Below are positions 1 to 64,000 of a stretch of DNA of 64,000 nt, in pieces; position 1 is the stretch's first letter, and each line of letters opens with the position of its first letter. The translations under genes were made by a program, and so were the position numbers. A model generated the notes under the pieces. It saw only the letters and a list, made by a program, of their open reading frames with translations. It was not told the origin of the DNA and did not search any database. Source of the stretch: Candidatus Gastranaerophilaceae bacterium. GTDB taxonomy: Bacteria; Cyanobacteriota; Vampirovibrionia; Gastranaerophilales; Gastranaerophilaceae. The stretch is taken from positions 1,658-65,657 of the forward strand of contig JAZTXF010000047.1 of assembly GCA_045636305.1 (NCBI GenBank). The letters run 5' to 3'.

Positions 1-1026
1 TCCGGTTGTCGGAGAAAAAGAAAAGACTGCAGCTTGATTTTTAACACCTTTCATACCCCAAGCATTAAGGTTTTTAATCATTGCCGTATTTGCGGTATCT
101 TGGGCTTTGGCATCAAGTGTTGTATAAATTTTGTATCCACCTTGAGTTATTTCATTTTCTTTAAATCCCATATTTTCCAGTTCTTGCATAACAAAATCTA
201 CAAAATATGGCGCTTTATTGTACGCGTATATACTTGGTAACGGATTTAGTTTTACTTCTTCTGCTTTTGCTGTTTTATATTGTTCTTTGCTTATATAGCG
301 CATTTTGTACATTCTGTATAAAACTTGGTTTCTTCTTTTTATTGCTTTATCAAGACTGTTAAATGGCGAATATACAGAAGGCGCTTGCGGTAGCCCGGCA
401 ATGAGTGCGCATTCGGATAGTGTTAGTTGATTTAATGATTTGTTGAAGTATACTTTTGCTGCTCCTGCCACCCCATATGCACCTGAACCTAAATAAACAT
501 TATTTAGATACATTTCCAAAATTTTATTTTTTGGTATAGATTTTTCTATTCTTGCAGAGAGAATAAATTCTTTTATTTTTCTGTCATATGTTTTTTCATT
601 GTTTAAGAATAAAAGTCTTGCCAGTTGTTGTGTGATTGTGCTCGCACCTTGCACTAGTCGTCCTGCTTGTAAATTTGCGATAGTTGAACGAGCCAAGCCT
701 GTTAAATCATAACCGCTGTGATGATAAAAATTCTTATCTTCAGTAGCTATTATAGCTTTCTTTAGTGCATCCGGTATTTCTTTTATGGTCGCTTTTTCTG
801 ATGTAAATGCCGTGAATGTTTTTATTATTTGTCCGTCGTTTGAATAAATTTGTGTTACAACGTTAGGCTTGTAATCTTGTAAATTTTTTATAGGCGGTAA
901 CATCATAGTATAAAGCTTTATTGCCGCAATACCGGCTAAAATCATTGCAATTAAAATAATAAAAGTGTTTTTTAAAACTTTACCAATTTCGCTTTTTTTG
1001 CGTTTTGGTATTCTATATCCTGCCAT
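1..1026 (-). CDS. Class A penicillin-binding protein (TM anchor plus GT51 transglycosylase domain); the 3' part runs off the window
   Basis: My own minus-strand translation from ATG at 1026 gives MAGYRIPKRKKSEIGKVL, a hydrophobic anchor, then GT51 motifs ATEDKNFYHHSGYD and GASTITQQLAR. The frame stays open to position 1. It is absent from the ORF track because it is open-ended. Confidence 0.85.
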   Translation of the reverse strand, partial: MAGYRIPKRKKSEIGKVLKNTFIILIAMILAGIAAIKLYTMMLPPIKNLQDYKPNVVTQIYSNDGQIIKTFTAFTSEKATIKEIPDALKKAIIATEDKNFYHHSGYDLTGLARSTIANLQAGRLVQGASTITQQLARLLFLNNEKTYDRKIKEFILSARIEKSIPKNKILEMYLNNVYLGSGAYGVAGAAKVYFNKSLNQLTLSECALIAGLPQAPSVYSPFNSLDKAIKRRNQVLYRMYKMRYISKEQYKTAKAEEVKLNPLPSIYAYNKAPYFVDFVMQELENMGFKENEITQGGYKIYTTLDAKAQDTANTAMIKNLNAWGMKGVKNQAAVFSFSPTTG

Positions 1027-1084
1027 AATAATATCCTTATATTATAATGTTATTATAATAGAACAAAAGATAAAAAAATGCACA

Positions 1085-1474
1085 ATGATTAAAATTATTA
1101 AGGCTTTATATTACGAAATATGTTCTTATTTTGTTCCGGAAAAAATTTTTTATGAAATAACGGGTGAGTGTAAGCAGTGCGGCAAATGCTGTAATTATAT
1201 GTATAGTTATGACACTTATACAGAAAAAGAGTTTAAAGTAATGCAGTTTCTGTATCCGGCTTATAGACGGTTTTATATTAAAGGCAAAGATGAATTTGGT
1301 AATTTAATTTTTGCATGCAAGTTGGTAACGCCTGAAGGAAAGTGCTCTGTTTATAATAAACGATTGAGGATGTGTAAAAATTATCCTGTTAAAAAGTTGC
1401 GTTATCACGCTGTTTTGCATGACGGATGTGGTTATGTAGTAAAAAATATTAAATTTAAAGATTATATAAAATAA
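1085..1474 (+). CDS. YkgJ/UPF0153-type Cys-rich zinc/iron-chelating protein
   Basis: CxxCxxCC motif (CKQCGKCC) plus downstream Cys residues. I chose the internal ATG at 1085 because the track ORF start at 965 overlaps the divergent PBP start. Confidence 0.55.
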   Translation: MIKIIKALYYEICSYFVPEKIFYEITGECKQCGKCCNYMYSYDTYTEKEFKVMQFLYPAYRRFYIKGKDEFGNLIFACKLVTPEGKCSVYNKRLRMCKNYPVKKLRYHAVLHDGCGYVVKNIKFKDYIK

Positions 1475-1563
1475 GTACTTGATTTGTAAATAGTCCACTC
1501 GGGTAATAGTAATATTGACTGGTTAGAGTAAGATAGTATAAGAATTAAGGATTTGGAGTGGAT

Positions 1564-3324
1564 ATGAAAAAAGTAGCATTATTTCTTGATAAAAATATTT
1601 CAATTCAAAAATATGAAAGTCCTCATTATTCTTTAAAAATAATCAATGAGTATTGCTCTGATAATATTTTTAATTGTGATTTCTTTGTAGTGCATGTGGA
1701 TTCTTTTCCAAACTTTAAAGAATTGGTTAAAAATTATAAAACTTTTTCAAACAAATTTTGGGCATTAACTTCTGATTTATCAAAGGAAAATATATTAAAC
1801 TTGTATAATTGCGGATTTGATAATGTTTTAGAGTTTTCAAGTGATTTTTTATTGAGGTTTGAACTATTATTACAAAAAAATTATCTTGAAATATCAAACT
1901 GTTTTTTTAATATAAAGGACACGGAAAGAAATTTGTTAATTGTGAAGGATAGAAAAATTAGTACAAAAATTCTATCTGTGTTTTTAAAACATAATTTTAA
2001 TTGTATAGTTCAAGAAAATTTAGAAATGGCGCAGAAAAGCATTTTCAATCAAAAGTTTGATTTGATTTTTACGGATATAGAAAATTATAAAAATTTGGTT
2101 TCGGTTATAGACTTGAGTCCTAATAACAATACTGCTATAATTTGTATTTCAAAAAAAATTAGCAAAGATAACTTGTCAGAAAAAGTTTTTTTAATTGAAG
2201 AAACAAGAAATATTCAAGCATTGAAAATTCAAATTGAAAATATATTAAAGTTGAAAAATATCCAAGATATTATGTATAAAGAAAATAATCTGTTCTATAA
2301 TCTGATTAAAAAATCAAATATTCAACAAATTATAACAGATATAAATCTTTGTGTTATTACTGCCGGTTCTCAGCATTTACCGTTAAAGAATAATGACTAT
2401 TTTTTTGATATTTTATCAACTTTGGGTATTAATTATCCGAAAGAAGAAATTGCTGAATTTATAAAAAATTATGCTAATAATTTTAGTTTTACAATTAATT
2501 TTAATAGCAGATGTTATGAAATTGTTTTGACTAAGATTTATTCTCATAATCATAAGCTTGAAAATTATTCTATTTTAATTAGTGATATAACTGAAAAAAT
2601 CGAATATGAGGCTCAAAAGGAAACTTTTATTGCTACAATTACACATGACTTAAAATCACCTATTCGGGCTGAATCTATGATATTAAAGCAACTTATAACA
2701 GGAACATTTGGCGAACTTAATTCAACTCAAATTGAAATATTAACTGAGTTATTGAATTCGCGAGAGTACATGAATAGAATGGTAGAAAATCTTTTAACCA
2801 GATACAAACTATCTTCTTGTAATTTAGATCTTTTAATAAAAGAAAATAATTATAAAAAAATTATTGAATTGGCTTTAAATGAGACAAAATATTTAACAGA
2901 AGAAAAAAAACAAGGAATTTCTGTATCATATAATGCAAAATCTGAGTTTTTTGAGTTTGATGAAACTGAAATAAAAAGGGTGCTTGTCAATTTGGTTGCA
3001 AATGCTTCAGATTATACACCTTCAAATAAAGAGTTAAGTATTACCGTTAAAGAAAATGAAGACTATATAATAACAGAGGTTAAAGATAACGGGTATGGTA
3101 TTCCCGAGTCTAAAATTGCTGATATTTTTGACAAAAATGTAACGTGGGCAAAAGAATACAGGAAGGTAGGTACAGGACTGGGATTGTATATTTGTAAGTC
3201 AATTATAGATGCACATCATGGTAAAATATTTGTCCAAAGTAAGGTCAACGAAGGGACTACCTTTACTTATTATCTGCCTAAAAAATATTTTGATATTGCA
3301 GGTAAGGAGCCATCAATTATTTAA
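1564..3324 (+). CDS. Sensor histidine kinase with two N-terminal degenerate receiver-like domains
   Basis: H-box ATITHDLKSPI. HATPase motifs NLVANASDYTP, DNGYGIP and GTGLGLYICKSIIDAHHGKI. ATG at 1564 sits 5 nt after GGAG. Confidence 0.85.
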   Translation: MKKVALFLDKNISIQKYESPHYSLKIINEYCSDNIFNCDFFVVHVDSFPNFKELVKNYKTFSNKFWALTSDLSKENILNLYNCGFDNVLEFSSDFLLRFELLLQKNYLEISNCFFNIKDTERNLLIVKDRKISTKILSVFLKHNFNCIVQENLEMAQKSIFNQKFDLIFTDIENYKNLVSVIDLSPNNNTAIICISKKISKDNLSEKVFLIEETRNIQALKIQIENILKLKNIQDIMYKENNLFYNLIKKSNIQQIITDINLCVITAGSQHLPLKNNDYFFDILSTLGINYPKEEIAEFIKNYANNFSFTINFNSRCYEIVLTKIYSHNHKLENYSILISDITEKIEYEAQKETFIATITHDLKSPIRAESMILKQLITGTFGELNSTQIEILTELLNSREYMNRMVENLLTRYKLSSCNLDLLIKENNYKKIIELALNETKYLTEEKKQGISVSYNAKSEFFEFDETEIKRVLVNLVANASDYTPSNKELSITVKENEDYIITEVKDNGYGIPESKIADIFDKNVTWAKEYRKVGTGLGLYICKSIIDAHHGKIFVQSKVNEGTTFTYYLPKKYFDIAGKEPSII

Positions 3325-4384
3325 TAGGAATGTTTTCAAAATTAGGACGTTTGGGGATTACTGTCTGTTCGTCACTGTTGTTTAACGTCTCTTTTTTCTT
3401 TATATCAGCCCGTTTTTTTCTGGATAACATGTCAATAAAAGCTTCTAATCTGGTAACAAAACCAGCTTCTCCTGTATGTTCATCTAAAGTTAATCCCAAA
3501 ATCGGCTTTTCAAACTTTTTCGCATTTCTGAATATTCTGTCCACCATAATCGAATCAGGTCCACATCCGAAAGCTGTTATAGTAATTAAACCATCTGCTT
3601 TTGTATTTCTTAAATAATGTCCTGCTGCACCTGTCATTTCGGTTTCGTTAGCCCAATAAGCTTTTTCTATGCCTAATGCATTCAAACCTTCTTCCAATTG
3701 CCCTTGAGTTAATTGTTCGTATGTTAAAACTTTAACTCCGAGCTTTTCGAGTTTATCAAAAATTTTCATAGAAACACGTTCATCGTAGATATTGTACCCG
3801 TGTGAAATTAGTGCAACAGTAATTTCATATTCTTTATCTTGAGGCGGAAGAACGATATTCCCTCTAATAGCGTTTCTAAGTGCTTTTTCGAAATGAACAC
3901 CGGCTCTTGTCATTGTTTGAAAATTATTGAATATTGTCCATGCAGCATCTTGAGCATTTTTTATTTTGTTTCTGTCTTGTATTCCGAGATTATTAGCAAT
4001 ATCAATTAAAAACTCAGGTAGGCCCTGCTCTTTTTCGGATTTATCCAAAGTAGCTTCAATAATTTTAAATTCACGTTTAACCACATTTCTAATTAAATCC
4101 GGTAATGCTCTGATTTTTGAGCAATTGTAAATTTTATGCGCAACAGATTGGATTGATGGAACAAAAATAACATCTACGCCTTTGTCTAGTAAATTTAGTA
4201 CGTGTCCGACATAAACCTTAATAGGTAGGCACGTTTCGGTAACAACAAGAGCTGAACCATTAGACATTATTTGTTTAGTTGTTTTGTCTGACAAAACAAC
4301 TTCTATGCCGAGGTTTTTAAAAAAACCATACCAAAAGGCAAAATAGTTATAATATATTAAGGCTCTGGGTATTCCGATTTTCAT
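3317..4384 (-). CDS. DUF2229-type protein (the uncharacterised domain of CoA-substrate-specific enzyme activases)
   Basis: N-terminus MKIGIPRALIYYNYFAFWYGFFKNLGIEVVLSD and ETCLPIKVYVGH match my memory of the DUF2229 signature. TAFGCGPD lies near the C-terminus. Confidence 0.65.
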   Translation of the reverse strand: MKIGIPRALIYYNYFAFWYGFFKNLGIEVVLSDKTTKQIMSNGSALVVTETCLPIKVYVGHVLNLLDKGVDVIFVPSIQSVAHKIYNCSKIRALPDLIRNVVKREFKIIEATLDKSEKEQGLPEFLIDIANNLGIQDRNKIKNAQDAAWTIFNNFQTMTRAGVHFEKALRNAIRGNIVLPPQDKEYEITVALISHGYNIYDERVSMKIFDKLEKLGVKVLTYEQLTQGQLEEGLNALGIEKAYWANETEMTGAAGHYLRNTKADGLITITAFGCGPDSIMVDRIFRNAKKFEKPILGLTLDEHTGEAGFVTRLEAFIDMLSRKKRADIKKKETLNNSDEQTVIPKRPNFENIPIK

Positions 4385-4393
4385 AATGTCCGT

Positions 4394-4741
4394 TTAGAAG
4401 GGTTTTGTTTGTCCAAGTTTGTTTCTTAATTCTCTAAAGCGAGCAATATCTTCTTGTGCTCTTGTTGATTCTTTAAAAACAGCTTGAGTAGTTGGGTGTA
4501 CCAACAAGATATAGTCCATATGAATTTCCAAAAAGTTATATCTGCGAGGTGGTGCACTTGAGTTTTTGGCATAGATTTCAACATTCGTTACGGCCAAAAA
4601 ACGACGTTCTTTGTCATTTAATAAGTCTGTTAAATCGCGATTTGAATTGGTATATTTTGCAACGTGTACCGTACCCTTGATGTCGTGATCCACTGTTAAT
4701 ATGCTTACCTCTATTGGCACCGTATCAATATGTTTTGTCAT
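4394..4741 (-). CDS. Hypothetical protein (115 aa), probably co-transcribed with the DUF2229 gene
   Basis: Clean ORF 9 nt upstream of the next gene on the same strand. No motif recognised. Confidence 0.5.
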   Translation of the reverse strand: MTKHIDTVPIEVSILTVDHDIKGTVHVAKYTNSNRDLTDLLNDKERRFLAVTNVEIYAKNSSAPPRRYNFLEIHMDYILLVHPTTQAVFKESTRAQEDIARFRELRNKLGQTKPF

Positions 4742-4802
4742 TTTTCTATCCTTTTTCTACCTCATGCTTTCATTATATAATAATTTATGATTTTTGACTA
4801 CA

Positions 4803-6326
4803 TCATTTGTTTGAAACAAAAACAACTATATCTGATGGGGCCAGTCTTACGTCAAATTTACCATTTTTGTATGTTGTAATACCTTTTGAATAATGAATCG
4901 GAACTAATTCATCAAAGTTTTCAATTCCTCTATAATTCACTTTAGCGCTCACTTCTTGATTTGGGTTATGGTTTAATATAACTATAATTTTGGCATCATC
5001 AGTTTCATAGGCATAAGCAAATATGTCTTTATTTGATGTTTTTAAAATATTCGGGTGATAATCAGAGTAGCTTGACATTCTTTGTTTAAAAGTACTAGCT
5101 AATTTGTATTCGTGCGTTAATTCCGTGTTGATACTTCCGGCTCTTCTCGAATAGTTAAAGATATCGTGTTTGCCTTTATGTACATAATAAAAATTATCAT
5201 CGGTGTATGTTTTGTTTGCTTTTTGATTTGCGTAGCTATATACGTAAAAATCTCCTGATATAAATCCGTTTACAAAATACATATTTCCGGGTAAAGTTGC
5301 AGAGAGCCACAAAATTTGTGACGGATAATTTGAATTAACTAAAGATGGGCTGGTATCATCGTGCGTTGCAAAATTTAATAAAATTGATTTTTTTGAATTA
5401 TTTTTATCTCCCAATTTTTTAGCTTCGTTATAGGCGCTAAACAATTCTTCAGTGTTGCTAAATTTCAGATAGTTCATGAAGTTACCTAAGTAACCGTCAA
5501 ATCCTGCATTTATAAGCTTGTCGTATGGTGTAAATTCTGCTTCCTGAGCAACAGGTGTTGTCCATTCAGGAGAAGCTTCGGCTATGAATAAGAATTCTGA
5601 GTCATCTCTTCTGGCATAAGTGATAAGTTGTTTCCAAAAATCGTAAGGTTTAATCGTTGCTACATCTGCCCTGATTCCATCTGCACCAAGATTTTTAACC
5701 ATGTCTATAAAAGATTTGTGTAATTCATATAATTCGTTATTAATTGAACCGTTTTCATTTGTTGTTTTAAATAATCTTACATCCTTCCAATCAGCCGGCG
5801 TAATAGGTTTTCCGTTTGTATTTGTTGCAAATATATTTGGCTTTCTTAAGAACATGTCGTATGAGCCACAACTTGGCATATCTATAATAACTCTTATTCC
5901 GTATTTATGTGCTTCAGTAATGAAATTTTTAGCTTCAGTGTATACAGAGTCATGATTTGTTTTGTCATCAAGTTGTGGATTGATTTGATTAAAAGAATCC
6001 ATTGCGTATAAAGAACCTGCTGTCCCTAGAGCTTTAATTTTTCCGACAGGTGTAATTGGAAGAAGGTGTATCATGTTTATGCCATTTTCAGCTAAGCTTT
6101 TTAGACGTTTTGTTGCTCCTGTAAATGTACCTGATTGTTCGCCCAGTTCCAGTTCTATAATTTCATTTTTATTTGAATCTATTGCGGAAAATGTGCGAAT
6201 ATTTATAACATAAATATTTGCTTTGTTCGTTTGAAATAATGTTCTGGCATCATTTGTCCAAGTGTTTGCAAATGTATTATTAAAGGTAAATGCAAATAAA
6301 ATTAATGAATATAGTATTTTTCTCAT
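4803..6326 (-). CDS. Secreted GH13 alpha-amylase family glycosidase
   Basis: Signal peptide MRKILYSLILFAFTFNNTFA. GH13 regions GIRVIIDMP, GADGIRADVA, FLFIAEA and FATHDD. Confidence 0.8.
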   Translation of the reverse strand: MRKILYSLILFAFTFNNTFANTWTNDARTLFQTNKANIYVINIRTFSAIDSNKNEIIELELGEQSGTFTGATKRLKSLAENGINMIHLLPITPVGKIKALGTAGSLYAMDSFNQINPQLDDKTNHDSVYTEAKNFITEAHKYGIRVIIDMPSCGSYDMFLRKPNIFATNTNGKPITPADWKDVRLFKTTNENGSINNELYELHKSFIDMVKNLGADGIRADVATIKPYDFWKQLITYARRDDSEFLFIAEASPEWTTPVAQEAEFTPYDKLINAGFDGYLGNFMNYLKFSNTEELFSAYNEAKKLGDKNNSKKSILLNFATHDDTSPSLVNSNYPSQILWLSATLPGNMYFVNGFISGDFYVYSYANQKANKTYTDDNFYYVHKGKHDIFNYSRRAGSINTELTHEYKLASTFKQRMSSYSDYHPNILKTSNKDIFAYAYETDDAKIIVILNHNPNQEVSAKVNYRGIENFDELVPIHYSKGITTYKNGKFDVRLAPSDIVVFVSNK

Positions 6327-6394
6327 ATCAAACCCTCTATCTATAATAAAATAATAATAGATTTTTATTTTTACTGCAAAGTATTAATAGAATT

Positions 6395-7348
6395 TTACAA
6401 AAGTTGATTAAGTTTTTCTATTACTATTTTAGGCGTAATATTTTTCATACATTCGTAATTTTTTTTGCATTTTTTTGGTTTTGCGCATGGAGCACACTCT
6501 AAGTTTAAAGTAACAATGTTTGAGCCTATAGGGCACCACTGGAAAACAGAAGTCGGTCCAAACAGTGTAACAACTTTTTTGTTAAAAACTGCACCTAAAT
6601 GACAGAAACCACTGTCAACACCAATTACAATATCCATCTCGTTTACAAGTGCAACAACTTCATCTAGGCTTAACCTTCCACATAAATTTTTTGCTGTTTT
6701 ATTTTTTGATAAAGTTATAATGTTGTCGCATTCTGGTTTTTCTTCTTCCGTTCCAACAAAATATGAGTCTGTTTCTTTTTCAGCAAAATAGTCTATAATT
6801 TGTGCAAAATATTCATCCTGCCAATCTTTAATATGTGTTGATGATTTAGCAACAATGAGGGCTTTCTTTTTGCCTGTTAAGTATTTTTGGATGTTGATTT
6901 TAGCGCTGTCTTCTGTGTAAAACTCGAGTTTAGTGTCGGTTATTTCAATATAATCTTCTTTTAATACATCAAAAAAATGTTCCAATTCGTGTTTTTTTTC
7001 TGATTTGTCATATTTTATAACTTTTGTTAAAAGGCATTCTCTAAATTGACCGCCAAAACCAATTCGTTCTTTTGCGCCTGTTAACAACGCAATAATTGCG
7101 GCAGATACTGAACGCTTTAGTACGTAAACTTTTGAATATTTATTATCCCATAGTGTTTTGTAATTTATATTTTTAATATTATATGTATTTTTAACGTATG
7201 GGCATTTTGAGAAAACATAACAGCCGATATTCTTGGATAGAACATCTATTTCTGTTCGTCCGCAATGTTTTTTTAATTCACGCAAGAAAGCAACAGCTAA
7301 AAGGCTGTCTCCTAAATATTGTGGTGCTATAACAAGAATTCTTTGCAT
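6395..7348 (-). CDS. Glycosyltransferase family 9 (LPS heptosyltransferase-like)
   Basis: MQRILVIAPQYLGDSLLAVAFLRELKK is a typical GT9 N-terminus. The track start at 7366 is a TTG lying in an A-run; ATG at 7348 is preferred. Confidence 0.7.
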   Translation of the reverse strand: MQRILVIAPQYLGDSLLAVAFLRELKKHCGRTEIDVLSKNIGCYVFSKCPYVKNTYNIKNINYKTLWDNKYSKVYVLKRSVSAAIIALLTGAKERIGFGGQFRECLLTKVIKYDKSEKKHELEHFFDVLKEDYIEITDTKLEFYTEDSAKINIQKYLTGKKKALIVAKSSTHIKDWQDEYFAQIIDYFAEKETDSYFVGTEEEKPECDNIITLSKNKTAKNLCGRLSLDEVVALVNEMDIVIGVDSGFCHLGAVFNKKVVTLFGPTSVFQWCPIGSNIVTLNLECAPCAKPKKCKKNYECMKNITPKIVIEKLNQLL

Positions 7349-7401
7349 ATTCCTCGATATGGACAAAAAAAAAGCCCTTGCGAGCTTGTTTTATTATTTA
7401 A

Positions 7402-7477
7402 TGGTGGGCGTTGAGAGGCTCGAACTCCCGACATCTTCCTTGTAAGGGAAGCGCTCTACCAACTGAGCTAAACGCCC
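7402..7477 (-). tRNA. tRNA-Val (anticodon UAC), CCA encoded
   Basis: The reverse complement, GGGCGTTTAGCTCAGTTGGTAGAGCGCTTCCCTTACAAGGAAGATGTCGGGAGTTCGAGCCTCTCAACGCCCACCA, folds as a cloverleaf. The anticodon loop is CTTACAA. Confidence 0.95.
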
Positions 7478-7527
7478 TTGCGTTATTATTATATTACGCG
7501 CTAAAGATTTATTGTCAATAGTAAAGT

Positions 7528-8406
7528 TTAAAGAAATTTTTCGTATGAGCCAATATGTCTAAAAAGCTTTACGTGTTGCAAAATTTCAAATAAGGCCTTC
7601 GCTATTTTTTCATCTTTAACATGCCCGTCAAAATCTATGTAAAAAGTGTATTCACCCAAAAACTTTTTGGATGGACGGGAATCAATATACGACATGTTTA
7701 TGTTGTATTTTTCTAAAATATTTAAAACTTTATTTAGAGCACCTGGTTTGTTTTCTGTGGAAAAAGTTATGCTTGTTCTGTCATTTTGAGTGCGAGGGGT
7801 ATCATTTCGTCCGATTAAAACAAATCTTGTTTTGTTATCTTTTTCATCATTTATATCTCGAGCCAAAACAGGTATGGAATAAATCTTCGCAGCTTTTTCA
7901 CTTGCAATTGCGGCAAAATCAAAACTTGCTGTTTGGAGATTTTTAACTGCTTCCGCCGTGGAATCAGCTGTATTTATTTTAATTGTTTCTCCAAAGTTGT
8001 TATTAATAAATTCTCTGCATTGAGCTATCCCTTGTATATATGAGGAGATAACTTTTATTTCTTCAAAACTTTTTGCATTAGTTATTAGACAATGCGAAAT
8101 TTTGAAGACTTCTTCTGATAAGATTTTAATGGATTTATCGGATAGACGAGTAAGGTTGTCTAAAGTTTCTCTTACAACACCCTCAATAGAATTTTCAATG
8201 GGAATAACTGCCAATAAATTTTCATCCGTACTATTATCTAATTCATTTAATATTGATATAATGGTCTGGCGGGGGCGTTCTTCAACACCAATAAATCCAT
8301 AACGCTCTATAAATTTATCTTTTGCTGAATCTGTATATGAGCCTTTGGGACCTAAAAAAAGTATTTTTTTGTTATTTTTATCTTTAAACATTTGTATATC
8401 TACCAT
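7528..8406 (-). CDS. pheA: Prephenate dehydratase with C-terminal ACT domain
   Basis: ILFLGPKGSYTD, NKTRFVLIG, and ACT-like ENKPGALNKVLNILEKYNINMSYIDSRP. Confidence 0.85.
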   Translation of the reverse strand: MVDIQMFKDKNNKKILFLGPKGSYTDSAKDKFIERYGFIGVEERPRQTIISILNELDNSTDENLLAVIPIENSIEGVVRETLDNLTRLSDKSIKILSEEVFKISHCLITNAKSFEEIKVISSYIQGIAQCREFINNNFGETIKINTADSTAEAVKNLQTASFDFAAIASEKAAKIYSIPVLARDINDEKDNKTRFVLIGRNDTPRTQNDRTSITFSTENKPGALNKVLNILEKYNINMSYIDSRPSKKFLGEYTFYIDFDGHVKDEKIAKALFEILQHVKLFRHIGSYEKFL

Positions 8407-8440
8407 TTATCTTATATGATTATACAGAAAGGAGTTAGTC

Positions 8441-9832
8441 ATGGCAAACATTAAATTCGGTACGGACGGTTGGCGCGCAATTGTTGGAAAGGACTTTAAC
8501 GATGAAAATGTAGCGCTGGTTATTAATGCAATAGCTAAGTATATATTAACTAATTTTAATATTGAAAAGCCAATAATTATTGGCTATGACCCGAGAAATA
8601 AAGCGGATGAGTTTGCTGAAAAAGCTGCAAATATACTGGCTAACATAGGTTTTAATGTGTTGCTGAGTGAGAGTTTTTTACCTACTCCCGTATTGGCTTA
8701 TTATGCAAAGAAACTAAATGCAAGTGCGATAATGTTTACGGCGTCTCATAATCCACCGGAATACCTTGGTATAAAGTATATTCCGGAATATGCCGGTCCT
8801 GCAACAAGTGAAATAACTGAAGAAATAGTTAAAAATGTCGGAGAAATTGTCCCTTCGTTACAAAAGGGAACAATAGAAAAACGAAAATTTTTCCAAGAAT
8901 ATTATGAGCATATAGATGAATTAATTGATTTTAAGTTAATCAAAAAGTCAGGAGTAAATATTATTTTTGACGCGTTGTACTCCTCTGCAATAGGGTATTT
9001 TGACAGAATATTAGATATTGAAGAAATTCCTTATGAAATTTTACACAATAAACGTGATGTGAATTTTGGCGGTGGGTTGCCCGAGCCAAAACCTAAGTAT
9101 CTTCAAGAGTTGATTAATAAGGTTAAAGAAAACAGAAATGCTATTGGGCTTTCAAATGACGGTGATGCTGACAGATACGGCGTTATTAATGAAAAAGGTG
9201 AATATGTAACCCCAAATGAAATAATGGCAATGTTATTAATTCATTTAGTGAAAAATAAAAAAGCATCCGGCAAATATGTTAAAACTGTTGGTGCAAGTTT
9301 AATGCACAATATATTGGCTATAAAGTTAGGCATTGGCTTAATAGAAACCGCAGTTGGTTTTAAGCATGTAGGGCAAGCTATGCGCGAACATGATGTAATT
9401 CTTGGTGGTGAAGAATCAGGCGGCTTGAGTATAAAAGGTCATATTCCTGAAAAAGACGGTTTGTTGGCTAATTTACTTGTCTTGGAGATGGTTGCAACAG
9501 AAAAGAAACCTTTGTACGAACTGCAAGAAGAGTTGAAAAAACTTATTGGTGTTACTTTTATAAATGATAGAATTGACATAAAACTTGATTCTAAAGACGA
9601 AATAACAGAAATACTTGAAAAGGTTAGCTCAGATATGCATTTGCACGAGCTTTTGGGTATTAAAAAAATTGGAAGAAAGGACGGAATAAAATTATATCTT
9701 AATGACCATAAAAGTTGGTTATTAGTTCGTCCTAGCGGAACGGAGCCATTATTGAGAATTTATATTGAAACAAATTCTAAAGAAAAAATGGAGCAGTTAA
9801 AAAAGATAGCAAAGAATTTTACACAAATATAA
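8441..9832 (+). CDS. Phosphoglucomutase/phosphomannomutase (alpha-D-phosphohexomutase)
   Basis: FGTDGWRA, TASHNPPEYLGIKY, NDGDADR, GEESGG and RPSGTEPLLRIY. AAGGAG RBS. Confidence 0.9.
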   Translation: MANIKFGTDGWRAIVGKDFNDENVALVINAIAKYILTNFNIEKPIIIGYDPRNKADEFAEKAANILANIGFNVLLSESFLPTPVLAYYAKKLNASAIMFTASHNPPEYLGIKYIPEYAGPATSEITEEIVKNVGEIVPSLQKGTIEKRKFFQEYYEHIDELIDFKLIKKSGVNIIFDALYSSAIGYFDRILDIEEIPYEILHNKRDVNFGGGLPEPKPKYLQELINKVKENRNAIGLSNDGDADRYGVINEKGEYVTPNEIMAMLLIHLVKNKKASGKYVKTVGASLMHNILAIKLGIGLIETAVGFKHVGQAMREHDVILGGEESGGLSIKGHIPEKDGLLANLLVLEMVATEKKPLYELQEELKKLIGVTFINDRIDIKLDSKDEITEILEKVSSDMHLHELLGIKKIGRKDGIKLYLNDHKSWLLVRPSGTEPLLRIYIETNSKEKMEQLKKIAKNFTQI

Positions 9833-9844
9833 GGAGTTAAAATT

Positions 9845-10294
9845 GTGATAATAGATAAACTTGAAAATGCTTATTTGTATTATGGGTTGAATGAAAATCT
9901 TAAATTAGGTTTGGAATATTTGCAAAATACCGACCTTATTAATACACCGGATGGTAAACATATTATAGCTGGCGATAATATTTTTGCTAATGTTCAAACA
10001 GGTTTAACAAAGAATCCTGAAACAACTCCTTGGGAATATCATAGGGTATATACTGATATTCAATATGTTATTAAAGGTGCAGAAATTATGGGCTGGGACA
10101 ATTTGGAAAAATTTATTGTCACAGAAGAATATAATGAGGAAAAAGATGTTGCTTTTGGTCGGGTAGAAGGGGCTTATGTTACAGTGCCACAAGGATATTT
10201 TGTAATATTTACTCCACAGGATGCGCATCAGCCAATGTTGCAGATTGATGTGCCGGAAGAAGTCAAAAAAGTTATTGTGAAAGTTAAATGTTAA
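9845..10294 (+). CDS. YhcH/YjgK/YiaL (DUF386) family protein
   Basis: Size and N-terminus MIIDKLENAYLYYGLNENLKLGLEYL resemble the family. GTG start follows AAGGAG. Confidence 0.55.
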   Translation: MIIDKLENAYLYYGLNENLKLGLEYLQNTDLINTPDGKHIIAGDNIFANVQTGLTKNPETTPWEYHRVYTDIQYVIKGAEIMGWDNLEKFIVTEEYNEEKDVAFGRVEGAYVTVPQGYFVIFTPQDAHQPMLQIDVPEEVKKVIVKVKC

Positions 10295-10338
10295 CTTATT
10301 TATTCATGCTATAATTTATTAAAAGATAGGGGAATACA

Positions 10339-11001
10339 GTGAATAATATTATAGAAGATTTAAAGACAAAATTTACTTCCGATAAAGTAAAAGCATGGTT
10401 GAAAGAATTAGTTGAGACTGTTTTTTTTGTAGTAGTTATGGTTATAATAATAAGGTTTTTTATCGGTGAAATTCGTTGGATACCTTCAGCGTCAATGCAT
10501 CCAACTTTATTAGAGGGAGATAGGCTTTTTATAGAAAGATATTCTCGTTTTTATAGAGCTCCTCAAAGAGGTGATATTTTAGTATTTTATCCTCCACACG
10601 AAGAAATAAAAAATGATCTAGTATCTGTTTTTTGCAGACTTACAGGGTTTTTCTGTAAAGATATTGCATATATAAAAAGAGTGGTAGGTTTGCCGGGAGA
10701 TAAAGTTACAATAACAACAACTGAAGAAGGAAACACATTTGTATTAATAAATGACAAACCTCTTAAAGAACCATATGTTAAAGATGTCACGGATAAAAAA
10801 TATGTTTGTAATAGTAGTACAAAATATTGTCAAGATGTTATAGTCCCCGAAAATTCTTATTTTATGATGGGTGATAACAGAGGCAATTCACAAGATTCAA
10901 GATATTGGGGATTTTTACCAAAAGAAAGAATTATTGGAAAAGCTGTTTTTATATTTTGGCCAATCAAAAGAGCTGAATATTTTAAAAGGCTTGACTATTA
11001 G
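10339..11001 (+). CDS. lepB: Signal peptidase I
   Basis: IPSASMHPTL (catalytic Ser), YIKRVVGLPGDKV (Lys box), GDNRGNSQDSRYWGFLP. Confidence 0.9.
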   Translation: MNNIIEDLKTKFTSDKVKAWLKELVETVFFVVVMVIIIRFFIGEIRWIPSASMHPTLLEGDRLFIERYSRFYRAPQRGDILVFYPPHEEIKNDLVSVFCRLTGFFCKDIAYIKRVVGLPGDKVTITTTEEGNTFVLINDKPLKEPYVKDVTDKKYVCNSSTKYCQDVIVPENSYFMMGDNRGNSQDSRYWGFLPKERIIGKAVFIFWPIKRAEYFKRLDY

Positions 11002-11012
11002 AGGATAATATT

Positions 11013-11420
11013 ATGAAATCAAAGGCTGTTGAGTATTTTTTTAATCAAGGGTATTCCTGTTCTGAAGCTGTTGTAAAGGCTGCGGCAGATGTTGGATTGG
11101 TTAATCAAAACCTTGTTCCTTTAGCTACACCATTTTCGGGCGGAATTTCTTCGGGGTGTTTGTGTGGCGCAATCGCAGGCATGGAGTTGGTTATTGGGGC
11201 TGTTTGCGGTAGGCATGATAATTCTGAATCATCGCTTGAAGCTAAGAACTTGGCTAAGCAATCTATAATAGAATTTAAAGAACGTAATAAATATACTTGT
11301 TGTAGAGCATTGACTGCGGGGATGAGTATGGCTTCTTCTGAGAGAAAGGAACATTGCTGTAAAATGGTATGCGATGCAGCTGAGATACTTGAAAGGCTTT
11401 TAATAAAAGAAAAAATATAA
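11013..11420 (+). CDS. C_GCAxxG_C_C family redox-active protein
   Basis: GYSCSEAV, GCLCGAIAG and C-terminal CC pairs. Confidence 0.6.
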   Translation: MKSKAVEYFFNQGYSCSEAVVKAAADVGLVNQNLVPLATPFSGGISSGCLCGAIAGMELVIGAVCGRHDNSESSLEAKNLAKQSIIEFKERNKYTCCRALTAGMSMASSERKEHCCKMVCDAAEILERLLIKEKI

Positions 11421-11423
11421 TAA

Positions 11424-11451
11424 AATACCCGCTTGTGCGGGTATTCTTTTG
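11424..11451 (+). terminator. Rho-independent terminator
   Basis: AATACCCGC-TTGT-GCGGGTATT stem-loop followed by CTTTT. Confidence 0.8.
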
Positions 11452-11808
11452 TTAAACCTTATTCGCGGTCTGTTTTTCGCCTTGTTTAAAACAAGTTGGT
11501 CTGGGGTGTATTAAACTGTTGAGATGTTAACTTGCCTCCTTACGCCTAATAGCGCACCTTTAAGTCGTAATACATTGCATATGCATGTGTTGCATATGTT
11601 AAATAGTTTTTTTAAAATACCTCCATTAAACTACTAACTATACTCAAATATAAATATTTCATATGTTTCCTTAGATTTGTTTCAATTTTGATATTAATGT
11701 TTACGGCGCTACTTTCAAATAACTTTAGAAATTTTTAAAATATTGAAACACTTCTTTACAATTATATGTGATAGAATATAATTGCAATTAGGTAAGGAGA
11801 ATATTATC

Positions 11809-11979
11809 ATGGCTAGAATTATTCGTCCCACATGGGCAATTAGATGTGTAAACTCAAGTTGTAGAACACTTTTTGAAGTTGCTGTACTTGATGACAAAAC
11901 TCAACAAGAAGTGGTTTGTCCGGGATGTGGTGAACACTATGTTTATCCGCCAAAAAATGAAGATGAAACTCAAAACTAA
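11809..11979 (+). CDS. Small zinc-ribbon protein (56 aa)
   Basis: MARIIRPTWAIRCVNSSC...CPGCGEHY gives two Cys pairs. AAGGAG RBS lies 8 nt upstream. The stop overlaps the next start (TAATG). Confidence 0.5.
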   Translation: MARIIRPTWAIRCVNSSCRTLFEVAVLDDKTQQEVVCPGCGEHYVYPPKNEDETQN

Positions 11980-12851
11980 TGGAATATTATTCATTAAATA
12001 ATTATTTAAAAAATAAATTTCAAGAAAAAGTTTATAAAATCACATTAGATGCAGGTTTTACTTGTCCTAATCGTGATGGAAGTGTTTCTTCAAAAGGATG
12101 TATTTTTTGTGATGACGGGGGGAGCTTTTCACAAGCTCACTCCCGTTTTTTAACTATTTCTGAACAGATTGAAGCAGGTATTAAAAGTCAAAATGAGCGT
12201 TTTGGCGCAAACAAGTTCATGGCGTATTTTCAAGCATTTACTAATACTTATAAACCTGTTTGTGAACTTGAAAAATTATATAAAGAAGCATTGAAAAACC
12301 CTAAAATTGTCGGAATTTCAATAGGAACACGACCGGATTGTGTTGATAGTGAAAAATTAGATTTGATTGCATCTTTTTTGCCCAAGTATGAAACCTGGGT
12401 GGAATATGGCATGCAAACAATTCATGATAAAAGTTTAGAGTGGATGAACAGAGGTCATGACTTTGCAACTTTTGAAAAAGCATATTTTGAAACGAAAAAA
12501 CGAGGTATAAAAGTTTGTGTACATGTGATTTTGGGGTTACCAACAGAAGATAAAAATGACATGCTTGCAACTGCAAAAAAATTGGCTGAGTTAAAAGTTG
12601 ATGGGGTTAAGTTTCATGCTCTTTGCGTCATGCAAAATACACCACTTGAAAAAATATATAATGATGGTGGGTTGAAGTTATTAACAGAAGATGAGTATGT
12701 TGATATTGTTTGTGATTTTATAAAAATATTGCCCAAGGACACTATTATTCATAGGGTGTGCGGAAATGGATATTCTAAAACAATGGTAGCACCTTTGTGG
12801 CTTAATCAGAAATGGCAAACACATAATAAAATTAATGAAAAGTTAAGTTAA
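11979..12851 (+). CDS. Radical SAM protein, TIGR01212/YhcC-like family
   Basis: FTCPNRDGSVSSKGCIFCD cluster motif and size are typical of the family. Confidence 0.8.
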   Translation: MEYYSLNNYLKNKFQEKVYKITLDAGFTCPNRDGSVSSKGCIFCDDGGSFSQAHSRFLTISEQIEAGIKSQNERFGANKFMAYFQAFTNTYKPVCELEKLYKEALKNPKIVGISIGTRPDCVDSEKLDLIASFLPKYETWVEYGMQTIHDKSLEWMNRGHDFATFEKAYFETKKRGIKVCVHVILGLPTEDKNDMLATAKKLAELKVDGVKFHALCVMQNTPLEKIYNDGGLKLLTEDEYVDIVCDFIKILPKDTIIHRVCGNGYSKTMVAPLWLNQKWQTHNKINEKLS

Positions 12852-13423
12852 TTAAAGTTTGTTTTTATCCATTTTAGCATGGGTAAAAGAGCTTGAGCCC
12901 TGTGGCTGATAGTATTTTTCTCATCAGGGGTTAAATCTGCCATAGTTTTATTTAAACTGTCAATCTCGAAAATTGGGTCATAGCCAAATCCGCCGTTTCC
13001 TGATGGTTCCAGCGCTATTTTACCTTCGCAGATTCCTTTAGTTGTGTTTAATATATTCCCATTTTTATCTGTTAGAACCATTGTGCAGACAAATTGGGCT
13101 GTTCTGTCATTGCAATTATTTAATTCGTTTAATAATTTTTTTATTTTTTCTTCTTGGGTTGGCGCATATCTTGCAGAATGTAGTCCCGGACGACCATTTA
13201 AGGAGTTTACGCAAAGTCCCGCATCATCGGCTAAGGCATAGCTTTTCATAAGTTTAGATGCTTCTTTGGCCTTAATTGCTGAATTTTCTTCAAAAGAGTT
13301 TCCGTCTTCTATCGGGTCAAAACCTTCGCACACTTTTATAAAATTTATACCATGCTTGTTTGCAATAGCATTAATTTCAAAAACTTTGTGAGGGTTTGTT
13401 GTTGCTAAAACTATTTCTATCAT
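12848..13423 (-). CDS. rdgB: Non-canonical purine NTP pyrophosphatase (RdgB/HAM1)
   Basis: IVLATTNPHKVFEI, GLHSARY, GFGYDPIF. Confidence 0.9.
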   Translation of the reverse strand: MIEIVLATTNPHKVFEINAIANKHGINFIKVCEGFDPIEDGNSFEENSAIKAKEASKLMKSYALADDAGLCVNSLNGRPGLHSARYAPTQEEKIKKLLNELNNCNDRTAQFVCTMVLTDKNGNILNTTKGICEGKIALEPSGNGGFGYDPIFEIDSLNKTMADLTPDEKNTISHRAQALLPMLKWIKTNFN

Positions 13424-14148
13424 TATTTTCCATACCTTCTGTTTCTTTTTTCAAATTCAAGAATAGAGTCTATTAAGCTGTTTTTATCAAATTCAGGCCA
13501 AAACTCTTTTCTTATAAGTATTTCTGAGTATGCGATTTGCCATAACAAATAATTGCTTATTCTTTTTTCTCCACCGGTTCTGATTAATAAATCAGGGTCA
13601 GGAATGTCTTTTGTGTATAGGTTTTGTGAAATAGTTTCTTCAGTTATGTTTTTTAGCTCTATATTAGAACTAATTATGCTTTTGACTGCGTTAACAATTT
13701 CTCCTCTTGCACCGTAATTAAAAGCTATTTGAAGGTTTACTCCTGTGTTTTTGGCTGTTGTTTTTTCAGCATGCTTTAGAATTTCTTGTAGGGTTGAAGA
13801 TAGAGCAGAAATATCACCTAAAAATTTTATTTTAACATTTTCTTTATGCATTTCATCAAGCTCATTGCCTAATGTTTTTGCTAATAATCCCATTAAAAAC
13901 TCAACTTCTTCGGGCTTTCTATTCCAATTTTCGGTAGAGAATGCATAAACGGTAAGATATTTTATTCCAAATTTATCGAATGAGCGCATGGTGTTTTTTA
14001 GGGCTTCAACACCTTTTTGATGTCCAATAGCGCTTGGTAGTAAACGTTTTTTTGCCCAACGTCTATTTCCATCCATAATTATGGCAATATGGTTAAGGTT
14101 TGTTTTTTTTACAATATCAATGATTTGTTTATTTGTATAATTTTTCAA
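13423..14148 (-). CDS. uppS: Undecaprenyl diphosphate synthase
   Basis: HIAIIMDGNRRWAKK, FSTENWNRKPEEV, LLIRTGGEKRISNYLLWQIAYSE. Confidence 0.92.
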   Translation of the reverse strand: MKNYTNKQIIDIVKKTNLNHIAIIMDGNRRWAKKRLLPSAIGHQKGVEALKNTMRSFDKFGIKYLTVYAFSTENWNRKPEEVEFLMGLLAKTLGNELDEMHKENVKIKFLGDISALSSTLQEILKHAEKTTAKNTGVNLQIAFNYGARGEIVNAVKSIISSNIELKNITEETISQNLYTKDIPDPDLLIRTGGEKRISNYLLWQIAYSEILIRKEFWPEFDKNSLIDSILEFEKRNRRYGK

Positions 14149-14205
14149 CGCAACTCACTCCTTTAGTACTAATAATAGCAAAAAATAAAAAATTTAAAAT
14201 AATAC

Positions 14206-14233
14206 TTGAAATTTAAAAATGTGCATGTATAAT
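14206..14233 (+). promoter_or_regulatory. Sigma-70-type promoter for tRNA-Gly
   Basis: TTGAAA-N16-TATAAT, ending about 15 nt before the mature tRNA 5' end. Confidence 0.5.
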
Positions 14234-14248
14234 AATCATATACCGAAT

Positions 14249-14320
14249 GCGAGAGTAGTTCAGTGGTAGAACACTTCCTTGCCAAGGAAGGGGTCGCGAG
14301 TTCGAGCCTCGTCTCTCGCT
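14249..14320 (+). tRNA. tRNA-Gly (anticodon GCC), CCA not encoded
   Basis: GCGAGAGTAGTTCAGTGGTAGAACACTTCCTTGCCAAGGAAGGGGTCGCGAGTTCGAGCCTCGTCTCTCGCT folds as a cloverleaf. The anticodon loop is TTGCCAA. Confidence 0.95.
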
Positions 14321-14323
14321 AAT

Positions 14324-14361
14324 AAGGACCGACAAACATTAGTTTGGCGGTCTTTATTTTT
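14324..14361 (+). terminator. Rho-independent terminator after tRNA-Gly
   Basis: GACCG-a-CAAAC / GTTTG-g-CGGTC hairpin followed by TTTATTTTT. Confidence 0.7.
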
Positions 14362-14460
14362 GTAAATTGTTTAAACGAGCGACCCTAGGGGCGCGATATA
14401 AAGTGAAACACCGCAATAAAGTAAGGATGAGTGAGCTGCGTAGGTGTTAGCACAGCAGTT

Positions 14461-14482
14461 GTGAAAGATTTTTCACTTTTTT
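14461..14482 (+). terminator. Second plus-strand hairpin with T-run
   Basis: GTGAAA-GATT-TTTCAC followed by TTTTTT. It lies about 100 nt after the previous terminator. Confidence 0.45.
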
Positions 14483-14487
14483 GAGTT

Positions 14488-15267
14488 TTACCATTTTTTT
14501 ACGGGGTAGTCGTCTGGAATTTTCCAGCCGTTTTTCTGGATAACAGTTGTACAGAATTCACCGCTTTCTTTGCATTTTAATTCTTTTGCTCCACCACCAT
14601 CTAGGTTAAGCCAAGTATTTCTGAAACCATATCCTTGGAATCCGCCATACAAAGCGTTGTTTGGAGCATATGAGCCATATGATTTTACATCTGTTTTGTA
14701 AAGCGTGAATGAAAAAACGTCGTACCCGATTTGATTAGGACCTTTTTTGTTATTTACATCAACATGTATAGATGCGGCTGGTGCGGCAGTGGTTGAACCT
14801 ATTGCTATTATCATTCCATTTTTTAGTTGGGCTGTTCTATGGTATGTTAAACTGATTGCATTGCTAGTCCCATCGTATCGTTTTATCGTTGTACCCCCAT
14901 AAATTTCGTTTAGGCATGCGGAGGAACCACCTTGATTATAATTTACCATCCCACAATCTTTTTCTACTTTAAGCTGTTCTAATATTAAATTAGCAAATTG
15001 GTTTAGAGATGCTCCCGAAATAGTTTCTGTGTACCAGCTGTCGTTATTTGGAATTTCTGCACTAGTCATTAAAGAATTTATATCTCCATGATTTGCTTGA
15101 ACCAATTTGATAGCATTAGATAGCATGGAATATGCAGTTTTAATTTTTACTTCGGTTTTGTATTTTTTATAATTATTAATTAAATTAGGTATGGTTAGTG
15201 CAGCGATAATTCCAATAATTGTTAAAGTAATTAAAGTTTCAGCTAAAGTAAATCCCTTTTTTACCAT
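14488..15267 (-). CDS. Prepilin-type N-terminal cleavage/methylation domain protein (type IV pilin / T2SS pseudopilin-like)
   Basis: MVKKG/FTLAETLITLTIIGIIAAL with Glu at +5. C-terminal IHVDVNNKKGPNQIGYDVFSF motif. The track ORF extends to 15303, but the short basic leader from ATG 15267 is the typical form. Confidence 0.8.
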   Translation of the reverse strand: MVKKGFTLAETLITLTIIGIIAALTIPNLINNYKKYKTEVKIKTAYSMLSNAIKLVQANHGDINSLMTSAEIPNNDSWYTETISGASLNQFANLILEQLKVEKDCGMVNYNQGGSSACLNEIYGGTTIKRYDGTSNAISLTYHRTAQLKNGMIIAIGSTTAAPAASIHVDVNNKKGPNQIGYDVFSFTLYKTDVKSYGSYAPNNALYGGFQGYGFRNTWLNLDGGGAKELKCKESGEFCTTVIQKNGWKIPDDYPVKKW

Positions 15268-15402
15268 AAAATTTCCATAAAAAGATTGTTGACTGAATAG
15301 CATTATACCCTGATAATCCCTGATAGGCTAGGATAGGTATAATTTATAAAATGGCTTATTTAATGATGATTTTCAGCTTTATATAACTTAATAATTAATA
15401 AA

Positions 15403-16077
15403 TTACCAAAAAGCTTCGGGCATCATTCGTTCGTAAAACCAAATTTCTACGCCGTCATGCGTTTGTTCAAATTTATTTTTAAGTTTTTGCGGAACTCCAA
15501 TAGCTCGAATTGGTAAATTTAGTTCTTTTGCTGCTGATTTAATGATTTCGTAACCTCTAATAATATCTTCTTTCGTGGTTTCGTCGCCTAAGTGAGTGTT
15601 AGAAATTATTCCAGAAAATTTTTTCCAAGGACGTTTTTCTAGGCCTTCAGCGAAAGAAACATATTCTATGATATTTTCTTTTGAAAAAGTTTCAAACTTG
15701 GACGTGTTTATAACAATAAAAATTTCCATATTTTTTTCATCCTCAATATTTTCAATAATATCAAGGATATCAAGACCGCTTGCGCCATATCCAACATCAA
15801 TAATTATATCGCCTTGTTCTTTTAAACAGTTAAGTTGTCGAGAATTAACGTAGTTTGCAGCTTCTCCTAAGCCTTCGTATTCTGGCTGTGTTATAACATT
15901 TATTCCTCGTTTTGTTAATTTTTCTTCAAGTGGTCTTAGTGTATAAGCTGGTTCTACTGTGTCTAAGTCAACTAATGTTATTTTTTTGTTATTGTTAGCA
16001 TATTGAAGTGCTCTATTTAGTGCTGTTTCTGATTTTCCACTAGCATATGCACCTGCAAAAACTTCTAATTTTCTCAT
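15403..16077 (-). CDS. P-loop NTPase of unknown function
   Basis: Walker A-like GAYASGKSE at the N-terminus. ITLVDLDTVEP and IIIDVGYG are Walker B-like strands. Confidence 0.55.
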   Translation of the reverse strand: MRKLEVFAGAYASGKSETALNRALQYANNNKKITLVDLDTVEPAYTLRPLEEKLTKRGINVITQPEYEGLGEAANYVNSRQLNCLKEQGDIIIDVGYGASGLDILDIIENIEDEKNMEIFIVINTSKFETFSKENIIEYVSFAEGLEKRPWKKFSGIISNTHLGDETTKEDIIRGYEIIKSAAKELNLPIRAIGVPQKLKNKFEQTHDGVEIWFYERMMPEAFW

Positions 16078-16202
16078 TTTGTCCCCTCTTTAATTTATAT
16101 GCTTATTTTATAACAAAAGTTAAATTTTTTGTTAAGTAGTTGTCAGATGATGAAATAAATAGTATTATTAATAAAGTTTGTTTAAATAATAGAGGAAATA
16201 AT

Positions 16203-17549
16203 ATGAAATTAGGAATGAAAATAGCTATAGCTCTTGGGCTTGGAATTAAAAGGAATGCACATATATTTGTTGGTTTAGTTGCCGGTATGATTGTTGGTGC
16301 AGTTTTGCATCATCATATTATTAATGGTGCTAATACACAAGTTATGGACGTTATTACAGGAGTTTTAAGCTTTATTGGACAAGCGTTTATAAGATTGATT
16401 CAAATGGTTGTTATTCCATTAGTTGTGTCAGCAATAGTTATTGGTGTTGCGAGTGTTGGTGATAATAAACAGCTTGGTAAGTTTGGAACAAAGATGATTT
16501 TGTATTATGGGTTAATAACGGTAATAGCTGTTATACTTGGTGCAATATTAGTTTGTGCTTTTCAACCAGGGATTGGGGTTCAGTCTTTTATAAATTCGCA
16601 AGCATCAGCTGAGGTGCAAGCTTTGGTAGCTCAAGAGTTAGCAAATAATAAAACTGATTTGTTGGGTCAATTCTTGTTGATGATTCCTAAAAATCCATTG
16701 GAGTCTATTGCGCGCGGTGATATGATTCCTATTATTTTCTTTGTATTAATATTTTCTATCGCTCTTGCGAAAGTTGGTGATATAAACCGTCCAGTTGTTT
16801 CTTTCTTTGAATCTGTTTTTGCAGCAACAATGAAGGTTACAGATTGGATTATGTTCTTTGCTGTACCTGGTGTGTTCGCATTGAGTGCAACAGCTATTGC
16901 TAATTTTGGTATGTCTATATTTGGCTCAATTTCTAAATTCTTGTTGTTATTGTTAGCAGGATTTTTAATTCAATTAGTAGTTATTTACCCAGCTATGATG
17001 AAAATATTTTCAAAAGTTCCAGTTATGACTTTTTATTCAGCAATTGCAGAGGCAATGATGGTTGCATTTGGTACGGCTAGCTCTTCAGCGACTCTACCAT
17101 TAACAATGGCTTGTTGTGAACGTCGTGGAATTTCACACAAAGTTTGTAGTTTTGTTTTACCGCTAGGTGCTACATTGAATATGGATGCTACGGCTTTATT
17201 CCAAGTTGTTTCGGTTATCTTCTTGACTCAGGCATATGGTGTTGAGTTGACATTATTCCAAATAGTTCAAATTGCTGCGTTAGCAATCATAGCCTCAAGC
17301 ACTTCTGCCGGAATACCGGGGGCGGGACTTATTACTATTGCCCTTGTACTTAACGGTTTAGGTTTAACACCTGAACAATTAGTTTTAGGCTTTGCATTCT
17401 TGATGGCTGTTGAACGTGTTATTGACATGTTTAGAACAATGGTGAACGTAACATCAGATGCTGTTGTTGCTGCAATGATTGCAGATAATGAAAACGAAAT
17501 TAATTATGATTTGTTGAATAACCCAGAATCTTATAAAGAAGTAATTTAG
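16203..17549 (+). CDS. Dicarboxylate/amino acid:cation symporter (DAACS family)
   Basis: Multi-TM protein with SSSATLPLTM and NMDATALFQ-type motifs. ATG at 16203 follows AGAGGA. Confidence 0.85.
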   Translation: MKLGMKIAIALGLGIKRNAHIFVGLVAGMIVGAVLHHHIINGANTQVMDVITGVLSFIGQAFIRLIQMVVIPLVVSAIVIGVASVGDNKQLGKFGTKMILYYGLITVIAVILGAILVCAFQPGIGVQSFINSQASAEVQALVAQELANNKTDLLGQFLLMIPKNPLESIARGDMIPIIFFVLIFSIALAKVGDINRPVVSFFESVFAATMKVTDWIMFFAVPGVFALSATAIANFGMSIFGSISKFLLLLLAGFLIQLVVIYPAMMKIFSKVPVMTFYSAIAEAMMVAFGTASSSATLPLTMACCERRGISHKVCSFVLPLGATLNMDATALFQVVSVIFLTQAYGVELTLFQIVQIAALAIIASSTSAGIPGAGLITIALVLNGLGLTPEQLVLGFAFLMAVERVIDMFRTMVNVTSDAVVAAMIADNENEINYDLLNNPESYKEVI

Positions 17550-17551
17550 TT

Positions 17552-18274
17552 ATGCAGGAACGTATAATAGGTTTTTGGGGCTATCCATCATTAGATTTAA
17601 TTAACAAATACAAACAAATCCACCCTGACCATGTTTGGGTGGATTTGGATATTGATTACGGATATCCAAAGTTTGGGATTTTACCGGAAGCGTATTGCAA
17701 AATTGTAAAAAATATGCTTTATAATGCGATTTATTTAAAAGACAAAATAGATGTTATATTGGCGCCTATAGGTAAAGAAAAATGTGATAGTGGGTGGTTT
17801 GCTGCCAAATTGTTGAAAAATATGGGCTTTTTTGTTGAAGAGTCCTTGTATGAGCAAACTCTATTAAAAAATTCTATTTCCGTATCGACATCAAATTTAC
17901 CTTTGAGAAAAAAATTTGAAATAATTACGGCTGATATAATAGAACAAAAGCATCCTGTTTTTGAGCAGGTTAAGCCTGATTTTGGTTTTTGGGGTGTCCC
18001 ACCAAATGATTTAAGTGTTTTGGAGTTGTTTCCTGATAATACGCATGTGTATGGATGGACAAGATGTGTGGAAGCAGGTACCCCCGCAGACATTGATTTA
18101 GAAATGTTTGTTGATGAAAATGTTCCAACGGTTTTTTATGCCCAAGCATTTTGTGCAAAAACTCAGTTGGCTAAATATTTGGCAGATAAATACAATGGTT
18201 TGTATGTCGATATAGATGATGTAGTCACAAATTCAGTTAAGTATAAAATAGAGGCGTTTATAAAGTTACGATGA
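17552..18274 (+). CDS. Unknown 240-aa protein with an internal GFWG-x-P repeat and four Cys
   Basis: IIGFWGYPSLDL... and DFGFWGVPPNDL... half-repeats. Cys occurs in AYCK, EKCDSG, TRCVEAG and AFCAKTQ. It starts 2 nt after the transporter stop and overlaps the next gene (ATGA). Confidence 0.6.
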   Translation: MQERIIGFWGYPSLDLINKYKQIHPDHVWVDLDIDYGYPKFGILPEAYCKIVKNMLYNAIYLKDKIDVILAPIGKEKCDSGWFAAKLLKNMGFFVEESLYEQTLLKNSISVSTSNLPLRKKFEIITADIIEQKHPVFEQVKPDFGFWGVPPNDLSVLELFPDNTHVYGWTRCVEAGTPADIDLEMFVDENVPTVFYAQAFCAKTQLAKYLADKYNGLYVDIDDVVTNSVKYKIEAFIKLR

Positions 18275-18984
18275 AATTATATGTTGATGCAGGAACAACT
18301 TGGTCCAAGGTTTGTGAGCTTTCAGATGGAAGTTCGGATTTTTCAATGCAGTATGGAGAATATTTAGTAAATACTTTTGATGATAGAAAACACTACATTA
18401 TTCCATCTAATTTATTAAAGGACTGTGAGTATAAATTTTTGGCTGCAACTGGGCATATGTCTAAAGTAAATTTAGAGTACGATAAAAATTATTTAAATGA
18501 AGTTTTAGCTTTGTCAAAGGGTTTTTTGGTGCAACAAAAAAATGGACTGGTATTGGATTTAGGTTCTCGTGATGTTAAATGGGTTCGTTTTAATAACGGA
18601 AAATTTAAGGATTTGGATTGGAACAATTCTTGCGCAAGTGCAACCGGAGCAACTGTTGAGATGTTGCTAAAGTTCTATGATGTAAGTGTTGAAGATTTAG
18701 AGTTTGTAAGTGAAAGATATAATATAACCTGTGGAATTTTCGGGTTAGAAAAAATTATGGATGATATTGCAAATGGAGAACAAGCAAAAGTTGCAATATC
18801 AAAATTTTTGCATGGGTTGGCTTATAATGCGTGGTCTTTTGCAAAGAAACCGGATGAAATATTTTTATCAGGTGGTTTTTGTGATAATAAATGTTTTATT
18901 GAGTCTTTGTCTAAATATGTTAAGGTTAACAAATTAGGTCGTTTTGTGTTAGTAGACGGTTTAATAAGTGAGTTTTCATCTTAA
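18271..18984 (+). CDS. BcrAD/BadFG-type (2-hydroxyacyl-CoA dehydratase activator-like) ASKHA ATPase, short form
   Basis: YVDAGTTWSK (phosphate-1), LDLGSRDVKW, NNSCASATGATVEML and ITCGIFGLE (both cluster-ligand Cys positions), FLSGGFCDN. Confidence 0.65.
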   Translation: MKLYVDAGTTWSKVCELSDGSSDFSMQYGEYLVNTFDDRKHYIIPSNLLKDCEYKFLAATGHMSKVNLEYDKNYLNEVLALSKGFLVQQKNGLVLDLGSRDVKWVRFNNGKFKDLDWNNSCASATGATVEMLLKFYDVSVEDLEFVSERYNITCGIFGLEKIMDDIANGEQAKVAISKFLHGLAYNAWSFAKKPDEIFLSGGFCDNKCFIESLSKYVKVNKLGRFVLVDGLISEFSS

Positions 18985-19022
18985 TTGTTGCCCTAATTTA
19001 TAATCACATTTATAATTGTTAT

Positions 19023-19982
19023 ATGAAACAGACTTTTAGCATGCCCAAATTGTCTTTTATTGTAACGTCATACAATTATGCGCAGTATGTAATTGAATGC
19101 TTGCAAAGTATTGTTGAGCAAAGTTATCAAAATATAGAAATTATAGTTGTAGATGACCACTCAAGAGATAATTCGGTAGAAGTTATCAATAATTTTATAG
19201 AAGAAAATTCCACATGTGTCCCAATTCATTTGATTATGCATAAGCGTAATAAAGGACAATTAGCATCTATTTTGGACGGGATATTTGCTGCGAGTGGTGA
19301 GTTTATAGCTTGTATTGATTCAGATGATAAGTTGCATAAAGACTATGCTTTGACTCATATAGGTGTGCATCTTTGTAACCCTTGTGCATTAACGGTTTCA
19401 GAGATGTTTGAAATAGATTCAAAATCAGTTTTACATTCAATAAAATCACCGAATCTTTCTGAAATAGAAGGTGATGATATAATAAGTAAAATAAAATTGA
19501 GGATAAAAGATTTAGAATTACAAAATATAGAAGTTAAGAAACTTGATAAAAAAGAAAAGTTTTTTGGCGGTTGGTGGTGGGCGCCTACAAGTTGTGGGGT
19601 TTTTAGAAAGTCAACTATTCAACCGTTTTTGACATTCTTAAGAACAGATAATTGGAGAACATCTCCTGATAAGTTATTGTTTAATTTTTTGCACTTAGTA
19701 GGTGGTAGTGTAAGGATTTATGAACCTTTGGTTATGTATCGCAGGCATGGGCATAATGCCGGTATCGGAAATGTTATAATGGGTGATACTAGATTTAATT
19801 CCGGTAAGGCTAAAAAACAGTATTTAAAAAATCAAATTAATTTGTATAAAGATATTTTGGAATTTTTTGAGCAAAATAAAAGTAAGTTAATTGATTTATA
19901 TTCAAGACAACATTATTATCGGATGATTAAAGAAATTTATTTCTCAATACCTAAGCTTATTTTGTATAAACTTAGACATTAG
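19023..19982 (+). CDS. Glycosyltransferase family 2
   Basis: LSFIVTSYNYAQYVIECLQSIVEQSYQNIEIIVVDDHSRDNS, and the DSDD motif in CIDSDDKL. Confidence 0.8.
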   Translation: MKQTFSMPKLSFIVTSYNYAQYVIECLQSIVEQSYQNIEIIVVDDHSRDNSVEVINNFIEENSTCVPIHLIMHKRNKGQLASILDGIFAASGEFIACIDSDDKLHKDYALTHIGVHLCNPCALTVSEMFEIDSKSVLHSIKSPNLSEIEGDDIISKIKLRIKDLELQNIEVKKLDKKEKFFGGWWWAPTSCGVFRKSTIQPFLTFLRTDNWRTSPDKLLFNFLHLVGGSVRIYEPLVMYRRHGHNAGIGNVIMGDTRFNSGKAKKQYLKNQINLYKDILEFFEQNKSKLIDLYSRQHYYRMIKEIYFSIPKLILYKLRH

Positions 19983-20042
19983 ATAAAGAAATATTAATAA
20001 GTTGTTGTTAGAAAAATTAATAGTATAATCAGATTATATTGA

Positions 20043-21470
<1,428 letters not shown>

Positions 21471-21473
21471 CGA

Positions 21474-21884
21474 ATGGAATCTAAAAAACTACATTTAAAA
21501 GTTTTGACTCATGAAAAAGTTGTTTTTGATAGAGATGTTGATGCAATTTTTTCTATCGGAGAAAAAGGCGAGTTTGGTATTTTGCCTGGACATATACCAT
21601 TTATGACAGTGCTGAAAATAGGCGTAACTAGAGTTGTTATTGGGTCTGAAACTACGCATATTGCTATTATGGGCGGTGCATTTCAGGTTAAAGATAACGA
21701 AGCAATTATTTTGTCAACAGTTGCAGAAGTAGATGAAGACATAGATGTTGCAAGGGCTAAAGAGGCAAAGGAAAGAGCTGAAGCTCGTTTAGGTTCTGAA
21801 GAAGTCGCTATTGACAGACAAAGAGCTGAAGTGGCATTAGCAAAAGCGATTGCTCGTTTAAGAGCAACCGCTAAAAGAAATTAG
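21474..21884 (+). CDS. atpC: F1 ATP synthase epsilon subunit
   Basis: Lies immediately after atpD. GEFGILPGHIPFMT motif. Confidence 0.9.
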   Translation: MESKKLHLKVLTHEKVVFDRDVDAIFSIGEKGEFGILPGHIPFMTVLKIGVTRVVIGSETTHIAIMGGAFQVKDNEAIILSTVAEVDEDIDVARAKEAKERAEARLGSEEVAIDRQRAEVALAKAIARLRATAKRN

Positions 21885-21900
21885 GAAATTCTTTTTTATT

Positions 21901-22914
21901 TTATTTTATTTCTTTTTCTACTACCGGTGCAATTTTCTTTAAGGTCTCATATAGTTCATTAAATTGTTCAGGATAAAGTGATTGTGCCCCGTCGCAGAGT
22001 GCGCATTCAGGGCAGTCATGTACTTCTATTATCAGTCCGTCTGCGCCTGCTGCTATAGCTGCTTTTGACATAGGGGCAACTTTGTCTCTTAATCCTGTGC
22101 CATGGCTTGGGTCTATTATTATAGGCAGGTGACTAAGTTTTTTTACAACCGGAATTGCACAAAGATCCAAAGTGTTTCTTGTTGCGCGTTCAAATGTCCT
22201 TATGCCTCTTTCACAAAGAATTACTTCTCTGTTTCCTCCTGCCATTATATATTCAGCAGACATTAGCCATTCTTCTATTGTTGCTGAAAGTCCCCTTTTT
22301 ATAATAATAGGTTTTTTAATGTGCCCAAGTTCTTTAAGTAGATTAAAGTTTTGCATGTTTCTTGCGCCAACTTGCAAAATATCCACGTATTTCTCGAATA
22401 GAGGTATTTGAGAAATCTCCATAACTTCAGATGTTACCGCCATATCATATTTGTCAGCGACTTTCCTGATAATTTTTAGTCCTTCTTCACCTAAACCTTG
22501 AAATGCGTAAGGAGATGTCCTTGGCTTAAAGGCTCCGCCTCTCAATATTCTTACGCCATAGGAGGATAGTTTTTTTGCAACCGCATCCATTTGTTCTTCA
22601 GATTCAATAGTGCAAGGCCCTGCAATCATGCCTGTGTAATCGCTACCAAATTTTACTCCGTTAACAGAAACAATGGTGTCTGTCGGTTGAAACATTCTAC
22701 TGCATAATTTGTAGCTTGAGGATATTTTTATTACTTCTTTAACTCCATCAAGTAATTCTATATCCCTCGGGTCGATAACTTTGCCCCCAACAGCGCCAAT
22801 GACTGTGTGTAATTCTCCTTTTGAAATGTGAGCGTCAAAGCCTTTGCTTTTTATATATTTTTGTACATATTGTATTTGTTCTTCCGTTGCTCCGTGGCGC
22901 ATTACTATTAGCAT
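21901..22914 (-). CDS. 3-deoxy-7-phosphoheptulonate (DAHP) synthase, type I-beta, with N-terminal ferredoxin-like regulatory domain
   Basis: N-terminus MLIVMRHGATEEQIQYVQKYIKSKGF, then GPCTIES, LRGGAFKPRTSPYAFQGLG and IIDPSHGTG. Confidence 0.88.
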   Translation of the reverse strand: MLIVMRHGATEEQIQYVQKYIKSKGFDAHISKGELHTVIGAVGGKVIDPRDIELLDGVKEVIKISSSYKLCSRMFQPTDTIVSVNGVKFGSDYTGMIAGPCTIESEEQMDAVAKKLSSYGVRILRGGAFKPRTSPYAFQGLGEEGLKIIRKVADKYDMAVTSEVMEISQIPLFEKYVDILQVGARNMQNFNLLKELGHIKKPIIIKRGLSATIEEWLMSAEYIMAGGNREVILCERGIRTFERATRNTLDLCAIPVVKKLSHLPIIIDPSHGTGLRDKVAPMSKAAIAAGADGLIIEVHDCPECALCDGAQSLYPEQFNELYETLKKIAPVVEKEIK

Positions 22915-22950
22915 AATTCCTCCAGTTTTTTTCTATTGTAAATCAAAAAA

Positions 22951-23514
22951 TTAAAAACCGGAAGTTCTAAAATACATAGTGTATTTTTTATTGCCATAAT
23001 AAAAAACTATTTCGTAGAAATTTTCGTCAAGTGTTTGAGCTTCAATGTAAGAAGTTGGAGGTGGCTGTTTTTTTGAAGCAGTAAGATGTTTACCTATCTT
23101 TTCACCTAAATTTTTTGTAAATTTTTGCCATTTTGTTAATTCAGGGACAGGCATTTTTTTCTTATAAAAATCTTCTAATACTATATCTGTTTCAACGACG
23201 GGAATTATAAATTTAACTTTTCCATTTGATTTGAAAAATATATAATCTTTACCTTTGATAGTTCTTGCAGCCAATAAATAATACCCGGGTTCAATTATTT
23301 TATCTTTAAAATAAAGAGTAGTAGCAGTTCTAAAAAGTGGGTATGGAGAGTATGCATAATTAAAGTAATCCTCATTTTGATAAGGATCTAGGTCGTGCAT
23401 AAGATTAATTTGTGGCGTTTCTGTTTCATTATATATTTTTTCATAATCCTTTGCTGCAAATGCTGTAGTGTTACAAAAAAATATAAATGTGAATAGTAAA
23501 ATTATTGCTTTCAT
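22951..23514 (-). CDS. Secreted hypothetical protein
   Basis: Signal peptide MKAIILLFTFIFFCNTTAFA. No recognised motif. Confidence 0.55.
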   Translation of the reverse strand: MKAIILLFTFIFFCNTTAFAAKDYEKIYNETETPQINLMHDLDPYQNEDYFNYAYSPYPLFRTATTLYFKDKIIEPGYYLLAARTIKGKDYIFFKSNGKVKFIIPVVETDIVLEDFYKKKMPVPELTKWQKFTKNLGEKIGKHLTASKKQPPPTSYIEAQTLDENFYEIVFYYGNKKYTMYFRTSGF

Positions 23515-23588
23515 ATTATATATAATAACTAAATTTCTAAAAAATTCAAAAAATTTGCAAAATCTTAAAAAAGTATTATCATGTATAT

Positions 23589-24164
23589 ATGAATAAGTTT
23601 TTAATAATTTTATTTGCCATATCTTTAAGTATTAATTGTGCGTTTTCTTCTGTTCCTGAGTTAAGAGATTATGCTCCGTTGGTTATTAAAAAAGGTGGAT
23701 ATTTTAGAGTATTGAATCAGCGTACTTTAAATACAGGTTTGCTTGATGAGGGGGATACAGTAACATTTATTGCGCCGACAGATGTTTGGTGCGCTCAAGC
23801 CAAAATAATACCGAGAGATTCTGTGTATTATGGATATGTAGAAGAATTAAGGGAGCCTGTTCAGGGAACAAATGCAGCTATTAAAATAAGGGTTAATAAG
23901 CTAGTTACTCCAACTGGAAGAGAGTTTTCAATAGATGCATATTTATCGCATGGTGGAAAAATTGAAATAGGTGGAGAATTGACAGCTCCATTAGAATATA
24001 CGAAAATGCCACATCATATTAGATATCCTAATGTTTATAAAGGTGTTTTGCAGTATGTTCCTGGATATAAAAGATTTTATGGGCATCATTTGGTGATAAA
24101 ACCAGGTGCAGAATTGATACTATTGTTGAATAGTGATTTTAATGTAATTAATGCGGACTTTTAG
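23589..24164 (+). CDS. Secreted hypothetical protein, paralog of the next gene
   Basis: Signal peptide. The core GDTVTFIAP...IKIRVNKLVTPTGREFSIDAYL aligns with 24221..24925. Confidence 0.6.
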   Translation: MNKFLIILFAISLSINCAFSSVPELRDYAPLVIKKGGYFRVLNQRTLNTGLLDEGDTVTFIAPTDVWCAQAKIIPRDSVYYGYVEELREPVQGTNAAIKIRVNKLVTPTGREFSIDAYLSHGGKIEIGGELTAPLEYTKMPHHIRYPNVYKGVLQYVPGYKRFYGHHLVIKPGAELILLLNSDFNVINADF

Positions 24165-24220
24165 TGTAAAATGTTATATAATTATTAAGTAAAATACAAA
24201 ATTGGCATGGAGGAGTACTA

Positions 24221-24925
24221 GTGAAAAAATATTTAGGGATAATGATTTTATTGAGCTTGATAACCTTGCCTGTTTTAGGAGCTTCTCCATATGTATCGTA
24301 TGAACCTGTAAATCCTTACGGAAATTCTGCCCCTACTTTGCATGGTGCAGTTTTCATGGTTCCTGCGGGTGTAGCATTGCCTGCAACGACTACTACTGAA
24401 TTGAACTCACAAACTATGTTGTTGGGTCAGTCTGTAACGCTTATGTTGTCTCAAGATTTTTATTATGGTGAAAAACTTGTAGCGCCGGCAGGAAGTACTG
24501 TAAATGGTACCGTTATACAGCTCAAAAAAGCAAATTTTGCAGGAATTAACGGTGCCTTGCAGATTAAATTTACTAGTATTGTTACACCTTTTGGACAAAT
24601 GATCCCGATTTCCGGTCAGATTAAAACTAATGATGGTACCGGTGTTTTAAGGGGCGGAACGGCAAAAGAAACGACAAAAGAATATGTGAAAGATGTCGGA
24701 GTCGGTGCGGCAGGCGGAGCAATTTCAGGACTGGTTTTCAGCGCTATTTCAGGAGGCTCTGTCGGTAAAGGAACTGCAATAGGTACAGCAATAGGCGGGG
24801 GGGTAGGATTAGGAAAATCCGTTATAGATAAAGGAGGAGAGGTATCTGTTCCTTCAAATACCAATTTGTTGATACAACTTGAGCAGCCTATAACTATAAA
24901 TTCGGCGGCAACATTTAGGTATTAA
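24221..24925 (+). CDS. Secreted protein with paralogous beta-rich core plus glycine-zipper segment
   Basis: Signal peptide. GQSVTLMLS...LQIKFTSIVTPFGQMIPISGQIK. Gly-zipper GVGAAGGAISGLVFSAISGGSVGKGTAIGTAIGGGVGLG. Confidence 0.6.
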   Translation: MKKYLGIMILLSLITLPVLGASPYVSYEPVNPYGNSAPTLHGAVFMVPAGVALPATTTTELNSQTMLLGQSVTLMLSQDFYYGEKLVAPAGSTVNGTVIQLKKANFAGINGALQIKFTSIVTPFGQMIPISGQIKTNDGTGVLRGGTAKETTKEYVKDVGVGAAGGAISGLVFSAISGGSVGKGTAIGTAIGGGVGLGKSVIDKGGEVSVPSNTNLLIQLEQPITINSAATFRY

Positions 24926-24998
24926 TTCTTTTGGGGGTTATGTTTTATCAATTTTTTAATTAATCTTTAAGTAATAAAAAAACAGAAGACTTGGGAAA

Positions 24999-26162
24999 AT
25001 GGCGATTATTGGAAAATTTTATAACGAAGTAAATAATGAAAGTGAAAAAGCAGTATCATATGAGGTACCGCGTGTTTTTGATAAGCAGGAAGAAGGGTTA
25101 ACTTTAAAAAAATCTATTTTTCTTTCAATATTGTTGCATCCGACCTCTGTCTTATTAGCTTGGGTGTTAGTTTTTATTTTAGCTCTTTTAGGGATAAATT
25201 TTGATAGGTTAGAAAAACCGGAACCTAAAATGAGAGATATAGAATTTGTTTTGGTAAATAATCCTGAGGCACCGCCGATTGATAAGAATACAAAAAATAG
25301 AGCGGATAGAAATACAAGAGCCGGTGGCAAACATGACCCCAAAAAGCCTCAGGCTGAACCTTCTCCTGCGCCCGGAAAACAAAGTGCTCCGGCAAAGAAA
25401 CAGCCGGTAAAAAAACAGCAGACCCCTGTTAAAAAACAGTCTATACAACAACCTCAAAAAACGCTTCAACAGCAAGCTTCGCCTAAAGTTCAGCCTAAGG
25501 CTCAACAGCCGGCACCTCAGCATGTTACACCTAAGCCTGTGCCGCCGGCACCAAAACTGGCGCCACAAGTTAGTTCACCTAAAGTTGTACCGGAGCCTAA
25601 AAGTGCAATGCAAGTTCCTGTGCCAAAGACAACGGCTCCTAAGTTGGCAGGTTCATATGGCGGACCGGTTACAGCCTCTCGTGCGGGAACTGGGACAATG
25701 TCAGGAGGAAATAGTGTAGGTCGTCCTGCTCCTAGTTTTTCACCGTCTTCTACTGGATCTTCTTCCGGTTCAGGCAGATTTTCTACAGGACAATATGGTA
25801 ATGGTCAAGCAGGCAATCCAGGGCCTGGAAATCCAAATGGCAGACCGGGTATAGATGCTATTAAAGAGCCTGATTTTGGACCTTATATGAGAGAATTGCA
25901 ACGTCGTATTAAGATGAATTGGGACCCTCCAAAAGGTAATGAATCAAAACGTGTCATTCTTTTGTTTAAAATAGCTAAAGATGGAAGATTGTTGTCAGTA
26001 AAGGTTAGCCGTTCTTCAGGAGTTCCTGCGGCAGATAGGGCTGCAATTTCTGCGGTGGAGTTGACCGCTCCGTTTAAGCCGTTACCTCCGGAATTTAAAG
26101 GGGGAAGTGTAGATATCCAATTTACGTTTGATTATAACGTATTTGGCGGTTCAAGGTATTAA
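24999..26162 (+). CDS. tonB: TonB-family energy transducer (long Pro/Lys/Gln-rich linker)
   Basis: N-terminal TM helix, PKxQP-type repeats, and C-terminal TonB_C-like YMRELQRRIKMNWDPP...LLFKIAKDGRLLSVKVSRSSG. Confidence 0.8.
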   Translation: MAIIGKFYNEVNNESEKAVSYEVPRVFDKQEEGLTLKKSIFLSILLHPTSVLLAWVLVFILALLGINFDRLEKPEPKMRDIEFVLVNNPEAPPIDKNTKNRADRNTRAGGKHDPKKPQAEPSPAPGKQSAPAKKQPVKKQQTPVKKQSIQQPQKTLQQQASPKVQPKAQQPAPQHVTPKPVPPAPKLAPQVSSPKVVPEPKSAMQVPVPKTTAPKLAGSYGGPVTASRAGTGTMSGGNSVGRPAPSFSPSSTGSSSGSGRFSTGQYGNGQAGNPGPGNPNGRPGIDAIKEPDFGPYMRELQRRIKMNWDPPKGNESKRVILLFKIAKDGRLLSVKVSRSSGVPAADRAAISAVELTAPFKPLPPEFKGGSVDIQFTFDYNVFGGSRY

Positions 26163-26191
26163 TATAATTAGAAAGAAGAGGATATATAACT

Positions 26192-26839
26192 ATGGAATTA
26201 TTATTACACTCAATTAAACTTGATTGGCCGGTATTATTGCCAATTTTAATTTGCTCTATTCTTGTTGTTGCTGTTGCAATTAACAGGTTCTCTTTTTACT
26301 CAAAAAACAAAAGAGATATTGTTTCGTTTATCCCAAAATTACAGAAAGAACTCTCAAGAGGGAATTTGGCATCAGCTCAAGCCTTGAGTGAACAATTAGG
26401 CGGTGTTATTGGTGAAGTTTCCGAAGAAGCTGTAAGAATTTTTGCAGAACAAAAATCCGGTTTTTCACGCTCATTTGATATTGCTGCAAATTTAGCGACA
26501 AGAAAATTAGAAAGTCACTTAACAATCTTGGGGACAATAGGTGGTGTTGCTCCGTTTTTAGGCTTGTTTGGCACTGTTGTGAGAATCTTGTATACATTCC
26601 AAGATTTAGCTACACAAGGTAACCAATCAGCTGCTGTTGCTATGGGTATTGGTTCTGCATTGATTGCAACTGCCTTTGGTTTGGGTGTAGCGATTGTTGC
26701 AGTTATTTTCTATAACTTTTTCCAATCTTCAGTTAAACGTTATGAGGATGATTTTCAACTTATTAAATTATTATTCTTGAGTTTTGCTGATAGTTCTGAT
26801 GAGCCTGTAACTGCTTCTCAATCTAATATAGCAATATAA
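26192..26839 (+). CDS. exbB: MotA/TolQ/ExbB proton channel protein
   Basis: Three TM segments. LGTIGGVAPFLGLFGTVVRILYTF motif. Confidence 0.85.
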   Translation: MELLLHSIKLDWPVLLPILICSILVVAVAINRFSFYSKNKRDIVSFIPKLQKELSRGNLASAQALSEQLGGVIGEVSEEAVRIFAEQKSGFSRSFDIAANLATRKLESHLTILGTIGGVAPFLGLFGTVVRILYTFQDLATQGNQSAAVAMGIGSALIATAFGLGVAIVAVIFYNFFQSSVKRYEDDFQLIKLLFLSFADSSDEPVTASQSNIAI

Positions 26840-26854
26840 TTTAAGGTAAAAATT

Positions 26855-27400
26855 ATGGCGATGAAAACAAATAAGGGTAAGGATGCTCTTTTTACAGAAA
26901 TAAATATAACACCGTTAACAGACATTTTTTTGGTTTTGTTGATTATAATGATGGTAGTAGCTCCGACATTTCAGTCGGTAGATAATACTATTTCTGTGCC
27001 GGAAATTAATAGTGGTATTTCGATTGAAAACCAAAATGCTACTGTTGCCATAACAAAAGACGGAAACTTTTATGTTAACGGTAAACCTGTAACTCCGGAT
27101 ATTATTACAAAAGAGCTAGAACAATTGAAACCTTTATTGGAAAAAAAAGAGGTAGTTGTTAAAGCTGATAAAGATACGAAGAGTAGAGAAATTATGAGTG
27201 TAATGAATGCCGCACAAAATGCAGGATATGAAAAATTAATTGTTGCGGGTGAACCATTGACTAAAAAAGCGCAAGATGAATTAAAAAAAGCGGATGAAAA
27301 AAGTGTGGGAACGAGCTATAGCTCAGAGGCGGTAGACATTCCTATTCTCCCCGCAACAGAAGATTTGCGACCAAGAGTTAATATACCGACAGAAGGATAA
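26855..27400 (+). CDS. exbD: ExbD/TolR family protein
   Basis: EINITPLTDIFLVLLIIMMV signature. Confidence 0.85.
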   Translation: MAMKTNKGKDALFTEINITPLTDIFLVLLIIMMVVAPTFQSVDNTISVPEINSGISIENQNATVAITKDGNFYVNGKPVTPDIITKELEQLKPLLEKKEVVVKADKDTKSREIMSVMNAAQNAGYEKLIVAGEPLTKKAQDELKKADEKSVGTSYSSEAVDIPILPATEDLRPRVNIPTEG

Positions 27401-27406
27401 AATAAG

Positions 27407-27796
27407 ATGGCTTCAAGACAAAGGGATTGTTTTAACGAAATAAATATTACACCGCTAACGGACATTTTTCTTGTGTTGTTGATTATAATGATGGTTATTG
27501 CACCACTGTTAGATCAGCAAGGTTTGAACTTGACTGTTCCGGAAAATGTTGCAATGGAGAAGGTTAAAGAATCAAAAATATTATCTATTGACGTTTTAGC
27601 ATCAGGTCAATATGTTTATGATGGTGAAGTTATTGCGGAAACGGATTTGGCAAGAATTATTAAAGGTAATTTAAAAAATTATCCTGACGGATTGATGATT
27701 AATACGGATGGAGAAGCTTCACATGGTGTTGTTGTCAGGCTTATGGACATAGCTCGTAATTCAGGAGTTAAAAATATCTCATTATCTCAAAATTAA
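27407..27796 (+). CDS. exbD: ExbD/TolR family protein (second copy)
   Basis: EINITPLTDIFLVLLIIMMVIAP signature. Confidence 0.85.
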   Translation: MASRQRDCFNEINITPLTDIFLVLLIIMMVIAPLLDQQGLNLTVPENVAMEKVKESKILSIDVLASGQYVYDGEVIAETDLARIIKGNLKNYPDGLMINTDGEASHGVVVRLMDIARNSGVKNISLSQN

Positions 27797-27865
27797 TTTG
27801 AAATACTTGAAAATATTTTATCATCATAGTATATTACTATCATAAGATTGTAACTAGGAGAAATT

Positions 27866-28108
27866 ATGAACCAAATTATAAAAATTGCTTGGGACCTTAA
27901 TGAAAGCACAGAAAACAGATACCAATTAGTTTATGAGATTGCTGATTTGGCAAAAAGATTGGTAGATGAAAGCGTATCAAGAAAAAATAAAGACGAATTT
28001 GGTTTTGATGATTATAATTTTGATTCATCAATGAAAAAAGAAAATCCTGTTGAGCATGCCATTATGGTAAAAGCTTCTGAATCTGATGATGCAGGATTGG
28101 TAGGATAG
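27866..28108 (+). CDS. rpoZ: Probable RNA polymerase omega subunit
   Basis: STENRYQLVYEIADLAKRL resembles the omega NRY/F-x-L core. Acidic C-terminus and size fit. Confidence 0.55.
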   Translation: MNQIIKIAWDLNESTENRYQLVYEIADLAKRLVDESVSRKNKDEFGFDDYNFDSSMKKENPVEHAIMVKASESDDAGLVG

Positions 28109-28136
28109 AGATATAACTGTTAAAATTCATATTTTT

Positions 28137-28163
28137 ACTCCACTGAGTAGTGGAGTTTTTTTT
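28137..28163 (+). terminator. Rho-independent terminator
   Basis: ACTCCAC-TGAGTA-GTGGAGT followed by T7. Confidence 0.85.
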
Positions 28164-28175
28164 ATAGAGTTAGTT

Positions 28176-29018
28176 TTATGAAAGAACTGCTGATTTTATT
28201 TCTCTGTATATTTTGCTGGTAATTTCGCTAATGTATTCTGCACTGACAAGCCCGTTAATCACAATGTCAGAAATTTCCAAAGCAGGGCGAATGTATGTTT
28301 GCGCCGTTTCATTTACGTTTGCGAATTGCACATCTGCGGCGTGTCCGCTTTTGCCTCTGCTTGCTGCACGTTTGTACCAACGGTCTTTTATTACATCGAA
28401 AGGCGTAAAAACATAAACTTTTACGTCCATAATTTCCCTTAATCCTTCGTTAAGTACGTACAAACCTTCATTTAGTAATATTTTAGTAGGTTTTTTTGTT
28501 TCACCGTTAGGGTTGCTTGCGCATGTAACAAAGTCATAATCCGGACAAACTATCGACTGACCTGACTTTAGCGCCAATAAATGTTCTTTCATTAAATCCA
28601 AATTGATAGCAGCAGGTGTGTCAAAACTAAATCCTGTTGCAAATAAAGCATCGTAACTGCCCAAGTCTTTTAATTCTTGTTCCATGTCATAGTAATAGTT
28701 GTCACAAGGCAGAATTGTGTAAACCCCTTCTCTGTCTTTTGGGATAAGTGCATTAACAGTATTTAGTACAAAAGTGGTTTTACCAGAAGCTGATTCACCG
28801 GCAATCCCTATAACAAGAGGCCTATTCTTGATTTCTACTGCTTTACGAGCCATTTTAAAGATAAAATCATCTTTTATTTTTAAAAACAAAGGTTGTTTCT
28901 GTTGCCTATCTTCAGCCAAAATTTTTTTTAAGCTTTCAACTATTTTAATAGTAGTTTCAAGCCCTTTGTTGTTTGTTTTTGATTCAACTTCAATACTCAT
29001 AAATCTTTCCCAATTCAA
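28176..29018 (-). CDS. Uridine kinase / PRK-family nucleoside kinase with N-terminal extension
   Basis: VIGIAGESASGKTTF P-loop. DNYYYD...FDTPAAINLDLM...PDYDF pattern of the udk family. Confidence 0.7.
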   Translation of the reverse strand: MNWERFMSIEVESKTNNKGLETTIKIVESLKKILAEDRQQKQPLFLKIKDDFIFKMARKAVEIKNRPLVIGIAGESASGKTTFVLNTVNALIPKDREGVYTILPCDNYYYDMEQELKDLGSYDALFATGFSFDTPAAINLDLMKEHLLALKSGQSIVCPDYDFVTCASNPNGETKKPTKILLNEGLYVLNEGLREIMDVKVYVFTPFDVIKDRWYKRAASRGKSGHAADVQFANVNETAQTYIRPALEISDIVINGLVSAEYISEITSKIYREIKSAVLS

Positions 29019-29168
29019 AATACAAAAATATAGTAGCTCAAAATAAATTTTTAATCACTAAAATAAAGTGAAATGTAAAAAAAATTTTACTTCATAAATT
29101 GCTACGACTATTTTTTTTTGTATGTTTTTAGTATTGTTATATTGTTAACAAAGTTGGAAAGAAAAATT

Positions 29169-30173
29169 ATGAGTTTGAACACATATTTAGGTATTGATGT
29201 AGGATCTGTTACAACAAAATTAGCTCTTGTAGACGAACAAGGCAGACATGTTGACAGTTGTATGTTACGTACTGCGGGTAAACCTGTTGTCGCAGTTCAA
29301 AGGGGCTTACAGATATTGAAACAACAAGCAAGGGTTGATTATAATGTTTGTGGTGTCGGTACAACAGGGAGTGGACGTAATTTGGCTGGGGCTTTAGTTG
29401 GTGCTGATGTAATTAAAAATGAAATAACAGCTCATGCCGTTGCTGCAAGTACTTACGTAGATGGTGTACAAACAATTTTAGAAATAGGCGGACAAGATAG
29501 TAAAATTATTATTTTAAGGGATGGAATTGTTACTGATTTCGCAATGAATACGGTTTGTGCTGCCGGTACAGGCAGTTTTTTAGATCAACAAGCTTCAAGA
29601 CTGAATGTTCCTATTGAGGAGTTTGGACCTACCGCATTAAAGTCAACATCTCCAGCAAGAATTGCGGGACGTTGCGGTGTTTTTGCGGAAAGTGATTTGA
29701 TACATAAGCAACAATTAGGTTATCCTGTAGAAGATTTGCTTTATGGGCTTTGTCAGGCTTTGGTTAGAAATTATTTGAGTAACTTGGCTTTGGGAAAAGA
29801 GTTGTTACCGGTTGTTTCTTTCCAAGGCGGTGTAGCTACAAATGTGGGCATGGTTAAGGCTTTTGAAGAGGCGCTTGGGTGTGAAGTGGTCGTTCCTGAA
29901 AATCATCAAACGATGGGTGCTTTGGGGGCTGCTTTGTTGGGAATGGAAAATCACCAATACACTCAAAAGCCTACATTGTTTAAAGGTTTTGAGGTCGGAG
30001 ATATGCATTTTAATTCGGTGACTCACCAATGTTCTGATTGCTCAAACAATTGTGAAGTTATAACAATTGTTGAGGGCGAATTGCCAAGACCTTTACCAGA
30101 CAAGATTAAGGATGTGCAGGGAAATATCATTGCTCGTTGGGGCGGAACATGCGGTAAATGGGATATTTCTTAA
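29169..30173 (+). CDS. BcrAD/BadFG-type activase ATPase with C-terminal Cys-rich tail
   Basis: GIDVGSVTTK, IGGQDSKIIIL, NTVCAAGTGSFLDQQ, GRCGVFAESDLIH, FQGGVATN, then CSDCSNNCE and WGGTCGKWD. Internal ATG at 29169 chosen. Confidence 0.8.
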   Translation: MSLNTYLGIDVGSVTTKLALVDEQGRHVDSCMLRTAGKPVVAVQRGLQILKQQARVDYNVCGVGTTGSGRNLAGALVGADVIKNEITAHAVAASTYVDGVQTILEIGGQDSKIIILRDGIVTDFAMNTVCAAGTGSFLDQQASRLNVPIEEFGPTALKSTSPARIAGRCGVFAESDLIHKQQLGYPVEDLLYGLCQALVRNYLSNLALGKELLPVVSFQGGVATNVGMVKAFEEALGCEVVVPENHQTMGALGAALLGMENHQYTQKPTLFKGFEVGDMHFNSVTHQCSDCSNNCEVITIVEGELPRPLPDKIKDVQGNIIARWGGTCGKWDIS

Positions 30174-30176
30174 TAA

Positions 30177-30887
30177 TTAGGTAAAAGTAGAAAATATTTT
30201 TATGTAAATAAAAATAGAAGTCAGAATTAGGATAATTCCGCTTATTTTGATTAAAAAGTTTGATACTTTGCTTATTTTGTGCATGTTTTTAAATACAGAG
30301 GTAAAAACACCTGCCAAGACTATTATTAAGCCTTGTCCCAGTGCAAACAAAAAGAGCATTAAGCACGCGGTGATTATGTTTGCGCTTAGTGATGCATACC
30401 CCATTATGCCTGCTAGAATAGGTGTTGAGCAAGGCGTGGAGGCAAGGGCAAAAAGTATTCCTATTATTATTGGGTATAAGAATAAATCGTGCCCGTTGTT
30501 TTGTGGCATTTCTTTTATGAATACCGGCATGTTAATATCCAAGAGACCTAACAGGTTTAGCCCCATGAGCAAGATTATACCGTTTATAAATAGTGAAAAA
30601 TATGCTGCATATTGATTTAAGAATATTTTTCCGCTTAAAGCACAAAAAAGCCCAATTGTAGTTAAAATTGTAGCCATGCCGAGCACAAAAAAGGTCATTT
30701 GAAAAAATGTTTTAATACCGCTTTTGTTGCTGTAACCGGCTATATATCCGATGATTATCGGTAAAATACCTAAGCTGCATGGAGATAACGAGGCTATTAT
30801 CCCACCCAAAAAAGATATCAAATATATCCACCAAGGAAAATTTGAGCCAGTTATTTCTTGATTAAATAAATTAATTAAATTATCCAT
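30177..30887 (-). CDS. ccdA: Cytochrome c biogenesis CcdA/DsbD-type thiol-disulfide transporter
   Basis: Six TM segments. The two conserved Cys lie in LSPCSLGILP and STPCSTPIL. Confidence 0.8.
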   Translation of the reverse strand: MDNLINLFNQEITGSNFPWWIYLISFLGGIIASLSPCSLGILPIIIGYIAGYSNKSGIKTFFQMTFFVLGMATILTTIGLFCALSGKIFLNQYAAYFSLFINGIILLMGLNLLGLLDINMPVFIKEMPQNNGHDLFLYPIIIGILFALASTPCSTPILAGIMGYASLSANIITACLMLFLFALGQGLIIVLAGVFTSVFKNMHKISKVSNFLIKISGIILILTSIFIYIKIFSTFT

Positions 30888-31275
30888 TAATCAACTCTTT
30901 TAAGTATCTTTCAAGATGTTCTTTTTTTTCAAATCCTTCAACTTTGCGCTCTTTTTGATTTTTTGTATCAATAAAGATTAAAGTCGGTACAACAGTTACT
31001 CCATATTTTTCTATTTGTTCTTGAGTATTTTTATTATTTGAAGTCGCATCAATTTCTATAAAATTAATTTTATCTTGATAATTAGGTTTTATTTCTTCAA
31101 GTTCATCTGCCAATTTTTTACAATCCATGCACATAGGTGAAGAAAATTTTATTACTGATGGCATTTCAATAGCGTGCGCGCTAAACGATTTTTTAGCCTC
31201 CTGATTGTTTTTTAGTCCCCAATAAACAGCCAATGGTAATGTTAATATCACTAATGCAACTATCCAATTTTTCAT
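30880..31275 (-). CDS. Membrane-anchored thioredoxin-fold protein
   Basis: Signal/anchor, then FSSPMCMDCKKL (CxxC). Overlaps ccdA by 8 nt. Confidence 0.7.
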   Translation of the reverse strand: MKNWIVALVILTLPLAVYWGLKNNQEAKKSFSAHAIEMPSVIKFSSPMCMDCKKLADELEEIKPNYQDKINFIEIDATSNNKNTQEQIEKYGVTVVPTLIFIDTKNQKERKVEGFEKKEHLERYLKELING

Positions 31276-31470
31276 GTAAAACCTCCTGTATTATTTCAAT
31301 ATCAAGATAGACTTAAAATTTAAAAATTTATATTACTCTGTTGAGTATTTTTCCGGATGATTAAAATTCGTTAATATGTGTTCAATGTAGGCTTGTATTA
31401 AAAATATGTTTATTATAAGCTTTTAATTACCTTAAGCAAGGTGTAGTGCATTTAAGAAAAGGAGAAAATG

Positions 31471-31680
31471 ATGCCTAAAATGAAAACTCACCGTGCGGGA
31501 GCTAAAAGATATAAGCTTACTGGCACAGGTAAAATTTTAAGAAGACAAGCAGGCACAAAGCACTTATTGCAGCATAAATCACAGGCTCGTAAGAATAGAT
31601 TGTCTTCTATGGTAGAAGTTTCAGATTCACACAAAAGTCTAGTGTTGAAACAACTTCCATATGCTAAAAAACACAAATAG
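31471..31680 (+). CDS. rpmI: Ribosomal protein L35
   Basis: MPKMKTHRAGAKRYKLTGTGK. Confidence 0.95.
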   Translation: MPKMKTHRAGAKRYKLTGTGKILRRQAGTKHLLQHKSQARKNRLSSMVEVSDSHKSLVLKQLPYAKKHK

Positions 31681-31711
31681 TTACTAGTTAAGACAATCAA
31701 AGGAGATAAAA

Positions 31712-32065
31712 ATGAGAGTCAAACGCGGAAACGTTTTACGTAAACGTCACAAAAAAATCTTAAAATTAGCTAAAGGCTTTAAAGGCGCAAGAAGTAGAAT
31801 ATTTAAAGTTGCTAACTGTGCTGTAATGAAAGCTCTTAAATATTCTTACAGAGACAGACGTAATCTAAAAAGAAATATGCGCCGTCTTTGGATTATTAGA
31901 ATTAATGCAGCTGTTAGACAATATGGTTTGAGCTATTCAAAATTTATGAATGCTCTTAAAAAATCAGAAATCGAGATTAACAGAAAAATGCTTGCTGAAC
32001 TTGCAGTAAACGAAAAAGAGGCATTTGAAGTTATTGTAGAAACAGCAAAAGCTCAAATTAAATAG
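31712..32065 (+). CDS. rplT: Ribosomal protein L20
   Basis: [28 protein letters not shown]. Confidence 0.95.
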
Positions 32066-32084
32066 TAAAAGCTTTTAAAGAGAG

Positions 32085-32116
32085 AAAAAACGCAAGGATA
32101 ACCTTGCGTTTTTTTA
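32085..32116 (+). terminator. Rho-independent terminator
   Basis: A-run, CGCAAGG-ATAA-CCTTGCG, then T7. Confidence 0.9.
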
Positions 32117-32239
32117 TGTTTTATCATTCTTAGGGCGATGAGTGCGAGTAGTAACAGTTTTTGAGTCTTTTCAGTAATCGCAATTGACCGGAAAATCTAA
32201 ACGGAAATTACCTACATCGTAACATTTTGTTACATACAC

Positions 32240-32266
32240 TAAAGTTTTATCTGTTTTTGCCGATAA
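32240..32266 (+). promoter_or_regulatory. Sigma-28 (FliA/SigD)-type promoter, exact consensus
   Basis: TAAAGTTT (32240-32247), N11, GCCGATAA (32259-32266). This is identical to the enterobacterial consensus TAAAGTTT-N11-GCCGATAA. Confidence 0.75.
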
Positions 32267-32418
32267 ATACAAAGTAAGAGCAAACCAACGTCAAGGAGAA
32301 AACAAAAGATATAGGGATTAAATATTAAGTATTGTAACAATATATACAAAGTATGAAATTCGTCAATATTTTATGTTTTTAAATAGATGTGGTTAACAAA
32401 AGATAAGGTAAAAGAACA

Positions 32419-33216
32419 ATGGGTTTAGCAGCATCACAAGCAAGATTACTTCTATTAACAGCAAGAAAAAGCGATTTGGAATATCGTGCTCAAATGATTT
32501 GCCAAAGAAAAGTTATGTTGGCAATGCAAACAGAAGAGTTAGCTTCTAATTATTCTAAAGCGTTGAATAACAGAAAGCTCCATTTTACATATGCAGCAGA
32601 ATCAAACCCTCAAACAACTAAAACTGAATTATTGACTTATGAGGGCTTAACAGCTGCTCAAAACGCTAAGAAATATAGAATTGTAGATAGCATGGGTAGA
32701 GTTGTAATAACTACAGCAGAAGCGGCAAGTGGTAGTTGTCAAAGATTCTTCCCGAAAGAATCTTATCAACAAGGTGAGTCACCGTATTTAGAAACTATTG
32801 ATGAATCTATGTATACAACCCAATATAGCGAGATGTTGAAGAACCCTGAAGCATTTCAAAACGCGTTACAAGCAGGTACATTCTTTATTGAAGAAATTAC
32901 TGTAGAACCAGGACCTCCGGTGCAAACAGAAGATGCTGAGGGTAATGTAGCAGAAGTTCAAACATTTGTTGCTTCAACAAGCATAAAAGCAATATCTGCA
33001 ATGGATGATGTAGCATCAAAACTTTATCAAGATGATGATGCTGCTGCAGCTGCAGAGTATGAATATCAATCATTATTAATTCAAAACCAAGACAAACAAC
33101 TTGATGTTGAGTTGAAACAGGTTGAAACACAGCAAAAAGCTTGCGAAACAGAAATCGATTCAGTTAAAAAAGTTCTTGATAAAAACATTGAAAAATCATT
33201 CAAAACATTTGCATAA
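32419..33216 (+). CDS. Orphan 265-aa protein with helical/coiled-coil termini, downstream of a sigma-28 promoter
   Basis: Clean monocistronic ORF between two strong terminators. Starts MGLAASQARLLLLTARKSDLEYRAQ and ends in a heptad-rich tail. No family signature recognised. Confidence 0.7.
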   Translation: MGLAASQARLLLLTARKSDLEYRAQMICQRKVMLAMQTEELASNYSKALNNRKLHFTYAAESNPQTTKTELLTYEGLTAAQNAKKYRIVDSMGRVVITTAEAASGSCQRFFPKESYQQGESPYLETIDESMYTTQYSEMLKNPEAFQNALQAGTFFIEEITVEPGPPVQTEDAEGNVAEVQTFVASTSIKAISAMDDVASKLYQDDDAAAAAEYEYQSLLIQNQDKQLDVELKQVETQQKACETEIDSVKKVLDKNIEKSFKTFA

Positions 33217-33232
33217 TAAATAGATATAAAAG

Positions 33233-33262
33233 AAAAAGCAACCTTTGAAGGTTGCTTTTTCT
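33233..33262 (+). terminator. Rho-independent terminator
   Basis: AAAAAGCAACC-TTTGAA-GGTTGCTTTTT. Confidence 0.9.
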
Positions 33263-33368
33263 TTTATTTTTAAAATGTCCTTCATATGATTGATTTTGAC
33301 ATTTACAAAATTTACACCTTTAATTTTCTATAATATAATCATTTTGAATTAGATTATGGGGAAAAAGA

Positions 33369-35657
33369 ATGAATAATTTTAACGGCAAAGTGCCTACTTG
33401 CGATTTAGAAAGAGAACTTTTTGTTTCAGTTGAAGCTAAAACTCCTGATTATATTAAAAATAATAGTTTAATCAATCTTTCTGATAGGGGCGAATTAGTA
33501 TTTAGGCTAAAAAGAGAACATTTAGCTCCATATAGTGAAACAAATCCTGAGGGATTGGATTTGAATGATTGGTTTAAAAACTATGCTAAAGAAGCAGAAG
33601 TTTCAACCGCTGGAATTCGAGGACCTCAAAATATTTTGTACCCACATGATACGCGTTTTCCGATAAATTTGGTTGGTGTTATGTTAGCAACACATGCCAA
33701 AGCGCTTGCAGCAAAAGAAAATTATTTAGGTGAAAAATTATTAAAATTAGTAGGCAGTGAAGTTAGATATAATTCTGATAAATTTTTAGATGTTATTGCG
33801 AGAGTACAAGCGGCACAAGGAATAAAAACACTTACTTCTTATCAACGAAAAACTATGCCGATTTGGTTGGCATCATTTTTGGCATTTAAATTGGATTTGT
33901 TAGGCGGTGAATATATTACATCAAGTCACGGTATCAGTGTGAAAAATGCAACAAAAGATTTAAATTCTCAGGGTAGTCAGTACTTGCCTGAAGAGTCTAT
34001 GCAGTTTGTAAATAAAATAAAAGAAATTTTTGCGATTGTAGAACGCGATGGATATTATGATATTAAGCTATCTGCGGTAGATAATGAGCTTATTGATGAA
34101 AATTACATGAAATCCATAAATGATGGTATAGAGCTTTACAAAGAGTATTTGCAAAGTGGTGTTGCAAATGAAGTAAATCTGAATTTGATTAAAAATTTGA
34201 AAAATAAACTTGTTATTGAAAACGTTGGTGGTAGTGCTTATAGAACTTTATCAAAATTGTTGAGAGAGTTAGATATAGATGAAAAATTTGATTGGTTTAA
34301 TATTGAAGAAGACCCATTTTTCCATTCTATTGGTAAATACGACCACGATGCTAACGGGAATAAATGTTTCTATGATTATTCAGTAGATGCTACTGTTTTA
34401 TCTAAAGATGAAAATGGTGTTCCATATTTTCCTGTTATTAAAAGTTTGAAATATGACGAAAAGCTTAAGGATTATCCGGTAGGAACAGTTGTTTTGATAA
34501 CAGACCCTGATCATGACAGATTGACAGTTACTCAAGTTGAGAGCGCTTCTGAGTGCGGAAAACTTAATAAGTTAGGCGTTGATACAGTTAAGTTAGGCGA
34601 TGAAAAAGTTTTGGTTGTTTATACAGCAAACCAAGCATTTTTAATGATTATGGATTTTTGGGCAAAGCAGCTTAAAAAAAACGGAAGTTTTGAAAAAACA
34701 CCTAAGTTTATAATTAAAACTACAGCATCTGCAAAATCTTGGGATGAGTGGGCAAATAACAACGGTGTAAAAGTAGTTAATGTGCCTGTTGGTTTTAAAG
34801 AGATTGCCAATGTAATGAAAAAGGTAGAAAAACAAATTAATGATAAAGTAGAAAATGTTGTAGTTACAGACGTTTTTGGTAATGATATCAATTTAGGAAA
34901 AAATCCGAGAGTTATTTTTGCCGGTGAAGAGTCAGGAGGAATGATTATCGGCTCTGAAGATATCATAGTATCAAAATCAGGCAGAAAAGCGATTGCTATG
35001 CGTGAAAAGAGCGCTACTGAGGCAATTATTGTAGCCTCTGCGTTAGTTGGTGAATTAGAACAAACCGGTATGACTTTGTCTCAATATTTGTTAAGAGTTT
35101 TTGAAGATAATAATATTATTGCTCGTTATGATATAAGAGAAGATATTTCTTATTATAATGAAAGTGAGCCTGATATTCAAAAGCTTAAAGAGTCAAAAGT
35201 TGCGGGTGAAGCATTGAGAACGAAAAATGATTTGTTCTATTTAACTTTAGCTGTGATGTATAAAGATGGAAAAATTGAGTTAGATTCAATCAAAGAAATA
35301 TTAAGTTCTGTTTTTGATACTTTATCATTTGAGAATTTAACAGATGTTAAATTTGTAGGAGATGGGACTTATCTATTGTTCACTGATAAGTTTATAGAGA
35401 TTCGCCCTTCCGGAACAGATGCAAAAACAAAAGCATATGGCGCAGGTGATACGAAAGATAATATTAAAAAATATGCCCAAATTTTGGGTAATTATTCCGG
35501 CGAGTTGAATTCTGTTTATAAAAAATATGTTCCGGAACCAGAATATAATTCCGCAAAGGAAAAATCAATGAAAGATTATTTAGAGTTTACGGATAAAGAC
35601 GCAAATAATGAAAAATTTATTATACCTAATTATGAAATTACTTTAGGGATTAAGTAG
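33369..35657 (+). CDS. Divergent long-form alpha-D-phosphohexomutase superfamily protein (762 aa)
   Basis: ITSSHGIS in place of TASHNP. TDPDHDRL in place of DGDxDR. GEESGGMI. IRPSGTDAKTKAYG phosphate loop. Confidence 0.7.
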   Translation: MNNFNGKVPTCDLERELFVSVEAKTPDYIKNNSLINLSDRGELVFRLKREHLAPYSETNPEGLDLNDWFKNYAKEAEVSTAGIRGPQNILYPHDTRFPINLVGVMLATHAKALAAKENYLGEKLLKLVGSEVRYNSDKFLDVIARVQAAQGIKTLTSYQRKTMPIWLASFLAFKLDLLGGEYITSSHGISVKNATKDLNSQGSQYLPEESMQFVNKIKEIFAIVERDGYYDIKLSAVDNELIDENYMKSINDGIELYKEYLQSGVANEVNLNLIKNLKNKLVIENVGGSAYRTLSKLLRELDIDEKFDWFNIEEDPFFHSIGKYDHDANGNKCFYDYSVDATVLSKDENGVPYFPVIKSLKYDEKLKDYPVGTVVLITDPDHDRLTVTQVESASECGKLNKLGVDTVKLGDEKVLVVYTANQAFLMIMDFWAKQLKKNGSFEKTPKFIIKTTASAKSWDEWANNNGVKVVNVPVGFKEIANVMKKVEKQINDKVENVVVTDVFGNDINLGKNPRVIFAGEESGGMIIGSEDIIVSKSGRKAIAMREKSATEAIIVASALVGELEQTGMTLSQYLLRVFEDNNIIARYDIREDISYYNESEPDIQKLKESKVAGEALRTKNDLFYLTLAVMYKDGKIELDSIKEILSSVFDTLSFENLTDVKFVGDGTYLLFTDKFIEIRPSGTDAKTKAYGAGDTKDNIKKYAQILGNYSGELNSVYKKYVPEPEYNSAKEKSMKDYLEFTDKDANNEKFIIPNYEITLGIK

Positions 35658-35728
35658 GTTAAGAAATATTTATTATTTGTATAATTTGGACAAAATGATA
35701 TCATAACTAAATATGGAGAAATAAAGGC

Positions 35729-36406
35729 ATGCACCATTGGGTTGTACAATTTAATAATATAAGCGTTAATATGGACACATTAGTCACAATGTGGGCATGT
35801 ATGTTGTTCTTGGTTGTACTTGCGTTTTTTATGACACGCAATTTATCATTGGTGCCTAATAGAATGCAATTAATCGGGGAAAAAATTCTTGAGTTTTTCT
35901 GGGGATTGACTGATTCAATGGTTGGAGAAAAAGGCAGAAAACATGTGCCTTTAGCCGCGTCATTGTTCATATTTATTTTGATAGCAAATTTAAGCGGACA
36001 GTTACCTTTAAGATTATTTCATTTAAAAGAAGGAGAGTTTGCATCTCCAACGAATGATATAAATTTGACCGCAGCAATGGCGGTAATTGTATTAGTATAT
36101 TATCTAATTGCAGGAATTAAGGCTAAAGGTGTTAAATTTATTTATCATGGTTTTGATTTTAATGGTATAATTTTGACACTTGTGGATTTACTTGAAATGT
36201 TTACAAGACCTTTGAGTTTGGCAATCCGACTTTTTGCGAATATTTTAGCAGGAGAAATTTTGGTTACTATGGTTTTGGGAGCATGTGCATTAATTGCTCC
36301 GATACCGGTTATGTTATTTGAAGTATTGGTTGCATTCATACAGGCGTTTGTCTTTATGATGTTAACTTTAGCTTATATTTCATCATCAATAAATGAATCA
36401 CATTAA
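35729..36406 (+). CDS. atpB: Fo ATP synthase subunit a
   Basis: LSLAIRLFANILAGEIL motif. First gene of the atp cluster. Confidence 0.92.
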   Translation: MHHWVVQFNNISVNMDTLVTMWACMLFLVVLAFFMTRNLSLVPNRMQLIGEKILEFFWGLTDSMVGEKGRKHVPLAASLFIFILIANLSGQLPLRLFHLKEGEFASPTNDINLTAAMAVIVLVYYLIAGIKAKGVKFIYHGFDFNGIILTLVDLLEMFTRPLSLAIRLFANILAGEILVTMVLGACALIAPIPVMLFEVLVAFIQAFVFMMLTLAYISSSINESH

Positions 36407-36427
36407 AATAAAAAAGGAGAAAATTTT

Positions 36428-36667
36428 ATGACAATTTCAACAGCGGCAGCAGGCTTAACAAATTTAGGTGCAGGTATTGCAATCGGTTTTGGTGCAGTAG
36501 GTGCAGGTTTAGGTATTGGTATAGCTACAAAAGGTTTGATGGAAGCTATATCTCGTCAACCTGAAATTGCGGGTAAAGCGGTTGGTTTCTTTATGTTGGG
36601 TGCTGCTCTTGCAGAAGCTTGTGCTTTGTATGCATTCGTTGTAGCGTTTATGCTTCTAGGTAAATAG
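36428..36667 (+). CDS. atpE: Fo ATP synthase subunit c
   Basis: Hairpin proteolipid of 79 aa with GxGxGxG, RQPE and the carboxylate in LAEACALY. Confidence 0.95.
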   Translation: MTISTAAAGLTNLGAGIAIGFGAVGAGLGIGIATKGLMEAISRQPEIAGKAVGFFMLGAALAEACALYAFVVAFMLLGK

Positions 36668-36674
36668 GTGAAAA

Positions 36675-37097
36675 ATGGAATTTAATGCAACTTTTTTAGT
36701 TTCAGCAGTAAGTTTTATCATTTTTACGTTGGTAATGAATAAATTACTTTATCAGCCTCTTAGTGAGATTATAGCTAGGCGTAAATCATACTTAGAGTCT
36801 AATTCGTTGTATGTAAGGGAAAATCTTGATAAAATAGATTTTATCCGTAATGATAAAGAAAAAAAATTGTCAGAAGCTCGTACAGAGGTTAAAAATCTTA
36901 TTGCGAATGAAGTAGATGCTTCAAAAAATAAAAAAATGCAGTTTGAGGTAGATAAAAAGTTAGAGCTTGCACAAAAAATTTCTAATGAAAAGGATGAATT
37001 AGCTCAAGAAAAAGAGAAAGCCTCTCAAGAGCTTAATAATTCATCAAATGACTTATCTGAAATAGTTATTTCTAAGTTAATTGGAGGTGATTTTTAA
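36675..37097 (+). CDS. atpF2: Fo ATP synthase subunit b'
   Basis: Single TM helix plus a long charged helix. First of two consecutive b-type genes. Confidence 0.8.
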   Translation: MEFNATFLVSAVSFIIFTLVMNKLLYQPLSEIIARRKSYLESNSLYVRENLDKIDFIRNDKEKKLSEARTEVKNLIANEVDASKNKKMQFEVDKKLELAQKISNEKDELAQEKEKASQELNNSSNDLSEIVISKLIGGDF

Positions 37098-37606
37098 TGC
37101 CAACAGTTGAGTTGTCTATTAATGGACTATTACACGGTAATGTCTTTAACTTTTTAATTTTATTTGCACTATTTGTATATTTATTTATTAAGTTTAAAGT
37201 TGTAAATGTATTGAATAATGCTAAAAATAAAGTTATTGAGTTGATTGAAAAATCTGAAGAAGAAAAATTAAATTCGGAAAAATCATTACAAGAAATTAAA
37301 AAGGATGTTGAGAATTTACCGTTAGAAATAGAAAAAATTAATAATGATGCTCAAAAAACAATAGAAGCTTTCAGAAAAGCATCAGATGCAGATATCGAGG
37401 AATTGTCACAACGATTGGAAAATGGAGCTCAAAAAAATATTGAAAATGAAATTCAAAAAGTTAATAATTCCTTGCAGCAAGAGTTGGCTTTAAAGGTTGT
37501 AACTTTGGCTAACGAAAAAACTTTGGCTAAACTTAATGAAAATTCTGAGTTTCATAGAAAGTTTATTGTTGAGGCTATAGATAAAATTGAGGAAATTGAA
37601 ATATAA
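37097..37606 (+). CDS. atpF: Fo ATP synthase subunit b
   Basis: Single TM helix plus a long charged helix. Lies between b' and delta. Confidence 0.8.
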   Translation: MPTVELSINGLLHGNVFNFLILFALFVYLFIKFKVVNVLNNAKNKVIELIEKSEEEKLNSEKSLQEIKKDVENLPLEIEKINNDAQKTIEAFRKASDADIEELSQRLENGAQKNIENEIQKVNNSLQQELALKVVTLANEKTLAKLNENSEFHRKFIVEAIDKIEEIEI

Positions 37607-38139
37607 TGTCAACAGTTAATCCTAAACAATTGAAAATTGCTAAACGTTATGCTTCTGCATTGGCAAAGCTGGACTCTCGAGATGAGGTATATTATGATTT
37701 GCAAAAAGTTGAGCAAGTTTTTAAAGAATCAGCAGAATTAAGAGAATTTTTAGAAAATCCTGTTATCACTGTTTTTGATAAAAAAGATGTGATGAGTAAA
37801 GTTTTTTCTGATTTAAAGGATAACACATTTAATTTTTTATCAATATTAATAGACAAAAATAGAATAGTTTATTTTGATGCGATATTAGAACAGTTATGTA
37901 ATGAGATAGATGAATTAAATAATGTTACTCGTGTGGAAATTGTTTCAGCTGTTGAATTGACAGAGGAAGAGAAGTTTAATTTAAAAGATAAGCTGCAGCG
38001 CAAATTAAGTTGTAATGTTTCTTCTAAGTATATAATTGATGAATCAATTTATGCAGGATTAATAATAAAAATTGGCGATAAAGTTATTGATAATAGCTTG
38101 AAATCCCGTTTTGAAAATTTAAAAAGACAATTAATGTAA
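37606..38139 (+). CDS. atpH: F1 ATP synthase delta subunit (OSCP)
   Basis: Position, size, and the [12 protein letters not shown]-terminus. Confidence 0.85.
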
Positions 38140-38152
38140 TAAGGATAAAATT

Positions 38153-39664
38153 ATGAGCGCAATCAGACCTGATGAAATCAGTTCATTAATCAAAAGTAAA
38201 ATCGAAAATTATCAATCAGCCGTTGAAGTATCTAATCAAGGACAAGTTCTTGAGGTAGGCGATGGTATTGCCAGAATTTATGGATTAACTTCAGCAATGT
38301 CCAGTGAGTTAGTAGAATTCGATGACGGGCATGGAACTTTAGGTATTATTCAAAACTTGGAAGAAGACAACGTTGGTGTTGTAATATTGGGTGATTATAA
38401 GCAAATTAAAGAGGGAATGTCGGTTAAAACTACCGGAAGAATTGCTTCTGTTCCAGTAGGAGATGCTCTTATTGGACGTATTGTTGATCCCAACGGAAAA
38501 CCTATTGATGGGAAAGGTGAAATTCATACAGAAAAAACAAGACCAATCGAAAGAGTTGCACCGGGTATTATTACCAGAAAATCTGTACACCAACCTTTGC
38601 AAACAGGATTAACGACAATAGATGCGCTTACTCCTATTGGTCGTGGACAAAGAGAATTGATTATTGGTGACAGACAAACAGGAAAGACTGCGATTGCAAT
38701 AGATACTATACTCAACCAAAAAGGTAAAGATGTAATTTGTATTTATGTAGCAATAGGTCAAAAAACATCTACAGTCGCTCAATTGGCAAAAGTCTTGGAA
38801 GATAGAGGTGCGATGGATTATACAATTATCGTATCGGCGACCGCTAATGATTCTGCACCACTTCAGTATATTGCACCTTTCGCAGGTTGTGCTATTGGTG
38901 AAGAGTTTATGGAACAAGGCAAACATGTTCTTATTATTTATGATGATTTGACAAAACATGCTCAGGCTTATCGTGCAATGAGCTTGTTATTGAGAAGACC
39001 ACCAGGACGTGAAGCATATCCAGGTGATGTATTCTATTTACACTCAAGATTGTTAGAGAGGGCATGTAAATTAACAGATGAATTGGGTGGTGGTAGTATA
39101 ACAGCGTTGCCTATTATTGAAACTCAGGCTGGTGACGTATCAGCTTATATTCCAACAAACGTTATTTCTATTACAGACGGGCAGATTTTCTTGGAAACAA
39201 ATTTGTTTAACTCTGGTGTCAGACCAGCGATGAATGCTGGTATATCCGTATCTCGTGTAGGTGGTTCTGCTCAAACGAAAGGTATTAAACAAGTTGCAGG
39301 GAAATTAAGACTTGATTTAGCTCAATATAGAGAATTAGAAGCATTTGCACAGTTTGCATCTGATTTGGATAAGTCAACTCGTGACCAGTTATTGAGAGGT
39401 GAAAAACTTACAGAAGTTCTTAAACAGCCTCAATACCAACCTTTATCTGTAGCTGAACAAGTTTCTATTTTGTACGCTGCTGATTGTGGATTGATTGATG
39501 ATGTTGATAATAAAGCAATTCCAGCATTGAAATCAGGTTGGTTTGATTATTTTGCTGTTAATATGCAAGAATTAGTTACACGCTTAAATAATGGCGAAGC
39601 TCTAAGCGAAGAGGATAAGGTTCAACTTAGAGAAAAATTTGTGGAATTTAAATCAACAATGTAG
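38153..39664 (+). CDS. atpA: F1 ATP synthase alpha subunit
   Basis: [60 protein letters not shown]. Confidence 0.97.
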
Positions 39665-39670
39665 GTAAAA

Positions 39671-40600
39671 ATGCCAAATTTAAAAGACATAAAAGACAGA
39701 ATAAATAGTATTTCAAGTACTCAAAAAATCACAAAAGCTATGAAGATGGTAGCTGCTGCAAAGGTTAAAAAATCAGAAAACGCAGTAAAAGCATCTCGTC
39801 CATTTACGAGAGAAATGGCTAATATGTTTATTCGACTTTTAGATAGTGTGGAAAATGATTATTCCGTATCTGGTCTAAAAGTAGAAAAAGGAATTGATAA
39901 TTATCCTGAATTGTTAAAAAAGCGAATTAGAAAAAATGTAGGTATATTAGTTATAACTTCTAATAAGGGACTTGCTGGTGCGTATAATGCCAATGTTGTA
40001 AGATATGTTTTGAAGCTTGTAGAAGAGTATAATTCGCAAGGTGTTGGGACAAAACTTTTTGTCATAGGGCAAAGAGGGTATAATTCTTTAAAGCACCAAG
40101 TGGATCGTTATGGCTTTGAAATAAAGAAATTTTATCAAAATTTTCCTACTAATATTACAGGACCTTCCGCAACAGTAGTAGCTGAAGATATGGCTCAAGC
40201 TTTTGTAGATAACGAAATTGACGAGATAGAAATTGTTACTACGCGTTTCAAAAATATGATGAGTTACAAAGTTGAACAGTGGCAGATTTTGCCTGTTATA
40301 CTAGATAAAGATATTGATAAGACTGATCATAAATTAGATCCGCTTATGACATTTGATACTGATGCAAACAGTATTTTGCAAAAGCTTATGCCTTACTATA
40401 TTTCAAACATAATTTATCAGGCTTTGTTAGAGGCTACGGCTAGTGAATTAGCATCAAGAATGACCGCAATGTCATCAGCAACACAAAGCGCTCAAGATAT
40501 GATTAGAATGCTTACTGTTGATTACAACAAAGCAAGGCAAGCTGCTATTACGAATGAAATATCTGAGGTTGTTTCAGGAGCGGATGCATTAAAGAACTAG
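39671..40600 (+). CDS. atpG: F1 ATP synthase gamma subunit
   Basis: IKDRINSISSTQKITKAMKMVAAAK and C-terminal ITNEISEVVSGADAL. Confidence 0.95.
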   Translation: MPNLKDIKDRINSISSTQKITKAMKMVAAAKVKKSENAVKASRPFTREMANMFIRLLDSVENDYSVSGLKVEKGIDNYPELLKKRIRKNVGILVITSNKGLAGAYNANVVRYVLKLVEEYNSQGVGTKLFVIGQRGYNSLKHQVDRYGFEIKKFYQNFPTNITGPSATVVAEDMAQAFVDNEIDEIEIVTTRFKNMMSYKVEQWQILPVILDKDIDKTDHKLDPLMTFDTDANSILQKLMPYYISNIIYQALLEATASELASRMTAMSSATQSAQDMIRMLTVDYNKARQAAITNEISEVVSGADALKN

Positions 40601-40878
40601 TCTTCATTTTTGTAAGCGGAGGAAATTATTTCAGGTTTTTGATTATAGCTTTCTACAAAATGAAGGTAGCGTTCCATTCTAATTTTGAACCAATCGAGCA
40701 TTGTAATTGATCCGTAAACTTCAATTACTCGTGTACGGATTAGGTGTTTGAATGTTTTGCTGTAAGACTCTTCTATATAAGTTTTGCACTTACAGTTTAA
40801 TTCTTCGATTAGATCATATAATGTTTTTAACCAAGCTGCTTCAACATCAGCCTCATTTACACGATATTCTAGAATCAT
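40597..40878 (-). CDS. Orphan 93-aa protein downstream of a sigma-28-type promoter
   Basis: Clean ORF. No motif recognised. Its stop shares the CTAG tetranucleotide with the atpG stop on the other strand. Confidence 0.55.
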   Translation of the reverse strand: MILEYRVNEADVEAAWLKTLYDLIEELNCKCKTYIEESYSKTFKHLIRTRVIEVYGSITMLDWFKIRMERYLHFVESYNQKPEIISSAYKNED

Positions 40879-40913
40879 ACTTTCATTAACCTTGAAAATC
40901 TGCTACTATATAT

Positions 40914-40940
40914 TTATCGACATTTATTAGAAAAACTTTA
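40914..40940 (-). promoter_or_regulatory. Sigma-28-type promoter (minus strand)
   Basis: The reverse complement reads TAAAGTTT-N11-GTCGATAA. The -10 element ends 35 nt upstream of ATG 40878. Confidence 0.65.
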
Positions 40941-41015
40941 ATAAAAGAGGGATTATTTATTAATAATTATAACATATTTTTTTAACTTTTAAATTCAATA
41001 GTTTGTGGAGTATTG

Positions 41016-41363
41016 ATGAAAATAAAAATAACTAAATATTCAGATGTTTTATGTGAAAATGCGTTATGGGCTAAAGATTTTTTTTCAAGAATGATAGGTC
41101 TTTTAGGAAGAAAATCATTTGGGGAAATCGATGGATTATTGATTTCTCCATGTTCTCAGATACATTCTATAGGAATGAAATTCAACTTTGATGCTGTTTA
41201 TTTGGATAATACATATCGTATTATTGAGCTTTATCAGAATGTTGGTAAAAATCGAATTATGCCTTATAATGTAGCTGTGAAAAATATTTTAGAATTACCA
41301 ATAGGGACAATATCTGAGAAAAAATTAGGTGTTGGCGATGTGCTCAAGATTATTAATAAATGA
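41016..41363 (+). CDS. DUF192 family protein
   Basis: FFSRMIGLLGRK...GLLISPCSQIHSIGMKFNFDAVYLD pattern. ATG at 41016 follows GTGGAG. Confidence 0.6.
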   Translation: MKIKITKYSDVLCENALWAKDFFSRMIGLLGRKSFGEIDGLLISPCSQIHSIGMKFNFDAVYLDNTYRIIELYQNVGKNRIMPYNVAVKNILELPIGTISEKKLGVGDVLKIINK

Positions 41364-43176
41364 AAAAATAAAAGAACAATTAGCTTTTTTACCGACAAGT
41401 AGTGGGTGTTATCTATACTATGATGAGAATGATGAAATAATCTATGTAGGCAAGGCAAAAAATATTAAACGCAGAGTTTCTAGTTATTTTAATAAACATC
41501 ATGATTCAGCTAAATTAAATGTTTTGGTCCCTAAAATAGAGAAGATAGAATACATAGTTACCCATACAGAAATTGAAGCATTAATATTAGAATCTACCTT
41601 GATTAAAAAACATAAGCCTAGATACAATATTTTGTTAAAAGATGATAAAAAATTTCCATATTTTGTAATTACTGATGAAGATTACCCAAGAATAATTATA
41701 GCAAGAAAAAGTAATATAAATAAGGAAAAAGGTAGGTATTTTGGACCATATACTGATTCAAGAGCAATGTACACAACGCTTGAATTAATGAAAAAAATTT
41801 TCCCATTGAAACAATGTAAAACACCGAAATTTAAAGATAGACCTTGTATGTATTACCAAATTGGTAGGTGTATGGCTCCTTGTCAGCAAAAGATAAGTAG
41901 CGATGAATATAAAAAATTAATCAAATCAGTTGAATTATTTTTGTCAGGAAAACAGCAAGAATTAGCAGTAAAATTGTTAGATGAGATGAATAAATATTCA
42001 CAAAAACAAGAATATGAAAAAGCTGCACGCTTTAGGGATAGCTACATGGATGTTACGAAAACATTAGAAAGACAAAAGGTCGTTTTTGAAAATACTAATA
42101 TTAATAATGATATCGTAGCAATTTCTTCAAAAAATGGACTTTTCGCTCTTGTTGTTTTGCAAATTCGTTCAGGACGGTTAATTAATCGAAAAGATTTTTC
42201 ATATACTGCGAGTGTTTTGGATACAGAAGAAGAAATTATGAATTTCTTTTTGAAGGATTATTATCAGAGAGCTACAGAAAATGAGATTCCTAAAAAAATA
42301 TTATTACCAAAAGTCTTTAAAACAGAAAATATTGACGTTTACTCAGAATTTTTGAATAGAAAATTTTCAAAAAAAGTGGCTATTTCAATAATTAAGTCTA
42401 AAAAAGATATGCAATTATTAGATTTAGCTAATAAAAATGCTGATTTGTTATTGGATAAACTAATAAGAGAACAAAAAGCTGATGTCGCAGCGAATTACAA
42501 CGAGATAGGTGCATATTTAAAAGAGAAATTAAAATTAAAACACTTTCCTCACAATGTTGAATGTTTTGATATTTCTCATATACAAGGGACAAATACAGTA
42601 GCCTCTATGGTTGTTTTTGAAAATGGAATGCCTATAAAATCAAAATATAGAAAATTTAAAATTCGTTCAGTGGAAGGAAAACCTGATGATTTTAAATCAA
42701 TGGCGGAAGTTATAACAAGACGATATAAAAGGTTAAAAGATGAAAATTTAGAGTTTCCCGATTTGATTATTATTGACGGAGGGAAAGGGCAGCTTTCTTC
42801 TGCTGTAAATATTTTAGAGGAATTAGAAATATATGGTCAAGATATAGTTTCTTTGGCCAAGCGTTTAGAGGAGGTTTTTTTGCCTCATAAATCTCGTTCA
42901 ATTCTTCTTCCTGAAACAACATTAGCTTTACATTTCTTCCAGCAGATTAGGGATGAGGCTCATCGTTTTGCTATTACTTTTCATCGTTCTTTGAGAGCAA
43001 AGTCTGCTGTTAAATCTGAGTTGGATAATATTAAGTATCTTAAAACTGAGGTTAAAGCTTTATTGTTACAAAAATTTAAGTCGGTTCAAACTATTTCTAC
43101 TCGTTCTTTCCAAGAACTTGAGGCTGTTGTAGGCAGTCGTAGTGCCGAAAAAGTTTATAATTTTTTTCATAATTAA
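41338..43176 (+). CDS. uvrC: Excinuclease ABC subunit C
   Basis: GIY-YIG region SGCYLYYDENDEIIYVGKAKNIKRRV, UVR domain, and C-terminal endonuclease plus HhH. ATG at 41338 preferred over the track GTG at 41329. Confidence 0.93.
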   Translation: MCSRLLINEKIKEQLAFLPTSSGCYLYYDENDEIIYVGKAKNIKRRVSSYFNKHHDSAKLNVLVPKIEKIEYIVTHTEIEALILESTLIKKHKPRYNILLKDDKKFPYFVITDEDYPRIIIARKSNINKEKGRYFGPYTDSRAMYTTLELMKKIFPLKQCKTPKFKDRPCMYYQIGRCMAPCQQKISSDEYKKLIKSVELFLSGKQQELAVKLLDEMNKYSQKQEYEKAARFRDSYMDVTKTLERQKVVFENTNINNDIVAISSKNGLFALVVLQIRSGRLINRKDFSYTASVLDTEEEIMNFFLKDYYQRATENEIPKKILLPKVFKTENIDVYSEFLNRKFSKKVAISIIKSKKDMQLLDLANKNADLLLDKLIREQKADVAANYNEIGAYLKEKLKLKHFPHNVECFDISHIQGTNTVASMVVFENGMPIKSKYRKFKIRSVEGKPDDFKSMAEVITRRYKRLKDENLEFPDLIIIDGGKGQLSSAVNILEELEIYGQDIVSLAKRLEEVFLPHKSRSILLPETTLALHFFQQIRDEAHRFAITFHRSLRAKSAVKSELDNIKYLKTEVKALLLQKFKSVQTISTRSFQELEAVVGSRSAEKVYNFFHN

Positions 43177-43288
43177 CAATAAAAAGGCAATTTTTAATTA
43201 TAAAATAACTTTATATAATTGTAGGTAAGGTTATAATTTTTTATTTATATAATTCCTCGTAATATTTATAAGTGTAAAATTGTGTGGT

Positions 43289-43313
43289 AGGCTGATAAGT
43301 TCAGCCTTTTTTC
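43289..43313 (+). terminator. Rho-independent terminator
   Basis: AGGCTGA-TAAGT-TCAGCCT followed by TTTTTT. Confidence 0.8.
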
Positions 43314-43374
43314 TTATTTCAATTTGTGTTATAATCAATCTATTAAGACTTATTATTTAATTGAGGAGAATAAG

Positions 43375-43875
43375 ATGGCTAAAGAATGTAGTTTTGATGT
43401 GGTATCTGAATTTGATAAACAAGAGCTTGTTAATGCTGTAGATCAAACAAAAAGAGATATTTCTCAACGTTTTGATTTGAAAAATACAAATTCAGATATA
43501 GAGTTGGAGTCAGATAAAGCTATTACAATCACAACATCAGATGATATGAAGCTTAGAAATATTTTAGATATTTTGCAGTCAAAGTTGGTTAAAAGAGGTT
43601 TAAGTATAAAAATTCTTGATCCTCAACCACAAGAAAATGCATTGGGTGGCAATGTAAGACAGGTTTATAAGCTTAAAAAAGGTTTGACTCAAGAATTGGC
43701 AAAAAAAATAACAGCTGATATTAAAAATTCAAAAATTAAAGTTCAGGCTTCTATTCAAGGTGAACAGGTAAGAGTATCAGGTAAGGATAAAGATGATTTG
43801 CAAGCTGTTATAAAAATGCTTCGTGAAAATGAAGATAAATATGATGTACCTCTTCAATTTACGAATTACAGATAG
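43375..43875 (+). CDS. yajQ: YajQ/UPF0234 family nucleotide-binding protein
   Basis: MAKECSFDVVSEFDKQELVNAVDQTKRDISQRFDLK. GAGGAG RBS. An extended -10 (TGTTATAAT) lies at 43327-43335. Confidence 0.85.
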   Translation: MAKECSFDVVSEFDKQELVNAVDQTKRDISQRFDLKNTNSDIELESDKAITITTSDDMKLRNILDILQSKLVKRGLSIKILDPQPQENALGGNVRQVYKLKKGLTQELAKKITADIKNSKIKVQASIQGEQVRVSGKDKDDLQAVIKMLRENEDKYDVPLQFTNYR

Positions 43876-43885
43876 GAGCGAAAAA

Positions 43886-44680
43886 ATGATTAGAGTATTA
43901 GTTGTTGGCGCTTGTGGAAAAATGGGACGTGAAGTTGTAAAAGCCGTAACTTCACAAGAAAACATGTCTTTGGTTGGTGCTGTTGATTTGGTAAATGAAG
44001 GACTCGATATAGGTTCTGTAGTTTTAAATAAAGAATTAGGTGTTAAGATTTCATCAAATCTCGAAAAAGCTATTGCAGAGTCAAATCCAGATGTAGCTAT
44101 AGATTTTACACAGCCTTCTGTTATATTTAACAACGCAAAAGTGCTTATAAATAAAGGAGTTAAGCCTGTAATTGGTACAACAGGTTTGAGCGATGAGCAA
44201 GTTGCTGAGTTAAAAGTTTTGTGTGAACAAAAACAAGTTTCAACATTGATAGCTCCTAATTTTACAATTGGAGCTGTGTTGATGATGATGTTTGCAAAAA
44301 AAGCTGCTCAATATTTTGACAATGCTGAAATTATAGAATTACATCATAATAAGAAAAAAGATGCACCTTCTGGAACTGCTGTAAAAACGGCACAATTGAT
44401 GGCAGAAGTTAAAGATAATTTCACTAAAAATAATTGTGCAGAAACAGAATTAATAAAAGGTTCAAGAGGTGGATGCTCATATTCGGATATTCATATACAT
44501 TCTGTAAGAATGCCTGGATACATAGCATCTCAGGAAGTTATATTTGGAGCTTCTGGGCAAATTATGACTATTAGACACGATTCAATGGACAGAGAGTGTT
44601 ATATGTCTGGGGTAATGCTTGCTACAAATTATGTTTTCAGTAATCAAGGATTTGTATATGGACTTGATAATATACTTTAA
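43886..44680 (+). CDS. dapB: 4-hydroxy-tetrahydrodipicolinate reductase
   Basis: MIRVLVVGACGKMGREV, ELHHNKKKDAPSGTA. Confidence 0.92.
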   Translation: MIRVLVVGACGKMGREVVKAVTSQENMSLVGAVDLVNEGLDIGSVVLNKELGVKISSNLEKAIAESNPDVAIDFTQPSVIFNNAKVLINKGVKPVIGTTGLSDEQVAELKVLCEQKQVSTLIAPNFTIGAVLMMMFAKKAAQYFDNAEIIELHHNKKKDAPSGTAVKTAQLMAEVKDNFTKNNCAETELIKGSRGGCSYSDIHIHSVRMPGYIASQEVIFGASGQIMTIRHDSMDRECYMSGVMLATNYVFSNQGFVYGLDNIL

Positions 44681-44737
44681 TTTTTGCCATAAATATGGTT
44701 TTAGAGTATAATAAAGTGGCTGGAAGAGGAATTGAAT

Positions 44738-45463
44738 ATGTTAAATGAATTAAAATATAAAAGGATTTTATTAAAAGTAAGTGGTGAAGCTTTAATGGGC
44801 GAGCAAGAGTTTGGTATCGATCAAGCACCTGTTCAGATGATTGCCAATGAAATTAAAGCTGCTCAAGAAACTGGGGCCCAAGTTGCTGTTGTTGTTGGTG
44901 GTGGAAATATCTTTAGAGGAATGAAAAATTCGGCTAAGTTAGGTATGGACCAAGCAAGTGGCGATTATGTCGGAATGCTTGCAACAGTTATGAATGCTAT
45001 TGCATTGCAAAGTGCTCTAAGACAAATTGGTGTTGATTGTAGAGTCCAAACCGCAATTGATATAAATAAAGTTGCTGAGCCTTATTTAAGATTTAGAGCT
45101 ATTCGTCACTTAGAAAAAGGCAGAGTTGTTATTTTTGCTGCAGGAACAGGTTGTCCTTTCTTTACAACGGATACAGCCGCTTCATTAAGAGCATCAGAGA
45201 TTGGCGCTGAAGTTATGCTTATGGCGAAAAATGGTGTTGATGGAGTTTATTCAGACGATCCTAAAATAAATCCAGCAGCGAAAAAATATTCTAATATTAC
45301 ATATGATGATATTATTGTAAAAGGACTTAAAGTTATGGATACTTCAGCTTGTGCATTATGCAAGCAGAATAACATACCGATTGTAGTTTTTGATTTTGCT
45401 GAAAAAGGCGGAATTATAAAAGTTTTAAAAGGTGAAAATATAGGAACATACGTAGGAGGATAA
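44738..45463 (+). CDS. pyrH: UMP kinase
   Basis: [37 protein letters not shown] at 44738 sits 7 nt after GGAAGAGGA. Confidence 0.93.
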
Positions 45464-45464
45464 A

Positions 45465-46025
45465 ATGTCATTAGACGAATTATTTTTAGAAGGTGAAGAA
45501 AAAATGGAAAAAGCTGTAAACCAGCTTAAAAAATCGTTTGCATCTATTCGTTCAGGTCGTGCAAATCCGTTGGTTTTGGATAAAGTTGTAGTTGATTATT
45601 ATGGAGCACCTACTCCATTACGTCAAATGTCACAAGTTTCTGTTCAAGATGGAACAACTCTTGTTATTTCGCCGTTTGATAAATCAATTATGAAAGATAT
45701 AGAAAAAGCACTTATTAAAGCTGAATTAGGTGTTACACCTAACTCAGATGGTACTGTTATAAGAATGATTTTCCCACCATTGACTGAAGAACGTAGAAGA
45801 GAAAGTGTAAAAGAAGTTAAGAAATTGGGAGAAGATGCAAAAGTTGCTATAAGAAATATTCGTCGAGATATGACTGATGCTTTGAAAAAATTAGAAAAAG
45901 CTGAAAATCTTCCAGAAGATGCAGTAAAAGATAATCAAGACGAAATTCAAAAACTTACTGACACTTATACAAAAAATATTGATTCAGTTGTAGCTGATAA
46001 AGAAAAAGAGGTTTTAACAGTATAA
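45465..46025 (+). CDS. frr: Ribosome recycling factor
   Basis: FASIRSGRANPLVLDKVVVDYYG, PPLTEERRRE. Confidence 0.95.
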   Translation: MSLDELFLEGEEKMEKAVNQLKKSFASIRSGRANPLVLDKVVVDYYGAPTPLRQMSQVSVQDGTTLVISPFDKSIMKDIEKALIKAELGVTPNSDGTVIRMIFPPLTEERRRESVKEVKKLGEDAKVAIRNIRRDMTDALKKLEKAENLPEDAVKDNQDEIQKLTDTYTKNIDSVVADKEKEVLTV

Positions 46026-46939
46026 TGTCTGTAATAGATACTTTAAAAAAGAATAAGTTGAGGATTATAACAGGTGTCATTATTGGATTTATATCACTAT
46101 TTTGTGTTATAGCAGGTGGTTTTCCTTTAATGATACTTGCTTATATATTCTCGTTCTTCTGCGCTAAAGAATGGGTGCAAATACTTAACAATAAAGGCTT
46201 TTATCCTTTTCTTTCAGTTATATTGAGTGTAAACCTGCTATTTGTTTTAGTTACAACATTTAATAGGCTTGATTTAATGGCACCAGCAATAGCTTTTGGT
46301 ATTATTGCTGCGTTTTGCTCGGTATTGTTTAGAGGGCGTCAACCTTATATTGCGAATGCTGCGACTACAATAGCAGGTTTTATTTATTGTGGTTGGTTGC
46401 CTTGTCACATAATAATGATGCGTCGTTTGGGGACTGAAAGTTTAGGGCTTTTGAGTATTTCAGATAATTTAGGCTTAGGGTTTTTAGTTTTGATGTTTTT
46501 TGCTATTTTGGCAACTGATATTGGCGCTTATTATTCAGGCTCAAAATTTGGTAAAAGACCTTTGTGCCCTGTTGTTAGTCCTAAAAAAACAGTAGAAGGC
46601 GCAATTGGTGGCGGCGTTTTTGCTCTTATTATTTCTTTAATTATTGGACATTTTATTAATTTAGAATGGTATTATTCTTTAGTTGCTGGTTTATTGGTAA
46701 CAGTATTTGCTCAATTAGGGGATTTGTGTGAATCATTAATCAAAAGAGATGCTGGTGTAAAAGATTCTGGTAATTCTTTACCAGGGCATGGTGGTTTTTT
46801 AGATAGGGTTGATAGCTTTATGTTTTCAGCGCCTGTTGCTTATTACTTTTTTAAGTATTTCGTTGTTTCTCATGCCTTGTGGTACGATTTATTAAACTTA
46901 ATTAAGATGGGGTTAAGAGTTGTCGGCTTGGGAAATTAA
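46025..46939 (+). CDS. cdsA: Phosphatidate cytidylyltransferase
   Basis: SPKKTVEGAIGG and GHGGFLDRVDS. Confidence 0.9.
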   Translation: MSVIDTLKKNKLRIITGVIIGFISLFCVIAGGFPLMILAYIFSFFCAKEWVQILNNKGFYPFLSVILSVNLLFVLVTTFNRLDLMAPAIAFGIIAAFCSVLFRGRQPYIANAATTIAGFIYCGWLPCHIIMMRRLGTESLGLLSISDNLGLGFLVLMFFAILATDIGAYYSGSKFGKRPLCPVVSPKKTVEGAIGGGVFALIISLIIGHFINLEWYYSLVAGLLVTVFAQLGDLCESLIKRDAGVKDSGNSLPGHGGFLDRVDSFMFSAPVAYYFFKYFVVSHALWYDLLNLIKMGLRVVGLGN

Positions 46940-47657
46940 TGTAAGTGAATTTGTAAAAACAATTGATTTTTCATTGAAGTGCGCTAAAAAAAATGTGCAT
47001 GAGCTTGATTCAAGGTTGTTTGCAATTGCACTTACTCATTCATCATATGCCGTAGATAATAATTTGGGTTATTTGAATAGTAACGAAAGATTGGAGTTTT
47101 ATGGTGATTCTGTTTTAAAGCTTTCATGTAGTCAGTTTTTGTATGATCTTTATCCAGATGCAGATGAGGGGGTATTAAGTAGTTACAGAGCAGTTTTGGT
47201 AAGCGATTTGTTTTTAGCAAAGTACGTTAAAGAAATAAATTTAGATAAATTTATTTTTGTATCGGATAGACCGGATTTAAAAACGGATAAAGCATATTCT
47301 ACAATATGTGCATGTGCTTTTGAATCAGTTTTGGGGGCTTTTTATATAGAAGTTGGAATAGAACCTGTATATGAATTTTTAAAAAAAATTTTTGAACGAT
47401 ATTTGCCATATGTTAAAGAAAATATTTTAAGGTTGAATGCGAAGGCGACATTACAAGAATATACGCAGGGGCAAAATAAGATGTTACCGGTGTACTCTTT
47501 GGTTAGTGAATTAGGAAAAGAGCACAATAAAGTTTTTTTAGTTGAAGTTTCATATCAAAATAAAGTGGTTGGACAGGGAAGGGGCAAAAGCAAAAAAGAA
47601 GCAGAGCAAGCTGCGGCTTATGATGCTTGTATAAAGTTAGGAGTTATAAATGAATAA
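46920..47657 (+). CDS. rnc: Ribonuclease III
   Basis: LTHSSY, ERLEFYGDSVLKL and a C-terminal dsRBD (KSKKEAEQAAA). The exact start is uncertain: either TTG at 46920 or an internal GTG. Confidence 0.88.
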   Translation: MSAWEINVSEFVKTIDFSLKCAKKNVHELDSRLFAIALTHSSYAVDNNLGYLNSNERLEFYGDSVLKLSCSQFLYDLYPDADEGVLSSYRAVLVSDLFLAKYVKEINLDKFIFVSDRPDLKTDKAYSTICACAFESVLGAFYIEVGIEPVYEFLKKIFERYLPYVKENILRLNAKATLQEYTQGQNKMLPVYSLVSELGKEHNKVFLVEVSYQNKVVGQGRGKSKKEAEQAAAYDACIKLGVINE

Positions 47658-48294
47658 TATAATTATATCGCCATCGATATTGGCTGCAGATTTTGCAAAT
47701 TTACAAAAAGAGATAGAAAAAGTTGAAAAAGCTGGTGCAGATTGGATTCATATTGATGTTATGGATGGACATTTTGTTCCTAATATAACGGTAGGCGTTC
47801 CTGTAGTTAAATCGCTAAAAAAAATCACTAAAATGCCATTAGATATTCATTTAATGATAGAAAATCCATTTGAATATCTACCTGTGTTTATTGATGCAGG
47901 GGCTGATATAGTGACAGTGCATTATGAGGCGTGTTCTGAAATTGTAGATGAAATTATTGAATATGCTAGAATTCGTAATGTAAAAATTGGTTTATCTATA
48001 AAGCCTAAAACACCTGCTCAAGTTATTGAAAAATATTTAGATAAGCTCGATATGGTTTTGGTGATGACCGTTGAGCCCGGTTTTAGCGGACAGGCTTTTA
48101 TAGAAGAAGCTGCATACAAAATTGAGTATATAAAAAACAAGGCGCCAGAGTCTCTTATTATACAAGTTGACGGTGGAATAAATGATAAAACTGCGCAAAT
48201 CTGCAAATTGCTTGGAGCAAACGCTTTGGTTGCTGGAAATTATATATACAAATCTGCAAATGTGTCGCAGACTATTGCTTCATTAAGAGCGTAA
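47650..48294 (+). CDS. rpe: Ribulose-phosphate 3-epimerase
   Basis: ISPSILAADFANL, HIDVMDGHFVPN, MTVEPGFSGQ. Confidence 0.93.
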   Translation: MNNIIISPSILAADFANLQKEIEKVEKAGADWIHIDVMDGHFVPNITVGVPVVKSLKKITKMPLDIHLMIENPFEYLPVFIDAGADIVTVHYEACSEIVDEIIEYARIRNVKIGLSIKPKTPAQVIEKYLDKLDMVLVMTVEPGFSGQAFIEEAAYKIEYIKNKAPESLIIQVDGGINDKTAQICKLLGANALVAGNYIYKSANVSQTIASLRA

Positions 48295-49515
48295 GTGGTT
48301 AATAGCTTCTGATATTTTGACTGTTTGTTGTTTAGAAGTTTCTAAATTTTTAATACTAATTGTATTATTATTTATTTCATCTTCGCCCAAAATTAGAGCA
48401 TATTTTGCAACTTTTGCCGCTTTTTCAAATTGTTTTTTAAATTTTCTTGAGGCATAATCAAAATCGCAAGAAATATTATCTTGGCGTAATTGTTCGCAAA
48501 GCTTTAATGCTTTATTTGGGTATTCTGAAATAATGAAAGCATCTAGTTTTTTATCTTGAGATTTTTCAATTAAAGAATAAAGGCGTTCCATTCCCATTGC
48601 CCATCCGATTGCTGGGGTTTCAGGGCCACCTAGCATAGAAACAAGCCCATCGTAGCGCCCACCGCCACAAACAGCATTTTGTGAACCTAAATTGTTAGAT
48701 TTTATTTCAAATACTGTTCTGTTGTAGTAATCTAAACCTCTTACCAGTTGTTTATTGACGTTATATTTTACATTTAAAGCATTCAAATATTCTTTTAGCT
48801 TTGTAAAATGTTCAGCGCATTCTTCGCAAATAAAGTCAGAATTAATGAGGCTTTGAATTTCATTGTTTGTGAGTAATTCATTACATGAAGGATTTTTGCA
48901 ATCTAAAATACGAAGAGGGTTTTTTTCATAACGAAGTTTACAGTCATCGCAATATTCATCAAGATTTGGTTTAATTAATTCTTTTAATTTGTTTTTAAAG
49001 TTTTCTCTGCATTTGGGGCACCCAAGGGAATTTATTTCAACATTTAAATCATTTAGTCCTAATGCTTTTAAATATTTTACTGCGGTGTTGATGCATTCAG
49101 CATCAGCAATTGGTTCACTAGCACCAAACATTTCAACACCGAGCTGGTGAAATTGACGTTGACGGCCTGCTTGCGGTCTTTCATATCTAAACATTGCGCC
49201 TTTGTACCATAATTTTACGGGTGGTGTTAATCTGTGTAGTCCATTTTCAATATAAGCTCTTACAACGCCTGCTGTATTTTCTGGACGTAGTGTTATTGAG
49301 CGGTCAGCTTTTTCAAAAGTGTACATTTCTTTATTTACAATATCAGTTGAATCACCTACTCCTCTAGCAAATAGCTCAGTGGCCTCAAATATTGGTGTTC
49401 TAATTTCTTGAAAATTAGCATTGTTAAATATTTCAAGTGCTTTTTGTTCCATCATTTGCCAAGTTTTTGAATCTTGAGGAAGTATATCTTTTGTACCCTT
49501 TTGTGCTTGTATCAT
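48283..49515 (-). CDS. hisS: Histidyl-tRNA synthetase
   Basis: KGTKDILP, MFRYERPQAGRQRQFHQ, GGGRYD. Confidence 0.93.
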   Translation of the reverse strand: MIQAQKGTKDILPQDSKTWQMMEQKALEIFNNANFQEIRTPIFEATELFARGVGDSTDIVNKEMYTFEKADRSITLRPENTAGVVRAYIENGLHRLTPPVKLWYKGAMFRYERPQAGRQRQFHQLGVEMFGASEPIADAECINTAVKYLKALGLNDLNVEINSLGCPKCRENFKNKLKELIKPNLDEYCDDCKLRYEKNPLRILDCKNPSCNELLTNNEIQSLINSDFICEECAEHFTKLKEYLNALNVKYNVNKQLVRGLDYYNRTVFEIKSNNLGSQNAVCGGGRYDGLVSMLGGPETPAIGWAMGMERLYSLIEKSQDKKLDAFIISEYPNKALKLCEQLRQDNISCDFDYASRKFKKQFEKAAKVAKYALILGEDEINNNTISIKNLETSKQQTVKISEAINHLRS

Positions 49516-49531
49516 TGTTTTTTCCTTTATA

Positions 49532-50630
49532 TTATACGTTTTGCATTAAGTATGCCTCTATAAAACCGTCAAGTGAGCCATTCATTACGGCATCAATGTT
49601 TCCCACTTCGTAACCGGTTCTATGATCTTTAACCATTTTGTATGGGTGGAATACGTATGAACGAATCTGTGAACCAAAGTTTATGTCAAAATTTTCGCCT
49701 TTTAATTCTGCTAACTTTTTTTCGTGTTCAGCTTGTTTTATTGCTAATAATTTTGATGCAAGAATTTGCATTGCAGTTTCTTTGTTCTGGAGTTGTGAAC
49801 GCTGTTGTTGGCATCTTACAACAATTCCTGTTGGTTTATGTAGTATGCGTACCGCCGTTTCAACCTTATTAACATTTTGCCCGCCAGCTCCTCCGGAGCG
49901 CATTGTATCTATTTCCAAATCCTCTTGTGGAATATCTATTTTTTTTGAAAAATCTTCTATAACTGGAGATACTTCAAGTGAAGCAAAGCTTGTTTGTCTT
50001 TTGCCATTAGCGTTAAAAGGTGAAATTCGTACAAGTCTGTGAACACCTCTTTCAGCTTTAGCATATCCAAATGCATATTTTCCTGAAATTTTTATTGTAG
50101 CTGATTTTATTCCAGCTTCTTCTCCATCTGATTTTTCAAGAAGTTCTACTTTCATCTTTTTGTCTTCTGCCCAACGAATATACATTCTGAGTAGCATATT
50201 TGCCCAATCTTGGGCATCCGTTCCACCTGCGCCTGCATTAACTGTCAAAATAGCATCATTCTTATCGTATTCACCACCAAGTTTTTTTTGTATTTCTAAT
50301 TTTTCCAGTTCATTTTCAAGCGTACTCAATGTTGTTGCTGCTTCATTTTTATATTCAATAGTGTCTTCAATAGCAATGATTTCGATAAGATCTTGGACAT
50401 CCTCGCAAAGAGCTTCCCAGTGTTCAATCATTTGAATGGATTCTTTTATCGAGTTTAGTTCTTGGGATGTTTTTGCAGCAAGCTCTGGATTAGACCAAAT
50501 TTCTTCTTTTTGAAGTGTTTCGTCTAGGCTTTTTACCTGCATCTTAAGATTGGTATAGTCAAAGACACTCCTTAGCAGCTTTTATACGTGCATATATAGC
50601 ATTAAGTCTTTGTCTAAGTTCAATTAGCAC
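49532..50630 (-). CDS. prfB: Peptide chain release factor 2, requiring a programmed +1 frameshift
   Basis: Frame 0 runs from GTG at 50630 and gives [23 protein letters not shown], ending at CTT TGA C. A +1 shift continues as [16 protein letters not shown]... through SPF and GGQ motifs ([17 protein letters not shown]). Confidence 0.9.
50558..50573 (-). promoter_or_regulatory. RF2 autoregulatory +1 frameshift site
   Basis: The minus strand reads AAGGAG TGT CTT TGA C: an internal SD-like element 3 nt before the slippery CUU UGA C. Confidence 0.85.
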
Positions 50631-52192
50631 TTTTTCTTATCTCCTGCAAATTCGCTGTCTAATCTTAAAAACACTGGTGAAATTGCTTCTTTTTCAATAA
50701 TTTTGCCTAATTTCATTTCACCCCATGATAAATCATCTATTTTATAATCAATAGCTTTGCCTTCAAGGCTAAGTTGAGTCCATATTTTTTGAGAAATGTT
50801 AGGACAATAAGGCGCAAGAAGAACTGCAATAAATCGCATAGTTTCAAGAACATTGTACATAACCTTTGCACAATCTTCCATTTTTCCTTCTTTGGCAAGT
50901 GCCCAAGGCGCTGTGTCATTAACATATTTATTTGTTGTGTCTGCTAATGAAACAATAGCTTGCGCAGCCTCTGCTATTTCAAATTTGTCAAATTTTTCTT
51001 TTACTTCACAAACAGTGTTTTCTGCAGCCTCTTTTAAATCATTTGATATGAATGATTTTTCAATTATGCCATCAAAGTATTTTACAAGCATATTTAGTGT
51101 TCTATTAAGCAAGTTTCCAATATTGTTAGCAATATGTGCATTAACTTTTTCTTTAAAGTCATTGTCTGAATAATTGCCGTCTTTTCCTATTGGAGCAGCT
51201 GTTACCATAAAATATCTGAAAGCATCTGGATGTTCTAAGTTAAATTCATCCATAACGGATTTAGATGAAATTACGTTACCCAATGATTTAGACATTTTTG
51301 TTTCATCAATTGTAATCCATCCGTGCGCAAGCAGATTTTTAGGTAATTCAATGCCTAGTGCCATAAGAATAGCTATCCAGTATATAGAATGGAATTTTAA
51401 AATATCTTTTCCAATCACTTGTACATCAGCAGGCCAATATTTTTTGAATTCTTCAGATGGAGTTTCTGTGTCATATCCTAGCGCTGTTATGTAGTTTGAA
51501 AGCGCATCAATCCACACATAAATAACTTGAGTATTATCTCCTGGAACAGGGATGCCCCAAGATACAGAATCAATAGAACGAGAAACAGAGATATCTTCTA
51601 TGTTTTCTAATTGGTTTAAAACTTCTGCACGTCTAAAATCAGGGCGTATAAATTTTGTCTTATCATTTTTGATAATTTCGATGATTCTATCTTTATATTT
51701 TGTGAGCTTGAAGAAATAGTTTTCTTCTGTGATTTCTTCCGGTTTTTTCTTGTGGTCAGGGCAGCATCCGTTTTCATCCAAGTCACGAGGATTTAAGAAA
51801 CATTCACAACCTGAACAATATAATCCTGTATAAGAATGTTTGTAAATATCACCATTGTCTAACAATTTTTTAAATATTTTTTGAACAATAGTTTTATGGT
51901 TTGGATTTGTCGTTCTTATTAGTTGATTATAATCAATTTCCAATTCTTTCCAATTTTGCACGAATTTGCCAGCATTTTCATCGCACATAGCTTGTGGCGA
52001 AATTCCTTTTTCAGCTGCTGTTTTTTGTATTTTAACACCATGCTCATCTGTACCAGTTAAAAAATAAACGTCATTATTTCTTTGTTTGCGGTGACGAGCT
52101 ATAACGTCTGTTAGTATTTTTTCATATGCGTGCCCTATATGAGGTGCGCCGTTTACATAATCGATTGCTGTTGTTAAATAAAATTTTTCCAT
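50624..52192 (-). CDS. metG: Methionyl-tRNA synthetase (short form)
   Basis: HIGH motif in GAPHIGHAYE, zinc-knuckle Cys residues, and KMSKS. Confidence 0.95.
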   Translation of the reverse strand: MEKFYLTTAIDYVNGAPHIGHAYEKILTDVIARHRKQRNNDVYFLTGTDEHGVKIQKTAAEKGISPQAMCDENAGKFVQNWKELEIDYNQLIRTTNPNHKTIVQKIFKKLLDNGDIYKHSYTGLYCSGCECFLNPRDLDENGCCPDHKKKPEEITEENYFFKLTKYKDRIIEIIKNDKTKFIRPDFRRAEVLNQLENIEDISVSRSIDSVSWGIPVPGDNTQVIYVWIDALSNYITALGYDTETPSEEFKKYWPADVQVIGKDILKFHSIYWIAILMALGIELPKNLLAHGWITIDETKMSKSLGNVISSKSVMDEFNLEHPDAFRYFMVTAAPIGKDGNYSDNDFKEKVNAHIANNIGNLLNRTLNMLVKYFDGIIEKSFISNDLKEAAENTVCEVKEKFDKFEIAEAAQAIVSLADTTNKYVNDTAPWALAKEGKMEDCAKVMYNVLETMRFIAVLLAPYCPNISQKIWTQLSLEGKAIDYKIDDLSWGEMKLGKIIEKEAISPVFLRLDSEFAGDKKKC

Positions 52193-52305
52193 TGTTATTC
52201 CTTAAACTAATACATATAAAAAATTATAACAAAAAAATAACAATATTAAACTATTTGCCATGATTAAATCCTTGCTTTACAATACAGACATAGGAGGGGA
52301 ATATC

Positions 52306-54600
52306 TTGTATAAATTTGATTTTGAATTAGATGACTTTCAACAAGAGGCTGTTTTTCATATAAATAGTGGGAAAAGTGTAGTGGTTTGTGCTCCGACTGG
52401 TGCTGGAAAAACCTGTATTGCTGAGCATGCTATTCATAAGGCGTTAGAAAATAATCAAAGGATTTTTTATACAACCCCGCTTAAAGCTTTGTCAAACCAA
52501 AAGTTTGGTGACTTTTCACGTAGATATGGAGAAGATAAAGTCGGACTATTGACAGGCGATACTTCCATCAATAGAGATGGACAAATAGTTGTCATGACAA
52601 CAGAAGTTTTCAGAAATATGTTGTATGGGACAAACTTTGGTTCAATTACTGATAATTTGCGCGATGTAAAATATGTTGTGCTTGATGAAGTTCATTACAT
52701 GAATGATGAGCAGAGGGGAACTGTTTGGGAAGAGAGTATTATTTATTGCCCTACAGATATCCAAATTATCGCATTAAGTGCTACTGTTGCCAATTCACAA
52801 GCTTTGACTGATTGGATTAATACTGTACACGCAAAAACAGAATTAGTATATACAGATTTTAGGCCTGTTCCGTTGAGATATTTTTATTTCGATTCGTCTC
52901 AGCCGAATGATGTTTTGCCATTGCTAACACCAAGTGGGCAATTAAATAGAAAAATTAGGCCTGAAAAAAGGCAGTACGGAAAGAACAGACGAAAACAACC
53001 GCAGCGTTCTGTAGTTAAAGATGTTGTAAATGCACTTTACAGTAGGGGCATGTTACCTGCAATTTATTTTACCTTTTCTCGTAAAAAATGTGATGAACAA
53101 ATGGATAAATGCAGTGAACTTTATCTTGTAACGAGAAAAGAGCGTGAAAAAATAGAAGAAATTATCAATGAATATTTAATTGATAATCCATATTTGGCAA
53201 ATAATAAACATATAGAGTATTTAAAATGTGGAGTTGCTTCTCACCACGCAGGACTTTTGCCAGGTTGGAAGGTTTTGGTTGAAAAATTATTTCAAAAAGG
53301 ACTGATAAAGGTAGTTTTTGCTACAGAAACTCTTGCGGCGGGAATTAACATGCCGGCTCGCTCAACTGTTATTAGTGCAATTAGCAAAAGAACTGATAGC
53401 GGACACAGAACATTGACCCCAAGTGAATTTCTTCAGATGTCAGGACGTGCTGGGCGTCGTGGGATGGATGAAGTTGGGTATGTAACGATTGTTGGTTCTC
53501 AATTTGAAACACCTGAGGATGTCGCAGAATTAGTTTTAAGTGATGCAAACCCTCTAGAAAGTCGTTTTTCTCCGGGGTATTCCATGGTAATCAACTTATT
53601 GCAAAGGTTTACTCAAGAGCAAGCCAAGGAACTTATATTAAAGAGTTTTGGATATTTTACGTCTACTGAAAGAATGAAAGGTCTAATTAACTTACAGCTG
53701 GAAGCTCATGAAAAAATTGATGCGTATTCTCAATTTAGATGTTATTCAGGACTAAAAACAGAAGATTTACTACATTATAATAAGCTTAGAGATATTTATG
53801 TTGAACATAAAAAAATTCTTAAAACACTTAATAAACAATTAAAAAAACAAAATCAGTATTCTGCTGAGCATGAAGAATTCAGACAAAAAGTTAAGGGTAT
53901 GTGTGCAGAGATGAATGCTTGTCCTTGCAATAATTGTCGGGTATATAAGAAACACATGAAAAACATTGTTCTTATAGAACGTGAGCAAAAGAAATTAAGA
54001 GATTTAGAAAGATTAATTACTAAACAAAAAGATATTTATTGGAATAAATTTTTAGCACACAAAGGTGTTCTAGAAAAATTTGGCTATATTCAAGACAATT
54101 TCCCTAATGAAAATGGTGTTGTTGTAGCAATGTTGCGTGCTGAAAATGAATTATATTTGGCAGAAATTGTGCAAAGTGGGGTTTTGGATAATCTCACACC
54201 TGCAGAGCTTGCATCTGTAATATGTGCTGTCAACACAGAAGATTTAAGAGCTGAAATGTATGCTCAATTACCTATTAGTACTAATGTCAAGAAAGCATTA
54301 GGAAGAATTAAAGAAATTCGTCGTAAATTAGCGATTATTCAGAGAGATTATGATATTGAAGCTCCTATGTACATCAATTCTTTTTATTCTCCATTAATTG
54401 AACTATGGATATTAGAGGGTGACTGGGAAAAAGTTATCAATAATGTTGAAATGGGTGAAGGAGATGTTGTTAGGTCCTTTAAGCGCACTGTTGATGTTTT
54501 AAGGCAAATAACAATTTTGCCTAATATTAATCCGGAGTTGGCAGACAAAGCGAGAGAAGCCATTGATGCAATTATGAAAGAGCCAATTGACGTGGATTAG
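52306..54600 (+). CDS. Ski2/HelY-like DExH-box RNA helicase with C-terminal DSHCT-like region
   Basis: CAPTGAGKT, LDEVHYMND, SAT, QMSGRAGRRG. TTG start follows GGAGGGG. Confidence 0.85.
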   Translation: MYKFDFELDDFQQEAVFHINSGKSVVVCAPTGAGKTCIAEHAIHKALENNQRIFYTTPLKALSNQKFGDFSRRYGEDKVGLLTGDTSINRDGQIVVMTTEVFRNMLYGTNFGSITDNLRDVKYVVLDEVHYMNDEQRGTVWEESIIYCPTDIQIIALSATVANSQALTDWINTVHAKTELVYTDFRPVPLRYFYFDSSQPNDVLPLLTPSGQLNRKIRPEKRQYGKNRRKQPQRSVVKDVVNALYSRGMLPAIYFTFSRKKCDEQMDKCSELYLVTRKEREKIEEIINEYLIDNPYLANNKHIEYLKCGVASHHAGLLPGWKVLVEKLFQKGLIKVVFATETLAAGINMPARSTVISAISKRTDSGHRTLTPSEFLQMSGRAGRRGMDEVGYVTIVGSQFETPEDVAELVLSDANPLESRFSPGYSMVINLLQRFTQEQAKELILKSFGYFTSTERMKGLINLQLEAHEKIDAYSQFRCYSGLKTEDLLHYNKLRDIYVEHKKILKTLNKQLKKQNQYSAEHEEFRQKVKGMCAEMNACPCNNCRVYKKHMKNIVLIEREQKKLRDLERLITKQKDIYWNKFLAHKGVLEKFGYIQDNFPNENGVVVAMLRAENELYLAEIVQSGVLDNLTPAELASVICAVNTEDLRAEMYAQLPISTNVKKALGRIKEIRRKLAIIQRDYDIEAPMYINSFYSPLIELWILEGDWEKVINNVEMGEGDVVRSFKRTVDVLRQITILPNINPELADKAREAIDAIMKEPIDVD

Positions 54601-54957
54601 CTATAATGAAATATTTTTCAAATGTTCTAATTTCTGTTGAACTTGTGAGTCAATTGTTATTATGTCAATTCTATAATTTTTATATTTAATATTCGTTTGC
54701 CCTAAATAAGCAAGTGCAGATTTGTAAATTTTTTCCAGTTTTTTGGGCGTGATGGCTTCAATTGCACTGCCAAATGACGATGAGCGTCTGTATTTTACTT
54801 CTACAAAAACAAGCGTGTCTTTTTCTTGTGCTATAATATCAATTTCACCGATTCTTGAATATTTCCAATTTCTTTCAATAATTTTGTAACCTAATTTTTC
54901 AAGATACACAGCAGCTTGATGTTCACCTTTATCACCGATTTTTTTAGTTGTAAAAAT
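54601..54957 (-). CDS. yraN: YraN/UPF0102 family endonuclease-like protein, probable non-canonical (ATT) start
   Basis: GEIDIIAQEKDTLVFVEVKYR core. The conserved N-terminal KKIGDKGEHQAAVYLEKLGY lies upstream of the only canonical start (GTG at 54909). ATT at 54957 sits 7 nt after GAGGA. Confidence 0.6.
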   Translation of the reverse strand: MFTTKKIGDKGEHQAAVYLEKLGYKIIERNWKYSRIGEIDIIAQEKDTLVFVEVKYRRSSSFGSAIEAITPKKLEKIYKSALAYLGQTNIKYKNYRIDIITIDSQVQQKLEHLKNISL

Positions 54958-54976
54958 AGTTATATCCTCAAAAAAT

Positions 54977-55010
54977 CAGACAGCCGCTTAGGGCTGTCTG
55001 TTATTTTTTT
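54977..55010. terminator. Bidirectional hairpin terminator
   Basis: A6, CAGACAGCC-GCTTA-GGCTGTCTG, then TTATTTTTTT. Confidence 0.75.
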
Positions 55011-55015
55011 ATAAT

Positions 55016-55285
55016 TTATGAATTTGTTTCACCTTTTTTTTGGTCAATAAAGGTTTGAATTTTTTCCATTATTTCATCACCTTTTGCTTGGACATCGGAA
55101 ACTATCGTGTCAGCTTTTGTTTGTATTTCTTTGACTGTAGTTTGTGCTTTGTCGTATAGATCTTTTGATGTTTTCGCAATTTTTTCTCTTGTTTCTTCGC
55201 CTGATTGTGGGGCAAGTAGTATTCCGACTACTCCGCCGATAATTCCTCCCACAATAAAACCTGTTAAAAATTTCCCTGTTGACAT
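55016..55285 (-). CDS. YtxH domain protein
   Basis: GFIVGGIIGGVVGILLAPQSGEETREKI. Confidence 0.75.
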   Translation of the reverse strand: MSTGKFLTGFIVGGIIGGVVGILLAPQSGEETREKIAKTSKDLYDKAQTTVKEIQTKADTIVSDVQAKGDEIMEKIQTFIDQKKGETNS

Positions 55286-55297
55286 AATAATAACTCC

Positions 55298-55657
55298 TTA
55301 TTTCTTACTAAAAAATTTATATGCTGAAATAAACCCTTTTAAAAAACTTCCTGAAACTGATTTTAGGCCGTTTACCACTGTTCCTGTCGCACCTAACACT
55401 TTTGACAGAACGCTTTTTACATTTGTGATGGATGAATCAGCACTATCTGCAATTTTATTGACATTTATTAACACTTGATTAAGTTCTTTTATAGTTGGTT
55501 CTAATTCATTGTTTATAATTGTTGTTATTTCATCAAGGTTTTTTGTAAGTTTTAGCACATTTAGCAGTACTTTTACCAGAAATATTGATAAAACTACAAG
55601 TACAACAATTGAAGTGAAAACTAATATAATTAAACCTTGTTCTAATGTTGGTGACAT
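55298..55657 (-). CDS. DUF948-like membrane protein
   Basis: N-terminal TM helix followed by long helical repeats (LDEITTIINNELEPTIKELNQVL). Confidence 0.55.
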   Translation of the reverse strand: MSPTLEQGLIILVFTSIVVLVVLSIFLVKVLLNVLKLTKNLDEITTIINNELEPTIKELNQVLINVNKIADSADSSITNVKSVLSKVLGATGTVVNGLKSVSGSFLKGFISAYKFFSKK

Positions 55658-55665
55658 AATTTCTC

Positions 55666-55977
55666 CTAGTGAAGTTCTTCAGTTGTAGATTCTTTTTCTT
55701 TTGCTTTTTGCAAGTTCTTTGCCTTTATAGATTCGTTGAGCTTGTTGTAGTGGTTTTCCAACTTATATTTAACTAAATCTATTGATTGCAGTGCTTGTCT
55801 TTTTGCTGCTTGTATTTCCGGTGCATGTTTTTCTGCAAACTCAGTAATACATTCTTTTAATTCTTCTCTTGTTTCTTTACCAGACTTAGGTGCGTACAAA
55901 ACACCTGCAACTATACCACCAAGGATCCCACCGAGGAGTCCCATTGCGAAACTGAATGATTTATCTTTTTTTGACAT
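55666..55977 (-). CDS. YtxH domain protein
   Basis: GLLGGILGGIVAGVLYAPKSGKETREELK. Confidence 0.75.
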   Translation of the reverse strand: MSKKDKSFSFAMGLLGGILGGIVAGVLYAPKSGKETREELKECITEFAEKHAPEIQAAKRQALQSIDLVKYKLENHYNKLNESIKAKNLQKAKEKESTTEELH

Positions 55978-56056
55978 ATTGCCTCCATTACTGCTCTAGT
56001 AAGTGTAACATTTTTTTGACAAAAAATAAAGCCTCTAAATGAATTAGTTTATAAGT

Positions 56057-56767
56057 TTAATTTTCTAATCCGTTCGGAAAAAGTGTATAACCTCCGCCAT
56101 AGGTGGTTTTTATGTATTTCTTGCCTTTTGAAATTTTATCTATTTTAGTTCTAATATGGCGAATATGTACTCGTATTGTTTCTATGTCATCGTCTTCATT
56201 GTAGCCCCAAATGTCTTTGAGGATTTTACCGGAAGAAACCATGTTTCCGTAGTTTTGTACCAATAAGTTTAGAATATCAAATTCTATAGGTGTAAGTGTT
56301 GTTATATCATTTTTTATTTTAATGCTGTATGTTTCCGGTATTAATGTAATATCTCCAATATTTAAAATTTCTTTTGTTGCCAGTGATTTTGGAATAGCAT
56401 TTGTTCTTTTGAGAAGTGCTCTTACTCTTACTTTAAGTTCCTCGAGTTCAAATGGTTTTACTAAGTAGTCGTCTACCCCTATATCAAAACCTTTAACTTT
56501 ATTATTTAATTGCGATAAAGCCGTTAACATTAGAATTGGAGTTTCGCAAGTTTGAGGACATTCTCTGAGACGTTTTGCAACAGTGAAACCGTCAATCTCA
56601 GGCATCATTACATCTAAAATTATTAAGGAGGGTTGTTCTTGTTTTGCCAAGGCAAACCCTTTTGTTCCATCCAGGGCTGTAATTACTTTATAGCCCTGTA
56701 ACTCAAGATTGATTTTTACAAGTTCATTTATTGTTATATCATCATCTATTACTAAAATTTTATTCAT
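56057..56767 (-). CDS. OmpR-family response regulator (REC plus winged helix)
   Basis: ILVIDDD, LIILDVMMPEIDGF, LTAL, VKPF, and a C-terminal TTYGGGY wing. Confidence 0.9.
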   Translation of the reverse strand: MNKILVIDDDITINELVKINLELQGYKVITALDGTKGFALAKQEQPSLIILDVMMPEIDGFTVAKRLRECPQTCETPILMLTALSQLNNKVKGFDIGVDDYLVKPFELEELKVRVRALLKRTNAIPKSLATKEILNIGDITLIPETYSIKIKNDITTLTPIEFDILNLLVQNYGNMVSSGKILKDIWGYNEDDDIETIRVHIRHIRTKIDKISKGKKYIKTTYGGGYTLFPNGLEN

Positions 56768-56806
56768 AAATAAATTTTATCAAAAATAGGTTATTTTTAA
56801 AGAGTT

Positions 56807-58297
56807 TTAATTTAAATTGAATTGTTTAATTCTTGGATCTTCTATTGCATCAGGATTGTTTTTAATAAATTCTTTTAGTGCTGTGTGTGCTTCGATTATT
56901 TTCTTTTCTTCAATTAGCGCTCTTATTAAAAATTGAGCAGCTTCTATACTGTTTGGGTTTTGGTTCAAAACTCTTTTTAGTTCTTCTATTCCAAATTCTT
57001 TGTTGTGTAATTTGTATTTTAAATATCCGATTAAAGCGGCAATTTCACTTGAATTGTTAATGTTTGCACTCATCTGGGCATAATTTAGTGCGTTATTGTA
57101 ATCTCTGGCCTCAAAATAGGTGATAGCCATATTATATAATATTGGATATTTGTCAGCTTCATTTTCTGTCCTGATAAGTGCTAAATATAAATTATTCAAG
57201 CATTCTTGATAATTTTCAAGTTCATAATACGCTGATGCCAAATCTATATATCCGTTAGGAAGGTTGGGTATTTGTGTAATGTATTGTTTTGCTTGTTCTA
57301 TTTTTTTGTTGGTTCTTTCAGCTTTTCCACCTAAGATTATTGGAGCATAAATTAAATTTTGAGATTCAATATGTGAATATTTTTTATTTGTGATGTCCGG
57401 ATTTATGCTATATAGAAGTTTTATTGTATTAAAATCTTGTGCGCTAATTCCTTTAGAATGAAACCTTGCGTGAATTGATGTATCTTCAAAATATGACGGG
57501 TACATCAAATTGTTGTCGTAAAAGCTATGCCCCATTATACCTAGTGCGTGACCTATTTCGTGCATCAGAACGATATTAACTTGCTCCGGTGTAAAGCTTT
57601 CTCCTTTGTTTGTAGTTTTTGTTAATTTAATATCCATTTTCTTTAGCACATTTCCTTTTTTGATAATAGGTTCAGTCGTCGCTAAAGTATAATGACAATT
57701 ATTTTTATTGCACTTTGTTGTTTGATTGATAAACTTTAAACTGATATCTGCTTTTTCTGCTTCTGATATGAATGAAAATTTTATAAAGTTATTAGTGGCA
57801 ATTGTCCAAGAATCAAAAGCTTTCTTTGCTTGTGCCAGGTAATAGGGCGGAATTTCTTTTGATTGTTCAATATAAACTTTTAACGGAAACGTGACTGGGT
57901 TCCAATGTATAATTTTGTTGTCAAATGGTGTCTGTTGTATGTAATTTTCACCCGTATTTGTTAATATGAAATATCTGTATTTTAGAATTTTTTCATTTGC
58001 TATAGTAGCTGCAGCTCCTGCTGTTTTATTATTTGCAATTTCAAATAATTTTTTTTGTGTATCGATGCTCATCGGGGCTAATGTTAGGGCTTTTGCATAG
58101 TAATAATATGCATCTAAATTGTTTTTATCTTGTTTTATTGCTTTTTCAAAAAATGGAACTGATTGTGCATATTGTTTTCTATTGTATAAGTCCATAGCCA
58201 AATTGAAATTATTAGTAAAGCGAGAACAAGCCCCAGTGCTAAGTAGTAAAGCGCATAATAAAATTATATTTGTAATTTTGTTTGTTTTTTTTGTCAC
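56807..58297 (-). CDS. Secreted or lipid-anchored TPR protein with embedded zinc metalloprotease motif
   Basis: Signal peptide ending LSTGAC. HEIGHALGIMGH (HExxHxxGxxH). TPR-like repeats at both ends. Confidence 0.75.
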   Translation of the reverse strand: MTKKTNKITNIILLCALLLSTGACSRFTNNFNLAMDLYNRKQYAQSVPFFEKAIKQDKNNLDAYYYYAKALTLAPMSIDTQKKLFEIANNKTAGAAATIANEKILKYRYFILTNTGENYIQQTPFDNKIIHWNPVTFPLKVYIEQSKEIPPYYLAQAKKAFDSWTIATNNFIKFSFISEAEKADISLKFINQTTKCNKNNCHYTLATTEPIIKKGNVLKKMDIKLTKTTNKGESFTPEQVNIVLMHEIGHALGIMGHSFYDNNLMYPSYFEDTSIHARFHSKGISAQDFNTIKLLYSINPDITNKKYSHIESQNLIYAPIILGGKAERTNKKIEQAKQYITQIPNLPNGYIDLASAYYELENYQECLNNLYLALIRTENEADKYPILYNMAITYFEARDYNNALNYAQMSANINNSSEIAALIGYLKYKLHNKEFGIEELKRVLNQNPNSIEAAQFLIRALIEEKKIIEAHTALKEFIKNNPDAIEDPRIKQFNLN

Positions 58298-58797
58298 TCT
58301 TTTGCCAATTTTTCTATATCTAAAATTTTTGATAAAGCTTTAGCGTCACCTTTTAATTTAAAATATTCAGAAAATTTAGGTGTTGTTTTTAAATTGAATG
58401 AACGTCCGTTTTTATCTTTATGCTTGGAAATAAGACCCTTTTCAAGAAGTTCAGCAACATGTTCATAAGCGGTTGAACCTCTTAAATCTTTTAATTCTGT
58501 TTGGCGGATAGGTTCTTTAAGCGCAATTACAGACAATGTCTTTAAAACAGGTGCTTTTAATTCTACAGGACAAAGCTTTTCAACTATATCCATGTGATCA
58601 AGTTTTACTTGCAAAATATATCCGTCTGTATCGTCAATTTCAAGAGCTCCTTCTCTTGCTGAATAATCAAACATAAGCTCTAAAAGAGCTTCTTCAATGA
58701 TGTTTTCTTCTTCACCCAAAATTTCAGCAATTTCTTTAACTTCTACGGCTCTTGCAGTTATGAATAATACAGCTTCAACTCTTGCTTTTAACGACAT
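58294..58797 (-). CDS. scpB: Segregation and condensation protein B
   Basis: VEAVLFITARAVEVKEIAEIL and a second winged-helix region. Confidence 0.88.
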   Translation of the reverse strand: MSLKARVEAVLFITARAVEVKEIAEILGEEENIIEEALLELMFDYSAREGALEIDDTDGYILQVKLDHMDIVEKLCPVELKAPVLKTLSVIALKEPIRQTELKDLRGSTAYEHVAELLEKGLISKHKDKNGRSFNLKTTPKFSEYFKLKGDAKALSKILDIEKLAKE

Positions 58798-59684
58798 TAT
58801 GCACTAAGCTCCTCTGTTTTTTCTTCAGCTTCAATACCGGCTTTTGAAGGTATTGTACTTTTAACAACATATAAATCACCATAGAATTCATTTTGCATTA
58901 GGTCGTAATCTGATTCGGCAGTCAAAAAAAGTAGCGAAATGTACGCACTTATTTTATCCATTCCAAGCAGCGTTAACGTTCTCAGTTCAATTTTATCTTC
59001 GTGTTCAAAAATTCTGGATAAATTTTCTTTGAGTTTCATTACACCGTTTTCTATGTATTCATCGTGTGCAAGATTTATAATATCATCCGCACTAAGTCTT
59101 GCGTATGAGCGAACTCTTCTTTTTGCTCTTTCGTGCGCATTTTTAAGGCTACGCTTGCGTTCCATTTCTTCATAAAATTGTAACTGTCTGATAAGGTCTT
59201 TTAATGTAACAACCCTACTTCTGTTTAATTTTACACTGGTTCTGCGCTCCAAGACTTCTTCCAGTGAAACAACATTATTTGTGTTTATATATTCTTGTTC
59301 ACTTTGTCCGAATTCATCATAGTCATCTGTATAATCAAAATTTTCTTCTTCCTGTGTGTCAAAGTCACACACGTCAATACCTTCAAGAATATTTGATTTT
59401 AATTTTAATAAAATGGCTGCAAACAGCAATGTACGACCTGTCAATCTGAGATTTTGTGCTTTCATTTTAAAAAGTTGCGCAAGGTATTTGTCAGTGATAT
59501 CTACAATGTCAATATTCCAAGGGTCAACCTTTCCACTTTTAGCCATACCAACCAAAATTTCTATTCCATCAGCTTCATTGTTGTTGTGTGTCGTAGAGAT
59601 GAATTCTAAATCAGACATGCCTGAAATGTCAGTATCATTGGGCTTAAGGTTATAATATTCAGCTGTATATTGGTTTTCTGCCAT
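58797..59684 (-). CDS. scpA: Segregation and condensation protein A (kleisin)
   Basis: KVDPWNIDIVDITDKYL. Lies between smc and scpB. Confidence 0.85.
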   Translation of the reverse strand: MAENQYTAEYYNLKPNDTDISGMSDLEFISTTHNNNEADGIEILVGMAKSGKVDPWNIDIVDITDKYLAQLFKMKAQNLRLTGRTLLFAAILLKLKSNILEGIDVCDFDTQEEENFDYTDDYDEFGQSEQEYINTNNVVSLEEVLERRTSVKLNRSRVVTLKDLIRQLQFYEEMERKRSLKNAHERAKRRVRSYARLSADDIINLAHDEYIENGVMKLKENLSRIFEHEDKIELRTLTLLGMDKISAYISLLFLTAESDYDLMQNEFYGDLYVVKSTIPSKAGIEAEEKTEELSA

Positions 59685-59699
59685 TATCTCTTTCCTGCC

Positions 59700-62600
59700 C
59701 TAGTCTCTTAGTTTTACCCCTGTAACTCTTGTTATACCCTTTTCTTTTTGAGTTACACCAATTGTTCTATTAGCTGATTCTATCATAGGTTTTCTATGAC
59801 TAACTACTATAAATTGCGTATTTTCTGATTGCTTTTGAACTATATGTGCTAATTTTTCAACATTAATACCGTCAAGGTTCGCATCTACTTCATCCAGAGC
59901 GTAGAATGGTGCCGGCATGTATCTTTGTATCGCAAATACGAAAGCTAAAGCTGTTAATGATTTTTCACCACCGGACATAGCTTCAAGTCTTTGTTTTTTC
60001 TTGTCACGAGGTTGTGCTTCGATAGTCATACCTCCGTTGAATGGTGATTCCTCATTTTCTAAAACCAGTGTGCCTTCACCATCAGAAAGCTTGTTAAAAA
60101 TGTCTTTAAAGTTCTCATTAATTGCATTATATGCTTTTAAGAAAGTCTCTTTTTTAAGTTGTTCAAAGCCATTCATTCTTTCAAGAATTTGAATGCGCTC
60201 TTGTGAGAGTGTATCTATTTTTGTTTTTAACTCTTGTTGACGGGTTAAAACTTCATCGTATGCCGTAAGTGCTCGCATGTTAACAAGACCCAGTTCGTCC
60301 ATTTTTCTTTGTAGACGAGCAATTTTACTATTTATTTCATCAACAGATATTTCTAATGGTTCAAGCTTATTAACGTCTATATTTGCTGATTTTAATTCGT
60401 TTGTAACTTCTTCAAGTTGTGGTTCAAGTTCTCGTCTTCGTGCTTTATAGCTTTCAACTTGTTCTGCTAATCTTTCTAGATTGCTTTCATATAAATTTTT
60501 CAGTTTTTCCAATTCTAGAAGTTGATTATTAACTTCATCACGTTTAGCCTGAAGTTCAATAAGTTTTTCGCCCAACACGCGTATTTGTTCTTCAAGCTCT
60601 TGTACTTTAGCATCTATTTCCTTAATTTCTTGAGAGTATCGATCTTTATCAGTGTTTAATGTTTGATTGTCAGCCAATAATTTCTCAATTTGTTCGTGTT
60701 TAGTTTTTATAACTTCTTCGTTAAATGCTATTTCTCTGTTGAAATCATTTATATCATTGTTAGCTCTGGCAATATTGCCTTCCAATGCTTTTATTTCATT
60801 TTCCTTAGCTTCTGTTAATTCTTTTAACTTTTGAAGTTCTTCTTCCGGCATCAGGCTTTCAATTTTTTCAATTTCTGCTTGAACGTTAAGTGCTTTTTCA
60901 TTAATATCAAGCATCTTTTCTTCAATTTTTTCAAGTTTTTTATCATATTCTGAAATTTTAGGTTCAATTTCAGAAATTTGTTTTTTACGTTCTTCTATAT
61001 TTTTATCAGTGTCTTCTTGCGAACGAATAAGATTAGAAAGTTCTAATTTTGATTTATTAAATTCAGTCATTGCATTTGAGTAGTTGATACGTACCGAATC
61101 TAATTTGCGCTCTAACTCCATTTTTTTGTTCTCAAGTGAAGAAAGTTTTTTCTCCATTTCTTTTAGTCTTGTTTTAAATGTATCAAGTTCATTATTTTGA
61201 GCTTGAGAGAATTTAAGCCCTGACTTAGCAGCAGAACCACCGGTAATTGAGCCTGATTTTTCAAAAATTTCTCCTTGTAGCGTAACTACACGGTATTTAC
61301 CAATCATTCTTCTTGCACTTTCAAAATCTTCAACAACAAGTGTATCTCCAAGTGCATGCCAGAAAGCATCGGTATAATTGTCATCAAAATCAATTAAATT
61401 TATCGCGTAATCTATAACACCTTTTTCTTTTGGAAGTTTTAATGAGTTAGGAGCTGCTTTGATTTTGTTTAATGGTAAAAATGTAGCACGTCCCGCTTTT
61501 GAAGATTTTAGAATTTCAACGCAAATTTTCGCAACATCTTCATCATCGACAACGATGGATCGCATTCTGCTGCCCATTGCAACTTCAAGAGCAACGGAAT
61601 ATTCTTCTTCAACTTGTCCTAACTGTACGAGGGGAGCATGAACACCTTTTACTTTTGCGCTCATAACTGTATCAACAGGACGGCCCAAATTCATTTCATC
61701 AAAAGCCATTTTTTGAGCTTCCAGTGTTGAAATTTTCCTGTATGATGTGTTTATGTTGTAGCTTAAATCAGATATCTCATTTTTAGTTGTATCCAGCTCG
61801 TGCAAGGTATTTTGCTGAACAATTTTGAAATCTTCAAGTTCTTTTGCCAGTTCTTGAACTTGTAGTTCTAAGGAGTCTTTGTTTCCGGCAAAATTTTCTT
61901 TGAAATTCTCTAGTTCTTCAAGAGAGTTTTTAGCTGCGTCTAATTCTTTTCTGAATGAATTTACTTCAGCTTCCAGTGGTGCTTGTTCTTTTATTAAAGC
62001 ATTTTCTTGAGCTTGAATTGTATCAAGTTCTTTTCTGAGTTCATTGCGTTTTTGAACGTGTTGGTCTGCAGTTTGGTTTAGTCCTGTCTGCTCTTGTATT
62101 ATTTGATTAAGCTCATCTTTTTTTATATGAATTTGTTTTTCTGTTTCTTCGATTTCAGCTTTTTTAATATCTATATTTTCTAAAGCTTTTTTGTTTTTTT
62201 CGTTAGAATTTTCAATACCGTTTTTGGCATTTTCAATGGTACGTAAATTGTCATGGATTTGTTTATCAGCAAAGTTTATGGCAGAGCTTTTGTTATTAAT
62301 TTGTCCTTTTAACTCTTCGACTCGCTTTTTAATTTCAATTTGTTCAGCTTCGCCTTTTGCTTTTACTTCTTCCGAAATTTCGTTATATTTTGCACGAGTT
62401 TGTGAAAGTTCTTCTTGCAGCTCTTTTAGCTTAAATTCTTCTTCTTTTTTCTTTTTATTTGCATCCAGAATGCTTTCGTGCGCAATTTCTAAAGCTTTTT
62501 TAATGTCAAAATATTTGGCTGATGTTAAATTGCTTTCGTATCCTTTTTTTTCTTCTTGTAATTTCTGATATTTGAGAGCTTGTTCTCTTTCTGCTGCCAA

Positions 62601-63197
62601 CTGTTCAAGACGTCCGTCAATTTCATTTAATATAATGGTAGATCGTTCAACTCTTGATTCTACTGTGTCAAGCTCGTTTTGAGCTTGTTCTATTCTTCTG
62701 TCAAAGTCAGCAACACCGGCAATTTCATCAATAATTTTGCGTCTTTCACCTGCACTGCAATTAGTTATCGCCATGACATCGCCCTGCATCATGACGTTAT
62801 AGCTGTTTGGTGTAATGTTATATTTTTCCAAAACAGTGTGTATATCTGATAATGTGGTTATTTTACCGTTTAAATAGTAGATACTGTTAAAGCCTTGAGA
62901 TGATTTACGAATTTTTCTGGCTACTTCTATAGTTTCATCTGAATTGTCATCAGGCGCAAAGGAGACACGCACATATGCCTCATTTTTTTTTGTGTGAGTT
63001 GAAATGAGATGGAAAAGCTTTTCAGCACGTAATGAACGAGACGTGGACAGACCAAGCGCAAAAAGTACGCTGTCAATAATGTTACTTTTCCCGGAACCGT
63101 TCGGACCTGATATGGTGGTAAAACCAGGTAGGAAGGGTATTTCTATTTTATTAGCAAATGACTTAAAATTGTCAATCTCTAACTCTTTAATATGCAT
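59700..63197 (-). CDS. smc: Chromosome partition protein Smc
   Basis: MHIKELEIDNFKSF...GPNGSGKSN, long coiled coils, a hinge, and C-terminal LSGGEKSLTALAFVFAI...LDEVDANLD. ATG at 63197 preferred over the upstream track start. Confidence 0.95.
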   Translation of the reverse strand: MHIKELEIDNFKSFANKIEIPFLPGFTTISGPNGSGKSNIIDSVLFALGLSTSRSLRAEKLFHLISTHTKKNEAYVRVSFAPDDNSDETIEVARKIRKSSQGFNSIYYLNGKITTLSDIHTVLEKYNITPNSYNVMMQGDVMAITNCSAGERRKIIDEIAGVADFDRRIEQAQNELDTVESRVERSTIILNEIDGRLEQLAAEREQALKYQKLQEEKKGYESNLTSAKYFDIKKALEIAHESILDANKKKKEEEFKLKELQEELSQTRAKYNEISEEVKAKGEAEQIEIKKRVEELKGQINNKSSAINFADKQIHDNLRTIENAKNGIENSNEKNKKALENIDIKKAEIEETEKQIHIKKDELNQIIQEQTGLNQTADQHVQKRNELRKELDTIQAQENALIKEQAPLEAEVNSFRKELDAAKNSLEELENFKENFAGNKDSLELQVQELAKELEDFKIVQQNTLHELDTTKNEISDLSYNINTSYRKISTLEAQKMAFDEMNLGRPVDTVMSAKVKGVHAPLVQLGQVEEEYSVALEVAMGSRMRSIVVDDEDVAKICVEILKSSKAGRATFLPLNKIKAAPNSLKLPKEKGVIDYAINLIDFDDNYTDAFWHALGDTLVVEDFESARRMIGKYRVVTLQGEIFEKSGSITGGSAAKSGLKFSQAQNNELDTFKTRLKEMEKKLSSLENKKMELERKLDSVRINYSNAMTEFNKSKLELSNLIRSQEDTDKNIEERKKQISEIEPKISEYDKKLEKIEEKMLDINEKALNVQAEIEKIESLMPEEELQKLKELTEAKENEIKALEGNIARANNDINDFNREIAFNEEVIKTKHEQIEKLLADNQTLNTDKDRYSQEIKEIDAKVQELEEQIRVLGEKLIELQAKRDEVNNQLLELEKLKNLYESNLERLAEQVESYKARRRELEPQLEEVTNELKSANIDVNKLEPLEISVDEINSKIARLQRKMDELGLVNMRALTAYDEVLTRQQELKTKIDTLSQERIQILERMNGFEQLKKETFLKAYNAINENFKDIFNKLSDGEGTLVLENEESPFNGGMTIEAQPRDKKKQRLEAMSGGEKSLTALAFVFAIQRYMPAPFYALDEVDANLDGINVEKLAHIVQKQSENTQFIVVSHRKPMIESANRTIGVTQKEKGITRVTGVKLRD

Positions 63198-63316
63198 GTG
63201 GTAGTGTTTTTCCCGTTGTCTAGACAATAATCTTATATTAAATTAAACAATAACTATAATCTAGTGTCAAAAAGGTTAAGAATGTTACAAAATTGTTAAA
63301 ATTATATGTTTTTCTC

Positions 63317-63343
63317 TAAAGGTTAAAAAAAAATAGTCGATAA
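63317..63343 (+). promoter_or_regulatory. Sigma-28-type promoter
   Basis: TAAAGGTT-N11-GTCGATAA. The -10 element ends 6 nt before the first ATG and 26 nt before the SD-preceded ATG at 63370. Confidence 0.6.
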
Positions 63344-63369
63344 CTATTATGTCAAATGGAGAAAAAAAC

Positions 63370-63648
63370 ATGGATGCTAAAATGTTACAAACAAATGCTC
63401 CCGTGAACTTTTTTATGGCAGGTGGGCATTTTATAACTGATAATTTCAACATGAAAATAATTGACACTTCATTGCCAAATGCCTTTGAAGATTATGATTT
63501 TGTGTCAATAAAGCCTGACATGATGAGTGAATATATTGAATCGGAAAAATTACCGCCTCCGCAAGAAGAGGTGAAAGGTGGTGTGTTTGCATCGATTTCT
63601 AATTTTTTTGGAGGTCAAAAAAACAATATTGAACAAGAAAGCCCTTGA
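63370..63648 (+). CDS. Orphan ~92-aa protein downstream of a sigma-28-type promoter
   Basis: The ORF track gives 63349..63648. ATG at 63370 has GGAG 8 nt upstream and is compatible with the predicted TSS. No motif recognised. Confidence 0.55.
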   Translation: MDAKMLQTNAPVNFFMAGGHFITDNFNMKIIDTSLPNAFEDYDFVSIKPDMMSEYIESEKLPPPQEEVKGGVFASISNFFGGQKNNIEQESP

Positions 63649-63669
63649 GTATCAAGGGCTTTCTTGTTC
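63631..63669. terminator. 17-bp perfect hairpin between convergent genes
   Basis: GAACAAGAAAGCCCTTG-AGTAT-CAAGGGCTTTCTTGTTC. The left arm overlaps the last codons of the upstream ORF. Confidence 0.7.
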
Positions 63670-63690
63670 AATATTTAATGGGGTAGCTAA

Positions 63691-64000
63691 TTAAAAATAT
63701 CTTTTTAGCAAGCCTGCAAATGCACAACCGTGTCTTGCTTCGTCTTTGCACATTTCGTGAACTGTGTCATGTATTGCATCATAACCAAGTTCTTTAGCTC
63801 TTGTAGCAATGACTTTTTTAGCCGCACATGCTCCATTTTCTGCATCAGCACGCATTTGTAGATTTTCTTTTGTGCTTGTTGAAACAACTTCGCCTAAAAG
63901 TTCAGCAAATTTAGCTGCATGTTCAGCTTCTTCCCAAGCGATTCTTTTATAAGCTTCAGCTACTTCAGGGTAACCTTCTCTGTCAGCTTGCCTTGACATT
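63691..64000 (-). CDS. Rubrerythrin/ferritin-like diiron protein; the 5' part is probably outside the window
   Basis: EEAEHAAKF and [10 protein letters not shown] are ExxH diiron motifs. The apparent Met at 63999 is likely internal. Confidence 0.7.

What the first reader, a model, noticed from the sequence alone, without database searches (positions are those of the whole stretch)
32240..33270. Exact-consensus sigma-28 promoter drives a monocistronic 265-aa orphan protein with flagellin-like layout but no flagellin signature
Seen directly: TAAAGTTT-N11-GCCGATAA at 32240-32266 matches the FliA/sigma-28 consensus at every position. It sits in a 300-nt intergenic region about 150 nt upstream of an ORF that is insulated by strong terminators on both sides (32085-32116 and 33233-33262). 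The protein begins MGLAASQARLLLLTARKSDLEYRAQ. It ends in a heptad-rich helix (QDKQLDVELKQVETQQKACETEIDSVKKVLDK) and has a compositionally different middle with an AAAAA/acidic patch. I recognise no known family. Inference: it is a late (class-3) flagellar or motility-associated structural or regulatory protein of an undescribed family. Two more promoters of the same type precede other orphan genes at 40.9 kb and 63.3 kb, so a real regulon is more likely than a chance hit. By a rough composition-based estimate, this 12-position motif should occur far less than once in 64 kb on both strands.
Basis: partly seen in the sequence, partly recalled or inferred. Interest (0 to 1): 0.72.

Follow-up and report, generated by a model that had tools for sequence, protein, structure and literature searches.

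The report
Sigma-28-driven flagellin-shaped protein family, undescribed
A gut-associated non-photosynthetic cyanobacterium (Melainabacteria) uses a textbook flagellar late promoter to express one member of a very large unnamed protein family. The family is laid out like flagellin, with invariant end helices and a hypervariable middle, but matches no known family or fold, so it is probably an undescribed surface or flagellum-associated component.

Summary
An exact TAAAGTTT-N11-GCCGATAA sits at 32240-32266, where about 9e-5 exact matches are expected per window. It lies 152 nt upstream of a terminator-flanked 265-aa ORF (32419-33216).

The protein is not an orphan. It belongs to a family of at least 3,700 clusters at 50% identity, nearly all from Gastranaerophilales/Melainabacteria MAGs and all labelled "hypothetical". 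There is no hit in Pfam, NCBIfam, PHROGs, PDB sequences or Foldseek.

Every member, from 109 to about 900 aa, keeps the same N-terminal (~50 aa) and C-terminal (~60 aa) helices. A beta-rich tip domain, where present, carries one insertion hot-spot.

A sigma-28-type promoter lies upstream of 37 of 89 family genes, against 1 of 818 control genes. The spacers differ between genomes, and one case is in a 53% GC relative. FliA orthologs occur on the same scaffolds as family members in 3 of 3 near-complete scaffolds. Flagellar genes lie within 10 kb in 18 of 85 loci.

A second conserved cis-module (TGTAAC boxes plus a proximal element) fills the supposed "5' UTR".

Best reading: a FliA-dependent late gene for a new, probably exported and self-assembling, flagellin-like structural protein. 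Export and assembly are inferred, not shown. Whether this particular genome has flagella could not be checked.

The parts
32084..32115 (+). Intrinsic-terminator-like hairpin ending the upstream rpmI-rplT unit
   Evidence: 14-bp stem, 5 GC pairs, T-run; sequence. rpmI/rplT identity comes from the Pfam annotation of the syntenic locus.
32219..32234 (.). GTAACA-N3-TGTTAC box (reads TGTAAC-N4-TGTTAC on the minus strand), 5 nt upstream of the -35 element. It is one instance of the TGTAAC boxes typical of family upstream regions.
   Evidence: 1 mismatch to TGTAAC-N4-TGTAAC. TGTAAC occurs in 74% of family upstream regions versus 6.9% of controls; the direct-repeat form occurs in 43% versus 2%.
32240..32266 (+). 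Sigma-28 (FliA)-type promoter: -35 TAAAGTTT (32240-32247), 11-nt spacer, -10 GCCGATAA (32259-32266). The transcription start is predicted near 32273-32276.
   Evidence: Exact match; expected 9e-5 per window; conserved upstream of homologs in many genomes. The start site is inferred from the usual 7-9 nt distance and was not mapped.
32333..32396 (+). Proximal conserved cis-module: TGTAAC-AATATATAC-N5-TATGAAAT-N..-ATGTTTTTAAATA-N-TGTGGTT. It lies between the sigma-28 promoter and the ribosome-binding site.
   Evidence: It is nearly invariant in the window subclade. The same linear motif precedes family genes that lack the sigma-28 motif. It folds as a hairpin in the window subclade only (z = -3.5). 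No consensus RNA structure appears across 35 sequences and there is no Rfam match. It is therefore more likely a DNA-level element (regulator sites or a second promoter) than an RNA structure.
32405..32409 (+). Shine-Dalgarno-like AAGGT, 10 nt before the ATG
   Evidence: Sequence; conserved as TAAGGT/TAAAGG in the alignment.
32419..33216 (+). Complete ORF, 265 aa (29.6 kDa, pI 4.7), a member of the unnamed family
32425..32565 (+). N-terminal helix (residues 3-49), the near-invariant family signature MGLAASQARLLLLTARKSDLEYRAQ...
   Evidence: AlphaFold model with pLDDT 85-97 in this stretch; 77% mean pairwise identity; the motif sits at residue 1 in all members.
32566..33036 (+). Beta-rich tip domain (residues 50-206), hypervariable (20% mean identity) around a small conserved scaffold (LTY, FQxALRxG)
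   Evidence: No structural neighbour in the PDB.
32749..32808 (+). Insertion hot-spot loop (about residues 111-130). Long family members carry a single 400-650-aa insertion here.
   Evidence: pLDDT below 50 at residues 113-122; HMM mapping of the long forms.
33037..33210 (+). C-terminal helix (residues 207-264), starting with the conserved DDxAAAxAEYE motif and ending ...SFKxFA
   Evidence: 63% mean identity.
33226..33267 (.). Bidirectional terminator-like hairpin closing the monocistronic unit
   Evidence: 19-bp stem; T-run visible.
40914..40940 (-). Second sigma-28-type promoter (1 mismatch), driving the 93-aa ORF 40597-40878 (-)
   Evidence: Promoter and gene are conserved in L001, L003, L083 and L084.
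63317..63343 (+). Third sigma-28-type promoter (2 mismatches), preceded by TGTTAC-N4-TTGTTAA boxes. The downstream small ORF most likely starts at ATG 63370.

Best explanation
The gene is a late (FliA/sigma-28-dependent), monocistronic, probably highly expressed member of a large, unnamed protein family specific to Vampirovibrionia/Melainabacteria.

Shown:
- RNA polymerase carrying the lineage's well-conserved FliA ortholog has an exact-consensus promoter here.
- The same promoter type recurs upstream of family genes across the order.
- The protein consists of two near-invariant terminal helices that must run back alongside each other, plus a beta-rich tip domain with one hypervariable insertion site.
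- Members range from a bare 109-aa helix-loop-helix to about 900 aa.
- Many genomes carry several paralogs, often in tandem.

Inferred:
- Like flagellin, other flagellar axial proteins and type-III needle or filament subunits, the protein is exported through the flagellar type III apparatus.
- It assembles through its terminal helical hairpin into, or onto, an extracellular structure: the flagellar filament, or a filament or cap of its own.
- The variable tip domain faces the environment (host, phage), which would explain its diversification.

A second conserved cis-module (TGTAAC boxes plus the proximal element) adds a further layer of control, probably a DNA-binding regulator or a second promoter. 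Similar boxes also occur upstream of the canonical flagellin genes in L088/L089 and upstream of flhB in L048.
For: Promoter:
- Exact match, with 9e-5 expected.
- TAAAG-N14-16-[CT]CGA[TC]A lies upstream of 37/89 family genes versus 1/818 controls.
- Nine loci score 16/16 with unrelated spacers.
- 30 of the 41 strongest motif hits in 1.4 Mb lie directly upstream of family genes.
- A 14/16 site is the only hit of 13/16 or better in a 12-kb, 53% GC relative, and it sits in front of the minimal member.

Sigma factor:
- FliA/WhiG orthologs are 69-100% identical across the order.
- They lie on the same scaffolds (1,872,718, 1,337,435 and 2,080,716 bp) as family members.
- motAB is 5 kb from fliA on one of these scaffolds.

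Architecture:
- N- and C-terminal motifs sit at the extreme termini of every member from 196 to 903 aa and in the 109-aa form.
- Mean pairwise identity is 77% (N), 20% (middle) and 63% (C).
- The long forms carry a single insertion site.
- The AlphaFold model has pLDDT 87, with helices 3-49 and 207-264 and a beta domain.
- The only fold analogues are antiparallel coiled coil plus globular tip: SMC hinge, V-ATPase D, IpaD.

Paralogs: at least 18 MAGs among the 80 loci hold two or more copies, and tandem pairs occur.

Flagellar linkage:
- flgL/flgK are adjacent in L046.
- fliA is within 2-3 kb in L015/L016.
- flgD/E, flgF/G, flhA, flhB or fliS lie within 10 kb in other loci; overall 18/85 loci.
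- A canonical flagellin gene is 4-5 kb away in L088/L089 and has a TGTAAC box upstream.

Other: no signal peptide or transmembrane segment is visible in the sequence.
Against: - There is no direct evidence of export, polymerisation or surface location.
- No sequence or structural similarity to any flagellar axial protein, cap, chaperone or needle protein was found.
- Canonical flagellins exist in the lineage (PMC3787301), so the family does not simply replace flagellin.
- Adjacency to flagellar genes is only about 2-fold above a rough expectation, and several of the loci are orthologous, so they are not independent.
- The 64-kb window holds no flagellar gene, and the flagellar status of this genome is unknown.
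- About three quarters of Gastranaerophilales are reported to lack hook, filament, motor and ring genes (the 2026 preprint), yet the family appears widespread.
- About 30% of family genes show neither the sigma-28 motif nor the proximal element within 250 nt.
- The few known flagellar genes in the loci did not show the sigma-28 motif.
Confidence: 0.5

Rival explanations
1. The family is the dedicated exported cargo, or the distal structure, of the 'reduced' flagellar apparatus (export gate plus ATPase plus rod only) kept by most Gastranaerophilales. On this reading it is not a component of a motile flagellum but a secreted, host-facing variable protein or a non-flagellin appendage.
For: - Soo et al.'s supplementary table shows 'non-flagellated' Gastranaerophilales keeping FlhA, FlhB, FliP, FliR, FliI, FliJ, FliE and FlgB/C/F/G, but no FliC/D, FlgE/K/L, Mot or ring proteins.
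- The 2026 preprint reports about 25% complete sets.
- The family was found in at least 570 stretches across species-representative genomes.
- It occurs in a MAG labelled Candidatus Gastranaerophilus (L060), a genus reported as non-flagellated.
- flhA, flhB or flgF/G lie within 10 kb in L017, L018, L032, L033 and L048.
- The window itself lacks flagellar genes but keeps three sigma-28 promoters.
Against: - I could not assign any family-bearing genome to the reduced class with the tools at hand.
- Several family loci clearly belong to genomes with complete sets (L046 and L030 have L/P-ring and hook-associated protein genes).
- Secretion through a rod-only apparatus across an outer membrane has no demonstrated route here.
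Confidence: 0.2
2. It is a cytoplasmic coiled-coil protein of the FliA regulon, for example a regulator, adaptor, chaperone-like factor or motor-associated brake. It would act through its conserved hairpin, and the tip domain would be a variable interaction module.
For: - The conserved hairpin alone (109-aa form) could be a binding module.
- Long antiparallel coiled coils with globular tips are common in cytoplasmic proteins; the top fold analogues are SMC hinge and V-ATPase D/F1 gamma.
- The protein is acidic and soluble-looking, has no secretion signal, and contains three cysteines.
Against: - Tip-domain identity is 20%, against 63-77% in the termini.
- Insertions of 400-650 aa at one loop, multiple tandem paralogs and thousands of divergent clusters are the signature of surface-exposed, diversifying proteins, not of cytoplasmic regulators.
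- The cysteines are not conserved.
Confidence: 0.2
3. It is an extremely divergent member of a known flagellar family: flagellin, the FliD cap, a hook-associated protein, or a rod/hook protein.
For: - It has conserved terminal helices with a variable centre, a sigma-28 promoter and a monocistronic unit, as flagellin genes do.
- The gene before fliS in L045 is not a recognisable FliD, so some components in this lineage may have diverged beyond detection.
Against: - There is no Flagellin_N/C, FliD_N/C or Flg_bb_rod match, while the same library readily detects the lineage's own flagellin (E 1.6e-22), FliS, FlgN and the rod-binding domain.
- hhalign probability is at most 1.2% against 21 flagellar proteins, including this lineage's flagellin-type protein (L006) and its FlgL and FlgK (L046).
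- The model has only two long helices and no D1-type bundle.
- Foldseek gives no flagellar hit for the whole protein or for the tip domain.
- FlgK and FlgL are present next to a family member in L046.
Confidence: 0.07
4. The promoter match is a chance occurrence in AT-rich DNA, or the ORF is not a real gene.
For: The window is 67% A+T. At 3 mismatches the motif count is at chance level.
Against: - The exact match is expected 9e-5 times per window.
- The motif recurs upstream of homologs in dozens of genomes.
- The ORF has thousands of homologs with conserved termini and a confident structure model.
Confidence: 0.01

Closest known systems
Bacterial flagellin (FliC/Hag; Pfam Flagellin_N PF00669 and Flagellin_C PF00700)
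   Same: - It is transcribed from a consensus sigma-28 promoter as a monocistronic, terminator-bounded unit.
- Its N- and C-terminal helices are strongly conserved and pair with each other.
- The polypeptide goes out to, and returns from, a hypervariable domain inserted at the tip.
- Family members span a very wide size range.
- Genomes carry multiple, often tandem, paralogs.
- There is no signal peptide.
   Different: - There is no flagellin sequence signature.
- It has only one helix at each end (47 and 58 residues) instead of the D0 plus D1 four-helix arrangement.
- The tip-proximal domain has a fold with no PDB neighbour.
- Canonical flagellins coexist with it in the lineage.
- Polymerisation and export are unproven.
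Type III secretion needle and filament subunits and tip/cap proteins (PrgI/MxiH, EspA; IpaD/LcrV; FliD). This comparison rests on my own knowledge of these families.
   Same: - The minimal 109-aa member is a bare helix-loop-helix, the building plan of needle and EspA-type subunits.
- The larger members (coiled-coil stalk plus distal mixed domain) resemble tip/cap proteins in topology.
- IpaD appears among the non-significant top Foldseek analogues.
   Different: - There is no significant sequence or structure match (E >= 0.1).
- No injectisome genes were seen.
- The family is far more variable and more multi-copy than the tip or cap proteins I know of.
Sigma-28-dependent proteins secreted through the flagellar apparatus that are not filament parts (Campylobacter FlaC, FspA, Feds). 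Recalled from my own knowledge, not tested here.
   Same: The concept is the same: a FliA-driven gene, unlinked to flagellar operons, encoding a protein without a signal peptide that could leave the cell through the flagellar export gate.
   Different: There is no homology. Those proteins are small families in one genus, whereas this is an order-wide, hyper-diverse family with a conserved hairpin.
Class-3 (FliA-dependent) promoters of enterobacteria and SigD promoters of Bacillus (TAAA-N15-GCCGATAA/T)
   Same: It is identical to the consensus at all 16 scored positions. Clade-specific -10 variants (GCCGATAT, GTCGATAA, CCGACA) are seen in relatives.
   Different: It is accompanied by lineage-specific TGTAAC boxes. 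In this subclade a conserved proximal module lies between the promoter and the start codon. No anti-sigma or hierarchy information is available for this lineage.

Membership tests
Flagellin (PF00669/PF00700) | Flagellin_N and Flagellin_C sequence signatures | tested here: not met
   Pfam gives no hit. The same library detects this lineage's canonical flagellin at E 1.6e-22. hhalign probability is 0.2-0.3% against E. coli FliC and the L006 flagellin.
Flagellin (PF00669/PF00700) | D0 plus D1 helical core (N-D0, N-D1a/b, C-D1, C-D0) recognisable by structure | tested here: not met
   The AlphaFold model has only two long helices (3-49 and 207-264). Foldseek against the PDB returns no flagellin for either the whole model or the tip domain.
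Flagellin (PF00669/PF00700) | Conserved termini with a hypervariable central insertion; multi-copy genes | tested here: met
   Identity is 77% / 20% / 63%. The long forms have a single insertion site. Paralogs and tandem pairs occur. This is a resemblance in design, not evidence of homology.
Flagellin (PF00669/PF00700) | Export by the flagellar T3SS and polymerisation into a filament | not testable with these tools
   Needs secretion assays, flagellar preparations with mass spectrometry, or cryo-EM.
FliA (sigma-28) class-3 regulon | -35 TAAA and -10 GCCGATAA at the correct spacing upstream of the gene | tested here: met
   16/16 match at 32240-32266; 9e-5 expected.
FliA (sigma-28) class-3 regulon | Promoter conserved upstream of orthologs and paralogs (phylogenetic footprint) | tested here: met
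   37/89 versus 1/818; the 53% GC relative.
FliA (sigma-28) class-3 regulon | A fliA gene in the same genome | tested here: inconclusive
FliA is present on the same scaffolds as family members in 3 of 3 near-complete scaffolds and within 3 kb in L015/L016.
FliA (sigma-28) class-3 regulon | Transcription start at the promoter, dependent on FliA | not testable with these tools
   Needs dRNA-seq or 5'-RACE, and fliA perturbation or in-vitro transcription.
FliD filament cap (PF02465/PF07195) | FliD_N/FliD_C signatures; position next to fliS | tested here: not met
   No Pfam hit; hhalign probability 0.1%. The family genes in L023/L045 are about 6 kb from fliS, not adjacent to it.
Flagellar rod/hook/hook-associated axial proteins (Flg_bb_rod PF00460, PF06429) | N-terminal ANNLAN-type motif and the C-terminal rod/hook motif | tested here: not met
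   No Pfam hit. hhalign probability is at most 1.2% against FlgB, C, E, F, G, K and L. FlgK and FlgL are separately present in L046.
T3SS needle / EspA-type hairpin subunits | Short helix-loop-helix subunit that polymerises; encoded with a T3SS | tested here: inconclusive
   The 109-aa minimal member has the helix-loop-helix plan, but there is no Pfam or PDB sequence match. Polymerisation is untestable here.
Phage or plasmid-borne protein | Homologs in phage or plasmid records or PHROGs | tested here: not met
   PHROGs gives none and plasmids give none. The single 'phage' record hit (MW495066.1) looks like a mislabelled bacterial contig.

The most novel reading that the evidence does not exclude
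Gastranaerophilales, including the many lineages scored as 'non-flagellated' because they keep only the flagellar export gate, ATPase and rod, use FliA and that apparatus to export this family. The family would then be a previously unrecognised class of self-assembling hairpin subunits. These would form a non-flagellin surface filament or cap whose hypervariable tip domains face the animal host and phages. On this reading the 'reduced flagellum' of gut Melainabacteria is a functioning secretion/appendage system with its own structural protein family, which has a novel fold.
Probability: 0.2. Interest if true: 0.85.

Novelty: new variant of a known kind. Interest (0 to 1): 0.66.

Why it matters
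The family has thousands of divergent clusters and is confined to a little-studied, host-associated sister lineage of the Cyanobacteria. It has escaped all annotation, yet it carries the clearest regulatory mark of a late flagellar gene and the design logic of flagellin.

If it is exported and assembled, three things would follow:
- It would add a new structural protein class, with a novel fold, to the flagellar/type-III world.
- It could explain why most Gastranaerophilales keep a partial flagellar gene set.
- It would be a candidate for the main variable surface antigen that these gut bacteria show to host immunity and to phages, alongside or instead of TLR5-visible flagellin.

The conserved sigma-28 promoters, TGTAAC boxes and proximal module also give a first handle on transcriptional wiring in an uncultured lineage.

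Tried and rejected
1. Known-family assignment failed in every library. Pfam, NCBIfam and PHROGs, a PDB sequence profile, hhalign against 21 flagellar proteins, Foldseek of the full model against PDB and BFVD and Foldseek of the tip-domain-only model against PDB were all negative.

2. I first read the conserved leader as an RNA element. It forms a hairpin with z = -3.5 and four compensatory pairs in the seven-sequence subclade. I rejected this as the general explanation because 35 sequences from several clades keep the linear motif but give no consensus structure, and Rfam has nothing.

3. I looked for the sigma-28 motif upstream of recognisable flagellar genes in the fetched loci (flgM/N/K/L, fliS, the flagellin in L006, fliA). 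None was convincing, so I could not calibrate the motif on known class-3 genes of this lineage.

4. I tried to see distant, possibly annotated relatives with the exhaustive representative search. Only the best 150 of 3,739 hits are listed, and all are close family members.

5. My flagellin search used too strict an E-value and returned only four proteins.

6. I considered FliD identity because the 726-aa gene before fliS in L045 lacks FliD domains. That protein is acidic, low-complexity and unrelated to the family.

7. I considered sigma-70, ECF (TGTAAC-N17-CGxx) and NtcA-like (GTA-N8-TAC) readings of the proximal module. The spacings are inconsistent across clades, so none is adopted.

8. Supplementary files of PMC3787301 held no searchable flagellar gene table.
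Full report
**1. What is in the sequence**

From the window's base composition (67% A+T), I expect 9e-5 exact matches, 0.0045 with up to 1 mismatch and 0.10 with up to 2 mismatches in 64 kb on both strands. The observed counts are 1, 2 and 3. At 3 mismatches the count is at chance level (4 found, 1.7 expected), so the 37797 site is noise.

The ORF 32419-33216 encodes the 265-aa protein as quoted. It follows rpmI-rplT and a terminator-like hairpin at 32084-32115, and is closed by a 19-bp hairpin at 33226-33267.

**2. The protein is not an orphan**

A word-indexed search found 750 homologs with E <= 1e-3. All are unnamed or 'hypothetical', and the named sources are Candidatus Gastranaerophilales (names). 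An exhaustive profile search found 3,739 clusters at 50% identity, 2,620 of them below 1e-10.

The window therefore comes from a non-photosynthetic cyanobacterial relative (Vampirovibrionia). Its gene order rpmI-rplT-X-PGM-like-atp operon-93-aa ORF-DUF192-uvrC is conserved in a relative.

**3. Anatomy of the family**

- In an alignment of 40 members, residues 1-49 and 207-265 are near-invariant and the middle is hypervariable with large insertions. Mean pairwise identity is 77%, 20% and 63% for the three regions.
- HMMs of the two termini hit about 100 ORFs in the fetched loci. In every one, from 196 to 903 aa, the N motif starts at residue 1 and the C motif ends at the stop codon.
- The long forms (544-903 aa) carry one single insertion of 400-650 aa at profile positions about 112-130. 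This is the one loop of the window protein that AlphaFold models with pLDDT below 50 (residues 113-122).
- The model (pLDDT 87) has an N-terminal helix at 3-49, a beta-rich domain, and a C-terminal helix at 207-264.
- A higher-GC relative encodes a 109-aa minimal member made only of the two helices and a short loop.
- So the conserved core is a helical hairpin, and the tip domain and its insertions are add-ons.
- At least 18 MAGs among the 80 fetched loci carry two or more copies. Tandem pairs are common, for example in L011, L032, L033 and L051.

**4. Comparison with known families**

- Pfam: best E 0.012, below cutoff.
- NCBIfam: no hits.
- PHROGs: no hits.
- PDB sequence profile: no hits.
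- hhalign against 18 E. coli flagellar proteins plus this lineage's flagellin-type protein (L006) and its FlgL and FlgK (L046): probability at most 1.2%.
- Foldseek of the full model against PDB and BFVD: best E 0.1 and 0.03. The top entries are only topological analogues, that is, an antiparallel coiled coil plus a globular tip: SMC hinge, V-ATPase D/F1 gamma and IpaD.
- Foldseek of a tip-domain-only model (pLDDT 81.5) against PDB: best E 0.36, TM below 0.25.

The same Pfam library does detect this lineage's canonical flagellin, FliS, FlgN and the rod-binding domain. The negative result is therefore informative: this is not a flagellin, cap, hook-associated or rod/hook protein by any test I could run.

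**5. Is the sigma-28 promoter real?**

- The best motif within 400 nt upstream of each homolog scored 14-16 of 16 in about 35 loci. The spacers were unrelated, and the distance to the ATG fell in two classes, 35-50 nt and 145-200 nt.
- A stringent scan of 1.4 Mb of loci plus the window gave 41 hits, about 30 of them directly upstream of family genes.
- The regular expression TAAAG-N14-16-[CT]CGA[TC]A is present upstream of 37/89 family genes versus 1/818 other genes.
- In the 53% GC relative, TAAAGGTT-N12-TCCGATAA is the only hit of 13/16 or better in 12 kb, and it lies 71 nt before the minimal member's ATG.
- The long-form clade uses a consistent CCGACA variant of the -10 element.

This is a strong phylogenetic footprint.

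The cognate factor exists. FliA/WhiG orthologs are 69-100% identical across the order. fliA lies 2-3 kb from the family gene in L015/L016.

The window's second promoter (40914-40940, minus strand) and its 93-aa gene are conserved together in L001, L003, L083 and L084.

**6.

The 152 nt between the -10 element and the ATG hold a module at about 32333-32396: TGTAAC-AATATATAC...TATGAAAT...ATGTTTTTAAATA..TGTGGTT. It is almost invariant among seven genomes whose proteins are only 45-61% identical.

It folds into a hairpin in this subclade (z = -3.5). However, the same linear motif lies immediately upstream of family genes in other clades that have no sigma-28 motif, and an alignment of 35 such regions has no consensus RNA structure. 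Rfam has no match.

I therefore read it as a DNA-level element, either regulator sites or a second promoter. In the window subclade the sigma-28 promoter lies upstream of it, and both elements are present in 9 of 89 upstream regions.

TGTAAC occurs in 74% of family upstream regions versus 6.9% of controls. The 10-bp-phased direct repeat occurs in 43% versus 2%. In the window a GTAACA-N3-TGTTAC box sits 5 nt upstream of the -35 element, at 32219-32234. Similar boxes precede canonical flagellin genes in L088/L089, flhB in L048, and the 63.3-kb promoter of the window.

**7. Link to flagella**

tblastn and jackhmmer with E. coli flagellar proteins found flagellar genes within 10 kb of the family gene in 18 of 85 loci:
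- flgL and flgK immediately adjacent, plus flgN, flgI, flgH, flgG and flgF, in L046;
- flgD/flgE in L063;
- flgF/G in L030 and L032;
- flhA in L018 and L033;
- flhB in L017 and L048;
- fliS in L023 and L045;
- a canonical flagellin 4-5 kb away in L006, L088 and L089.

My rough expectation for a random 20-kb window is 7-10%. The enrichment is therefore modest, and some loci are orthologous. I count this as suggestive only.

The window itself has no flagellar gene.

From the literature:
- Some Melainabacteria have complete flagellar sets and canonical flagellins (PMC3787301).
- Soo et al. list for their Gastranaerophilales genomes only FlhA, FlhB, FliP, FliR, FliI, FliJ, FliE and FlgB/C/F/G (PMC4040986 supplement).
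- A 2026 preprint gives about 25% of genomes with complete sets.

**8. Interpretation**

Shown:
- FliA-type promoter control.
- Membership of a new, very large, lineage-restricted family.
- A conserved-hairpin plus variable-tip design.
- Multi-copy genes.
- No known fold.

Inferred: the protein is exported through the flagellar type III pathway and assembles through its terminal helices, exposing the tip domain. The grounds for this are:
- the design logic of flagellin and other axial proteins (conserved termini, out-and-back topology, one hypervariable insertion site, huge size range, tandem paralogs);
- the late-gene promoter;
- the strong terminators;
- the absence of a signal peptide;
- the existence of a bare-hairpin minimal form, which resembles needle/EspA-type subunits.

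I put this at about 0.5. The main alternatives are:
- a cargo or appendage of the reduced export apparatus, which is the most novel reading (0.2);
- a cytoplasmic coiled-coil factor of the FliA regulon (0.2);
- an unrecognisably divergent known axial protein (0.07).

A chance match is excluded.

**9. Limits**

- I could not see the distant tail of the homolog lists.
- I could not model oligomers.
- The hairpin pairing of the two helices is inferred from topology and from the nature of the Foldseek analogues. It was not read from model coordinates.

**10. Verdict**

The finding is a real, previously unannotated, sigma-28-controlled family with flagellin-like architecture and a novel fold. I rate it a new variant of a known kind (late flagellar-regulon structural gene), with a credible chance of being something more unusual. 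Interest: 0.66.

Noticed in passing
window 40597-40940 (-): A 93-aa ORF with no family in Pfam, NCBIfam or PHROGs lies behind a 15/16 sigma-28 promoter. Gene and promoter are conserved together, between the atp operon and DUF192-uvrC, in L001, L003, L083 and L084. It is an unidentified small member of the same regulon.
   Followed up: partly
window 63270-63648 (+): The third sigma-28 site (14/16) is preceded by TGTTAC-N4-TTGTTAA boxes. The listed ORF start (63349) is only 5 nt after the -10 element, so the real start is more likely ATG 63370, behind a GGAG at 63357-63360 (92 aa). No family was found in Pfam, NCBIfam or PHROGs.
   Followed up: partly
family upstream regions in L001-L084; window 32219-32234 and 32333-32338: An orientation-specific TGTAAC motif, often as a 10-bp-phased direct repeat, occurs in 74% of family upstream regions versus 7% of controls. 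It also precedes canonical flagellin genes (L088, L089), flhB (L048) and another sigma-28-driven small gene (L020). It is probably the site of an unknown motility regulator.
   Followed up: partly
L092 = MW495066.1 126794-138928 ('Microcystis phage MaAM05', 273,876 bp): This 'jumbo phage' record encodes SecDF, AcpS, SMC-ScpA-ScpB and an annotated fliA. Its smc-scpA-scpB genes are collinear with window 58390-61547 and 50-60% identical at the protein level. It looks like a contig of a Vampirovibrionia-like bacterium, possibly a predator of the Microcystis culture, deposited as a phage. It carries the 109-aa minimal family member with its own sigma-28 promoter.
   Followed up: partly
L017 4323-4991 and L048 4293-4964: A second, divergent FliA/WhiG-like sigma factor (222 aa; TIGR02479 E 7.7e-24, below cutoff) is encoded directly downstream of flhB, about 5 kb from family genes that have the proximal module but no sigma-28 consensus. 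It might read the alternative promoter type.
   Followed up: no
L061 10001-14248; the same arrangement in L071 and L076: A conserved triad: a long family member (662-772 aa), then an unknown protein of about 354 aa (no Pfam or NCBIfam hit; its C-terminal part looks FliK-like to the eye only), then a 336-353-aa family member. Each family gene has a CCGACA-variant sigma-28 motif.
   Followed up: partly
L081/L088/L089 (scaffolds of 1.87 and 2.08 Mb and a 107,541-bp contig): The conserved neighbourhood is: 522-aa membrane protein, family gene, 570-770-aa unknown protein, XerC/D-like integrase, MTHFR, then a convergent monocistronic canonical flagellin. In L081 the flagellin slot is occupied by a glycosyltransferase instead. 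The flagellin genes there have sigma-70-like promoters (TTTACA-17-TAATAT/TAAAAT), not sigma-28.
   Followed up: partly
window 33369-35657 (+): The gene immediately downstream is a 762-aa protein with only weak phosphoglucomutase/phosphomannomutase domain hits (E 1e-8 to 1e-4) and much extra sequence. It is conserved in synteny with the family gene and the atp operon in relatives.
   Followed up: no
L045 12840-15904: The fliS gene is preceded by a 726-aa, highly acidic protein with a low-complexity C-terminal half and no FliD domains, rather than by a recognisable fliD. It is followed by a weak FliT-like ORF. The filament cap of this lineage may be unrecognised.
   Followed up: no
window 37797-37823 (+): A sigma-28-like site with 3 mismatches lies inside the ATP synthase operon. 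This is at chance level (1.4-1.7 expected) and should not be counted as part of the regulon.
   Followed up: yes
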